Below, piece by piece: positions 1-32,000 of a DNA stretch of 32,000 bases. Positions within the stretch are counted from its first letter, which is position 1, and each line of letters begins with the position of its first letter. The stretch comes from Acaryochloris marina MBIC11017 (lineage in GTDB: Bacteria > Cyanobacteriota > Cyanobacteriia > Thermosynechococcales > Thermosynechococcaceae). The translations under genes and the position numbers were made by a program. The notes beneath the pieces were generated by a model. That model was not told the DNA's origin. It did no database searches and worked only from the letters and a program-made list of their open reading frames with translations. The stretch spans positions 1,950,001 to 1,982,000 of the forward strand of contig NC_009925.1 in assembly GCF_000018105.1 (NCBI RefSeq), in the 5' to 3' direction.

Positions 1-369
1 GTTGCCATTTTTCTTCACTACGGACAGACGATAGTCCAAGGCGTAGTCCTGCCCAGCTTGGCGAATGGAATACCCATTACTATCCGTACTCCGTCCACAG
101 ATACCCGTGAAGTCAAACTGGAGGAGCAAAGGCTCGATAACGCCAGGCTGATCCGCTTTTTCTTCCCAGCAGGCTTGGGTCGATGAGATTTGCTCCAGAA
201 TAATCAGGTTATATTGCTTCCCTTCTGCAAACGGAACTGCGATCGCAATAAATTTACTTTGGTCCACTTCCTCCTGACCAAAGGTATAAGCCTGGGCTGC
301 ATGCGGAATCAACAGCCCCAGAAATAGGCTGGAGACCGAAACCGCAACCCGACTTAAATGATATTTCAT
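1..369 (-). CDS. Secreted DUF3747-like protein. N-terminal 123 aa only; the C-terminus runs off the left edge.
   Basis: I translated the minus strand manually from the ATG at 369. The frame stays open to position 1: MKYHLSRVAVSVSSLFLGLLIPHAAQA (signal peptide), then YTFGQEEVDQSKFIAIAVPF...LLLQFDFTGICGRSTDSNGYSIR. From memory this resembles the cyanobacterial DUF3747 family. It is absent from the ORF track because it is truncated by the window edge. Confidence 0.6.
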   Translation of the reverse strand, partial: MKYHLSRVAVSVSSLFLGLLIPHAAQAYTFGQEEVDQSKFIAIAVPFAEGKQYNLIILEQISSTQACWEEKADQPGVIEPLLLQFDFTGICGRSTDSNGYSIRQAGQDYALDYRLSVVKKNGN

Positions 370-889
370 GACTCCTATCCGCTTCCCAAAATGTGAGTGA
401 TTTGCTGTTAAAGCTGGCCAAACTTTCTAGAAATTTCCATACCAAGTCTGTGAGCTGAACTCAGATTTACTCGGCTGCAAAATCCCATTCAACTCAAAAT
501 TAAAATGGCCGGTGGTGCCAAATTTTATCCTATTTTTTACTCAAAACTAAAAGTGAAATATAAGTTAACAAATGCCTCTATTTTCTAGAGTCGAAGAGCC
601 AGAGTTAATTGAGTATAAATAGCTATTTAAGCTCTAGGATCTGGACCCTAAATTCAGATATCGATCAAATGATTCACTTTGACCAAAATGCATTTTTTGA
701 CACCATAAATCTTGCTATTTCTTTGCTGAGATCTTGGGCATCACACCTATAGAAATATGCAAATTAATTCTAATTTTATTTTCAAAAGATAATATAGTTG
801 ACCAAAATTTTTTTCAGGGTTTCTCCAGGATTGGGCGAATGATCTAAACGCCCGTTCAATTCGCTCTTCAAACGGTCCATCCTGACAGT

Positions 890-1369
890 ATGAATAGAAA
901 ACGCATGGCTCACCCCATTTATGCCTGGGGCTATCTCTTCGGTCTACTGATGGCCTATGGGGCTGTGGGGTGGATTTTGGCAGCTTATGCCGCCCCCCTA
1001 ATGATGTGGATGTGGACCCTTCTGCTGATTGCCTATGTTGCCTGGGCAGATACTGGTGCGATCGCAGGTGCAATGCTATGGGTCGTTTCCGTCGTGTGGA
1101 TCGCTGCATACACCACCGCAACCCCCTTACTAATGCACTGGAAAGGGCCAACTTGGGCAATCTCATTAGTAGGGGTGTGGATATTCGCCATTGGGGTTGT
1201 CCTGTTGCTGGCATTTGCTCGATCAGCAATTCAGGCGTTGGGCTGGTCTCGACAAAAGACTTTTTATCGTCTGCTGATGCTCACAGGCGCAGGCTTGATC
1301 ATCGGTCGTTTACTTTATGTGGGATCAATGCTTACTCCCCAAGCGATGGCCCTACTCTACATGACTTAG
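890..1369 (+). CDS. Hypothetical multi-pass membrane protein
   Basis: 159-aa ORF that is hydrophobic almost throughout, with 4-5 predicted TM helices rich in W, A, L and V. No family recognised. The overlapping ORFs 747..1229(-) and 970..1461(+) have low-complexity, Arg/Cys-rich composition typical of shadow frames. Confidence 0.55.
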   Translation: MNRKRMAHPIYAWGYLFGLLMAYGAVGWILAAYAAPLMMWMWTLLLIAYVAWADTGAIAGAMLWVVSVVWIAAYTTATPLLMHWKGPTWAISLVGVWIFAIGVVLLLAFARSAIQALGWSRQKTFYRLLMLTGAGLIIGRLLYVGSMLTPQAMALLYMT

Positions 1370-1387
1370 TTACAGGAGATACCTCGG

Positions 1388-1942
1388 TTGCCTCAATCCT
1401 CATTTTCCAAAGATCGAAATCACACCACCCCCAAAGACCAGAACGCCATATCTTCAACTGATACTCCGTCACAGCCGATCTCTGGGGCTGACTATATCAA
1501 ACATATCGATCCCAGTCTTTTATCCAATTTAAATACATCCCAAGTACTGGAGATAAAGAAATTTATTAGTAAAGCCATTGCCCATGAAGTGACTCAAAAA
1601 ACAGCCCATTTAAGTATCAATCATAATCAGGCAGAAAGTCAGGATTTCACCTGCAAAAAGCGTAGATCAAAACTCATAGATATTCGCTTTGTCATTGACT
1701 TATTGTTCTCACGTTTTTACGTTGTATTAATGGTGGGCAAAGACATCCGCAAAGGCCAGCGTTCTTATCCCACATCTCGCGCAACTAAAGCAGGCAATAT
1801 GATCGCTGCTTTTATTCTAATTGTGGCGATGAACCTACTCATCTCTGCCATCTTGCTATTAGGTCTTTATTTACTCAAGTCGGCTCTAAATATTGACTTA
1901 ATGCCTGGACATTTTTCAGATCAATTAGAAATCTTAAAATAA
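1388..1942 (+). CDS. Hypothetical protein with a polar N-terminal half and a C-terminal TM segment
   Basis: 184-aa ORF with a TTG start at 1388. An AGGAG Shine-Dalgarno sequence (1374-1378) lies 9 nt upstream and there is no in-frame ATG until aa ~115. The C-terminal hydrophobic helix is MIAAFILIVAMNLLISAILLLGLYLL. No family recognised. Confidence 0.5.
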   Translation: MPQSSFSKDRNHTTPKDQNAISSTDTPSQPISGADYIKHIDPSLLSNLNTSQVLEIKKFISKAIAHEVTQKTAHLSINHNQAESQDFTCKKRRSKLIDIRFVIDLLFSRFYVVLMVGKDIRKGQRSYPTSRATKAGNMIAAFILIVAMNLLISAILLLGLYLLKSALNIDLMPGHFSDQLEILK

Positions 1943-2036
1943 TAAGGATATTAACACTCTTCTACCTCAGTTGAGTGCTTGTTTAGACTCAACCACTTGA
2001 TAGGATAGAAAAGGTTTATTCGTAATACTTTTTTTA

Positions 2037-3074
2037 ATGATGAATGCAAACTCGACCCTTTATCGCATCTTGGATGCCAACCTCGATCGAGCACGGGAAG
2101 GGTTGCGGGTGATTGAAGAATGGTGTCGATTTGGTCTAGAAGATTCTCAGATGAGTGCTCAGTGCAAGCAACTCCGCCAGGAATTGGCCCATTGGCATCA
2201 TCCCCCCTTACGGATGGCCCGAGATACCCCCAATGATCCAGGCACCCAGCTCACCCATCCCCAAGAGGCAATCCGTACTGACTTGCCGACGGTTGTACAA
2301 GCCAATCTTTGCCGGGTACAAGAAGCCCTGCGAGTCCTAGAGGAATACAGCAAGATTTACGATACCCAGATGGCAGCGGCCTGTAAGCAGATGCGATATC
2401 AGGTGTATACCCTAGACACTCAACTCCAGCCTCGCCATCGCTTGCAGCAATTACTTGATGCGCCGCTCTATCTAGTCACGTCCCCCAGCGACCAGTTGAC
2501 CGCCGTCGTCGAAGCCGCCTTAAAGGGAGGACTAAAGCTGGTTCAATATCGAGAGAAACAAGCGGACGACGATCAGCGCTTGGCCGTTGCCCAGACTTTA
2601 TGTCGGCTATGCCATCAATATAATGCTCTGTTTATCGTCAATGATCGAATTGATATTGCTGTAGCCGTGGATGCCGATGGGGTTCACTTAGGACAGCAAG
2701 ACATGACTATGGCGGTGGCCCGTCAAATGTTAGGCCCCGGTAAGCTAGTAGGGCGCTCCACCACCAATCCGCAAGAAATGGAAAGAGCCATCCAAGAAGA
2801 AGCAGACTATATTGGCGTCGGCCCCATCTATGAAACCCCTACCAAAGCAGGCAAAGCTGCCGTTGGTCATGAGTACATTCGCTATGCCAATCAACATGCA
2901 CCCATGCCCTATTACGCCATCGGCGGCATTAACGAGTCCAATCTTGGCGAAGTCTTGGCCGCAGGCGCCCAACGGGTAGCTGTGGTGAGAGCGATTATGC
3001 ATGCCCCTTCCCCAACCCAGGCTGTCCAACAGATGTTAAAGCAGTTTCCACAAACATCTGCTCCAGCCCCATAA
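2037..3074 (+). CDS. thiE: Thiamine-phosphate synthase, long cyanobacterial form with a ~130-aa N-terminal extension
   Basis: The C-terminal ~210 aa carry ThiE hallmarks: LYLVT, VQYREK, FIVNDRIDIAVAVDADGVHLGQQD, GRSTTN, ADYIGVGPIYETPTK and YYAIGGI. The N-terminal domain (YRILDANLDRAREGLRVIEEWCRF) is typical of ~340-aa cyanobacterial ThiE. thiS lies directly downstream. Confidence 0.9.
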   Translation: MMNANSTLYRILDANLDRAREGLRVIEEWCRFGLEDSQMSAQCKQLRQELAHWHHPPLRMARDTPNDPGTQLTHPQEAIRTDLPTVVQANLCRVQEALRVLEEYSKIYDTQMAAACKQMRYQVYTLDTQLQPRHRLQQLLDAPLYLVTSPSDQLTAVVEAALKGGLKLVQYREKQADDDQRLAVAQTLCRLCHQYNALFIVNDRIDIAVAVDADGVHLGQQDMTMAVARQMLGPGKLVGRSTTNPQEMERAIQEEADYIGVGPIYETPTKAGKAAVGHEYIRYANQHAPMPYYAIGGINESNLGEVLAAGAQRVAVVRAIMHAPSPTQAVQQMLKQFPQTSAPAP

Positions 3075-3216
3075 AGTCGGTCTAGAAGAGAGACCACATT
3101 GGCGCATTCTATACCTCCAGCTCATCCACCAAGCTTCAGGATTTATTTTTGATCGTGAACCTAATATGGAAAGAGACGCCCCCCTATCGAATCGCTTTTG
3201 GGACTGATTCCTCCAA

Positions 3217-3426
3217 ATGAAAATGATTAATATCCAAGTCAATGGAGAGCGACAAACCTGCGCACCCAGCATGTTATTGCCAGAATTTCTGGTACAGTTA
3301 AACCTCAATCCTCGCCTCGTGGCGGTAGAATACAATGGCGAAATTCTGCATCGACAGTTTTGGGAAACCACCCACTTGCAGATGGGAGATCGCTTAGAAA
3401 TCGTAACGATTGTTGGCGGCGGCTAA
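3217..3426 (+). CDS. thiS: Thiamine biosynthesis sulfur-carrier protein ThiS
   Basis: 69 aa with a ubiquitin-like ThiS pattern (INGE...VAVEYNGEIL...L..GD.LEIVT.VGGG). It ends in the C-terminal Gly-Gly and sits next to thiE. Confidence 0.85.
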   Translation: MKMINIQVNGERQTCAPSMLLPEFLVQLNLNPRLVAVEYNGEILHRQFWETTHLQMGDRLEIVTIVGGG

Positions 3427-3608
3427 GCAACCCTCAGCGCGATCTCAAGTCACGATTCTGAAGTTCAGTCATTGTCTTGGAGTCTTTCTAAACCAGTGTG
3501 TACCTGAGCTGCATAGCTCTATCAGAAATATTGGTCATTTGTCAATGCTTTACCCAGACAATGTTGTTAAAATAAGTAACAGAGTTTAACAAAGGCAATC
3601 ATCAGGTT

Positions 3609-4772
3609 ATGGGCCGTGTCGGTGTTCTATTACTGAATCTAGGGGGACCAGAACAGCTAAAGGATGTACGTCCTTTTTTGTATAACCTGTTTGCTGACCC
3701 AGAAATTTTACGACTGCCATTTGCCTGGATGCAAAAGCCTTTTGCCGGGTTAATTTCAACCATGCGAGCCCGAACGTCTCGGGACAACTATCGGCAAATC
3801 GGAGGCGGATCCCCTCTACGACGGATCACCGAAGCCCAAGCCCACGCGCTCCAAGACGACTTACAGGCTAAGGGATGTGACGCCCAGGTCTATATCGGTA
3901 TGCGTTACTGGCACCCTTTTACAGAAGAGGCCGTCAACCGCATTAAACAGGATGGCATTGAAGAGCTGGTTATCCTGCCCTTGTATCCTCAGTTTTCTAT
4001 TAGTACGAGTGGTTCAAGTATCCGGTTATTGGAAAAGATTTGGTCTGAAGATCCAGCATTACAAAAAATCAAGTACACCGTTATCTCCTCTTGGCACGAT
4101 CGCCCTGGCTATGTTCAAGTTATGGCCGACTTTTTGCGTCAAGAGCTGGATCAATTTGAGAATCCAGACCAAACGACCGTATTTTTTAGCGCCCATGGCG
4201 TCCCTCTCAGCTATGTGACTGAATCAGGAGACCCCTATCAGCAGGAGATTGAAGCCAGTACCCAGCTGATCATGGAAGCGTTAAAACGCCCTAATCCCCA
4301 TATCTTGGCCTATCAAAGCCGAGTGGGACCGATGGAGTGGTTACGCCCCTACACCACGAATGTGATTGCCCATTTAGGTCAGCAAGGGGTTAAAGATTTA
4401 GTGGTGGTTCCCATTAGCTTTATCTCGGAACATATCGAGACGCTCCAAGAAATCGATATGGAATACCGGCATTTAGCGCTAGAGTCAGGCATTGAAAATT
4501 TTCGCCGGATGCCAGCTGTCAATACCCATCCAGACTTTATTGATACCCTCAGTGAGATGGTGCTGGAATATCTGGACAAGCCTTCCCTTAGGTTCTCTCA
4601 AGTTTTTCGCCCCCAGAAAAAGATCAAGCTGTATCCTCAAGAGCGTTGGGAATGGGGGATGACCACCACAGCAGAGCGCTGGAATGGTCGCTTTGCGATG
4701 GTCGGCTTTATTGCATTACTGGTTGAACTGATCAGCGGTTATGGTCCCCTGCATTTAGCGGGGCTACTTTAA
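3609..4772 (+). CDS. hemH: Ferrochelatase with a C-terminal CAB/Hlip-type chlorophyll-binding helix
   Basis: [15 protein letters not shown]...[11 protein letters not shown]...[13 protein letters not shown]...FSAHGVP...[15 protein letters not shown] is classic HemH. The C-terminal [22 protein letters not shown] is the CAB motif found on cyanobacterial and plastid ferrochelatase. Confidence 0.95.
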
Positions 4773-4773
4773 G

Positions 4774-6606
4774 CTATAGCTTTTTAGAAAGTTCAGCCTT
4801 CCAGAGTTTGTGCCAGTGGCTGCGGACAGCCCGGTTGGCATCGTACATCGTCGAATACCGTGCTTGGATATTAAAGTGGCACATCTGAGCGAAAATCTGA
4901 GCTGTCGCCTGGTGCAGTTCAGCCAATTCTGGATCATCCCCTGGTGCTGATAGTTGTAAGGCTTGCAAAAAGATTTTGCCCACCACGTATTGGTCCGTTT
5001 CAGGTTTAAAGGTACCGTAGCTAATTTCTGGGGCTAAAATATCGCCTTGATCCTGAAGCAGTTTTTGATATTGTGGATATTGAAGACTAAGCTTACTGAG
5101 AATACGGGGGACTACCCCATAGTCAATCAGGACTAGTTTTTTACCTTTCTCATTGGGCTGTAGAAAACAATCGGGATGCGGATGACTATGGACCAGATCG
5201 GCCTGATGCAGAATTTCAACAATCGTTAAGACTTCATCTGCAAACTTACAGGTCATGCGGGGATTTAAGGGAGCCTTGGAGGCCAATACTTTACTCAGCA
5301 GGGCCCCTTCAACATGTTCATGCACCACATACAGGACTTCACTATCCTGTAAAAAGCTGAGCACCGGAAGACATTGCACATGGGGAGCTAGCTGTTTCAA
5401 AGTCGTCATCTCAGCTAAAAACAGCTCTTGAACCGACTGCAAAACCTCTGAATTATTGGTGTCTAGTCGAAAGGTATGAACAATTCGCAGGGGAGTATCC
5501 GGTTCTTGCAGATCTTGGGCAATAACCGTTTGTCCGAAGGCATGCTTGCTAATTACTTCAACCAAGCGAAAGTGGTCATCCCAAAAAGAGGGTTGAGGAG
5601 CCGCTGTAACGGTCGATTCTAATAACTGCTGTCGGGCAGCGACTGAGGCTTCACGGGTTTTGAGATGACTTTGAATACGTGCCAGGGCAACGGGCAAATC
5701 AATGGGCTTCGTAATGTAATCATTGGCCCCTAGTTCTAGGGCTTCGACCACATTTTCGCTGGCATCTTTGGCTGTTGCCATAATCACCGGCAGCTCTTCC
5801 TGGGAATAGATCTGCCGAATACGCTTCAGGGTCTCAATCCCCCCAATGCCTGGCATCATAATATCCAGTAAGACCAGAGCAATATCAGTGGTGGCCATCA
5901 GTTCCAAGGCTGCTTCACCACTGTCTGCTAACGCCACTTCATAGCCTTTACGCTGAAGACGCCGACTCAACATATCCCGGTTCGCCTCGACATCATCCAC
6001 GACTAGTAATGTCGGTGTCGTCGGTTCAAGGGCAGACGTTGGGGGAGGAGAGGAGGGCCGGGGTGTAGCTGCAACCAGGGGAGTCGCCCCACTCACTTCT
6101 TGTTGATCTGCTGAAGCTGTTCTAGCAGTAGCGGTGACCAATTGCTCAGAACGGGGAATATCGGGGGTCGCAACGGCGTTAGGGGCTGGCGTTGCTTTTG
6201 CCACAGCTTCTAAAGGTTGTGATGGCGCTGATGGTTCTTGAGTCTTTTGCAATAGGGTTTCAATTTTTTGCAACAGCCGCTTCAGATCAACAGGTTTAGT
6301 ATCGTAATCATCACACCCTGCCGCTAGAGCCTCTTCTCGATCACCCACCATTGCATGGGCCGTAAGGGCAATAATTGGAATAGTGGCGGTCTGGTCTCCA
6401 GCTTTGAGGGTTCTCGTCGCTTCCCAGCCATTCATCACGGGTAAGCTCATATCCATAAGAATCAGATCAGGCTGTTCCGTTAGCGCCTTCGTGACGCCTT
6501 CACCGCCATCAACTGCAATCACAACATCATATCCTCGGCGCTTCAAGCGACGTCCGAGCATGTCGCGGTTAAGTTCATTATCTTCAACTAAAAGAATCTT
6601 CGGCAT
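4774..6606 (-). CDS. Response regulator with two receiver (REC) domains and a C-terminal degenerate Ser/Thr-kinase-like (pseudokinase) domain
   Basis: REC1 spans aa ~3-120 (LLVEDN..., LILMDMSLP, ALTAH, DTKP). A Pro/Ala/Ser/Thr-rich linker follows. REC2 spans aa ~200-320 (LLVVDD..., LLDIMMP, MATAK, ITKP). The C-terminal ~255 aa follow the protein-kinase subdomain order (LAEM..LKQL, LYVVHEHVEG, DYG, APE), but the catalytic loop reads HSHPHPDC instead of HRDLKPEN. Confidence 0.85.
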   Translation of the reverse strand: MPKILLVEDNELNRDMLGRRLKRRGYDVVIAVDGGEGVTKALTEQPDLILMDMSLPVMNGWEATRTLKAGDQTATIPIIALTAHAMVGDREEALAAGCDDYDTKPVDLKRLLQKIETLLQKTQEPSAPSQPLEAVAKATPAPNAVATPDIPRSEQLVTATARTASADQQEVSGATPLVAATPRPSSPPPTSALEPTTPTLLVVDDVEANRDMLSRRLQRKGYEVALADSGEAALELMATTDIALVLLDIMMPGIGGIETLKRIRQIYSQEELPVIMATAKDASENVVEALELGANDYITKPIDLPVALARIQSHLKTREASVAARQQLLESTVTAAPQPSFWDDHFRLVEVISKHAFGQTVIAQDLQEPDTPLRIVHTFRLDTNNSEVLQSVQELFLAEMTTLKQLAPHVQCLPVLSFLQDSEVLYVVHEHVEGALLSKVLASKAPLNPRMTCKFADEVLTIVEILHQADLVHSHPHPDCFLQPNEKGKKLVLIDYGVVPRILSKLSLQYPQYQKLLQDQGDILAPEISYGTFKPETDQYVVGKIFLQALQLSAPGDDPELAELHQATAQIFAQMCHFNIQARYSTMYDANRAVRSHWHKLWKAELSKKL

Positions 6607-6654
6607 GTAATGATGGCCTCTCTAATCCCTGAGGTGTGTGAATCGCTGGCTAGA

Positions 6655-7107
6655 TTAACTGGCTTGAGGCTTCACCAGAATGGCATCACCTTCTACTTTG
6701 ATGTCATAGCTTTCTAGCGGCTCAGAGGCAGGTCCTTTAGCAACAGCTCCATCCGGTGTATAGGTGGAACCATGGCAAGCACAGAAAATATCTTGAGAGT
6801 CCTGTTTCCAATCTACGGGGCAACCCTGATGGGTACATGTTGGATTAAGCGCATGAAGGGTATCAGCGTTCTTTGGATCTCTCACCACTAGAACTTTTTG
6901 GTTCCCTTTCAAGGTTTGCAGAATACGGCCATTTTTGTCTAAGTCTTGGGTCTGGCCCACCTTGATAAACCCACCTGGGGTCGCTTCAGCTTTAGGCGCT
7001 GGGGTTGAGGAGGTTGAAGTCCGGTTCGTACAGGCCCCAATCACAACAGAGACGATTCCTGAAATCCAACTTAAGGTCAACCATGACAAAACTTTTCGGC
7101 GGTTCAT
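6655..7107 (-). CDS. Small Rieske [2Fe-2S] protein (PetC3-like), probably a Tat-exported lipoprotein
   Basis: Rieske motifs CTHQGC...CACHGS lie about 17 residues apart. The N-terminus MNRRKVLSW...VVIGAC has a twin-Arg motif plus a lipobox-like Cys. At 150 aa its size matches small cyanobacterial Rieske paralogues. Confidence 0.85.
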   Translation of the reverse strand: MNRRKVLSWLTLSWISGIVSVVIGACTNRTSTSSTPAPKAEATPGGFIKVGQTQDLDKNGRILQTLKGNQKVLVVRDPKNADTLHALNPTCTHQGCPVDWKQDSQDIFCACHGSTYTPDGAVAKGPASEPLESYDIKVEGDAILVKPQAS

Positions 7108-7519
7108 ACTGAAATCTTAAGAAACGAGATCCACAATAGTTTACTAGCTGATGGGAGTTTCCCTTGAAAAATAATAGGGAATAAATACACACAGACTAGA
7201 ATTAGTTTGCCCATGCCAACGCTATAAACTGAACTTCAAAAACATTTATTTGTCGACCCAAAACAACCAATAATTGACGCTAAACTCTGTGAATCTCAGT
7301 ATAGACTTACATTTTGAGTTTATTACAAATAATTGACCTAACTCCCTTAAATTCCTATCATTGCGATATTTTTATTTACAAATATCTTGTTGAAAGAGAC
7401 CCATATTTGGGCAAACTAAGGGTTGGAGACAGAGTAGAATTATTGTTCTCGAAAGTCTTCTTTAACTCTTATGTAAAAAATGCATCAACGTTTAGAGAAA
7501 TGCTATCTCCAGGAGGGTC

Positions 7520-8545
7520 TTGGGCGTGAACAGACTGTTTAAAAAACGCCATCTAGTATTGATTGTTTTGTTCGCAGTTGCATCGCTACTGTCATTACAA
7601 CTGGCACGGATGACGGAGCAACCTGTGATTGCAAAACTAGGCCCCCCCATTACCGCAGCTGGAGATGAGCCGATTGAGCCGATTCCGATGCAGGTTTCAT
7701 TAAATATGGAGAAAGTGGTTCTGGGCAAACAATTGTTCCATGATCCTAAACTCTCTAAAACCAATGATATTTCTTGTGCCAGCTGTCATGATTTAACGAT
7801 GGGGGGGACCGATCGCCTACCGGTTTCCATTGGCATCAACGGTGAGAAAGGTTCTATCAACTCCCCCACCGTATTTAATAACAGCTTTCACTTTAAGCAA
7901 TTTTGGGATGGCCGAGCTTCAAGTCTAGAAGAGCAAATCGAAGGTCCTGTCCATGCGGGGAATGAAATGGGATCGAGTTGGCCAGAAATTATTGGCAAGC
8001 TCAAGCAGTCACCTGAATATGTGAATGCCTTTAACAAACTCTATGAGAGTGACATTTCCGCGGACCATATCAAAGATGCGATCGCAACCTTCGAGCGCTC
8101 CCTCTATACCCCCAATTCAAAATTTGACCAATTCCTCCGGGGCAATGCTGACGCTCTAACCCAAGACGAAAAAGAAGGCTATCGACGCTTCAAAGGGTAT
8201 GGCTGCGTCGCCTGCCACCAGGGCGTGCTGCTCGGTGGCAATATGTATCAGAAATTTGGGGTTTTTGGTGACTACATCAAAGACCGGGGGAATGAAACTA
8301 AAGCGGATCTGGGACGCTACAACGTCACTGGCAAAGAAGACGACCGCTACATGTTTAAGGTACCGAGCTTAAGAAATATCGCCTTAACTGCCCCCTATTT
8401 TCATGATGGCTCCTCTCAAACCCTAGATGAAGCTGTCAAAATCATGGTCAAATATCAACTCGGTCGCGAAGCAGATCAGAAAGACATTGACCTAATTATC
8501 AAATTCTTAAACACCTTAAATGGTGAAATCAAAGAGGTCGCCTAA
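7520..8545 (+). CDS. Di-haem cytochrome c peroxidase (CCP/MauG family), periplasmic
   Basis: Two CxxCH haem motifs (CASCHD, CVACHQG), the CCP signatures FKVPSLRNIALTAPYFHDGS and FWDGRASSLEEQ, and an N-terminal signal peptide. The track start is TTG at 7520. GTG at 7526 has better spacing to the AGGAGGG sequence at 7511-7517 and may be the true start. Confidence 0.9.
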   Translation: MGVNRLFKKRHLVLIVLFAVASLLSLQLARMTEQPVIAKLGPPITAAGDEPIEPIPMQVSLNMEKVVLGKQLFHDPKLSKTNDISCASCHDLTMGGTDRLPVSIGINGEKGSINSPTVFNNSFHFKQFWDGRASSLEEQIEGPVHAGNEMGSSWPEIIGKLKQSPEYVNAFNKLYESDISADHIKDAIATFERSLYTPNSKFDQFLRGNADALTQDEKEGYRRFKGYGCVACHQGVLLGGNMYQKFGVFGDYIKDRGNETKADLGRYNVTGKEDDRYMFKVPSLRNIALTAPYFHDGSSQTLDEAVKIMVKYQLGREADQKDIDLIIKFLNTLNGEIKEVA

Positions 8546-11328
8546 TGCAGAAACAAAAACTTCTTGGCCTCCTCGGGGTCTCTGGTGCCCTGCTCTTGTT
8601 TGGCGGCTTCGTTGCCAAAAGCTTATCCGTTGACAACCAGCAGCATCAACAATATCGCACCCTCATGGCTCAACAGTTGGACAAAGATGCCACTGTTAAC
8701 CAGAGCGTACTCAAGGCCAGATATGCCCTTCTAACCTCCTACGACCCCCTCGTCCGAGCCATATCCGAGCAGCTCGAGTTACAAGAGGATCTCAAGCAAG
8801 TTCCTGGGTTTATTGGTAACCAACAAAGCCTCTTATCCCAGCTCAGCGAGAACAACCAGGTCTTCACCCAGAAAGAAGAGTTAGTTGAATCGTTCAAATC
8901 CAAAAATGCCATCCTCAAAAACTCCTTAACTTACTTGCCAGAATTGGTAAAAGAAGTTCGCACGGGCTCTGCTAAAGGCTTATCAACGGATGAGGCGATT
9001 CAGTTAGAAAGTCTATTGGATAACGTCTTGCTGTACAGCTTGTCATCCGATGAAGATCTCGTTCCCCAGATCGAAGCCCAAATCACTCAGCTTGAGGGGA
9101 AAAAATCTTCTCAGGGCATTCAATTGGCCCTTGCCCATACCCGGATGATTCTGGAGTATAAGCCCCAGGTCGACACCTTAACCCGCGATATCCTGAAGCT
9201 GCCTACGGCCCAAGCCATCAGCACCTTAGAAGCGGCTTATACCAATCAATATGATGCAGCCACCCAAACCGCCGACCTATTTCGACTACTCAGCTTCGGC
9301 TGCTTGTTAGTCCTCGTCAGTGGTGGTGCCTATTTGGTGGTTCAGCAACAGCGCCGCTCCAATGAACGGGTCTCGGGTATTCTCAGCAGTTTGACCGATG
9401 CCTTCGTCGCCCTCAATCCCCAGTGGCAAATCACCTATATCAATGACAAAGCTGCTGAAATTTTACAAGCGGATTCCCAACAGCTGCTCAATCAAGATTT
9501 CTGGCAAAGCTTTCCAGACGTTCTGGGGGCCGATCATCTTAGTGACTATCGGCAAGCCCTAAAAGAGAAGCAAAAGACCTCCTTCGAGGTGTTTTATCCT
9601 CCCAGCCAAATGTGGTTGGAAATTCGGGTCTATCCCAGTGTGGACGGTCTCTCCCTATTCCTTCAGGATGTAACCATCCGCAAGGAAGCGGAAGCCAGCT
9701 TGAAACAAATGAACCAAGAGCTGGAAACTCGGGTCAAAGCTCGTACGGCCCAGCTCGCCTCCAGTATGGAAGCCGCCGAAGAAGCGCGGGAGAAAGCAGA
9801 AGAGGCCAATAAGAGTAAGAGTGAATTCTTGGCCAATATGAGCCATGAACTGCGGACCCCCCTCAACGCCATTATTGGTTACAGCGAAATGCTGGAAGAG
9901 GATGCCGAAGATATGGGGCAGGATGATTTTGTCCCCGATTTGCAGAAAATTTCAGGGTCGGCCAAGCATCTCTTAGAGCTGATTAACGCAGTGCTGGATC
10001 TGTCGAAGGTTGAAGCCGGACGGATGGAGCTTTATTTGGAGTCCTTTGAAATCGCACCGATGGTTAAAACCATTGCTGCTACATTGCAACCCATTGCTGA
10101 TAAGCAAAGCAACATGATTTCTCTACATTGTCCTGAAAACATCGGGACTCTGTATGCGGATCAAACCAAAGTCCGTCAGAGTTTGTACAACCTACTCAGT
10201 AATGCTTGTAAATTCACAGAATCCGGCGAAGTTAGCCTGACCATCTCTGAAGATGCGGGTGAAGAAGTTGTGTTTAGCATTAAAGACACCGGCATTGGCA
10301 TGACTCCAGAACAACTGGAAAAAGTGTTCAAAGCCTTTACCCAAGCGGATGCATCTACCACCCGTAAATATGGGGGAACCGGACTGGGCCTCACCATCAC
10401 CAAGCAGTTTATTGAGATGATGGGCGGTCATATTTCAGTGACCAGCCAATACGGCTACGGCACCGAGTTTACGATCCATCTTCCTCGCCAAGTGGAATCA
10501 GAATCGAAAGCATCGGCTCCCGCTCAATCTGTCCCCGCCGAACCCAGTAAAATCTCGTTACCCACAACGGCTAAGGGACAGCCGGGTGGCACAGTACTGG
10601 TGATTGACGATGACGAGTATGCCCGAGATTTAATGAAACGGTTTTTAACGGATGCTGGGTATGATGCCGTGGCGTCGTCTTCAGGGGTAGAGGGGCTACA
10701 ACTCGCTGAAGACCTGATGCCGGACATGATTATTTTGGATGTTCTGATGCCAGAACTAGACGGCTGGTCCGTCCTCCAGAATCTCAAGGGCAATGCCAAG
10801 TTAGCAGATATTCCCGTCATTATGATGACGATGGTGGATGCCGAAAAAGTCGGTTTCTCTTTGGGCGCGACTGACTTCCTGACCAAACCCTTACAGCGGG
10901 ATCGGCTGCTGGAACTGTTGGATAAATATGTCACCACCGCCGATCGCAACTGGATGTTAGTGATTGAAGATGATCTGCCTTCACAAGAAATGCTAGGTCG
11001 CCTACTAGAGCGGGAAGATTGGCCCTACAAAACAGCGGGCAATGGCAAACAAGCCCTTGAAGTCCTTGGTACCCATGGCATCCCAGACTTAATTTTTCTG
11101 GATCTAATGATGCCAGAGATGGATGGGTTTGAGTTCCTCAAGGTGCTGCGGCAAAATCCAGAATGGCAAAATATCCCTGTAATTGTGGTTTCAGCGAAAG
11201 ACCTTACGGCTAGTGAACGGATGGAGTTGGGCGATACGGTCCAAAGCATTCACCAAAAAGGCCACCTCGATCGAGAGGAATTGCTGGAAGAAGTCCAAGA
11301 CTTTATTGAGATTACAGCGGGTCATTAA
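8545..11328 (+). CDS. Hybrid sensor histidine kinase: TM, ~215-aa periplasmic helical sensor, TM, PAS, HisKA, HATPase_c, REC, REC
   Basis: TM helices lie at aa ~6-27 and ~246-266. The PAS-like region is [19 protein letters not shown]...VTIRKEAE, followed by a coiled coil. The H-box is [14 protein letters not shown], with His434 encoded at 9844-9846. N and G boxes are LLSNACKFT and DTGIGM...GGTGLGL. Two receivers follow (VLVIDDD...[10 protein letters not shown]; MLVIEDD...[11 protein letters not shown]). The start ATG overlaps the peroxidase stop (TAATG, 8543-8547). Confidence 0.9.
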
Positions 11329-11362
11329 ATCGAGACCCAGAAAATTCAACACCGCCTAATCC

Positions 11363-11408
11363 CAGCAACCAGAGCGATTGGATGCTCTGGTTGCTGTTGT
11401 TATTTTTT
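11363..11408 (+). terminator. Rho-independent terminator downstream of the hybrid kinase
   Basis: Perfect 13-bp stem, CAGCAACCAGAGC (11363-11375) and GCTCTGGTTGCTG (11384-11396), with an 8-nt loop. It is followed by TTGTTATTTTTTG and starts 35 nt after the stop codon. Confidence 0.65.
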
Positions 11409-11604
11409 GCTCGCAACTCATCACCTTAGAGATGAGGAGTATCACGGTCTATCATCATCCACCCCTATGCCTACAACCATCAATCACCTTGCCCTTATTG
11501 GTTAAAAAAGGGGTCTGGCATAGATCCAAATATGGGCAAACTGGCGTATATCTTATCAGTTGGCGTTCGCGCCACTCAGCTTCGTCCAATATTGGGAATA
11601 AGGC

Positions 11605-12102
11605 ATGAAATTCAACTGTCGGCCAGTCGGAATAGAGTTTCTGGAGAATGCCCCCGTTCAATTCGTGAATCAGGTGGAACTCGCTGCATCACCGGCCCAG
11701 GTGTTTGAGATCTTTGAGAACGCCGAGGCTTGGCCCCAATGGTACAAAGAGATTGTCAATGTGGAATGGCATGGCTCCCAACCCTATGGGGTGGGCACTA
11801 CACGCACCGTCAAACTGACTACAGTCACTGTAGAAGAATATTTCTTTGTCTGGGAGCAGAACCAGCGTTTGGCATTCTACTTTACGGGTATGAGCCTCCC
11901 TCTAGCAAAGGCTTTGGTTGAAGAATATCGCCTCATTCCTTTGGGTGAACATCGAAGTCAGTTCACCTATAAAGTTAGCTTAGAGCCTTCGTTTTGGCTC
12001 CGTTTGGGAGGTCCATTTATTCTCAAGGTCTATGCAAAGATGTTTCAGCAAGCAACAGCCGATTTGGCTGAATATATTCGGAGTCAATCAGTGATCTCTT
12101 GA
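11605..12102 (+). CDS. SRPBCC (START/polyketide-cyclase-like) family protein
   Basis: 165 aa. The pattern ...V.L.ASP.QVFEIFENAEAWPQWYKEI..VEW.G....GVGTTRTV.L... is typical of the SRPBCC ligand-binding fold. Its stop overlaps the next gene's start. Confidence 0.7.
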   Translation: MKFNCRPVGIEFLENAPVQFVNQVELAASPAQVFEIFENAEAWPQWYKEIVNVEWHGSQPYGVGTTRTVKLTTVTVEEYFFVWEQNQRLAFYFTGMSLPLAKALVEEYRLIPLGEHRSQFTYKVSLEPSFWLRLGGPFILKVYAKMFQQATADLAEYIRSQSVIS

Positions 12103-12695
12103 TGTCGGAACATATTCCCGATCGTTTTTTTGAACTAGCTCCCTTGTATGCTCTGGGGAGTTTAGCAGAGGGTGAATGCCAGTGGGTTGAAGCTCAAATG
12201 GAAGCTCACCCAGAATTAACAGCAGAAATTGCCGCGTATCAAGCTGCGATCGCAACCCTACCCTATGCCGTTCCTCAACAATCCCTGCCCGCAGGCTTAA
12301 AAGAGCGCGTTTTCCGCAAAACGACCGGAGAAGCTCCTCCAGCGACTGAGGAACCTGGTATTCCCGTCAGCAAAAACTTTAATTTTTCTGATCTGAAATG
12401 GCGACCGTTTAATGCTCCCGGTTTTGAAATGGCAAAACTGCACTTGAATCGTGACTCGCGTGAACTCACCTGTTTCGTCAGAGCAGCCACAGGCGGACTA
12501 CCCTATCCTGCTCATCGCCATGCAGGTCCTGAAGAGATCCTGATGCTAGAAGGAGAGCTGAGAATTGGGGAAACGTTATACGGTCCAGGAGACTATATTC
12601 GCGCCGAAGCTGATTCAGTCCATCCCCATGCAGAGACTGTCACCGCTTGTCTCTTCTACCTGAAAACTTCTGTCGATAATGAAACCTTGGTGTAA
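12102..12695 (+). CDS. ChrR-like anti-sigma factor / cupin-domain protein, soluble
   Basis: The N-terminal helix-rich segment (FELAPLYALGSLAEGECQWVEAQMEAHPELTAEIAAYQ) resembles an anti-sigma N-domain. The C-terminal cupin is AHRHAGPEEILMLEGEL..GE..YGPGDYIRAEADSVH. The likely start is ATG 12102, sharing one nt with the upstream TGA (TGATG). The track start is TTG 12099. Confidence 0.7.
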   Translation: MSEHIPDRFFELAPLYALGSLAEGECQWVEAQMEAHPELTAEIAAYQAAIATLPYAVPQQSLPAGLKERVFRKTTGEAPPATEEPGIPVSKNFNFSDLKWRPFNAPGFEMAKLHLNRDSRELTCFVRAATGGLPYPAHRHAGPEEILMLEGELRIGETLYGPGDYIRAEADSVHPHAETVTACLFYLKTSVDNETLV

Positions 12696-12844
12696 AAGCG
12701 GTTTCCGACAAAACCCTATCAAGATGATGGTGATGAATCACTCAAGACTTATGCAGCGGCAGTAAGTTTCAACTTGAACTGGTCAATAATTTGAATAGAG
12801 GGCCGCATTTCTCCCCAACTGCCAACACTGCAACAATTCGCACT

Positions 12845-14458
12845 ATGTTCCGCCAGTATGGTCGCCTGAAGCATTGGCTTGAACTATCACCGACAGAAGT
12901 TTTACGAGGACGGTTATCCAGAAAAATTGCGTTTTGGATCTTTGCAGGACTAGTGTTGATCGAAATCATTATTCTGCTGCCGTCCTATGCCAAAAGAGAA
13001 CAAGACCTGCTGACCGATCTAGAACAGACTGGGATGGCAACCCTCAAACCTTGGGTGAACATTCCCTGGGACCGCTTATCCGCAGACAACTCAACATTGC
13101 TACAGCAATCGCTGGTTTTTGATTCACGGTTACGGGGGGCTGTTGTGCTCTCTCCTCGGGGTCAAATCGTTGCCCAATTTGGGACAGCGCCTACTCTCCA
13201 ATCATCAGACTTAAGTCGTTCGCCTATCACTCGATCGCTACATACGAATGACCTCATCTATGACATCGCTTGGTCTCCCTCTGAATTCGGCACCACAAAA
13301 TATACTGTCATTGCCAGTCTTGATGCCTCACAGGTCAAGAGAGAGAAAATTGCTTACCTATGGCGGATTATCGGACTGATTGTCTTAATCTGTGTGACGG
13401 TAACATTGGTGACGATGTTAGCCCTCAGACCGCTGGTGCTCAAACCCATCGACCAGTTAAGACTAGACCTGCAAAAAGTGGGACTAGCCATTAATCACGA
13501 TCAGTCGCAACCTGCTCTAGCGACCCAGAGTATTCGGAGAAGTGATGAACTTGGCGAAGTCGTCGCCACTTTTCACCTGATGGTGTCCCAGATCTATGAC
13601 AATGTCCACGAGCGCAAGCAAGTGGAGCATCAGTTACAAGAACTCAATGAAGATTTAGTTAAGACGCTAACCGAACTCAAAGCCGCCCAAGCTAGCTTGG
13701 TAGAGGCCGAAAAGATGGCAGCTCTGGGCACACTTGTCGCCGGAGTAGCCCATGAAATCAATACCCCCATCGGCACCAGCATTACCGTTGCCTCTACACT
13801 AGCTGACGAAACCCATGTTTTTTTGGAAGCTGCCCAATCAGGACAGCTCAAACGTTCAGTTCTCAACCATTACATCGACGTCGCTCGCCAATCAACCCAA
13901 CTCATTAACAGCAATTTGGATCGAGCCGGTCAACTGATTCAAAGCTTCAAACAAGTTGCAGTCGACCAATCTCATCAATCGGTCAGAACGTTTAATCTTA
14001 AGACTTACCTCGACGAAATTGGCACCAGCCTGCAACCTCAAATCAAACGGTCAGGGCACCAGCTGAACATCCTTGGGGACGATGATATTGTCCTGACACA
14101 GGATCCCGGTATTTTCGCCCAAATCATAACGAATCTGGTCACTAATTCGATTAAGCATGCTTATCCATCCGATATAAATGGCACTCTCCAACTCCAGATC
14201 ACAGCAGCCAACAACCAAGTCATCCTGGATTATTGTGATGATGGTTGTGGGATTTCACAGGATCTGCTCAACAAAATTTTCGATCCCTTTTTTACGACCG
14301 CCCGCCATATCGGGGGAACTGGGCTAGGTCTGCATATTGTTTACAACATTGTTGTGCAATCGTTGAACGGAACCATTGATGTCCAGAGTCAGGAACACAA
14401 AGGCAGTCAATTTAAAATTACGTTTCCCTTAACTCCCTCCCCTCCAGTAGAAACATAA
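12845..14458 (+). CDS. Membrane sensor histidine kinase: TM, extracytoplasmic domain, TM, HAMP-like region, kinase core
   Basis: The two TM helices are IAFWIFAGLVLIEIIILLP and IIGLIVLICVTVTLVTMLAL. A HAMP-like linker is followed by the H-box MAALGTLVAGVAHEINTPIG, the N-box ITNLVTNSIKHA and the G-boxes DDGCGI / GGTGLGLHIV. I prefer ATG 12845 (MFRQYGRL...) over the track's TTG 12791. Confidence 0.85.
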   Translation: MFRQYGRLKHWLELSPTEVLRGRLSRKIAFWIFAGLVLIEIIILLPSYAKREQDLLTDLEQTGMATLKPWVNIPWDRLSADNSTLLQQSLVFDSRLRGAVVLSPRGQIVAQFGTAPTLQSSDLSRSPITRSLHTNDLIYDIAWSPSEFGTTKYTVIASLDASQVKREKIAYLWRIIGLIVLICVTVTLVTMLALRPLVLKPIDQLRLDLQKVGLAINHDQSQPALATQSIRRSDELGEVVATFHLMVSQIYDNVHERKQVEHQLQELNEDLVKTLTELKAAQASLVEAEKMAALGTLVAGVAHEINTPIGTSITVASTLADETHVFLEAAQSGQLKRSVLNHYIDVARQSTQLINSNLDRAGQLIQSFKQVAVDQSHQSVRTFNLKTYLDEIGTSLQPQIKRSGHQLNILGDDDIVLTQDPGIFAQIITNLVTNSIKHAYPSDINGTLQLQITAANNQVILDYCDDGCGISQDLLNKIFDPFFTTARHIGGTGLGLHIVYNIVVQSLNGTIDVQSQEHKGSQFKITFPLTPSPPVET

Positions 14459-14611
14459 GCGGGCAAAACCTTTAGGAATCAAGGCTCACCATTCCTGATG
14501 CTCAACGCCTAACCCTTGTCGAACATTCAGTGCCTGATAGTGAAGTGGCTTACGGCAGACTTTAATCATGTGACAAACTATCACAGCGAATTTAGCGCCA
14601 GAAGCACTGTA

Positions 14612-15253
14612 TTACCAATACTGCCAAGCTGAATTCGTCAAAATATAGATTCCCAACGCCAAATTAGTGGTGCTATGGGCAATCATGCAGGCGTAGAGGC
14701 TCTTCGTCACCTTCAGCAGAATGGTATAAATCACCGCACAGATAATAGCCACCAGCCACTCGCTATGGAGCAGTCCAAACAACACACAAGAGATGGCAAA
14801 GGCTCCCCAGGTAAAGGTGCCTATAGGGATTTTCTGAAACTCGGGTACGCTCAAGTACCGAAGGAGGAAAGAACGCCAAAAGATCTCCTCCATAATCGGC
14901 ACCATCACCACTAAGCCATAGAAGCGAAAGGCCAAAAAGACGGGTAAGATCCAGCCCGTCAAACTGACGAAGGGATTGTAGCCAACACGCTGGCCTAGAG
15001 GGGGATAAGGGATCCATTGATCCAGCAAAATCCATTCGGCAAAGACGATGAGACCGACTGCGATCGCAGTCACGGTTACCTTGCCACCGGGTCGAACATC
15101 TTGCCACGGACGCGCCAAAACGCCTAGCAGTGTAGACACAACAATCACCTTTACCCCATAGAGCCAAGGATAGGCCTCTGGCCATAGCCCTTCCAGGGTG
15201 GTAATCAGCATAAACGTAGCCATCGGGGCTACATAGGCAACCCAAGGCGGCAT
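14612..15253 (-). CDS. CPBP-family intramembrane glutamic endopeptidase (CAAX protease / Abi-like)
   Basis: Polytopic membrane protein with the CPBP motifs EEIFWRSFL, FGLLH and HSTTN. Confidence 0.85.
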   Translation of the reverse strand: MPPWVAYVAPMATFMLITTLEGLWPEAYPWLYGVKVIVVSTLLGVLARPWQDVRPGGKVTVTAIAVGLIVFAEWILLDQWIPYPPLGQRVGYNPFVSLTGWILPVFLAFRFYGLVVMVPIMEEIFWRSFLLRYLSVPEFQKIPIGTFTWGAFAISCVLFGLLHSEWLVAIICAVIYTILLKVTKSLYACMIAHSTTNLALGIYILTNSAWQYW

Positions 15254-15273
15254 ATTGATACGGCGCTCTTAAT

Positions 15274-16122
15274 TTATGACTCGAGCATAACCGATGATTT
15301 CACATTTGCTGCGTCTTGCTGGGTTAAGCTACGGCGCATCGCTTCCACAAAACGGCTAACGCGAATGGGATCAATGGGTTGATCCACTTGACCATGACGC
15401 TTCAGAGAGCTGGAAACAATGGCACCATCCGCTGCTTGAATCAGGCTGGGAATATTTTCCCAATTGGCACCACTGCCAATAAAGACAGGAACATCTTTAG
15501 CCGCATCAATCGCAAGTTCCAAATCACCAATATTTGGCGGACTGCCCGTTTCCCAACCGGAAATAATAATGCCGTCTGCCAACCCCCGTTCGATGGTTTC
15601 ATGGACGGTTGTGGTCAGGTTGGGCGCGCCCAAAGGACGGGCATGTTTGACGAGGACATCGGCAAAAATTTTGACGTCGCTCCCTAGTTCACGGCGATAG
15701 CGCAGGAGGCGGTGGGCTTCCCCTTCAATCAGTCCCTGATCCGTTTCCATGACGCCGGTAAGGACATTGACGCGAATAAACTGGGCTTCGACACAAGATG
15801 CGATCGCCATGGCGCTACAGGCATCGTTGCGAAGCACATTAATGCCAATGGGTAAGGGAACCAGATTTTTGACCCGCTGTACCACCAAACTCATGGCACT
15901 CACCACAGCTGGGTCTACTGTGCCTTTGGTAAAGGGGGCATCAAAGAAATTTTCAATAATAAGGCCATCGACTCCACCAGCGGCAAGGGCAGTGGATTCT
16001 TGTTCGGCTCTGGCAATAACAGCCTTGAGGCTTCCGCCCCAACGCGGGGAGGTGGGCAATGGCAGGAGATGGACAACGCCAATAATGGGATTCGGGGATT
16101 TAAAAATGTGTTGTAACTCCAC
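15274..16122 (-). CDS. btpA: BtpA/SgcQ-family protein (photosystem I biogenesis protein BtpA)
   Basis: The sequence IIGVVHLLPLP.SPRW.G....VI.RAEQE..ALAAGGVDGLIIENFFDAPF...GINVLRND is characteristic of BtpA. At 282 aa it has the typical length. Confidence 0.9.
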   Translation of the reverse strand: MELQHIFKSPNPIIGVVHLLPLPTSPRWGGSLKAVIARAEQESTALAAGGVDGLIIENFFDAPFTKGTVDPAVVSAMSLVVQRVKNLVPLPIGINVLRNDACSAMAIASCVEAQFIRVNVLTGVMETDQGLIEGEAHRLLRYRRELGSDVKIFADVLVKHARPLGAPNLTTTVHETIERGLADGIIISGWETGSPPNIGDLELAIDAAKDVPVFIGSGANWENIPSLIQAADGAIVSSSLKRHGQVDQPIDPIRVSRFVEAMRRSLTQQDAANVKSSVMLES

Positions 16123-16321
16123 GGATAATTGAGTCGAACTCAGTAGGGAGACTATAGAAAAATAAAATTAAATAAGTCTAGAAAATTCTAGCTAAATCAC
16201 TAGAAAACGGTTGGCACAGCCAAAACCTTCTAGAGTGTCTAGCATAACAGCTTCCAGGAACCATGTATATTCTGTAAATCACTGTTCTCACTGACCGATC
16301 GACCTCAAGATCGACCCACCT

Positions 16322-16843
16322 ATGGTTGAATGCTCGGAGATGGGCGGAGAAAAATCAAATTGGGTGCAATCGGCGGTTGCCTTAGGGGGAAATTTAGGCA
16401 ATCCCAAAGCGACCCTTTCTGCTGCCATTACCACCCTGCAAAACGACGCCAAAATTCTGGTGTTGACCCAATCCCATTGGTATCAAACCGCAGCCGTTGG
16501 ACCACCCCAGCCCGACTATCTCAATGGTTGTGTCAGTTTATTGACAGCTTACTCGCCTCAATCCTTGCTAGAGAAGCTATTGGAGATTGAAACTCAGTTT
16601 GGACGTGTCCGACGGGAGCGCTGGGGACCTCGCACCCTCGATCTAGATGTGTTGTTGTTTGGACAGGCCGTCATTCAGACACCGACGTTGACGGTGCCCC
16701 ATCCCTGTCTGCATGAACGCGCTTTTGTGCTGGCCCCTTTGGCCGAGATCTGTCCAGGCTGGGTGCATCCCGTGCAACAGCAAACCATTGCCGAGCTGGC
16801 CAAGGCGGTAGACTATACAGGGGTTCATCGACTGTCTCACTAG
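16322..16843 (+). CDS. folK: 2-amino-4-hydroxy-6-hydroxymethyldihydropteridine diphosphokinase (HPPK)
   Basis: AVALGGNLGNP...T.WYQTAAVGPPQPDYLN......E..FGR.R.ERWGPRTLDLDVLLFG....TP.LTVPHP.LHERAFVLAPLAEI matches FolK motifs. The true start may be the internal ATG at 16340 (MGGEK...). Confidence 0.9.
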   Translation: MVECSEMGGEKSNWVQSAVALGGNLGNPKATLSAAITTLQNDAKILVLTQSHWYQTAAVGPPQPDYLNGCVSLLTAYSPQSLLEKLLEIETQFGRVRRERWGPRTLDLDVLLFGQAVIQTPTLTVPHPCLHERAFVLAPLAEICPGWVHPVQQQTIAELAKAVDYTGVHRLSH

Positions 16844-17111
16844 GCAGCGTCATTCAGCTGAGAAGGCATACTCGTTGGTTACCTCTGCCATTTCTTTCAC
16901 GCATTGAGAGCATGAATTGCAATCTCTTTCGTTATTTTCCAATGTGATATTTTGCTAGGCAACAACAAGCAAGAGCTTTCTCCCCACAGAACTGGAGGCC
17001 GGGGGCCAAATACAGATAATGTGTTCTTGCCCCAAGGTCTCACATACCTCATTCTTATCTTTTTCAAAGGCGTATCCCGAAGTTGGGGGAGTTGACTCTG
17101 GACACATCTAA

Positions 17112-17227
17112 GGCCCTCACCCCCAACCCCTCTCCCAAAGCTGGGAGAGGGGAGCTAGATCTCAACCTTGGGCTTGCATTTCTCCCCTTCGCCCAAGGTT
17201 GGGAGAGGGGGCTGGGGGGTGAGGGCC
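17112..17227. repeat. GC-rich nested palindromic (MITE/REP-like) intergenic element
   Basis: The outer arm GGCCCTCACCCCCAACCCCTCTCCCAA (17112-17138) pairs with TTGGGAGAGGGGGCTGGGGGGTGAGGGCC (17199-17227), with one mismatch and two 1-nt indels. An inner perfect 11-bp hairpin is CCCCTCTCCCA / TGGGAGAGGGG (17127-17137 / 17142-17152). A second perfect 11-bp inverted repeat is CAACCTTGGGC / GCCCAAGGTTG (17163-17173 / 17191-17201). Confidence 0.75.
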
Positions 17228-17307
17228 AAACCTCAAGACACTCTTCCCAAACTGTTGGATACAAGCTTTTTTAACTCCATACTCTGACCTCCCTTACAAG
17301 CCAACCT

Positions 17308-17856
17308 ATGTCTTTATTTCAAGAACCGCCCGAAATCCTGAAGCCGTTAATGTTTTATGACGGTCGCAAGTATACATTTGAAGCGAATCGACTGCGATTA
17401 CCCAATGGTAGTGAAGGGGATTGGTCGTGTGTAAGGCATCCAGGTGGAGCGATGGCGGTGCCGATTACCAGTGACGGACAGTTTGTGTTGGTCAAGCAGT
17501 ATCGTTTTGCCTTGAAGGGGCGGCTGTTGGAGTTCCCGGCAGGTACGGTAGAAGTCCATGAAGATCCGGGGGTGACGATTCGGCGAGAAATTGAGGAAGA
17601 AACGGGGTACCGGGCTCATCAGTGGCAAAAGTTGGGGGAGTTCCCTTTGGCGCCGGGATATTCGGATGAGATTATCTATGCGTTTTTGGCTCAGGATTTA
17701 GAGTTGTTAGAGAACCCACCGGAGCAGGATGAGGATGAGGATATTGAAACGGTTTTGATGACTTCGGAGGAGTTGGAAAAAGCGATTTTGGCGGGGGAAC
17801 CGATTGACGCGAAGTCGATTTGTGGGTTTTATATGGCACAGGCGATGTTGGCTTAA
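17308..17856 (+). CDS. Nudix hydrolase, ADP-ribose pyrophosphatase-like (NudF type)
   Basis: The Nudix box is GTVEVHEDPGVTIRREIEEETGY. The flanking QYRFAL.GRLLEFPAG and APGYSDEIIYAFLA resemble the ADP-sugar pyrophosphatase subfamily. Confidence 0.85.
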   Translation: MSLFQEPPEILKPLMFYDGRKYTFEANRLRLPNGSEGDWSCVRHPGGAMAVPITSDGQFVLVKQYRFALKGRLLEFPAGTVEVHEDPGVTIRREIEEETGYRAHQWQKLGEFPLAPGYSDEIIYAFLAQDLELLENPPEQDEDEDIETVLMTSEELEKAILAGEPIDAKSICGFYMAQAMLA

Positions 17857-18010
17857 TTGAGGTGCAGTGTGTGCCAAAGATATTTGTGTTTATGAAAACA
17901 ATTGGATAAAGCGTGGCGAATGGCTGAGATTCACTTTAAATTCAGCTATTAGGTGATTTTTCTGCTGATTTTCTTGAGGATGGTGTGAGGTTCTTTTAGC
18001 GGGGAAAGGT

Positions 18011-20539
18011 ATGTCTTGGGAAGAAGCAGAGCAACGGATTCAAGGGGCTGCGAAGCAACAATCTAGAAGCCTTGATTTATCATATTTAGGACTAACAGAA
18101 ATTCCCGATGCGATCTCACAACTAAAAAACCTGCAAACGCTTTCCCTACAAGGGAATCAACTGACCACGATTCCCGATGCGATCTCACAACTAAAAAACC
18201 TGCAAACGCTTTCCCTACAAAGGAATCAACTGACCGCGATTCCCGATGCGATCTCACAACTAAAAAACCTGCAAACGCTTTCCCTACAAGGGAATCAACT
18301 GACCGCGATTCCCGATGCGATCGGACAACTGGTAAACCTGCAAACGCTTGACCTGCACGACAATCAACTGACGACGATTCCCGATACGATCTCACAACTG
18401 GTAAACCTGCAAGAGCTTGACCTACGCAATGATCAACTGACCACGATTCCCGATGCGATCTCACAACTGTCAAATCTTCAAAAACTTTATTTGCATGGGA
18501 ATGAATTGCTGAAAATTCCGGCTGAGATTCTAGGTTCAACATACGGCGATGTTCGATCTGGAGCAGAACCAGCTAAACCAAAAGACATTCTGGAATACCT
18601 TTTCCGCATCCAGAAACAAGCCCAACCTCTTAATGAAGCGAAATTGATTCTGGTGGGCTATGGTGCGGTTGGTAAAACCTCTCTGGTCAACCGATTGGTT
18701 CATCAAAGGTTTGATGCGAGTGAAACTAAAACTGAAGGCATTCAAATCACCGATTGGCCCCTGTATTTGAACGGCAATGAAGACGTCAAATTAAATGTTT
18801 GGGATTTTGGGGGGCAAGAAATTATGCACTCCACCCATCAGTTTTTTCTAACTGAACGAAGTTTGTATCTTCTTGTCCTCAACGGTCGCCAAGGCCATGA
18901 AGATGCAGATGCTGAGTACTGGCTCGAACTGATTCAAAGTTTTGGTGGCGACTCTCCCGTTATTGTTGTCCTCAACAAAGTTGAAGAACATCCTTTCGAT
19001 GTCAACCGCAGTGGCCTCAAGCAAAAATTCCCTAATATTAAAGGCTTTGTGCGTACGGACTGTGAAACTGAACGAGGTCTGGATGAACTCCGCCAAGTCA
19101 TTGAGCACGAAACAGATCGTCTCGAACATTTGCGCGATCCGTTTCCAGCTAGTTGGTTTGCCATTAAACAGCGTTTAGGAGACATGGAGGAAAATTACAT
19201 CTCCTTTGAGCACTATCGGAATATCTGCAACCAGAATCAAGAATCCGATCTAGACTCTCAAGATTCCCTAGCTGTTCATCTTCACAATTTAGGCATTGCT
19301 CTCAACTATAAAGATGATCCTCGTCTGAGAGATACCAATATCCTCAATCCTCTTTGGGTCACCAATGGCATCTACAAAATCCTCAACGCTCATGATTTGG
19401 CAGACCACAAAGGAGAACTAGATCTTGGCTGCCTTCCCCAACTGTTGGATCCTAAAAACTATCCTCGTCAGCGCCACGGTTTCTTAATGGAGCTAATGCG
19501 CAAGTTCGAGCTATGTTTCCCTTTTCAGGACAGTCAAGAGCGCTATCTCATTCCCGACCTACTTGATAAACAACAACCACTAGAAGCCGAAGACTTTATT
19601 CTCGAAGACTGCCTTAATTTTCGCTATACATACCCCATCTTGCCCGAAGGCTTGTTACCTCGCTTTATAGTTCGTACCCATGTCTTGAGTAGCAATACTC
19701 TTCGCTGGCGCACTGGTGTTATCCTCGATTTTGAAGGTAGCCGTGCTCTAGTAAAAGCTGACCGTCAAGACCGAAGTGTCAGTATCAGCATCACTGGCCC
19801 TAAAAATAAACGCCGTGAATTGTTGGGCATCATCCGTTATGACTTTGAGCACATCCACAACAATTTTAAATTTCAGCCTGAAGAAAAGATTCCGATTCCA
19901 AATCACCCAAAACTAACCTTCAGCTACAAAGATTTATTGGTGATGGAAGAACAAGGCTTAGTTAAGGTACCAAAAGTCATCAATGGGAAATTAATCCATC
20001 TAGAAATCAAGGAATTACTCAACGGTGTAGATCTAACAAAGCGACCGCAAACTTTAAGAGACGTTGAGCATCCATCAAAAGCTCTCCAACTCTTCTACAG
20101 CTACTCCCATAAGGATGAAGGTATTCGTGATCAGCTCGAAACACATCTCAAGGTGCTTCAGCGCAGGGGTCTTATTCAAAATTGGCACGACCGCAAGATT
20201 CTGCCTGGTACTGATTGGAAAAACGAATTAGACAGAAATCTTGAACAGGCCGACATTATCCTGCCATTAGTCAGTCCAGATTTTATCGCTTCTGACTATT
20301 GCTATGAAGTCGAAATGAGCCGTGCCAGAGACCGCCATGATGCCAAAGAAGCAATTCTACTCCCTATCCTAATCCGCCCTGTAGATTGGAACTCAACTTC
20401 CTTCTGTGATATTCAAGCCTTACCCAGTGATCTAAAACCAGTAACAAAATGGTCTGATAAAGATGATGCTTGGCTAAATGTCATGCAAGGTCTAAAGCGA
20501 GTTATTCAAGTGATTCAAAAAAATAAATCTCTTCAATAA
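18011..20539 (+). CDS. LRR-Roc-COR-TIR multidomain protein: a ROCO-type GTPase with a C-terminal TIR domain
   Basis: aa ~20-175 hold about 6.5 leucine-rich repeats of 23 aa (IPDAISQLKNLQTLSLQGNQLTT). aa ~208-370 form a Ras-like Roc GTPase: G1 GYGAVGKT (K222), G3 WDFGGQE, G4 LNKVE. aa ~375-625 are COR-like (FPASWFAIKQRL..., LIPDLL, LPEGLLPRFIVR). aa ~692-835 form the TIR domain (LFYSYSHKDE..., WHDRKILPGTDW, ADIILPLVSPDFIASDYCYEVEMSRA). Confidence 0.9.
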   Translation: MSWEEAEQRIQGAAKQQSRSLDLSYLGLTEIPDAISQLKNLQTLSLQGNQLTTIPDAISQLKNLQTLSLQRNQLTAIPDAISQLKNLQTLSLQGNQLTAIPDAIGQLVNLQTLDLHDNQLTTIPDTISQLVNLQELDLRNDQLTTIPDAISQLSNLQKLYLHGNELLKIPAEILGSTYGDVRSGAEPAKPKDILEYLFRIQKQAQPLNEAKLILVGYGAVGKTSLVNRLVHQRFDASETKTEGIQITDWPLYLNGNEDVKLNVWDFGGQEIMHSTHQFFLTERSLYLLVLNGRQGHEDADAEYWLELIQSFGGDSPVIVVLNKVEEHPFDVNRSGLKQKFPNIKGFVRTDCETERGLDELRQVIEHETDRLEHLRDPFPASWFAIKQRLGDMEENYISFEHYRNICNQNQESDLDSQDSLAVHLHNLGIALNYKDDPRLRDTNILNPLWVTNGIYKILNAHDLADHKGELDLGCLPQLLDPKNYPRQRHGFLMELMRKFELCFPFQDSQERYLIPDLLDKQQPLEAEDFILEDCLNFRYTYPILPEGLLPRFIVRTHVLSSNTLRWRTGVILDFEGSRALVKADRQDRSVSISITGPKNKRRELLGIIRYDFEHIHNNFKFQPEEKIPIPNHPKLTFSYKDLLVMEEQGLVKVPKVINGKLIHLEIKELLNGVDLTKRPQTLRDVEHPSKALQLFYSYSHKDEGIRDQLETHLKVLQRRGLIQNWHDRKILPGTDWKNELDRNLEQADIILPLVSPDFIASDYCYEVEMSRARDRHDAKEAILLPILIRPVDWNSTSFCDIQALPSDLKPVTKWSDKDDAWLNVMQGLKRVIQVIQKNKSLQ
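18101..18514 (+). repeat. Six tandem 69-bp units encoding the LRRs; the first three are near-identical at DNA level
   Basis: Units are phased at 18101, 18170, 18239, 18308, 18377 and 18446. Units 1-3 differ from each other by only 1-2 nt out of 69 by my direct comparison. Units 4-6 diverge progressively. Confidence 0.9.
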
Positions 20540-20779
20540 CCGCCAACGATATACAGGAAATCAGCAAGCACAGATGCAACGTAGAATCTGAGTAAGCCCT
20601 AACCTTTAACTGCTATTTTGATTGGGTCGAGAGTGTCGGAGTGGCATTGATGCTGCAATTCAGCCTCCTCTATCCATCGCACATCCTTGCATGGATGAAA
20701 GTCGTTAAATATATTTTCCCGATTCAGTCTAAGTTGCATCAAAGGTGGGGAAAGTCCAGTATGTGAATTTTTGAGACCT

Positions 20780-21229
20780 ATGTTGTCCTCCAATCAATTC
20801 CAGCCAGAATCTTCCGCTGTGCAGAGTTACCTCGGTATTCTCCAAGATATTATTACTCGGATGGCTAATAACAGCAGTAACTGTAAAACCTGGTGCATTA
20901 CGGTCGTTTCGGCAATTTTGGTAGTTATTGTTGATAAAAAACAACCTAGTTACGTCTTGATTGCTCTTATTCCTGTCCTATTATTCTTCTTCCTAGACAC
21001 CTATTACTTGGCTCTCGAAAGAGGTTTTCGAGATGTGTACAACGACTTTGTCCAAAAGTTACATAACAATGCTGTTACGACTCAAGATCTCTTTGTAGTG
21101 AGGCCCCTAAGAGACTTTTCACTCTACAAAACTATATTGAAAGCCGCATTCTCACCTGCTATTGCTCCCTTTTATGGAATTTTGACCCTAACCGCAGTCC
21201 TAGCCCACTCCCTAATTGTGAAGTCTTGA
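20780..21229 (+). CDS. Small hypothetical membrane protein with 3 predicted TM helices
   Basis: 149 aa from ATG 20780 (track start TTG 20771). An N-terminal amphipathic segment (SAVQSYLGILQDIITRMANNS) precedes the TM helices WCITVVSAILVVIV, YVLIALIPVLLFFFLDTYYLAL and PAIAPFYGILTLTAVLAHSLIV. It shares strand and low GC with the upstream ROCO-TIR gene. No family recognised. Confidence 0.55.
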   Translation: MLSSNQFQPESSAVQSYLGILQDIITRMANNSSNCKTWCITVVSAILVVIVDKKQPSYVLIALIPVLLFFFLDTYYLALERGFRDVYNDFVQKLHNNAVTTQDLFVVRPLRDFSLYKTILKAAFSPAIAPFYGILTLTAVLAHSLIVKS

Positions 21230-21303
21230 ACCTTTGCCTTTATCGCTTCATTAATATGCATCCACCTCAGCTTGAAACTTTCGCTTCCCCCCTACCTTGA
21301 AAA

Positions 21304-21696
21304 ATGACCATCAGCCTCTGGTGCATCCTGGCCGCTCTGCTCGCCCCTTACATTCTGTCAGTGCTAGCCCGTTCTGGCGTCACCAAAGCCGACTATGTCC
21401 AAAACCCGCGCGCCTTTAACGAAACCCTCACCGGATGGCATCGTCGCGCCCATCTCGCCCAACTCAACGCCTTTGAAACCTTCCCCGGCTTCGCCGCCGC
21501 CGTGCTCGTGGCCCATATGACCCAAGTGCCCCAACTTCAGATTGATATCGTTGCCTTGGCCTTCATTCTGTTTCGCATCCTGCACGCCAGCTTCTACATC
21601 ACCGACAAACCCAACCTCCGCAGCCTCAGTTGGCAAATGGGCATGCTCTGCATCGTCAGCCTATTTGTTCTAGCAGCGATTCCCCAGCAAATTTGA
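21304..21696 (+). CDS. MAPEG-family membrane protein
   Basis: 130 aa with 3-4 TM helices. The pattern ...RAH.N..E.FP.FAAAVLVA........I..LA..F...R.LH...Y... is typical of bacterial MAPEG proteins. Confidence 0.75.
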   Translation: MTISLWCILAALLAPYILSVLARSGVTKADYVQNPRAFNETLTGWHRRAHLAQLNAFETFPGFAAAVLVAHMTQVPQLQIDIVALAFILFRILHASFYITDKPNLRSLSWQMGMLCIVSLFVLAAIPQQI

Positions 21697-21817
21697 TGCT
21701 CCATCGAACAGCGCCATTCCTTAAACCCAGGCCAAGCCTTATTGGTAAAATGCTCGTATTTCAATCCTAAAAGCCTTAATACGGCAGCATTAACACCATC
21801 TTTAGCCCTACTCAATT

Positions 21818-22915
21818 ATGCTCACCCAGAATCGGCAATCGAATCCGACCCGGCTCCCCCAACCCTTTATTCCCTACCGACCCAAATATTCACCCCTCAG
21901 CTGGATCAAGCGGAATGTCGTCGTTGCCAGAGCCTTTCTGGGGGCTCTCGCCATCGTCCTCAAATCAAGACGACAACAACAGTCCCTCCCCTTTGGGGCC
22001 TCTATAGAAATCACCGATCGCTGCAATGCGGGGTGTCATTATTGCTACGTCTATCCCTCAGACTGGAACCAAACCCAACGCGTCCGAGGGTATCTACAGC
22101 TTTCTCCCCCTGAGCATAAAGCCAAAGATCAAGCCATTTACCAAACCCTAGACCAGCTCTCGCGTCAAGGCATGGTCCTCGCCACCCTGGTCGGCGGTGA
22201 ACCCACCCTGGCACCTAAAGTGATTCAATATGCTGCCCGCAAATTCCCAGTCGTTTGGGTCGTGACCAATGGGTCATCCAAATTCCCTAAAGTGCCGCAT
22301 TCCGTTGTGTATAGCGTCAGTATTGATGGCCCTCCAGACCACCATAATCAAACCCGAGATCCCTTGGGGTTCTTTCAAAACCATGCCTATCAAGACCTGC
22401 ACGGGATGGCAGCCGCTATCGTCCGCAATATCAATGAATCTGAACGGGGTGCCTACGCCCACATTACCCTGACCCAATCCAGCCTCAAGTTATTTCCAGA
22501 GACCGTAGAATGGCTGGTCACCTCTATCACCAAACTCCGAGGCATTATGGTGTCTGGTGCAGCCACCCATTCTCCTGCAGATCCGAATACCCTAACCCTG
22601 GCCGATCGGCAAACCATGAAGGGGATGATTGAGACAGCGGCGGCAAAATATAGCTGGGACTTGTTTCCCTTTAACCAACCTGCAGTCAATGCCTACCTAT
22701 TTGATGCGCCCTTCGTCATTCAAGATCCCACGCAATGTACCGTGGCACGGCGAGTCACGAGTTTAGGCTTTGATGGAGCCAGCGTCGGTAAATGCATTCT
22801 GCGAGATGAGACGGACTGTCAGACCTGTGTGTGTAATCTGACCGGATTAATGCGAGGAGTAGCCACAGCGGATCGCCCTAGTTTGAAAGGACTCTATCAA
22901 GCCTGCTTAGGCTAG
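21818..22915 (+). CDS. Radical SAM enzyme of unassigned function
   Basis: The canonical CxxxCxxC cluster sits in IEITDRCNAGCHYCYV. The GGEPTL motif is LVGGEPTL. An additional C-terminal Cys cluster (C-x21-C-x8-C-x2-C-x-C; ...CILRDETDCQTCVCNL) may bind an auxiliary Fe-S cluster. No subfamily recognised. Confidence 0.8.
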   Translation: MLTQNRQSNPTRLPQPFIPYRPKYSPLSWIKRNVVVARAFLGALAIVLKSRRQQQSLPFGASIEITDRCNAGCHYCYVYPSDWNQTQRVRGYLQLSPPEHKAKDQAIYQTLDQLSRQGMVLATLVGGEPTLAPKVIQYAARKFPVVWVVTNGSSKFPKVPHSVVYSVSIDGPPDHHNQTRDPLGFFQNHAYQDLHGMAAAIVRNINESERGAYAHITLTQSSLKLFPETVEWLVTSITKLRGIMVSGAATHSPADPNTLTLADRQTMKGMIETAAAKYSWDLFPFNQPAVNAYLFDAPFVIQDPTQCTVARRVTSLGFDGASVGKCILRDETDCQTCVCNLTGLMRGVATADRPSLKGLYQACLG

Positions 22916-24802
22916 GGTGGCCTTGCTGAGATAACTGTGGTAACGTTCCTGCAATTGGTTTACACCCACCTTGCCAGTCCATAACTCCACCATGGTTTGG
23001 CCAAAGGCCCAAGCATCATCCTGAATCGAAGACGCAGTCTCTAGCAACAGGGGCCAGAGGGCTAAAAAGTCAAACACAGGATGGGCCTCGGGTTCAGCCA
23101 GCAACGTAAAGAGTTCATAGCCCATCTGCAATTTCCCCATAACAACGGGGGCCTGCTCAATGGGGAGCTGGGTTGCCAGGGCTGTTGCCAAGGCCGGAGA
23201 ACCTGTTGTCATCGTCGACAGAAATCCTAAAAGGGGGCTTTTCAGTAGGGCTGTGAGGCCCTGAGTCGTGCTCATTTGGGACGCATACTGGTTGATGATT
23301 TTGGCAGAAGTGGTGATACGGGTGGTGCGATCGCGCAAAAATCTTGCCATCCGGGCCTGCTTCGCCGGGTCAAATTCATCCACCATCGCTGCTGACAGTT
23401 CTGTTCCGCCCCAGGCTGGCCGATCTTGACTCGTATCGCCCGTGACCAGCGGCAAAATAACAGCCGAAACCTCCCCTAAAATCTCTTGGCGATAGGCAAT
23501 CGCTTCTCGAATCGAGGTCTCCTTGGGTTGCTCACCCGATCGCCAATCGTAGGGCGGGGACCATTCTCGAATAGGCCGGAGCCGATCCACCTGGGTGACA
23601 ATGCTAATCACGGGCAGATCGTCCACCTGAGTTTTAATCTCTTCTAAAAACGCCAGATCCATTTGTAAGGCCGGATCCGTGGCAGGTGTAACTAACAACA
23701 GCAGATCCGCCTCCGCTGCTTTCTCAATCACGGCTTGGCGTAAATCGTCTCTCCCACTTTGCTCATACCCCGGTGAATCCCAGAGGGTCAGCGTTTCGTC
23801 TAAATTATTCTTAAACCGATACGACTGCAGGGTATCCGTGCTGGGCAATACGTCTACGGCTGCCGTCTCTCGGCCAAATAGGGTATTCACCAAACTACTT
23901 TTACCCGCTCCCGTCCGTCCCACCAGCAGGACATTGAGGGGTGCCTGCTCTACCGCCTTGGCAGGCGCAGCTTCCGTAATAATTGCTTGTAGGGTTTGGG
24001 TCTCCGCTTCGGGCAGCTTCGGTTCCAGACTCTCCAACGAGCGGACCGCTTCACCACTGTAGAGGGCAATCGCTCGTTCGCCCAGAGCCTGTAGCGTCGT
24101 CTCTCGGACAATCTGACCCAAGTTTGCCAACAACTGTTGATTGGCTTGATTGCGATAGGTTTGTGTAGACGTGCGAGTCAAGGCCGCCACGGGATTAAAA
24201 ATCCATCGGGACCATTGCCATACCTTGACCGCAGTGCGGGCGGCGGGTTCTAGTTTTCGATAGGTTTCATAGGTTTCATAGGCCTGCCCCACTGTCACCT
24301 GCCCTAGCACCGGAGAGAGTTTTTGCATCCACTGATCCACATCATCCACGGTGCCCCGCAACAAACCATAGGCATCCGGAACATAGATATTTAGAAACGG
24401 ACGCTTAGTGGTGGGGTAGTAGACATGGGCAATGGCCTCAATCAACGTTTGGCAGCGGCGAAAAAACTGGGCCCAATCTTCCCAGGGCAAGACATCCTCT
24501 CTAGCTGCCACTAGAATCGTTTGGATTTCAGCTTCGGCCTGCTGCCGACGGGGTTCACTTGAAGATGTCTCTTCAGCCTGCTCTTGAATAAAGGCTCTGG
24601 CTTCCGCTGCAATCTGATCCGGCAGCCGCAGCCAGCGAACCAGCAAATACTGCCAGCCCAAAAACACTAAAATCACGATGGCCCAAATCCAACTCAGTCC
24701 CCACTGATGGATTTGTAACCCAGCCGCAGCCCCCAGAAATCCGAGCACGCTAACGACGGGTAGAGCCAAAACGACCCACTGCCAGACCTTGAGACGAATC
24801 AT
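22907..24802 (-). CDS. Membrane-anchored GTP-binding protein: N-terminal 2 TM helices, central MMR_HSR1-type G domain, C-terminal helical domain
   Basis: The TM helices are VVLALPVVSVLGFLGAAAGL and LSWIWAIVILVFLGWQYLLV. G1 is LLVGRTGAGKSSLVN, G3 is LWDSPGYE and the G4-like motif is VTQVD. The 3' end overlaps the radical SAM gene's 3' end by 9 nt (convergent). Confidence 0.8.
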   Translation of the reverse strand: MIRLKVWQWVVLALPVVSVLGFLGAAAGLQIHQWGLSWIWAIVILVFLGWQYLLVRWLRLPDQIAAEARAFIQEQAEETSSSEPRRQQAEAEIQTILVAAREDVLPWEDWAQFFRRCQTLIEAIAHVYYPTTKRPFLNIYVPDAYGLLRGTVDDVDQWMQKLSPVLGQVTVGQAYETYETYRKLEPAARTAVKVWQWSRWIFNPVAALTRTSTQTYRNQANQQLLANLGQIVRETTLQALGERAIALYSGEAVRSLESLEPKLPEAETQTLQAIITEAAPAKAVEQAPLNVLLVGRTGAGKSSLVNTLFGRETAAVDVLPSTDTLQSYRFKNNLDETLTLWDSPGYEQSGRDDLRQAVIEKAAEADLLLLVTPATDPALQMDLAFLEEIKTQVDDLPVISIVTQVDRLRPIREWSPPYDWRSGEQPKETSIREAIAYRQEILGEVSAVILPLVTGDTSQDRPAWGGTELSAAMVDEFDPAKQARMARFLRDRTTRITTSAKIINQYASQMSTTQGLTALLKSPLLGFLSTMTTGSPALATALATQLPIEQAPVVMGKLQMGYELFTLLAEPEAHPVFDFLALWPLLLETASSIQDDAWAFGQTMVELWTGKVGVNQLQERYHSYLSKATLA

Positions 24803-24895
24803 AGGGCGGATTTATGTATGTAACGAAAAAGGACCCAAGGGCAATATAGCCCGCAAACGACCTAAAGGATCTTTGCAGGGAAGCAATACTCTCTG

Positions 24896-25159
24896 CTACA
24901 GCCGCTTTGAAACATAGGAGAAGACAATCGCTTGCGCATACAGATAAGGCGTGCCCACAACCAGGGCAATCAGTCCAGTCACGAGGTCACCGGTGACAAT
25001 GCAGTAAATTCCAGCACCAATATTCAGGACCAACCCCAACCAGGAAAACAAGAGCGTAACCTGCAACGAGAACTTAGCTATCGGCGAGTAACACCCCCCA
25101 AAAAAACTAGCACCGCTAGACCCTGCTCTCCCACACTTAGGGCAGCTGGTCAGAATCAT
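24896..25159 (-). CDS. Small hypothetical membrane protein
   Basis: 87 aa. The N-terminus is MILTSCPKCGRAG, followed by two hydrophobic helices. There is no competing ORF of better quality, and no family was recognised. Confidence 0.45.
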   Translation of the reverse strand: MILTSCPKCGRAGSSGASFFGGCYSPIAKFSLQVTLLFSWLGLVLNIGAGIYCIVTGDLVTGLIALVVGTPYLYAQAIVFSYVSKRL

Positions 25160-25248
25160 ATCCAGTGCCGCATCTAGAACAAATGGGCATATACTATCTC
25201 GCTGCTGGTTATGACAGCCGTAAGGAATTCCCTATGAATGATTTGACA

Positions 25249-25608
25249 CTACTCAGGGTCTTCAGAATCTTGATCAAATGAGAGACTATTGCCCAACAGG
25301 CTGGTATCCAATTCCATCCGCTGTTCCATTTTGCGGAGGAAGTAACCCGTCATCATCGCGGAAGCAAGCAAGCCTGCTAGATTATCTCGATCGGTGACCA
25401 CTTGAACGCTGAAAGCTTCGCTCGGCAGGACACCCACTAGCCCTTGAACATTTTGCGAAATGATTTGCTTGATCTCGGGGCTGACGGACTTGGCAACCCT
25501 AGCCAGAACCTCTGGCGGTTGATTTTGTAAATATTTGATTAAGAGATTGGCCTGAGCCTCCTCTGAATCACTCATAATAAAGTTGGCGTTTTCGGGGTCA
25601 AAGGCCAT
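25249..25608 (-). CDS. DUF760-family protein (cyanobacteria/plastid lineage)
   Basis: LIKYLQNQPPEVLARVAKSVSPEIKQIISQNVQGLVG.LP...F.V.V.TDR.NLA.LLASAMMTGYFLR..EQRMEL matches my recollection of the DUF760 pattern. Confidence 0.75.
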   Translation of the reverse strand: MAFDPENANFIMSDSEEAQANLLIKYLQNQPPEVLARVAKSVSPEIKQIISQNVQGLVGVLPSEAFSVQVVTDRDNLAGLLASAMMTGYFLRKMEQRMELDTSLLGNSLSFDQDSEDPE

Positions 25609-25882
25609 AAAGCACCCTCAGAATCTGCTTGCATTCATTGTGTCATCTCTACCTCTAGTGTGCCCAGCTTCTCGGTGGAGAGAAGCCCGAACCTTAAGGT
25701 AATTTGATCAACACTACATCCAGAAATCAGAACTTCGTGAATGGGTGGACAAGCGTTCTGCTTCCTTGACGGTAGTATAAACGATTGTTAACTTTTTTGG
25801 CGAGATTTCAAGGCCAGATCGCTGGGTGCAAGAACTTGTAAATCACGCATCAAGCAAGATTCACGGAATTGCCTTTTTATCC

Positions 25883-27052
25883 CTAAATGGACTCCCATAA
25901 TCGAGGACGGGGCTGGCCCTGCAGGCGAGTATGGGTATCTTGGAGTAGCTGGGGAATAGCCAGCTGCTCCGGACAGCGAGGCAGACAGTCACCACAATCT
26001 GTACAGCGATTGCCCCGTCGTCCGGGAAACCAATGGCCCGCATTCTCAAACATGCGGTAGCGATAGCGGCCAAAGTCTTCCATATCGTAGGCCAGGGTCA
26101 AATTCCGTAACCGCAAAATCTCGGGAATGTTGATGTCTTCTGGGCAAGGCAGACAGGCATGGCACTGCTGACATAGGTCAGGCAGGGTCTGAGCCTGGGC
26201 TTGGAGGCGGTCGAGAATCTGCTGTTCTTGCTCCGTGAGGGGATGAATCTGATCTGCAATCGCAAGGGGCCAATCCAACTCTTCTGGCTTCGCCGCTCCT
26301 ACACTCAGGGTCGTCACTGAAGGTTGACTCAGCAAAAATCGGGCATTGAGATGAAGAGGGTCCAGGGGCTGACAAAGCTCTTTTAACCGTTCAGGAGGCG
26401 TATAAAGTAGCCCTCCTTTATCCGCAGGAGAAATGATAAAAATACCCATCCCTTTGCGACTCGCCAGCTCAACAGCGGGGGCATTGCGCTGAAAGAAAAA
26501 ATTGTAGTGCAGGTTCACAAACTCAAATAAATCCGTCTCTAACGCGGCCAAAATAAGCGCTAAAGAACCATGGGTGGAAAACCCTACATGGCGAATTTGA
26601 TTGGCGGCTTTTGCGGCCTGGACCGCCTGCATACATCCTTGGGGATCCTTGATCCATTCCAAATGCTCGGGGGTATTGAGTCCATGAATCGCCAGACAGT
26701 CAATCGTCTCTAGTCCTAGCCGTTCCAAGGATAGATCAATCGCCTGAGCCATTGTCTGGGCATCTGACTTAGGCGTAATTTTGGTCGTGAGATAGAGGCG
26801 CTTAGCCTCTCCCTGGCAGGGCTTTGGCAGATAGCAGCCCTCTTCCCTGGCCAGTCCTAACGCCTGAACCATCTGCCCTAGATAGACTTCACTTTTGCCA
26901 TAGCCTTGGGCGGTTTCAATATGATTAATGCCCAGCTCAAAAGCCCGCTTCAGGGTTGCTTCGGCATTCTGAGCCGACTGTAAGTACCGCATCGTCCCCA
27001 AAGAAAATACCGACAGATGCAGATTCGTCTGGCCGAAACGGCGATATCTCAT
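25883..27052 (-). CDS. Aldo/keto reductase fused to a C-terminal ferredoxin-like 4Fe-4S domain
   Basis: The N-terminus MRYRRFGQTNLHLSVFSLGTMR..., GINHIETAQGYG and the AKR core are present. The C-terminal Cys motifs are CQQCHACLPCP and CTDCGDCLPRCP. Confidence 0.9.
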   Translation of the reverse strand: MRYRRFGQTNLHLSVFSLGTMRYLQSAQNAEATLKRAFELGINHIETAQGYGKSEVYLGQMVQALGLAREEGCYLPKPCQGEAKRLYLTTKITPKSDAQTMAQAIDLSLERLGLETIDCLAIHGLNTPEHLEWIKDPQGCMQAVQAAKAANQIRHVGFSTHGSLALILAALETDLFEFVNLHYNFFFQRNAPAVELASRKGMGIFIISPADKGGLLYTPPERLKELCQPLDPLHLNARFLLSQPSVTTLSVGAAKPEELDWPLAIADQIHPLTEQEQQILDRLQAQAQTLPDLCQQCHACLPCPEDINIPEILRLRNLTLAYDMEDFGRYRYRMFENAGHWFPGRRGNRCTDCGDCLPRCPEQLAIPQLLQDTHTRLQGQPRPRLWESI

Positions 27053-27067
27053 GGTGAGTCGATAAAG

Positions 27068-27580
27068 TTAGCTGGATTCAGCCGAAGGCTCGCTCCCCCC
27101 TCGACTCTGAATAAAGTCTTCGGGACGGATATTGTCAATAAATTCGTGAAATTCTTCCTTTTCTGCCAGATCTGCTTCTTTATCTACGGGAATAGACGCA
27201 TCTGCCACCACTTCTTCCAATACCCATATGGGGCTATCCATTCGTAGTGCCAGTGCGATCGCATCGCTGGGACGGGCATCGACTTCCTTTTTAGAATCTC
27301 CTTGCTGGAGGGTCAGGACCGCATAAAACGTATTGTCTTGTAAGGAATGAATGACGACCCGCTCTAAATCGATGTCCCACTGATCCATACAGCTCACCAT
27401 CAGATCATGGGTCATGGGACGGGGGGTTTTTTGGCTTTCTAAGGCCGTGAGAATGGCCCTAGCTTCTGTTTGACCAATCCAAATGGGTAAAGCGCGACGT
27501 TCCGATGCATCTTTCAAAAGAACGATAGGGAGTCGGGTTGCGGCATCTAAAGCAATACCAGCAACATTCATTTCAATCAT
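27068..27580 (-). CDS. Bifunctional nuclease (BFN/DUF151) family protein
   Basis: V.GIALDA....PIVLLKD....RALPIWIG..EA.AI...LE....PRPMTHDL..........L..V.I..L.DNTFYA.L...Q is characteristic of the DNase/RNase bifunctional nuclease family. Confidence 0.85.
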   Translation of the reverse strand: MIEMNVAGIALDAATRLPIVLLKDASERRALPIWIGQTEARAILTALESQKTPRPMTHDLMVSCMDQWDIDLERVVIHSLQDNTFYAVLTLQQGDSKKEVDARPSDAIALALRMDSPIWVLEEVVADASIPVDKEADLAEKEEFHEFIDNIRPEDFIQSRGGSEPSAESS

Positions 27581-27815
27581 GCTTGTAGACCCAACGGAAC
27601 AATGGCCACGGAGGATACCTTCTCATGTAAACCCATACCATTGAGGATTCTCTACAATTTCTTTAGGGCAATTTATACTCTAAGGATCTGGCTAAGAATC
27701 TCAGAAGTATGATGGTTTGAGAATCAAGATAAGATTCCCCGCTCCGATCCTAGCCAAGGCAATCGCAATTTGCCAATGTAGGAAATACTGATGTTAATAA
27801 TGGCTTGATAAGTAA

Positions 27816-28484
27816 GTGTTTACAGGACTCATTCAAGGATTAGGCTATCTTCAACCCCAAGGCCCACAGCAAATTTTGGTAAAGTGCGGGGCTGTGCCCT
27901 TTTGGGATGATCTGGCCATCGGCGATAGTGTCGCGGTGGATGGCGTCTGTTTAACCGTCGAGACGATCATTGCTCAGGGGTTTGTCGTATCTGTTTCCCC
28001 AGAAACAGTGCAGCGCACCACCCTCTCCCAGCGGTTACATACCCACCAGGCCGTCAATTTAGAACCGGCCCTCAGCGTCGGGGATCGGTTAGGGGGCCAT
28101 TTTGTCACAGGCCATATTGACGATGTGGGGGTATTCCAAGGGTTACAGCAAACCGATACCTCTTGGGAGTTAAGCTTCGCAGTACCGGATGCGATCGCAC
28201 GCTTTATCATCCACAAAGGCAGCGTAGCCATCAACGGTGTCAGTCTGACCGTTGCCGACTGTAACGAAAGCGGCACTCACTTCAAAGTCGCCGTCATTCC
28301 TCATAGCTTTGCCAACACCAACTTGAATACCTTGAGCCCAGGCGATCAGGTCAATATCGAAAACGATGTGTTAGGCAAATATGTGGCTAAACTCCTGCAC
28401 CTGCCAGATCCCCCCTCCTCAACTGCAGCTATGCCTGACATAACAACCGAGTTCCTGACCACCCACGGCTTCGGTAGCCTGTAA
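27816..28484 (+). CDS. ribE: Riboflavin synthase (alpha chain)
   Basis: GTG start. MFTGLIQGLG is followed by two lumazine-binding repeats (GDSVAVDGVCLTV... and GSVAINGVSLTVA...), plus GGHFVTGHID and AVIPHS..NT.L. Confidence 0.9.
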   Translation: MFTGLIQGLGYLQPQGPQQILVKCGAVPFWDDLAIGDSVAVDGVCLTVETIIAQGFVVSVSPETVQRTTLSQRLHTHQAVNLEPALSVGDRLGGHFVTGHIDDVGVFQGLQQTDTSWELSFAVPDAIARFIIHKGSVAINGVSLTVADCNESGTHFKVAVIPHSFANTNLNTLSPGDQVNIENDVLGKYVAKLLHLPDPPSSTAAMPDITTEFLTTHGFGSL

Positions 28485-28707
28485 TGGTAATGGGTTTTGT
28501 CCAGCCACCCATGCTATCAGACAGCACTCAATTTATACATTTTGCCCTTACCTTGCATGGGCACAAAGGCACCATCTCCAACAGCAGGTAATCACGGCTA
28601 AGTCTGCTGCCAAGCTGGATATCGTGCGCCCCCGAACTGCCACAGTATCAACCTCGCACCCTTCTCAATTCATCCCCGCCTTTCCCACTTGTTATCAGCC
28701 ATCAAGC

Positions 28708-30207
28708 ATGAAGCATCGACCAACAAAGTTAGTGATGACGGTAGCTTTATGGCTCGGTTCACTAACCTTGATCGCAATTAGTACCCTGTCTCCATTTACG
28801 TTTAATCTGCATGACCTTAATCTCAAAGACGCCATCAGCTTAGGGATCAGGAATCCCACCAATCCCATCGATATAGTGGCGAATATCATTCTCTTTCTCC
28901 CCTTAGGGTTCAGTAGTTATGCCCTGACGCTCAGACTTCCAAGACGTAAAACCGTGCTCTGTCTAATGAGTATCGGTGTGCTCAGCACTTCAATATCCAT
29001 TCTGGTTGAAACAGCACAACTCTTTCTCCCAGGCCGATTTCCAACCTTATCCGATATCGTTTTCAATGGATTCGGCGGTTTTTTAGGGGGCTTGTTTGCG
29101 CTACAGCTATCCATTCCAAAAGACAAAAGATTTCCGACCAAACTCAACAAAACGGTTTGTCTGATCGCATTTCTGGGGTATTTTCTGTCCATCTATTTAG
29201 GACTCTTTCTATTTACCTGTCAAATCCAGATCAGTAACTGGCAAACGTCTTATCCCTTGACCATTGGAAATACAGCAACCGGGGACAATCCATGGCTAGG
29301 TAAAGTATCCAATATTCTCCTATTTGATTCAGCATTAACATCAGACAGTATTGGACACTTACTTAACTTCAAACTCGATTCAACGAGTTACAAGTCGTTA
29401 GCATTTTCCTGCCTATTAGAACCAGACATCATAGAAAGCAATTATTTAGCTTCAGAACTACACTTATGCAAAAACCCTACACCTCAAAAAAAGCTACATC
29501 CTCAGGCAGACAATGATGTCTGGTATTTAGTTGAAAGCAGTAATCTTGACTTTATCAACCGCATAAAATCCAACAAGGCTTTTACCATTGCCCTCAAAAT
29601 CAAGTCTGAATTCAATCGGGGGTTTGGCACAGTTTTAACGATTGCTGAAGATATAGACCATGTCAACTTTATCTTAGGAATTCAAGCCAATCGACTGACT
29701 AGCCGTATCCGTTTTCCACTCTCTGGAGTGTCAGGCAAAACTCCTGAATTGGTGATACATGATAAAAATCTAAACTCGATAGATCAAACTATCGTGATTG
29801 TATATGACAGCATTTCCTTTCACGTTTACCAGAACCATCTGAATCAAGAGAAACAAGCCTCGTTACTCGCCGATCTATACTTTACACAGCCTCTGTCTAA
29901 AATCTATCGAGAATGGCGACTAGAACTATTTAATATCGACTTACATAAATGGTTGTTTATTGCCTTTACTTTTACACCGGCAATCGTCTTATTCGAGCTA
30001 CTGCAAGCTACGGGAAAAATCAATTCATCTAGAGAAATATCGCAATGTGTGATTGGCCTCTCGATATTAGCTGCGCTCATATCTAGAGTCTATACAAGTA
30101 GCCTCAATATTTGGATATTTGAATGGATGGAAGTGTTAGCCATTCTCCTATTCTGCTGGTTTGGCACCAAACTTTACTTCATCACGCTAGAGAAGTATCA
30201 GCTTTAG
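28708..30207 (+). CDS. VanZ-like membrane protein with a central LamG/concanavalin-like segment and C-terminal TM helices
   Basis: VanZ motifs are ANIILFLPLGF and VETAQLFLPGRFPTLSDIVFNGFGGFLGG. The central PWLGKVSNILLFDSALTSDSI and FTIALKIKSE...TIVIVYDSISFHVYQN resemble LamG strands. I prefer ATG 28708 (MKHRPTKL..., then a TM helix) over the track's GTG 28624. Confidence 0.7.
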   Translation: MKHRPTKLVMTVALWLGSLTLIAISTLSPFTFNLHDLNLKDAISLGIRNPTNPIDIVANIILFLPLGFSSYALTLRLPRRKTVLCLMSIGVLSTSISILVETAQLFLPGRFPTLSDIVFNGFGGFLGGLFALQLSIPKDKRFPTKLNKTVCLIAFLGYFLSIYLGLFLFTCQIQISNWQTSYPLTIGNTATGDNPWLGKVSNILLFDSALTSDSIGHLLNFKLDSTSYKSLAFSCLLEPDIIESNYLASELHLCKNPTPQKKLHPQADNDVWYLVESSNLDFINRIKSNKAFTIALKIKSEFNRGFGTVLTIAEDIDHVNFILGIQANRLTSRIRFPLSGVSGKTPELVIHDKNLNSIDQTIVIVYDSISFHVYQNHLNQEKQASLLADLYFTQPLSKIYREWRLELFNIDLHKWLFIAFTFTPAIVLFELLQATGKINSSREISQCVIGLSILAALISRVYTSSLNIWIFEWMEVLAILLFCWFGTKLYFITLEKYQL

Positions 30208-30261
30208 TGAATATCTCGCCGTTTTTAGCCTAAGAGAAGATCGCTCACAACATATAGATCG

Positions 30262-30603
30262 ATGAAAACCTCAGATCGACAAAGCCATTTTTATCAACAG
30301 ATCTATCAGTTAGTACGCAAAATCCCTCCTGGCAAAGTCGCCACCTATGGCCAAATTGCGGAACTACTCGGCAGACCTCGCCATGCCCGTCAGATTGGCT
30401 ATGCCCTGTATCGAGTGGCACCGGATTCAGATATTCCCTGGCAGCGGGTCGTCAATGCCCAGGGCATGATTTCCCATTCCCCTCAACGTCAGGGGAGCGA
30501 TGACCTACAGCGCATTTTGCTGGAGCAAGAAGGCATCACCTTCAATAGCCAAGAGAAACTGGACCTGCGCCGCTATCGTTGGCAGCCGGACCTACTGGAG
30601 TGA
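30262..30603 (+). CDS. MGMT-family DNA-binding protein lacking the acceptor Cys (alkyltransferase-like, ATL/YbaZ type)
   Basis: IPPGKVATYGQIAELLG.PRHARQIGYAL is the helix-turn-helix of the O6-alkylguanine transferase fold. The active-site PCHRV motif is replaced by IPWQRVV. Confidence 0.8.
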   Translation: MKTSDRQSHFYQQIYQLVRKIPPGKVATYGQIAELLGRPRHARQIGYALYRVAPDSDIPWQRVVNAQGMISHSPQRQGSDDLQRILLEQEGITFNSQEKLDLRRYRWQPDLLE

Positions 30604-31782
30604 CCCTCTAGGGTCCAAGATATCTCGTAGGGTGTCCCCCAAGAGGTTAAAGGACAACACCGTCAAGATAATCAAAATAGCGGGGGGCCACACCAACCAG
30701 GGCTGCAAAATCAAAATGGAGGCATTGGTCGATAGGGACAGCAAATTGCCCCAGGAGGGATCAGGCTGTTCAATGCCCAGGCCAATCAGGCTTAATACCG
30801 ATTCCGCCACGATAAAACTGGGAATAGCCAGGGTAGCCGAAATAATCACGTAGGTGGCAGTTTGGGGGAGAACATGGCGGGTAATGATATACAAGGGCCT
30901 AGCTCCCATCACCTTGGCCGCTTGGATAAACTCCTGCTCCTTAATCGACAGGACCTGACCGCGAATCACCCGAGCTAGCCCTGCCCAGCCCACAAATGAG
31001 GTAATTAAGACAATTAACAAAAAGCGCTCACTACTGGACAATCCTGGTGGCAAAATAGCGGCCAGGGCCACCAGTAAATACAGGCCAGGAATGGTCATTA
31101 AGACTTCCACTAGACGCATCAAAATGCTATCCACCCAGCCACCGAAATAGCCAGAGATACCACCAACCAGCATCCCTAACGGGAGGGAAATAGCGACCCC
31201 TACTAAGCCAATACTGAGGCTAATCCGGCCGCCAAAGAGGATTCGGCTGAGTTGATCACGAGCCTGGTCATCCGTACCAAGGACGTTGAGATAGCCTGGG
31301 CCAGTGGTGCCAAACAAGTGACGGTTAAAGGCAAACCCTGGAAATACCGTGACCTGATCGATTTTGGGGTCGGACCAAGACCATTGAGTCGGTAGGGGGA
31401 GCTTTAGCTGCAAAAACTGATAGTTCCAGCCTTTGACAAACAGGCGAATGGGAGACGGTTGGGTCCGATCGACTTGTAAATCACGGATGCCGGTTTGCCA
31501 GGCTTTGGATTCCTTGTTGCGCCAGTCAATGGGTTCAAGGGTGGTGGGATAGACATGGGGGCCAATCCATTGCCCATCAGCGTTGTTCCAATAAATCTGG
31601 GTCGGCGGTAATAAAGCGCCATTGACTTGGGGCTGGCAGGCCCCAGTATTAATGGTTTCTGTATCGCAAGGAGCATAGGGGGCAACAAAGTCTGCTCCGA
31701 TCACTAACAGGTAGAAGGTAATCAGAATAGCGGCCCCAAATCGAGCCAATTTTTTCTGACGAAGCTGCTGCCACCAACTCAT
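30592..31782 (-). CDS. ABC transporter permease, oligopeptide/dipeptide (OppC/DppC-like) with an enlarged first periplasmic loop
   Basis: N-terminal OppC-type TM helix, then the EAA-loop region VLSIKEQEFIQAAKVMGARPLYIITRHVLPQ, and the C-terminus LLGDTLRDILDPR. The 3' end overlaps the ATL gene by 12 nt (convergent). Confidence 0.9.
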   Translation of the reverse strand: MSWWQQLRQKKLARFGAAILITFYLLVIGADFVAPYAPCDTETINTGACQPQVNGALLPPTQIYWNNADGQWIGPHVYPTTLEPIDWRNKESKAWQTGIRDLQVDRTQPSPIRLFVKGWNYQFLQLKLPLPTQWSWSDPKIDQVTVFPGFAFNRHLFGTTGPGYLNVLGTDDQARDQLSRILFGGRISLSIGLVGVAISLPLGMLVGGISGYFGGWVDSILMRLVEVLMTIPGLYLLVALAAILPPGLSSSERFLLIVLITSFVGWAGLARVIRGQVLSIKEQEFIQAAKVMGARPLYIITRHVLPQTATYVIISATLAIPSFIVAESVLSLIGLGIEQPDPSWGNLLSLSTNASILILQPWLVWPPAILIILTVLSFNLLGDTLRDILDPRGSLQ

Positions 31783-32000
31783 AATGTCTCGTCCTGGGTG
31801 CTGAAGACTTCCACATTGTAGGTCCTGGCATGATTAAACCATGCCAAGCAAGGGGGCACAGACGAGGTTGACCCCATGTTGTGACACAACTTGGCAAATT
31901 TCAGAGTTAGTAATGGAAGGGGATCGTCAACAAAGGGGCAGCAGTAACCAATAAGCCGCTCCAGGTCCAGGGATAGGAAGGAGGAGCCGTTCCCCTGGGG

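Follow-up and report, generated by a model that had tools for sequence, protein, structure and literature searches.

What does a secreted haem peroxidase have to do with two-component signalling in Acaryochloris marina MBIC11017? In the window (the whole 32 kb stretch of DNA that was analysed), a di-haem peroxidase and a Rieske protein lie beside two multidomain signalling proteins, in two operons that diverge from a common spacer. The answer I favour is that the peroxidase belongs to the input side of the system.

The locus and its four proteins

ORF calls and Pfam domains agree with an earlier note that had placed four genes at 4774-6606 and 6655-7107 (minus strand) and at 7520-8545 and 8545-11328 (plus strand). 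Its description of a 412-bp A/T-rich spacer (7108-7519) also holds, with a GC content of 0.337 against 0.481 for the window, and ORF coordinates bear out the 48 nt that it gave between the Rieske stop and the regulator start. For the peroxidase the gene and its end stand, but the start is more likely GTG 7526 than TTG 7520, because GGAGGG lies 10 nt upstream and the gene call in the matching public chromosome record (AP026075.1, assembly GCA_024347835.1) is 339 aa; with that start the spacer measures 418 nt. The A/T-rich intergenic region so defined (7108-7525; GC 0.337) may hold control elements of both operons, contains blocks conserved across five Acaryochloris genomes, and has no match in Rfam. 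A strong intrinsic-terminator-like hairpin (11363-11396, plus strand; a 14 bp stem, then a T run) ends the rightward operon 3' of the kinase. The note saw no HPt and no DNA-binding output in the cluster; by Pfam and gene calls, neither domain was found in the four proteins or in the genes called up to 10 kb on either side.

The first rightward gene encodes a periplasmic di-haem bacterial cytochrome c peroxidase (CCP) of 339 aa with a Sec-type signal (7526-8545, plus strand; alternative TTG start at 7520; Pfam CCP_MauG, 198 bits). It is about 50% identical to the solved bacterial CCPs 9QDT, 1IQC and 3O5C, and every catalytic residue is retained. C84xxCH88, C227xxCH231, N112, W127, Q137, E147 and M307 are present, and the distal-His position is Ile104. 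As the note had seen, the CCP stop overlaps the kinase start: TAA (8543-8545) and ATG (8545) are merged as TAATG, with AGAGG 8 nt upstream.

The second rightward gene (8545-11328, plus strand) encodes a hybrid sensor histidine kinase of 927 aa with the Pfam architecture DAHL-PAS-HisKA-HATPase_c-REC-REC, the DAHL domain being periplasmic between TM1 and TM2. H434 of HisKA and the N, G1 and G2 boxes can be read in the sequence, and the phospho-acceptor Asp is intact in all four receivers of the cluster, two in the kinase (D732, D853) and two in the regulator (D52, D248). The kinase carries its two receivers with no Hpt nearby, so both the phosphorelay that the note proposed and transfer to the REC-REC protein can only be candidates. 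The DAHL (double all-helical) sensor domain, of which Tlp10 is the founding receptor, spans 8629-9285 (plus strand; aa 29-247) and covers the full PF19443 profile at 196 bits. Its AF2 model is all-helical (pLDDT 86) and weakly resembles the folds of the McpS HBM domain and of the TorS sensor (E 0.2, TM about 0.4); across 69 CCP-coupled relatives Y66, D67, E115, F117, K118, S119, N121 and H198 do not vary.

Leftward, the first gene (6655-7107, minus strand) encodes a PetC3-like small Rieske [2Fe-2S] lipoprotein of 150 aa (Pfam Rieske). The note's Tat and lipobox assignment is borne out by RR at residues 3-4, Cys26 and the ligand boxes CTHQGC and CACHGS, which supply the ligands C91/H93 and C109/H112 and two extra cysteines, Cys96 and Cys111. 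The RR, the lipobox Cys, the ligands and the extra Cys pair are invariant in 12 relatives. The best solved relative is Synechocystis PetC3 (Sll1182; PDB 5CXM; about 100 residues aligned, E 3e-18), which is likewise short and tethered at the periplasmic side by a lipoprotein-type anchor; its Em is +135 mV and its function is still unknown (PMC10172866). Ser follows CxCHG in the window protein, whereas PetC3 has Ala, so the potentials of the two may differ. Less closely related PetC3-like Rieske genes (39% and 33% identity) have neither a CCP nor a DAHL gene close by, and I found no report in the literature linking a PetC3 gene to a CCP or a sensor.

The second leftward gene (4774-6606, minus strand) encodes a response regulator of 610 aa with two receivers (Pfam Response_reg twice, 186 bits) and a C-terminal degenerate Ser/Thr-kinase-like domain, which Pkinase matches weakly (40 bits, the cut-off being 31.7). 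By NCBIfam, receiver 1 (6256-6600, minus strand; aa 3-117; D52, T82, K104) is closest to hybrid-kinase receivers and receiver 2 (5674-6009, minus strand; aa 200-311; D248, T278, K300) is PhoB/PleD-like; the pair as a whole has its best NCBIfam and PDB similarity to PleD. As in PleD-type regulators, tandem receivers precede an output domain; set against that type, the protein retains the acceptor Asp in both receivers and ends in a degenerate Hanks-type kinase domain instead of GGDEF. Alignment of this domain (4777-5586, minus strand; about aa 341-610) to orthologues and to active CDPK1 kinases reveals neither a Gly-rich loop nor the beta3 Lys (the sequence there is LRIVH). Its catalytic loop reads HSHPHPDC against HRDLKPEN, with His475 for Asp, His477 for Lys and Cys480 for Asn; the DFG Asp495 (as DYG) and the APE motif remain, and phmmer with the domain returned 1169 kinase relatives at E<=1e-10. 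Orthologues further away, at L010 and L012, still have the Lys, HxD Asp, Asn and DFG Asp of the kinase domain, so the pseudokinase state is a derived Acaryochloris feature and not a property of the pathway. The pseudokinase output that the note described is thus right for A. marina, where the motifs are lost, but does not extend to the wider pathway. At another locus (L087) a REC-REC-Pkinase gene comes immediately after a Tll0287-like hybrid kinase, a case in which the REC-REC-kinase, judged by gene position, is the partner of a haem-sensor hybrid kinase.

A peroxidase and its receptor across phyla

Among loci of the DAHL subfamily that carries L[VIL]ExFKS[KQD]N[AS], which is not the whole of the DAHL proteins, the gene immediately before the receptor, on the same strand, encodes a di-haem CCP in 69 of the 72 with enough upstream sequence. 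These loci come from Cyanobacteria, Acidobacteriota, Verrucomicrobiota, Proteobacteria and Myxococcota, and of 60 scorable pairs 48 show an overlap of 1 or 4 nt between CCP stop and receptor start. The cytoplasmic part of the receptor may be a histidine kinase, diguanylate cyclase, adenylate cyclase, chemoreceptor or PP2C phosphatase, with explicit examples, each behind an upstream CCP (among 55 coupled receptors: HATPase_c 37, GGDEF 8, adenylate cyclase 5, MCP signalling 4, EAL 3, SpoIIE 1), and the regulators near the pair also vary by lineage (OmpR-type, REC-REC, REC-PAS, REC-REC-kinase). From this distribution, CCP and DAHL receptor appear to be functionally coupled, as a widespread two-gene input module with many outputs that is not confined to cyanobacteria. 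Since the same pair is joined to different transmitters and regulators, the CCP would lie on the input side and not the output side; since the pairing recurs across phyla with many different signalling outputs, it is probably part of a peroxide or redox sensor, not a detoxifying enzyme alone.

A possible but rather doubtful alternative is that the CCP, with the Rieske protein as donor, serves detoxification or respiration and that the two-component system only controls it or is expressed alongside it, the DAHL domain sensing a small ligand alone and the CCP having no share in perceiving the signal. The complete catalytic set of the window CCP and its identity of about 50% to active bacterial CCPs fit such a role, and in Rhizobiales an OmpR-type regulator beside the pair could autoregulate the operon. 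The Campylobacter jejuni Tlp10 DAHL domain is reported, in work cited in PMC9796306, to bind several small ligands directly, so a DAHL domain needs no protein partner. However, a regulated target is expected to travel with its regulator, and the CCP instead stays with the sensor domain across changes of transmitter and regulator type; the stop-start overlap is maintained across phyla, and the cluster encodes no DNA-binding output. In 62/62 coupled CCPs both CxxCH motifs are conserved, as are the Ca-site Asn, the Trp and the Met ligand, but the catalytic Glu is found in only 31 and the distal His in none, which suggests that catalysis is dispensable in part of the coupled family whereas haem binding is not. 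Moreover, the CCPs of C. jejuni make no contribution to H2O2 resistance (PMC3156733).

C. jejuni also holds the only precedent that I found for the pairing. There the CCP gene docA (Cj0020c), needed for chick colonisation, is immediately upstream of docB/Tlp10 (Cj0019c) (PMC3156733); the two genes are overlapping and translationally coupled, and a DocA-Tlp10 interaction has been speculated upon, 'perhaps to signal peroxide availability' (PMC3156733, PMC13462783). Going by these published descriptions, the window pair is alike in its overlapping, coupled CCP and DAHL receptor genes. The C. jejuni output, however, is a chemoreceptor, whereas the window has a two-receiver hybrid histidine kinase, accompanied by a Rieske lipoprotein and a REC-REC-pseudokinase. 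I did not find the generality of the pairing described in the literature. The note had not recognised a described pathway here, and I too found no full description, but docA-docB is a precedent that it missed.

Clade-specific additions to the core

The Rieske and REC-REC-(pseudo)kinase genes accompany the CCP-DAHL module in a cyanobacterial subclade only, and by this distribution are clade-specific additions to the core. Orthologues of the REC-REC-kinase adjoin CCP-DAHL kinases at L006-L010, L012, L014 and L086. All four components are divergent in Acaryochloris species (L001, L006-L009), colinear as CCP-HK-Rieske-REC-REC-kinase in Leptolyngbyaceae and another cyanobacterial MAG (L010, L014), and convergent at L086; L012, of the colinear group, has no Rieske gene, and L013 is a decayed copy. 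L031 reads Rieske-CCP-DAHL-PP2C, an arrangement that links the Rieske with the CCP rather than with the regulator. That the four genes occur together in at least three orders speaks for a functional link among them. The neighbourhood search that the note proposed thus finds its four components together in Acaryochloris, Leptolyngbyaceae and further cyanobacterial genomes; its idea of a dedicated four-gene unit survives in this recurrence, but the core is the two-gene module found across phyla.

It is quite improbable, then, that the leftward and rightward operons are functionally unrelated neighbours. They are separate transcription units, some CCP-DAHL loci of other cyanobacteria lack both extra genes, and close Acaryochloris relatives also share the synteny with hemH, which leaves local synteny by itself with little weight. 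Against this, the components stay adjacent in rearranged orders in distant cyanobacteria (the colinear, convergent and Rieske-CCP loci above), and throughout the two-receiver hybrid-kinase subclade (L001, L006-L010, L012-L014) the kinase has the REC-REC partner as a neighbour. The two operons also have an upstream sequence in common: the exact 12-mer TGGGCAAACTAA lies about 100 nt upstream of each, at 7202-7213 (minus strand; 95-106 nt upstream of the Rieske ATG) and at 7408-7419 (plus strand; 107-118 nt upstream of GTG 7526). These two are the only copies in the 32 kb window, where 0.25 would be expected allowing one mismatch, and an 11-nt core of the CCP-side copy, GGGCAAACTAA, is upstream of the CCP gene in 5/5 Acaryochloris loci. 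The shared 12-mer is thus a candidate for co-regulation of both operons.

MauG and MbnH are encoded next to the proteins that they modify, and MauG has a Tyr at the position of the CCP Met ligand. That the CCP is an enzyme of this type, oxidatively maturing a residue of the DAHL or Rieske protein into the real sensing site, is the least credible reading, for although it belongs to the CCP_MauG superfamily, has sub-threshold NCBIfam matches to MbnH and MauG, and adjoins a DAHL domain with invariant Tyr66 and His198, its similarity to true peroxidases (E 1e-85 to 1e-90) far exceeds that to MauG (1e-21) and to the di-haem enzyme 6E1C (1e-33), it retains the Met ligand (invariant M307, 339-aa numbering), and no invariant Trp was found in the DAHL alignment of CCP-coupled relatives.

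A peroxidase as proposed co-sensor

Domain content, residue states, gene coupling and co-conservation are observed; the reading that I prefer, at a probability of about one half, is that the cluster is a periplasmic peroxide or redox signalling unit around a conserved two-protein input module. I infer peroxide or redox state to be the stimulus. As the gene structure suggests, translational coupling would supply the secreted di-haem CCP in fixed proportion to the membrane kinase, and the CCP would assist the kinase as an accessory sensor: the DAHL domain would read, probably through direct contact, whether the CCP haems are oxidised, half-reduced or peroxide-reacted. The Rieske lipoprotein, Tat-exported and anchored so as to face the periplasm, would most likely donate electrons to the CCP, in which case the signal would reflect how large the peroxide flux is against the supply of electrons. 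The kinase, through H434, would phosphorylate receivers, with the REC-REC-pseudokinase protein as dedicated partner. Phosphorylation may alter the oligomeric state of this regulator, as in the PleD type, and hence binding by its catalytically dead kinase-like domain, so that the output would act through protein-protein contacts, plausibly on Ser/Thr-phosphorylation networks, rather than through transcription. The note had proposed such an output; no transcription-factor output is encoded locally, but the protein-protein part I can only infer.

Partner proteins that sense for a kinase encoded beside them are familiar. In TorT-TorS and LuxP-LuxQ the ligand is first sensed by a periplasmic protein that docks on the periplasmic domain of the hybrid kinase, the sensor of TorS being a stacked bundle made up of helices alone. 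The role proposed for the CCP is similar, but the window partner is a redox enzyme with two c-haems where TorT and LuxP are of the solute-binding type, the window kinase lacks the Hpt that TorS carries, and the DAHL-TorS fold match is weak. In H-NOX/HnoK and NosP/NahK a small haemoprotein gene adjoins kinases, diguanylate cyclases or chemoreceptors, which the haemoprotein controls on ligand binding. The CCP-DAHL module has the same logic of one input and many outputs, but H-NOX and NosP are cytoplasmic b-haem NO sensors, whereas the window has a periplasmic di-c-haem peroxidase with a transmembrane receptor. If the preferred reading is true, the cluster would be a case of accessory-protein-coupled two-component sensing with a haem peroxidase as co-sensor.

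The peroxidase and the DAHL receptor

In the 32-kb window a di-haem cytochrome c peroxidase gene (CCP; Pfam CCP_MauG, 7520-8545, forward strand) runs into a hybrid kinase gene with the architecture DAHL-PAS-HisKA-HATPase_c-REC-REC (8545-11328, forward strand), where DAHL is the double all-helical periplasmic sensor domain (PF19443). The TAA stop of the first and the ATG of the second have one base in common (TAATG, 8543-8547), and AGAGG lies 8 nt upstream. By its sequence the start of the peroxidase is more likely GTG 7526 than 7520, because GGAGGG stands 10 nt ahead of it and a matching public genome (AP026075.1, GCA_024347835.1) carries a 339-aa gene call.

A DAHL-domain alignment scanned against one genome per GTDB species yielded 80 loci; I adopted this survey because word-indexed searches were too sparse, giving 8 matches for the DAHL domain and 3 for the pseudokinase domain of the neighbouring regulator. 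The loci represent the DAHL subfamily with the motif L[VIL]ExFKS[KQD]N[AS] and are labelled as Cyanobacteria, Acidobacteriota, Verrucomicrobiota, Alpha-, Beta- and Gammaproteobacteria, Myxococcota, Geobacteraceae and Poribacteria, many of them being MAGs whose labels may be wrong. In 69 of the 72 loci whose upstream sequence reaches 1.1 kb or more, a CCP gene lies directly upstream and on the same strand. Of the 60 pairs that could be scored, 9 have a 1-nt and 39 a 4-nt overlap between the end of the CCP gene and the start of the receptor gene, as is typical of translationally coupled genes.

The part of the receptor beyond the DAHL domain varies. Across 55 receptors, the downstream domains include HATPase_c (37), receiver (23), GGDEF (8), adenylate/guanylate cyclase (5), MCP signalling (4), EAL (3), Hpt (3) and SpoIIE of the PP2C type (1). 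A CCP gene precedes receptors as different as a DAHL-MCP (L018), DAHL-cyclases (L026, L061), DAHL-GGDEF proteins (L047, L052, L070) and a DAHL-PP2C (L031). Nearby regulators vary as well, being OmpR-type in Rhizobiales, a 320-aa double-receiver protein in Burkholderiales, REC-PAS in Xenococcaceae and REC-REC-kinase in the clade of the window. Since the CCP stays constant beside the sensor domain while all the downstream parts are exchanged, the best reading is that it belongs to the sensor.

The closest precedent for the pair in the window is docA-docB of Campylobacter jejuni, in which docA is a CCP gene "located immediately upstream of docB" and docB encodes Tlp10, cited in PMC9796306 as the founding DAHL receptor. 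The window pair fits this arrangement, with the CCP directly upstream, on the same strand and overlapping at 8545. An interaction between CCP and DAHL in C. jejuni has been offered as a suggestion only (PMC13462783). Beyond the C. jejuni docA/docB notes, the literature searched for DAHL kinases, CCP co-sensors and the Acaryochloris CCP yielded nothing, neither a test of the C. jejuni idea nor an account of its generality. The earlier note did not recognise the cluster as a described pathway; this holds in that I found no description of the cluster type, but the docA-docB precedent qualifies it.

Sensor kinases that work with an accessory protein include TorT-TorS, LuxP-LuxQ and those served by the haem co-sensors H-NOX or NosP, which are conceptual relatives of the system in the window. 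The cluster would be a variant of such accessory-protein-coupled sensing.

Haem sites, catalytic residues and the sensor domain

The window CCP shares about 50% identity with the solved enzymes 9QDT, 1IQC and 3O5C (E 1e-82 to 1e-90), and by sequence it sits in the true bacterial CCP branch. The 1IQC record is annotated as "di-heme peroxidase" and no more; I take it to be the Nitrosomonas europaea enzyme. Membership of the MauG or MbnH families was rejected, the NCBIfam scores being 174 bits against a cut-off of 363 for MbnH and 159 against 444 for MauG, and the PDB match to MauG being at 1e-21, versus 1e-85 for bacterial CCP.

Both haem c sites (C84xxC87H88 and C227xxC230H231) are invariant in all 62 coupled relatives, that is, CCPs encoded beside a DAHL receptor. 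The same is true of M307, the methionine ligand of the high-potential haem, the inter-haem W127 and the calcium-site N112, each present in the window CCP when aligned to 1IQC. At the peroxidatic haem the window protein has both catalytic residues, Q137 and E147, and is of the catalytically complete type. Only 31 of the 62 coupled CCPs keep the catalytic Glu; those of Xenococcaceae, Rhizobiales, Noviherbaspirillum and Burkholderiales have Val, Leu or Ala in its place and have also lost the FWDGRA motif. This pattern argues for selection on haem binding everywhere and on catalysis only in some, and so points in the same direction as the gene order, to the CCP as a sensor part. The distal His of the SIGH loop, a flexible loop whose His ligates the peroxidatic haem of the resting enzyme, is replaced by Ile104 (SIGI) in the window CCP and occurs in none of the 62; 9QDT, the closest solved relative, likewise has no distal His.

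The receptor itself has a 220-residue DAHL domain between two transmembrane helices, matching PF19443 over the full profile length at 196 bits. With H434, N549, D581xGxG, G610 and the receiver aspartates D732 and D853 all intact, it is a hybrid histidine kinase by its motifs. An AlphaFold2 model of the DAHL domain is all-helical (pLDDT 86), and searching it against the PDB gave weak matches, the best being the helical bimodular domain of McpS (McpS-HBM; E 6e-3) and the TorS sensor (E 0.2), a likeness in predicted fold that may serve as a lead and does not amount to membership.

Companions of the module

On the reverse strand the window carries a Rieske gene (6655-7107) and, 48 nt further on, a gene for a regulator with two receivers and a weak Pkinase match (4774-6606; 40 bits against a cut-off of 31.7). 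All four open reading frames lie where the earlier note had placed them and their Pfam architectures agree, so that the cluster is real. As for its conservation, the set of four is kept in a cyanobacterial subclade in several gene orders, but the CCP-DAHL core is distributed far more widely. The Rieske and REC-REC-(pseudo)kinase genes are clade-specific companions of the CCP-DAHL module.

Five Acaryochloris genomes (L001 and L006-L009) have the divergent order, L010 (Leptolyngbyaceae) and L014 the colinear order CCP-HK-Rieske-regulator, L012 CCP-HK-regulator with no Rieske gene, and L086 a convergent order. In the subclade of hybrid kinases with two receivers, a REC-REC partner adjoins every member. 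The Planktothrix locus L031 reads Rieske-CCP-DAHL-PP2C and has no REC-REC protein, which connects the Rieske with the CCP in the periplasm rather than with the regulator in the cytoplasm. At L086 a gene for a cytochrome b561-type membrane protein (Ni_hydr_CYTB; 14139-14726, reverse strand) stands directly upstream of the CCP gene and may point to a route by which electrons pass from quinol to the periplasm and on to the peroxidase. In L013, a cyanobacterial MAG, the hybrid kinase reading frame (8174-12318) continues from its C-terminus in frame into the C-terminal third of a Rieske sequence (…CPCHGSTFKADG…) and the regulator has no kinase domain; this is either a decayed colinear arrangement or an assembly artefact.

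The Rieske protein has a Tat motif (R3R4), a lipobox cysteine (C26) and the cluster ligands C91/H93 and C109/H112 (boxes CTHQGC and CACHGS), all invariant in 12 relatives. Its best PDB match is 5CXM, Synechocystis PetC3, and it falls below the NCBIfam PetC cut-off (79 versus 154 bits). It thus has the sequence features of the PetC3-family lipoproteins and appears closer to PetC3 than to b6f subunits; the physical marks of that family are a low Em (~+135 mV) and a plasma-membrane location. PetC3 is a lipoprotein Rieske that faces the periplasm, with an Em of +135 mV and a function that "has not yet been revealed" (PMC10172866). Near more distant homologues of the window Rieske (39% and 33% identity) there were no CCP or DAHL genes.

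The regulator has two complete receivers with acceptor aspartates D52 and D248. Aligned to active kinases, its kinase-like domain reads SKHAFG at the Gly-rich loop and LRIVH at beta3, where the Lys is missing, and keeps the APE. Its catalytic loop is HSHPHPDC in place of HRDLKPEN, with H475, H477 and C480 standing for Asp, Lys and Asn. Of the Gly-rich loop, beta3 Lys, HRD Asp, catalytic-loop Asn and DFG Asp that mark an active Hanks-type kinase, the last alone is left (D495, as DYG). These losses bear out the pseudokinase output proposed earlier, a predicted inactive kinase-like domain. The orthologues in L010 and L012 keep the Lys, HRD Asp, Asn and DFG Asp, which indicates that the dead state was derived within Acaryochloris. 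The domain is rare (12 cluster representatives of 1.84 billion at E 1e-30), and its nearest relatives outside Acaryochloris, at 23-30% identity, are proteins with several kinase domains together with TPR, GUN4 or WD40. I do not claim an origin from the second domain of such tandem-kinase proteins, because the best matches hit either domain. An AlphaFold2 model built from 4 sequences (pLDDT 42) was set aside and kept out of the fold search.

At an unrelated cyanobacterial locus, L087 (5277-9683, forward strand), a hybrid kinase with a Tll0287-like domain is followed after 3 nt by a REC-REC-Pkinase protein with a high-scoring kinase domain, a second cyanobacterial pairing of a sensor kinase with such a regulator. 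As Tll0287 is presumably a c-haem protein, REC-REC-kinases seem to be usual partners of haem-based sensor kinases.

Control elements and neighbouring genes

The spacer between the two operons is A/T-rich, as the first reading had it (GC 0.337, against 0.481 for the window). Scanning for promoter and terminator consensus gave sites no more numerous than in shuffled sequence; the sole convincing element is a terminator-like hairpin (14-bp stem followed by a T run; 11363-11396, forward strand) that closes the rightward operon. Rfam gave no match across 4500-11700. The exact 12-mer TGGGCAAACTAA has two copies only in the window, where 0.25 would be expected even with one mismatch allowed. One copy (7202-7213, reverse strand) precedes the Rieske start codon by 95-106 nt and the other (7408-7419, forward strand) the CCP start codon by 107-118 nt; being inverted, each has the same orientation toward its own operon. 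The 11-nt core of the CCP-side copy, GGGCAAACTAA, is found in all five Acaryochloris loci; on the Rieske side, three loci have the exact core and two a degenerate one. The pair is a candidate control element shared by both operons, consistent with co-regulation. A 14-mer direct repeat in the spacer, ACAGASTAGAATTA, was dropped as an element because the other Acaryochloris genomes do not have it. An 18-nt block, CTTATGTAAAAAATGCAT (7468-7485), is almost unchanged across the five genomes while its flanks diverge; it precedes the CCP start by about 40 nt and may be a promoter -10 region or a 5'-UTR element.

The regulator gene converges with hemH (ferrochelatase; 3609-4772, forward strand), a single base separating their stop codons, and hemH neighbours it in all Acaryochloris loci; this may reflect synteny alone or a connection with the supply of haem. 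Past the terminator, a SRPBCC/polyketide-cyclase-like gene (11605-12102, forward strand) overlaps by 4 nt a ChrR-type Cupin_7 gene (12099-12695, forward strand), which is followed by a histidine kinase gene (12791-14458). In other bacteria ChrR-like proteins act as anti-sigma factors under singlet-oxygen stress, and the SRPBCC and ChrR-type genes may form a second oxidative-stress module; both are present in L006, where their adjacency is lost. Further along, an 842-aa protein with LRR, Roc, COR-A, COR-B and TIR domains (18011-20539, forward strand) is a ROCO-type GTPase fused to TIR, possibly an NLR-like or anti-phage defence protein.

A proposed mechanism

From domain content, residue states, translational coupling and co-conservation, I infer the following functional steps. 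The CCP, made in stoichiometric amounts with the kinase, would pass the state of its haems on to the DAHL domain, probably through contact. The Rieske lipoprotein would reduce the CCP, so that the signal combines peroxide and electron supply. The kinase would then phosphorylate the REC-REC protein, either directly from H434, in which case the receivers of the kinase would serve as sinks or modulators, or by way of an Hpt protein encoded elsewhere in the genome, and phosphorylation would alter the interactions of the pseudokinase domain.

The earlier note had taken the system for a periplasmic peroxide or redox phosphorelay with an output other than transcription. Neither an Hpt nor a DNA-binding domain occurs in the four proteins or in the genes called within 10 kb on either side, as it had observed for the cluster. 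No Hpt (PF01627) being found over that range, the phosphorelay of the note, as a multistep His-Asp-His-Asp relay, is at most a possibility that would need an Hpt encoded elsewhere in the genome. The note's interpretation is therefore upheld in part and needs recasting around a two-gene CCP-DAHL input module. The PP2C output in Planktothrix and the intact kinase domains of L010 and L012 suggest Ser/Thr-phosphorylation signalling as the destination of the pathway.

Taken jointly, these observations allow a broader reading, to which I give a probability of about 0.35. CCPs docked on DAHL domains would be a general bacterial receptor for periplasmic H2O2 or redox state, from Cyanobacteria to Proteobacteria, driving kinases, c-di-GMP and cAMP cyclases, chemoreceptors and PP2C phosphatases. 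Where the catalytic Glu was lost, as in some lineages, the CCP would have turned into a pure sensor; in Acaryochloris and its relatives the receptor would be fed by a PetC3-type Rieske and would reach Ser/Thr-kinase networks by way of a pseudokinase that can be phosphorylated. More speculatively, an invariant DAHL residue (His198 or Tyr66) might gate the open peroxidatic haem, which has no distal His of its own.

The known bacterial peroxide sensors OxyR, PerR and OhrR are cytoplasmic, and it is poorly understood how peroxide or redox state is perceived in the periplasm, before the cytoplasm is reached. The conserved CCP-DAHL module is a concrete candidate for such perception, spread over many phyla and connected with chemotaxis, with second messengers and with phosphorylation. 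Sensing of this kind would explain the role of DocA in C. jejuni colonisation without H2O2 protection. A regulator with a pseudokinase output would directly bridge two-component and Ser/Thr-kinase signalling. Finally, the cluster offers a first genomic handle on PetC3-type Rieske function in cyanobacteria and, if the reading is true, this orphan family would gain its first functional context.

Follow-up and report, generated by a model that had tools for sequence, protein, structure and literature searches.

Within a stretch of 32,000 nucleotides of Acaryochloris marina MBIC11017 DNA (hereafter, the window), we identified a gene, ROCO-TIR, encoding a bona fide ROCO protein (LRR-Roc-COR) with a C-terminal TIR domain that keeps a catalytic-type Glu. 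Its downstream neighbour, M50A, belongs to a dedicated TIR-partner family whose members almost always lie beside TIR genes, and in a cyanobacterial subclade the two genes are repeatedly found as a pair and diverge in parallel. The LRR-Roc-COR-TIR kind of protein was already predicted computationally in the section of PMC8195603 devoted to such proteins; the linked M50A partner gene is the main addition made here. We interpret the cassette as an NLR-like intracellular conflict sensor, probably anti-phage, with a membrane partner, a reading in which our confidence is evenly balanced.

A ROCO protein with a C-terminal TIR domain

The 842-aa ORF of the original prediction is genuine (Table 1), and its product is 100% identical to the NCBI entry 'COR domain-containing protein [Acaryochloris marina]'. 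Its reading as four modules (LRR, Roc, COR and TIR) was upheld by Pfam, PDB alignments and Foldseek, and Pfam placed the borders of the LRR (about aa 19-170), Roc, COR-A, COR-B and TIR_2. The full-length AF2 model (pLDDT 80) matched the LRR-Roc-COR portion of Chlorobium tepidum Roco (CtRoco, 6hlu) in Foldseek at 9e-38. The region described as a linker of ~60 aa is actually COR-B, followed by a true but short linker (aa 676-689), which is disordered according to AF2 pLDDT and 33% identical to that of sister strains.

Roc was directly followed by COR in Pfam, PDB and Foldseek results, as in other ROCO proteins. The Roc-COR segment aligned with solved and human Rocos, namely Methanosarcina barkeri Roco2 (MbRoco2; 4wnr, 8e-94), CtRoco (3dpu/6hlu, about 1e-70) and LRRK2 (about 1e-26). 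In the COR region, the CtRoco alignment extended to aa 470 of the query segment, and Foldseek also matched 3dpt and 3dpu. The LRR-Roc-COR core is homologous, in both sequence and fold, to that of C. tepidum Roco, M. barkeri Roco2, LRRK1, LRRK2 and DAPK1, but human ROCO proteins have a kinase output instead of a TIR.

Pfam, NCBIfam and PADLOC found no STAND (NB-ARC/NACHT) or AAA domain in ROCO-TIR, whose switch is Roc-COR; the earlier analogy with NLRs, with Roc-COR replacing the STAND ATPase, is sound. Avs, bNACHT and plant TNL proteins follow a logic of repeat sensor, nucleotide switch and TIR output, and the same parts are found in ROCO-TIR as in TIR-bearing STAND/NLR-like sensors (Avs/AVAST, bNACHT, P4-satellite TIR-NLR) and plant TNLs. 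Unlike STAND sensors, however, ROCO-TIR uses Roc, a Ras-like GTPase, with COR as its switch, and its domain order is sensor-switch-TIR, versus TIR-switch-sensor in plant TNLs.

Among the Roc motifs, all previously described as intact, G1 (GYGAVGKT, aa 216-223) and G3 (DFGGQ, aa 265-269) are present, but G4 (aa 322-325) reads NKVE, versus NKID in CtRoco and MbRoco2, which also have no TIR output. The canonical set (GxxxxGK[ST], DxxGQ, NKxD) is thus incomplete owing to G4. In a motif census of the 120 closest homologues, the fourth G4 position was unconserved (K, E, Q, T, H and others), and the guanine-specificity Asp is lost in the ROCO-TIR clade. This absence, which makes a classical GTP switch uncertain, is not a family-defining failure for ROCO membership. 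In C. tepidum Roco, the nucleotide state controls a monomer/dimer cycle.

The TIR domain matched the PADLOC ThsB model PDLC00420 at 4e-54. In an alignment of 54 TIR domains, residues S697, Y698, D702, D727, S755, S761 and E768 were invariant, E768 being retained down to 29% identity. E766 and E768 had both been put forward as the catalytic Glu; only E768 is conserved. The domain has a TIR fold with this Glu on helix alpha-C (predicted helix 762-777 in the AF2 model), and E768 aligned with the Glu of Cat1 'CWD-EL' and of the plant-TIR AtTIR motif 'CLD-EL'. The BB-loop region (aa 726-735) was modelled at low confidence, with pLDDT <50 for aa 727-732.

The TIR profile matched Cat1, TLRs, AtTIR, AbTIR, RPP1, L6, ROQ1 and RUN1, as well as TIR-SAVED and TIR-STING. 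That its best solved relatives by sequence include the TIR domains of TLR1/2/6/15 would fit a non-enzymatic protein-protein adaptor recruiting other factors, as in animal TLR/MyD88 signalling. We consider this role very improbable, given the invariant Glu, the matches to the NADase/cyclase TIRs Cat1, AbTIR, plant TIRs, TIR-SAVED and TIR-STING, the strong match to the ThsB model, and the finding of no conserved neighbour with a TIR or Death-like adaptor.

Table 1. Features of the ROCO-TIR/M50A locus (positions in the window)
Feature	Position	Strand	Description
Hypervariable two-gene cassette	about 17857..21303	+	Upstream spacer, ROCO-TIR, 240-nt spacer, M50A, downstream spacer; between conserved NUDIX and MAPEG genes
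ROCO-TIR gene	18011..20539	+	842 aa, ATG start, LRR-Roc-COR-TIR
N-terminal helix and LRR solenoid	18011..18535	+	aa 1-175; presumed ligand sensor; Pfam LRR_8, LRR_4, LRR_14
69-bp DNA tandem array	18101..18468	+	TRF: 5.3 copies, 89% matches; encodes LRR units
Roc GTPase domain	18632..19126	+	aa 208-372; Pfam Roc aa 211-324, 9.5e-30
K222 codon	18674-18676	+	G1 P-loop of Roc
COR-A and COR-B	19145..20026	+	Dimerisation/transmission module; COR-A aa 379-518 (Pfam 1e-43), COR-B aa 533-672 (4e-37)
Disordered linker, COR-B to TIR	20036..20077	+	aa 676-689; pLDDT <50
TIR domain	20084..20536	+	aa 692-842; Pfam TIR_2 aa 695-795, 1.4e-13
E768 codon	20312-20314	+	Invariant catalytic-type Glu
Intergenic spacer ROCO-TIR/M50A	20540..20779	+	240 nt
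M50A gene	20780..21229	+	149-aa three-TM protein, PDC-M50A; candidate membrane effector/partner of TIR

The M50A gene and its pairing with TIR genes

The three-TM ORF downstream, spotted in the original prediction, is real, but its membership of the TIR-partner family PADLOC PDC-M50A had been missed. The protein hit all four M50A models, with PDLC04686 (PDC-M50A) at 2.8e-31. The mechanical ORF begins with a TTG at 20771; homologue lengths favour the ATG at 20780. In the AF2 model (pLDDT 90), M50A forms a helical hairpin plus a third TM helix, with a predicted N-in topology and conserved or invariant residues R27, K36, Y76 and E80 near the cytosolic face of the membrane. No structural relative of M50A was found in the PDB (best E about 0.6, TM <0.5), and no recognisable nucleotide-binding domain was found in the protein.

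Assignment of M50A to SLATT, DUF2270 or any other Pfam family was rejected, as nothing reached threshold. PF10028 (DUF2270) gave no hit at E up to 10 in the M50A of the window and six homologues; relatives of Clostridium botulinum M50A carried no precomputed Pfam label. Among 130 M50A members, 17 had sub-threshold DUF2270 hits (best 9e-4, under the gathering score), which serve as no more than a lead; a remote homology between M50A and DUF2270/ThsF is possible. Type V ThsB-matching TIRs on Bacillus and Priestia plasmids, inspected for ThsF, were followed by no effector ORF. No equivalence could be established between M50A and the '3TM' effectors of Yirmiya et al.; the TIRs linked to those effectors share no more than 36% identity with M50-locus TIRs, and none of the six scaffolds checked is listed by these authors. 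NLR-like and stand-alone TIR proteins were discarded in their screen.

The M50A family comprises 4668 clusters. A TIR gene directly adjoined M50A in 70 of 80 metagenome loci (67 upstream, 3 downstream), and its partners comprise at least five TIR architectures: stand-alone ThsB_TIR, a ~130-aa mini-TIR, GAP1-N1...TIR_2, TIR_2-PAS-LuxR and ROCO-TIR. Members were observed beside ThsB-type genes on conjugative plasmids, on a Pseudanabaena plasmid and in Vibrio tectiviral prophages. Some M50A-partner TIRs are 31-50% identical to ThsBs that experimentally make 3'cADPR (preprint 10.64898/2025.12.03.692087). No TIR-M50A fusion (Rosetta-stone) protein was found among the 10 longest of the top 150 representatives. 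The PDC-M50 membrane component is also widespread on enterobacterial conjugative plasmids.

The window shares a clear M50A member with the PADLOC candidate system PDC-M50, which combines M50A with M50B, a ThsB-type TIR. Its TIR, however, is of TIR_2 type and fused to LRR-Roc-COR; it hit PDLC00420 (ThsB1) and not PDLC04688 (M50B), which stand-alone TIRs at two other loci (L002 and L005) do hit, and it lies outside the M50B and type V/IX ThsB clades. As in Thoeris, especially its membrane-effector types (II, V with the three-TM ThsF/DUF2270, and VII with SLATT), a TIR protein that matches the ThsB model is encoded beside a small multi-TM protein, and M50A elsewhere pairs with relatives of 3'cADPR-making ThsBs. 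Unlike in Thoeris, the TIR carrier is an 842-aa ROCO instead of a small ThsB; moreover, M50A falls under the Pfam thresholds for both DUF2270 and SLATT, the effectors of types V and VII, although it has three TM helices like ThsF. In the literature searched, we found no published mention of PDC-M50, no experimental work on any ROCO-TIR or PDC-M50, and no defence phenotype for any ROCO-TIR family member.

Within a single cyanobacterial subclade, the pair was encountered in three genomic contexts: the window and the syntenic loci L001 and L169; L168, with a 4-nt overlap and different flanks; and L174-176, with a 66-nt gap, next to a DUF5615/DUF433 pair. Such a 4-nt overlap is typical of translational coupling. 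Some homologous ROCO-TIR/M50A pairs adjoin toxin-antitoxin genes. In the window, the two genes are co-oriented neighbours, and a search of the spacer between them revealed no consensus site resembling a promoter or a terminator. A 28-nt inverted repeat linking the coding region of the TIR with the 5' end of M50A was rejected as a regulatory RNA, since it is not conserved in L001, L168, L174 or L169, and no Rfam family was detected in the window.

Beyond this subclade, M50A was found within 5 kb of ROCO-TIR in none of the ~54 loci from other genomes, which had no other conserved neighbour either. This rules out M50A as a general ROCO-TIR partner and indicates that the family does not need it. 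ROCO-TIR could accordingly act by itself, as sensor and effector in a single gene comparable to TIR-bearing Avs/NLR-like proteins, with NAD+ depletion as its only means of killing and M50A as a functionally unrelated neighbour (an independent element, or the relic of an inserted TIR+M50A module minus its own TIR). Also consistent with this are A. marina CP064923 (L167), which has kept ROCO-TIR and lost M50A, the length of the spacer (240 nt, versus 0-30 nt in canonical TIR-M50A pairs), and the different subfamilies of the ROCO TIR and the usual M50B partner. We nevertheless regard such independence as rather doubtful: the pairing occurs in three contexts, once with overlapping genes; M50A hardly ever occurs away from a TIR gene, and no TIR gene other than ROCO-TIR adjoins it here, no M50B-type TIR ORF having been detected in the six-frame ORF set of the window; and both genes share one sharp block of divergence. 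The two-gene pair is plausible as an antiviral module.

Divergence of the cassette and its genomic setting

Identity to L001 in sliding 100-nt windows dropped from 89-98% to 50-79% at about position 17850 and returned to 93-96% at 21300. At the protein level, ROCO-TIR and M50A were 70% and 71% identical between strains, respectively, versus 93-99% for the housekeeping flanks. Within ROCO-TIR, the LRR and the TIR diverged fastest, the LRR being the most divergent domain (60-63% identity to sister strains). The solenoid was modelled by AF2 as a regular beta/alpha repeat (pLDDT >90), and the 69-bp array that encodes its units is a substrate for LRR copy-number change. Indeed, 5 LRR motifs were counted in the window, 8 in L001 and 10 in L167, and 15, 16 and 21 in the near-identical L174, L175 and L176, respectively. 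Fast divergence of a cassette and unstable LRR copy number are typical of antagonistic co-evolution, and in its behaviour the locus resembles a rapidly evolving conflict gene.

The contrast in GC content reported in the original prediction (~33-45% versus ~58-60%) is real but smaller: 0.438 for ROCO-TIR and 0.409 for the TM gene, versus 0.499 for NUDIX and 0.567 for MAPEG (neighbours 0.48-0.57; window mean 0.481). The accompanying proposal of a horizontally acquired islet was partly right, but the slot is common to three Acaryochloris-type genomes (L001, L167 and L169) and holds a hypervariable cassette there. The view of the window as a defence island was rejected, as the neighbours are housekeeping genes and PADLOC returned only generic domain hits there.

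This conserved chromosomal slot amid housekeeping genes would suit a physiological ROCO, involved in signalling or regulated cell death (for instance in stress-induced death or, within cyanobacterial populations, in self/non-self discrimination) and not in anti-phage defence, whose TIR would be an NAD+-consuming or signalling output to an endogenous cue. Kaur et al. (PMC8195603) relate systems of this type to apoptosis-like processes and to bacteria with multicellular or social lifestyles, which also points in this direction. We judge a physiological role unlikely, however, since divergence is far more rapid in the cassette than in the flanking genes, with an unstable LRR copy number; since the M50A family rides plasmids, prophages and integrative elements near ThsB genes, toxin-antitoxin pairs and restriction-modification genes; and since the distribution of ROCO-TIR across phyla is patchy.

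ROCO-TIR relatives numbered 587 in GTDB species representatives. The family is common, and its architecture is not new, having been described computationally: LRR-AP-GTPase(Roc)-COR proteins with a C-terminal TIR or one of ~24 other effector domains were predicted to be counter-invader systems (Kaur, Iyer, Burroughs, Aravind, eLife 2021, PMC8195603, section 15, Fig. 6D). ROCO-TIR belongs to this class, with its N-terminal LRRs, AP-GTPase, COR and C-terminal effector, and shares its rapidly evolving N-terminal LRRs and variable C-terminal effector. The account of this class in section 15 is purely computational and concerns single proteins, and the passages on it (PMC8195603) make no mention of a three-TM partner, of the loss of the G4 Asp or of a strain-level hypervariable cassette.

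Proposed mechanism and significance

In the conflict-sensor reading, the variable LRR solenoid would bind an invader-derived ligand, and binding would shift the nucleotide state or conformation of Roc-COR. TIR domains would thereby be brought into the head-to-tail contacts required to build an active site for NAD+ cleavage around E768. Where no partner gene exists, as in most of the family, the TIR would probably have NAD+ depletion as its whole output. In the Acaryochloris-type subclade, an ADPR-derived TIR product, or the activated TIR itself, may also trigger M50A, which would oligomerise, breach the membrane and abort infection, as Thoeris effectors do.

A more specific version, which we advance only tentatively, is a Thoeris-like system in which a signal-making TIR is the output of an LRR-Roc-COR switch without the guanine-specificity Asp, and the signal opens M50A three-TM effectors, a family not characterised before and possibly very distantly related to ThsF. 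If true, this would be the first LRRK2-type Roc-COR module that gates an enzymatic immune output via a diffusible second messenger, and the protein would provide a tractable bacterial model for the relay of ligand binding to an effector domain by Roc-COR. PADLOC candidate PDC-M50 would also be tied to the expanding Thoeris family.

ROCO proteins are intensively studied because of LRRK2 and Parkinson's disease. The way in which Roc-COR links input and output domains remains a matter of debate, and few bacterial Rocos have a simple output that can be assayed. With a TIR NADase or signal synthase as its output, a ROCO would allow the state of its switch to be read cleanly, through loss of NAD+, formation of an ADPR-type product or death of the cell, all the more so if a membrane effector is genetically linked to it. 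If the proposed mechanism is true, a GTPase-switched receptor class would be added to the STAND-type NLR-like sensors of bacterial immunity. Finally, because the cassette is hypervariable among strains while its chromosomal slot is fixed, Acaryochloris lends itself as a natural system to the study of receptor diversification.

The ROCO-TIR protein and its conserved residues

According to the original prediction, LRRs, a Roc-COR GTPase and a TIR domain are joined in a single protein, here called ROCO-TIR. This reading was confirmed by Pfam domains, all of which exceeded curated cut-offs, and by alignment of the Roc-COR part with ROCO proteins of solved structure (M. barkeri Roco2, 8e-94; C. tepidum Roco, ~1e-70; LRRK2, ~1e-26). 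By Foldseek, its full-length AlphaFold2 model (mean pLDDT 80.4) came closest to the crystal structure of CtRoco LRR-Roc-COR (9e-38), and ROCO-TIR was 100% identical to an Acaryochloris marina protein that NCBI lists as 'COR domain-containing protein'. The proposed linker of ~60 aa proved to be mostly COR-B, with predicted disorder in the AlphaFold2 model at aa 676-689 only.

Features of the ROCO-TIR and M50A genes
Feature	Window position	Strand	Protein position or length	Remark
ROCO-TIR ORF	18011-20539	+	842 aa	
LRRs			~aa 19-170	Pfam
Roc			aa 211-324	Pfam
COR-A			aa 379-518	Pfam
COR-B			aa 533-672	Pfam
TIR_2			aa 695-795	Pfam
Roc G4 motif	18974-18985		aa 322-325	NKVE in place of NKxD
M50A gene	20771/20780-21229		~149 aa	all four PADLOC PDC-M50A models match, best 2.8e-31

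More than 100 full-length homologues carried the same Pfam set, at 53-78% identity to ROCO-TIR, and 587 relatives were returned when one genome of each GTDB species was scanned, belonging to the Cyanobacteriota, Acidobacteriota, Planctomycetota, Verrucomicrobiota, Bacteroidota, Chloroflexota, and other phyla. Some homologues (the P0039, P0104, P0057 set) were 1216-1421 aa long, with added AAA/SMC-like domains (PF13304, PF13175, PF13476, PF02463 or PF13401/PF14516), and others carried an HTH (PF13560/PF01381). The architecture was already present in comparative genomics: the proteins described by Kaur, Iyer, Burroughs and Aravind (eLife 2021, PMC8195603) include prokaryotic ones with an AP-GTPase (Roc), COR, and fast-evolving N-terminal LRRs. 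Our literature search found no experimental studies of LRR-Roc-COR-TIR proteins, and the architecture is therefore known in silico but still uncharacterised.

The G4 motif, previously described as intact, reads NKVE where the aligned solved Rocos have NKID. Its fourth position varied among the 120 nearest homologues (K, E, Q, T, H, G, S, N, A or R), usually with Glu as the next residue (NKxxE[H]); the guanine-specificity Asp is thus not conserved in the ROCO-TIR clade. NKxD is often retained in more distant Rocos. The G4 change may point to a nucleotide specificity that is altered or weak.

Two residues, E766 and E768, had been put forward as the catalytic Glu. Across 54 aligned TIR domains, the most distant at 29% identity, E768 was invariant, as were S697, Y698, D702, D727, S755, and S761, whereas E766 was unconserved. 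A profile search against the PDB placed E768 opposite the Glu residues of Cat1 (in 'CWD-EL') and the plant TIR AT1G72930 (in 'CLD-EL').

The M50A family and its TIR partners

The downstream three-TM protein, M50A (PADLOC candidate family PDC-M50A), was assigned no Pfam family, and no structural relative was found in the PDB. Hydropathy and the positive-inside rule gave an N-in topology with three TM segments, and the AlphaFold2 model (pLDDT 90) was characterized by a long helical hairpin, the turn of which forms TM1 and TM2, followed by the third TM helix. The family comprised 4668 clusters (50% identity, E up to 1e-3), and nearly all members were stand-alone proteins of ~145 aa. Across 130 diverse members, R27, K36, Y76, and E80 were invariant. 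The commonest weak Pfam match of these members was DUF2270 (17 out of 130, best 9e-4, always below threshold), the family of the validated three-TM effector ThsF of type V Thoeris (preprint 10.64898/2025.12.03.692087); possible homology between M50A and DUF2270 is a lead rather than a result. Weak near-full-length matches to PF24838, the '8xMP octameric membrane protein family', were also observed for 7 of the 130 members (best 0.0013; for example at locus L178, 3019-3453); the literature search returned no description of 8xMP.

M50A is a dedicated TIR partner. Among 80 metagenome loci retrieved with the M50A profile, 67 had a same-strand TIR ORF ending a few nt upstream of M50A, three had a TIR immediately downstream, and one had a TIR elsewhere; three had no TIR nearby despite full flanks, and six were truncated contigs. 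The architectures of the partner TIRs were diverse: ThsB_TIR (160-200 aa), mini-TIR (~130 aa), DUF5763-TIR, a 911-aa GAP1-N1...TIR_2 protein, and TIR_2-PAS-LuxR. The 911-aa protein (L162, 1255-4440) lies 23 nt upstream of M50A. At another locus (L171, 2837-5468), we observed a trio of TIR_2 (367 aa), Rhodanese (277 aa), and M50A, adjoining DUF3854, Prok-E2_D, and XisI genes.

On Dehalococcoidia and Burkholderiales contigs, M50A homologues were found directly 3' of a stand-alone ThsB_TIR gene; these pairs sit on integrative, restriction-modification or conjugative islands, and their TIRs match PADLOC PDC-M50B. TIR-M50A pairs were also present on 130 plasmids, of which 82 are conjugative; most of the 130 records come from Klebsiella (40) and Escherichia (36). 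Examples include pairs adjoining RelE/ParE on both an IncC/IncR plasmid and Providencia pNDM15-1091, a pair with a 4-nt overlap on a Pseudanabaena plasmid, and a pair adjoining the integrase of 14-kb Vibrio tectiviral elements. In enterobacteria, where the family is widespread among conjugative plasmids, the order is reversed, with the TM gene preceding the TIR gene, and C. botulinum p6CSt also carries an M50A-family gene. In the C. botulinum, Vibrio, E. coli, and Providencia pairs, the TIR was 31-50% identical to TIRs of type V and type IX Thoeris, which have been shown to make 3'cADPR (preprint 10.64898/2025.12.03.692087). At four plasmid or prophage loci (L177, L178, L183, and L180), M50A was always beside a TIR gene related to these Thoeris TIRs.

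The ROCO-TIR and M50A pair in its genomic slot

Beside ROCO-TIR, M50A is missing family-wide: it was not found within 5 kb of any of ~54 TIR-bearing ROCO loci of other genomes, nor did these loci have any other conserved neighbour in common. This absence speaks against a general partnership. Like the 240-nt spacer between the two genes in the window, it favours the main rival explanation, by which M50A would be functionally unrelated to ROCO-TIR or a relic of a TIR+M50A module. However, the near-obligate adjacency of M50A to TIR genes argues against it, as does the recurrence of the pair in three contexts. The first comprises the window together with two syntenic contigs of Acaryochloris type, L001 and L169; the second is an unrelated neighbourhood (L168) in which ROCO-TIR and M50A share 4 nt, an overlap that also speaks against the rival; in the third (L174-176), M50A follows a ROCO-TIR of 1106-1280 aa after 66 nt and adjoins a DUF5615/DUF433 pair (68 contig-index blocks contained this M50A, and 24 contigs were read). 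All paired loci fall in one cyanobacterial subclade, which also has M50A-less members (neighbour-joining tree, no support values). In A. marina CP064923.1 (L167, 8881-9465), ROCO-TIR occupies the same slot, M50A is gone, and all that is left between ROCO-TIR and the radical-SAM gene is a piece of MAPEG (aa 27-86, 83% identity); ROCO-TIR thus stands alone here through a natural deletion.

The two proteins also co-diverge, a further point against the rival. Between the window and L001, flanking proteins were 93-99% identical, compared with 70% for ROCO-TIR and 71% for M50A, and the block of low identity had sharp edges at ~17850 and ~21300, so that it corresponds to exactly the two genes and their spacers. 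Within ROCO-TIR, the most diverged parts were the LRRs (60-63% identity), the linker (33%), and the TIR (59-68%), the least diverged being Roc and COR-A. At the DNA level, the LRR region is a tandem array of 69-bp units, and the number of LRR motifs varies between close relatives, at 5, 8 and 10 in the Acaryochloris set and 15, 16 and 21 in L174-176. The two genes thus form a hypervariable cassette in a conserved slot. A 159-aa antisense ORF with a repetitive translation (18063-18542, - strand) lies within the LRR array and almost certainly reflects the tandem repeat rather than a real gene. We also observed a 28-nt inverted repeat (24/28 complementary) between 20192-20219, in the TIR coding region, and 20789-20816, in M50A codons 4-12; it is unlikely by naive chance and was not conserved in L001, L168, L174 or L169.

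The low-GC islet initially described is a real dip, but a modest one: GC was 0.438 for ROCO-TIR and 0.409 for M50A, versus 0.48-0.57 for the neighbours (0.481 for the window). Other dips (501-1000, 1501-2000, 7001-7500, and 29001-30000, the last in a VanZ/LamG-like gene) were as deep or deeper, at 0.36-0.40. The genes around the cassette are housekeeping genes with generic PADLOC domain matches only, and the cassette does not lie in a defence island. A radical-SAM gene (365 aa) and a dynamin-like GTPase gene (631 aa), arranged tail to tail with a 9-nt overlap (21818-24802), weakly resembled pVip (1e-10, core only) and LeoBC/LeoA (4e-14) in PADLOC; as they are 93-96% conserved in L001, they are probably core rather than defence genes. 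The HPPK-NUDIX intergenic region (16900-17300) was 33-55% identical to L001, with flanking proteins at 95-98%, and contains ORFs of 63 and 66 aa that overlap, with both strands represented (17064-17274); these features suggest a small element of variable or repeat type.

Proposed mode of action

The finding is real and biologically interesting, although the headline architecture was already known by comparative genomics. What appears to be new is that ROCO-TIR is linked to the PDC-M50A membrane family, that the locus is hypervariable in a cassette-like manner, that its G4 motif is degenerate, and that E768 is the conserved Glu. The best-supported reading of ROCO-TIR is an NLR-like sensor. A ligand would be sensed by the LRRs, Roc-COR would act as a nucleotide-dependent conformational or dimerisation switch, by analogy with CtRoco biology, and the output would be an enzymatic TIR acting via E768; we infer both the step from ligand to TIR activation and that from TIR to M50A. 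In most family members, the TIR would probably be the terminal, NAD+-depleting effector, whereas in the Acaryochloris-type subclade the linked M50A would most likely be a membrane effector triggered by the TIR, as in Thoeris types II, V, and VII.
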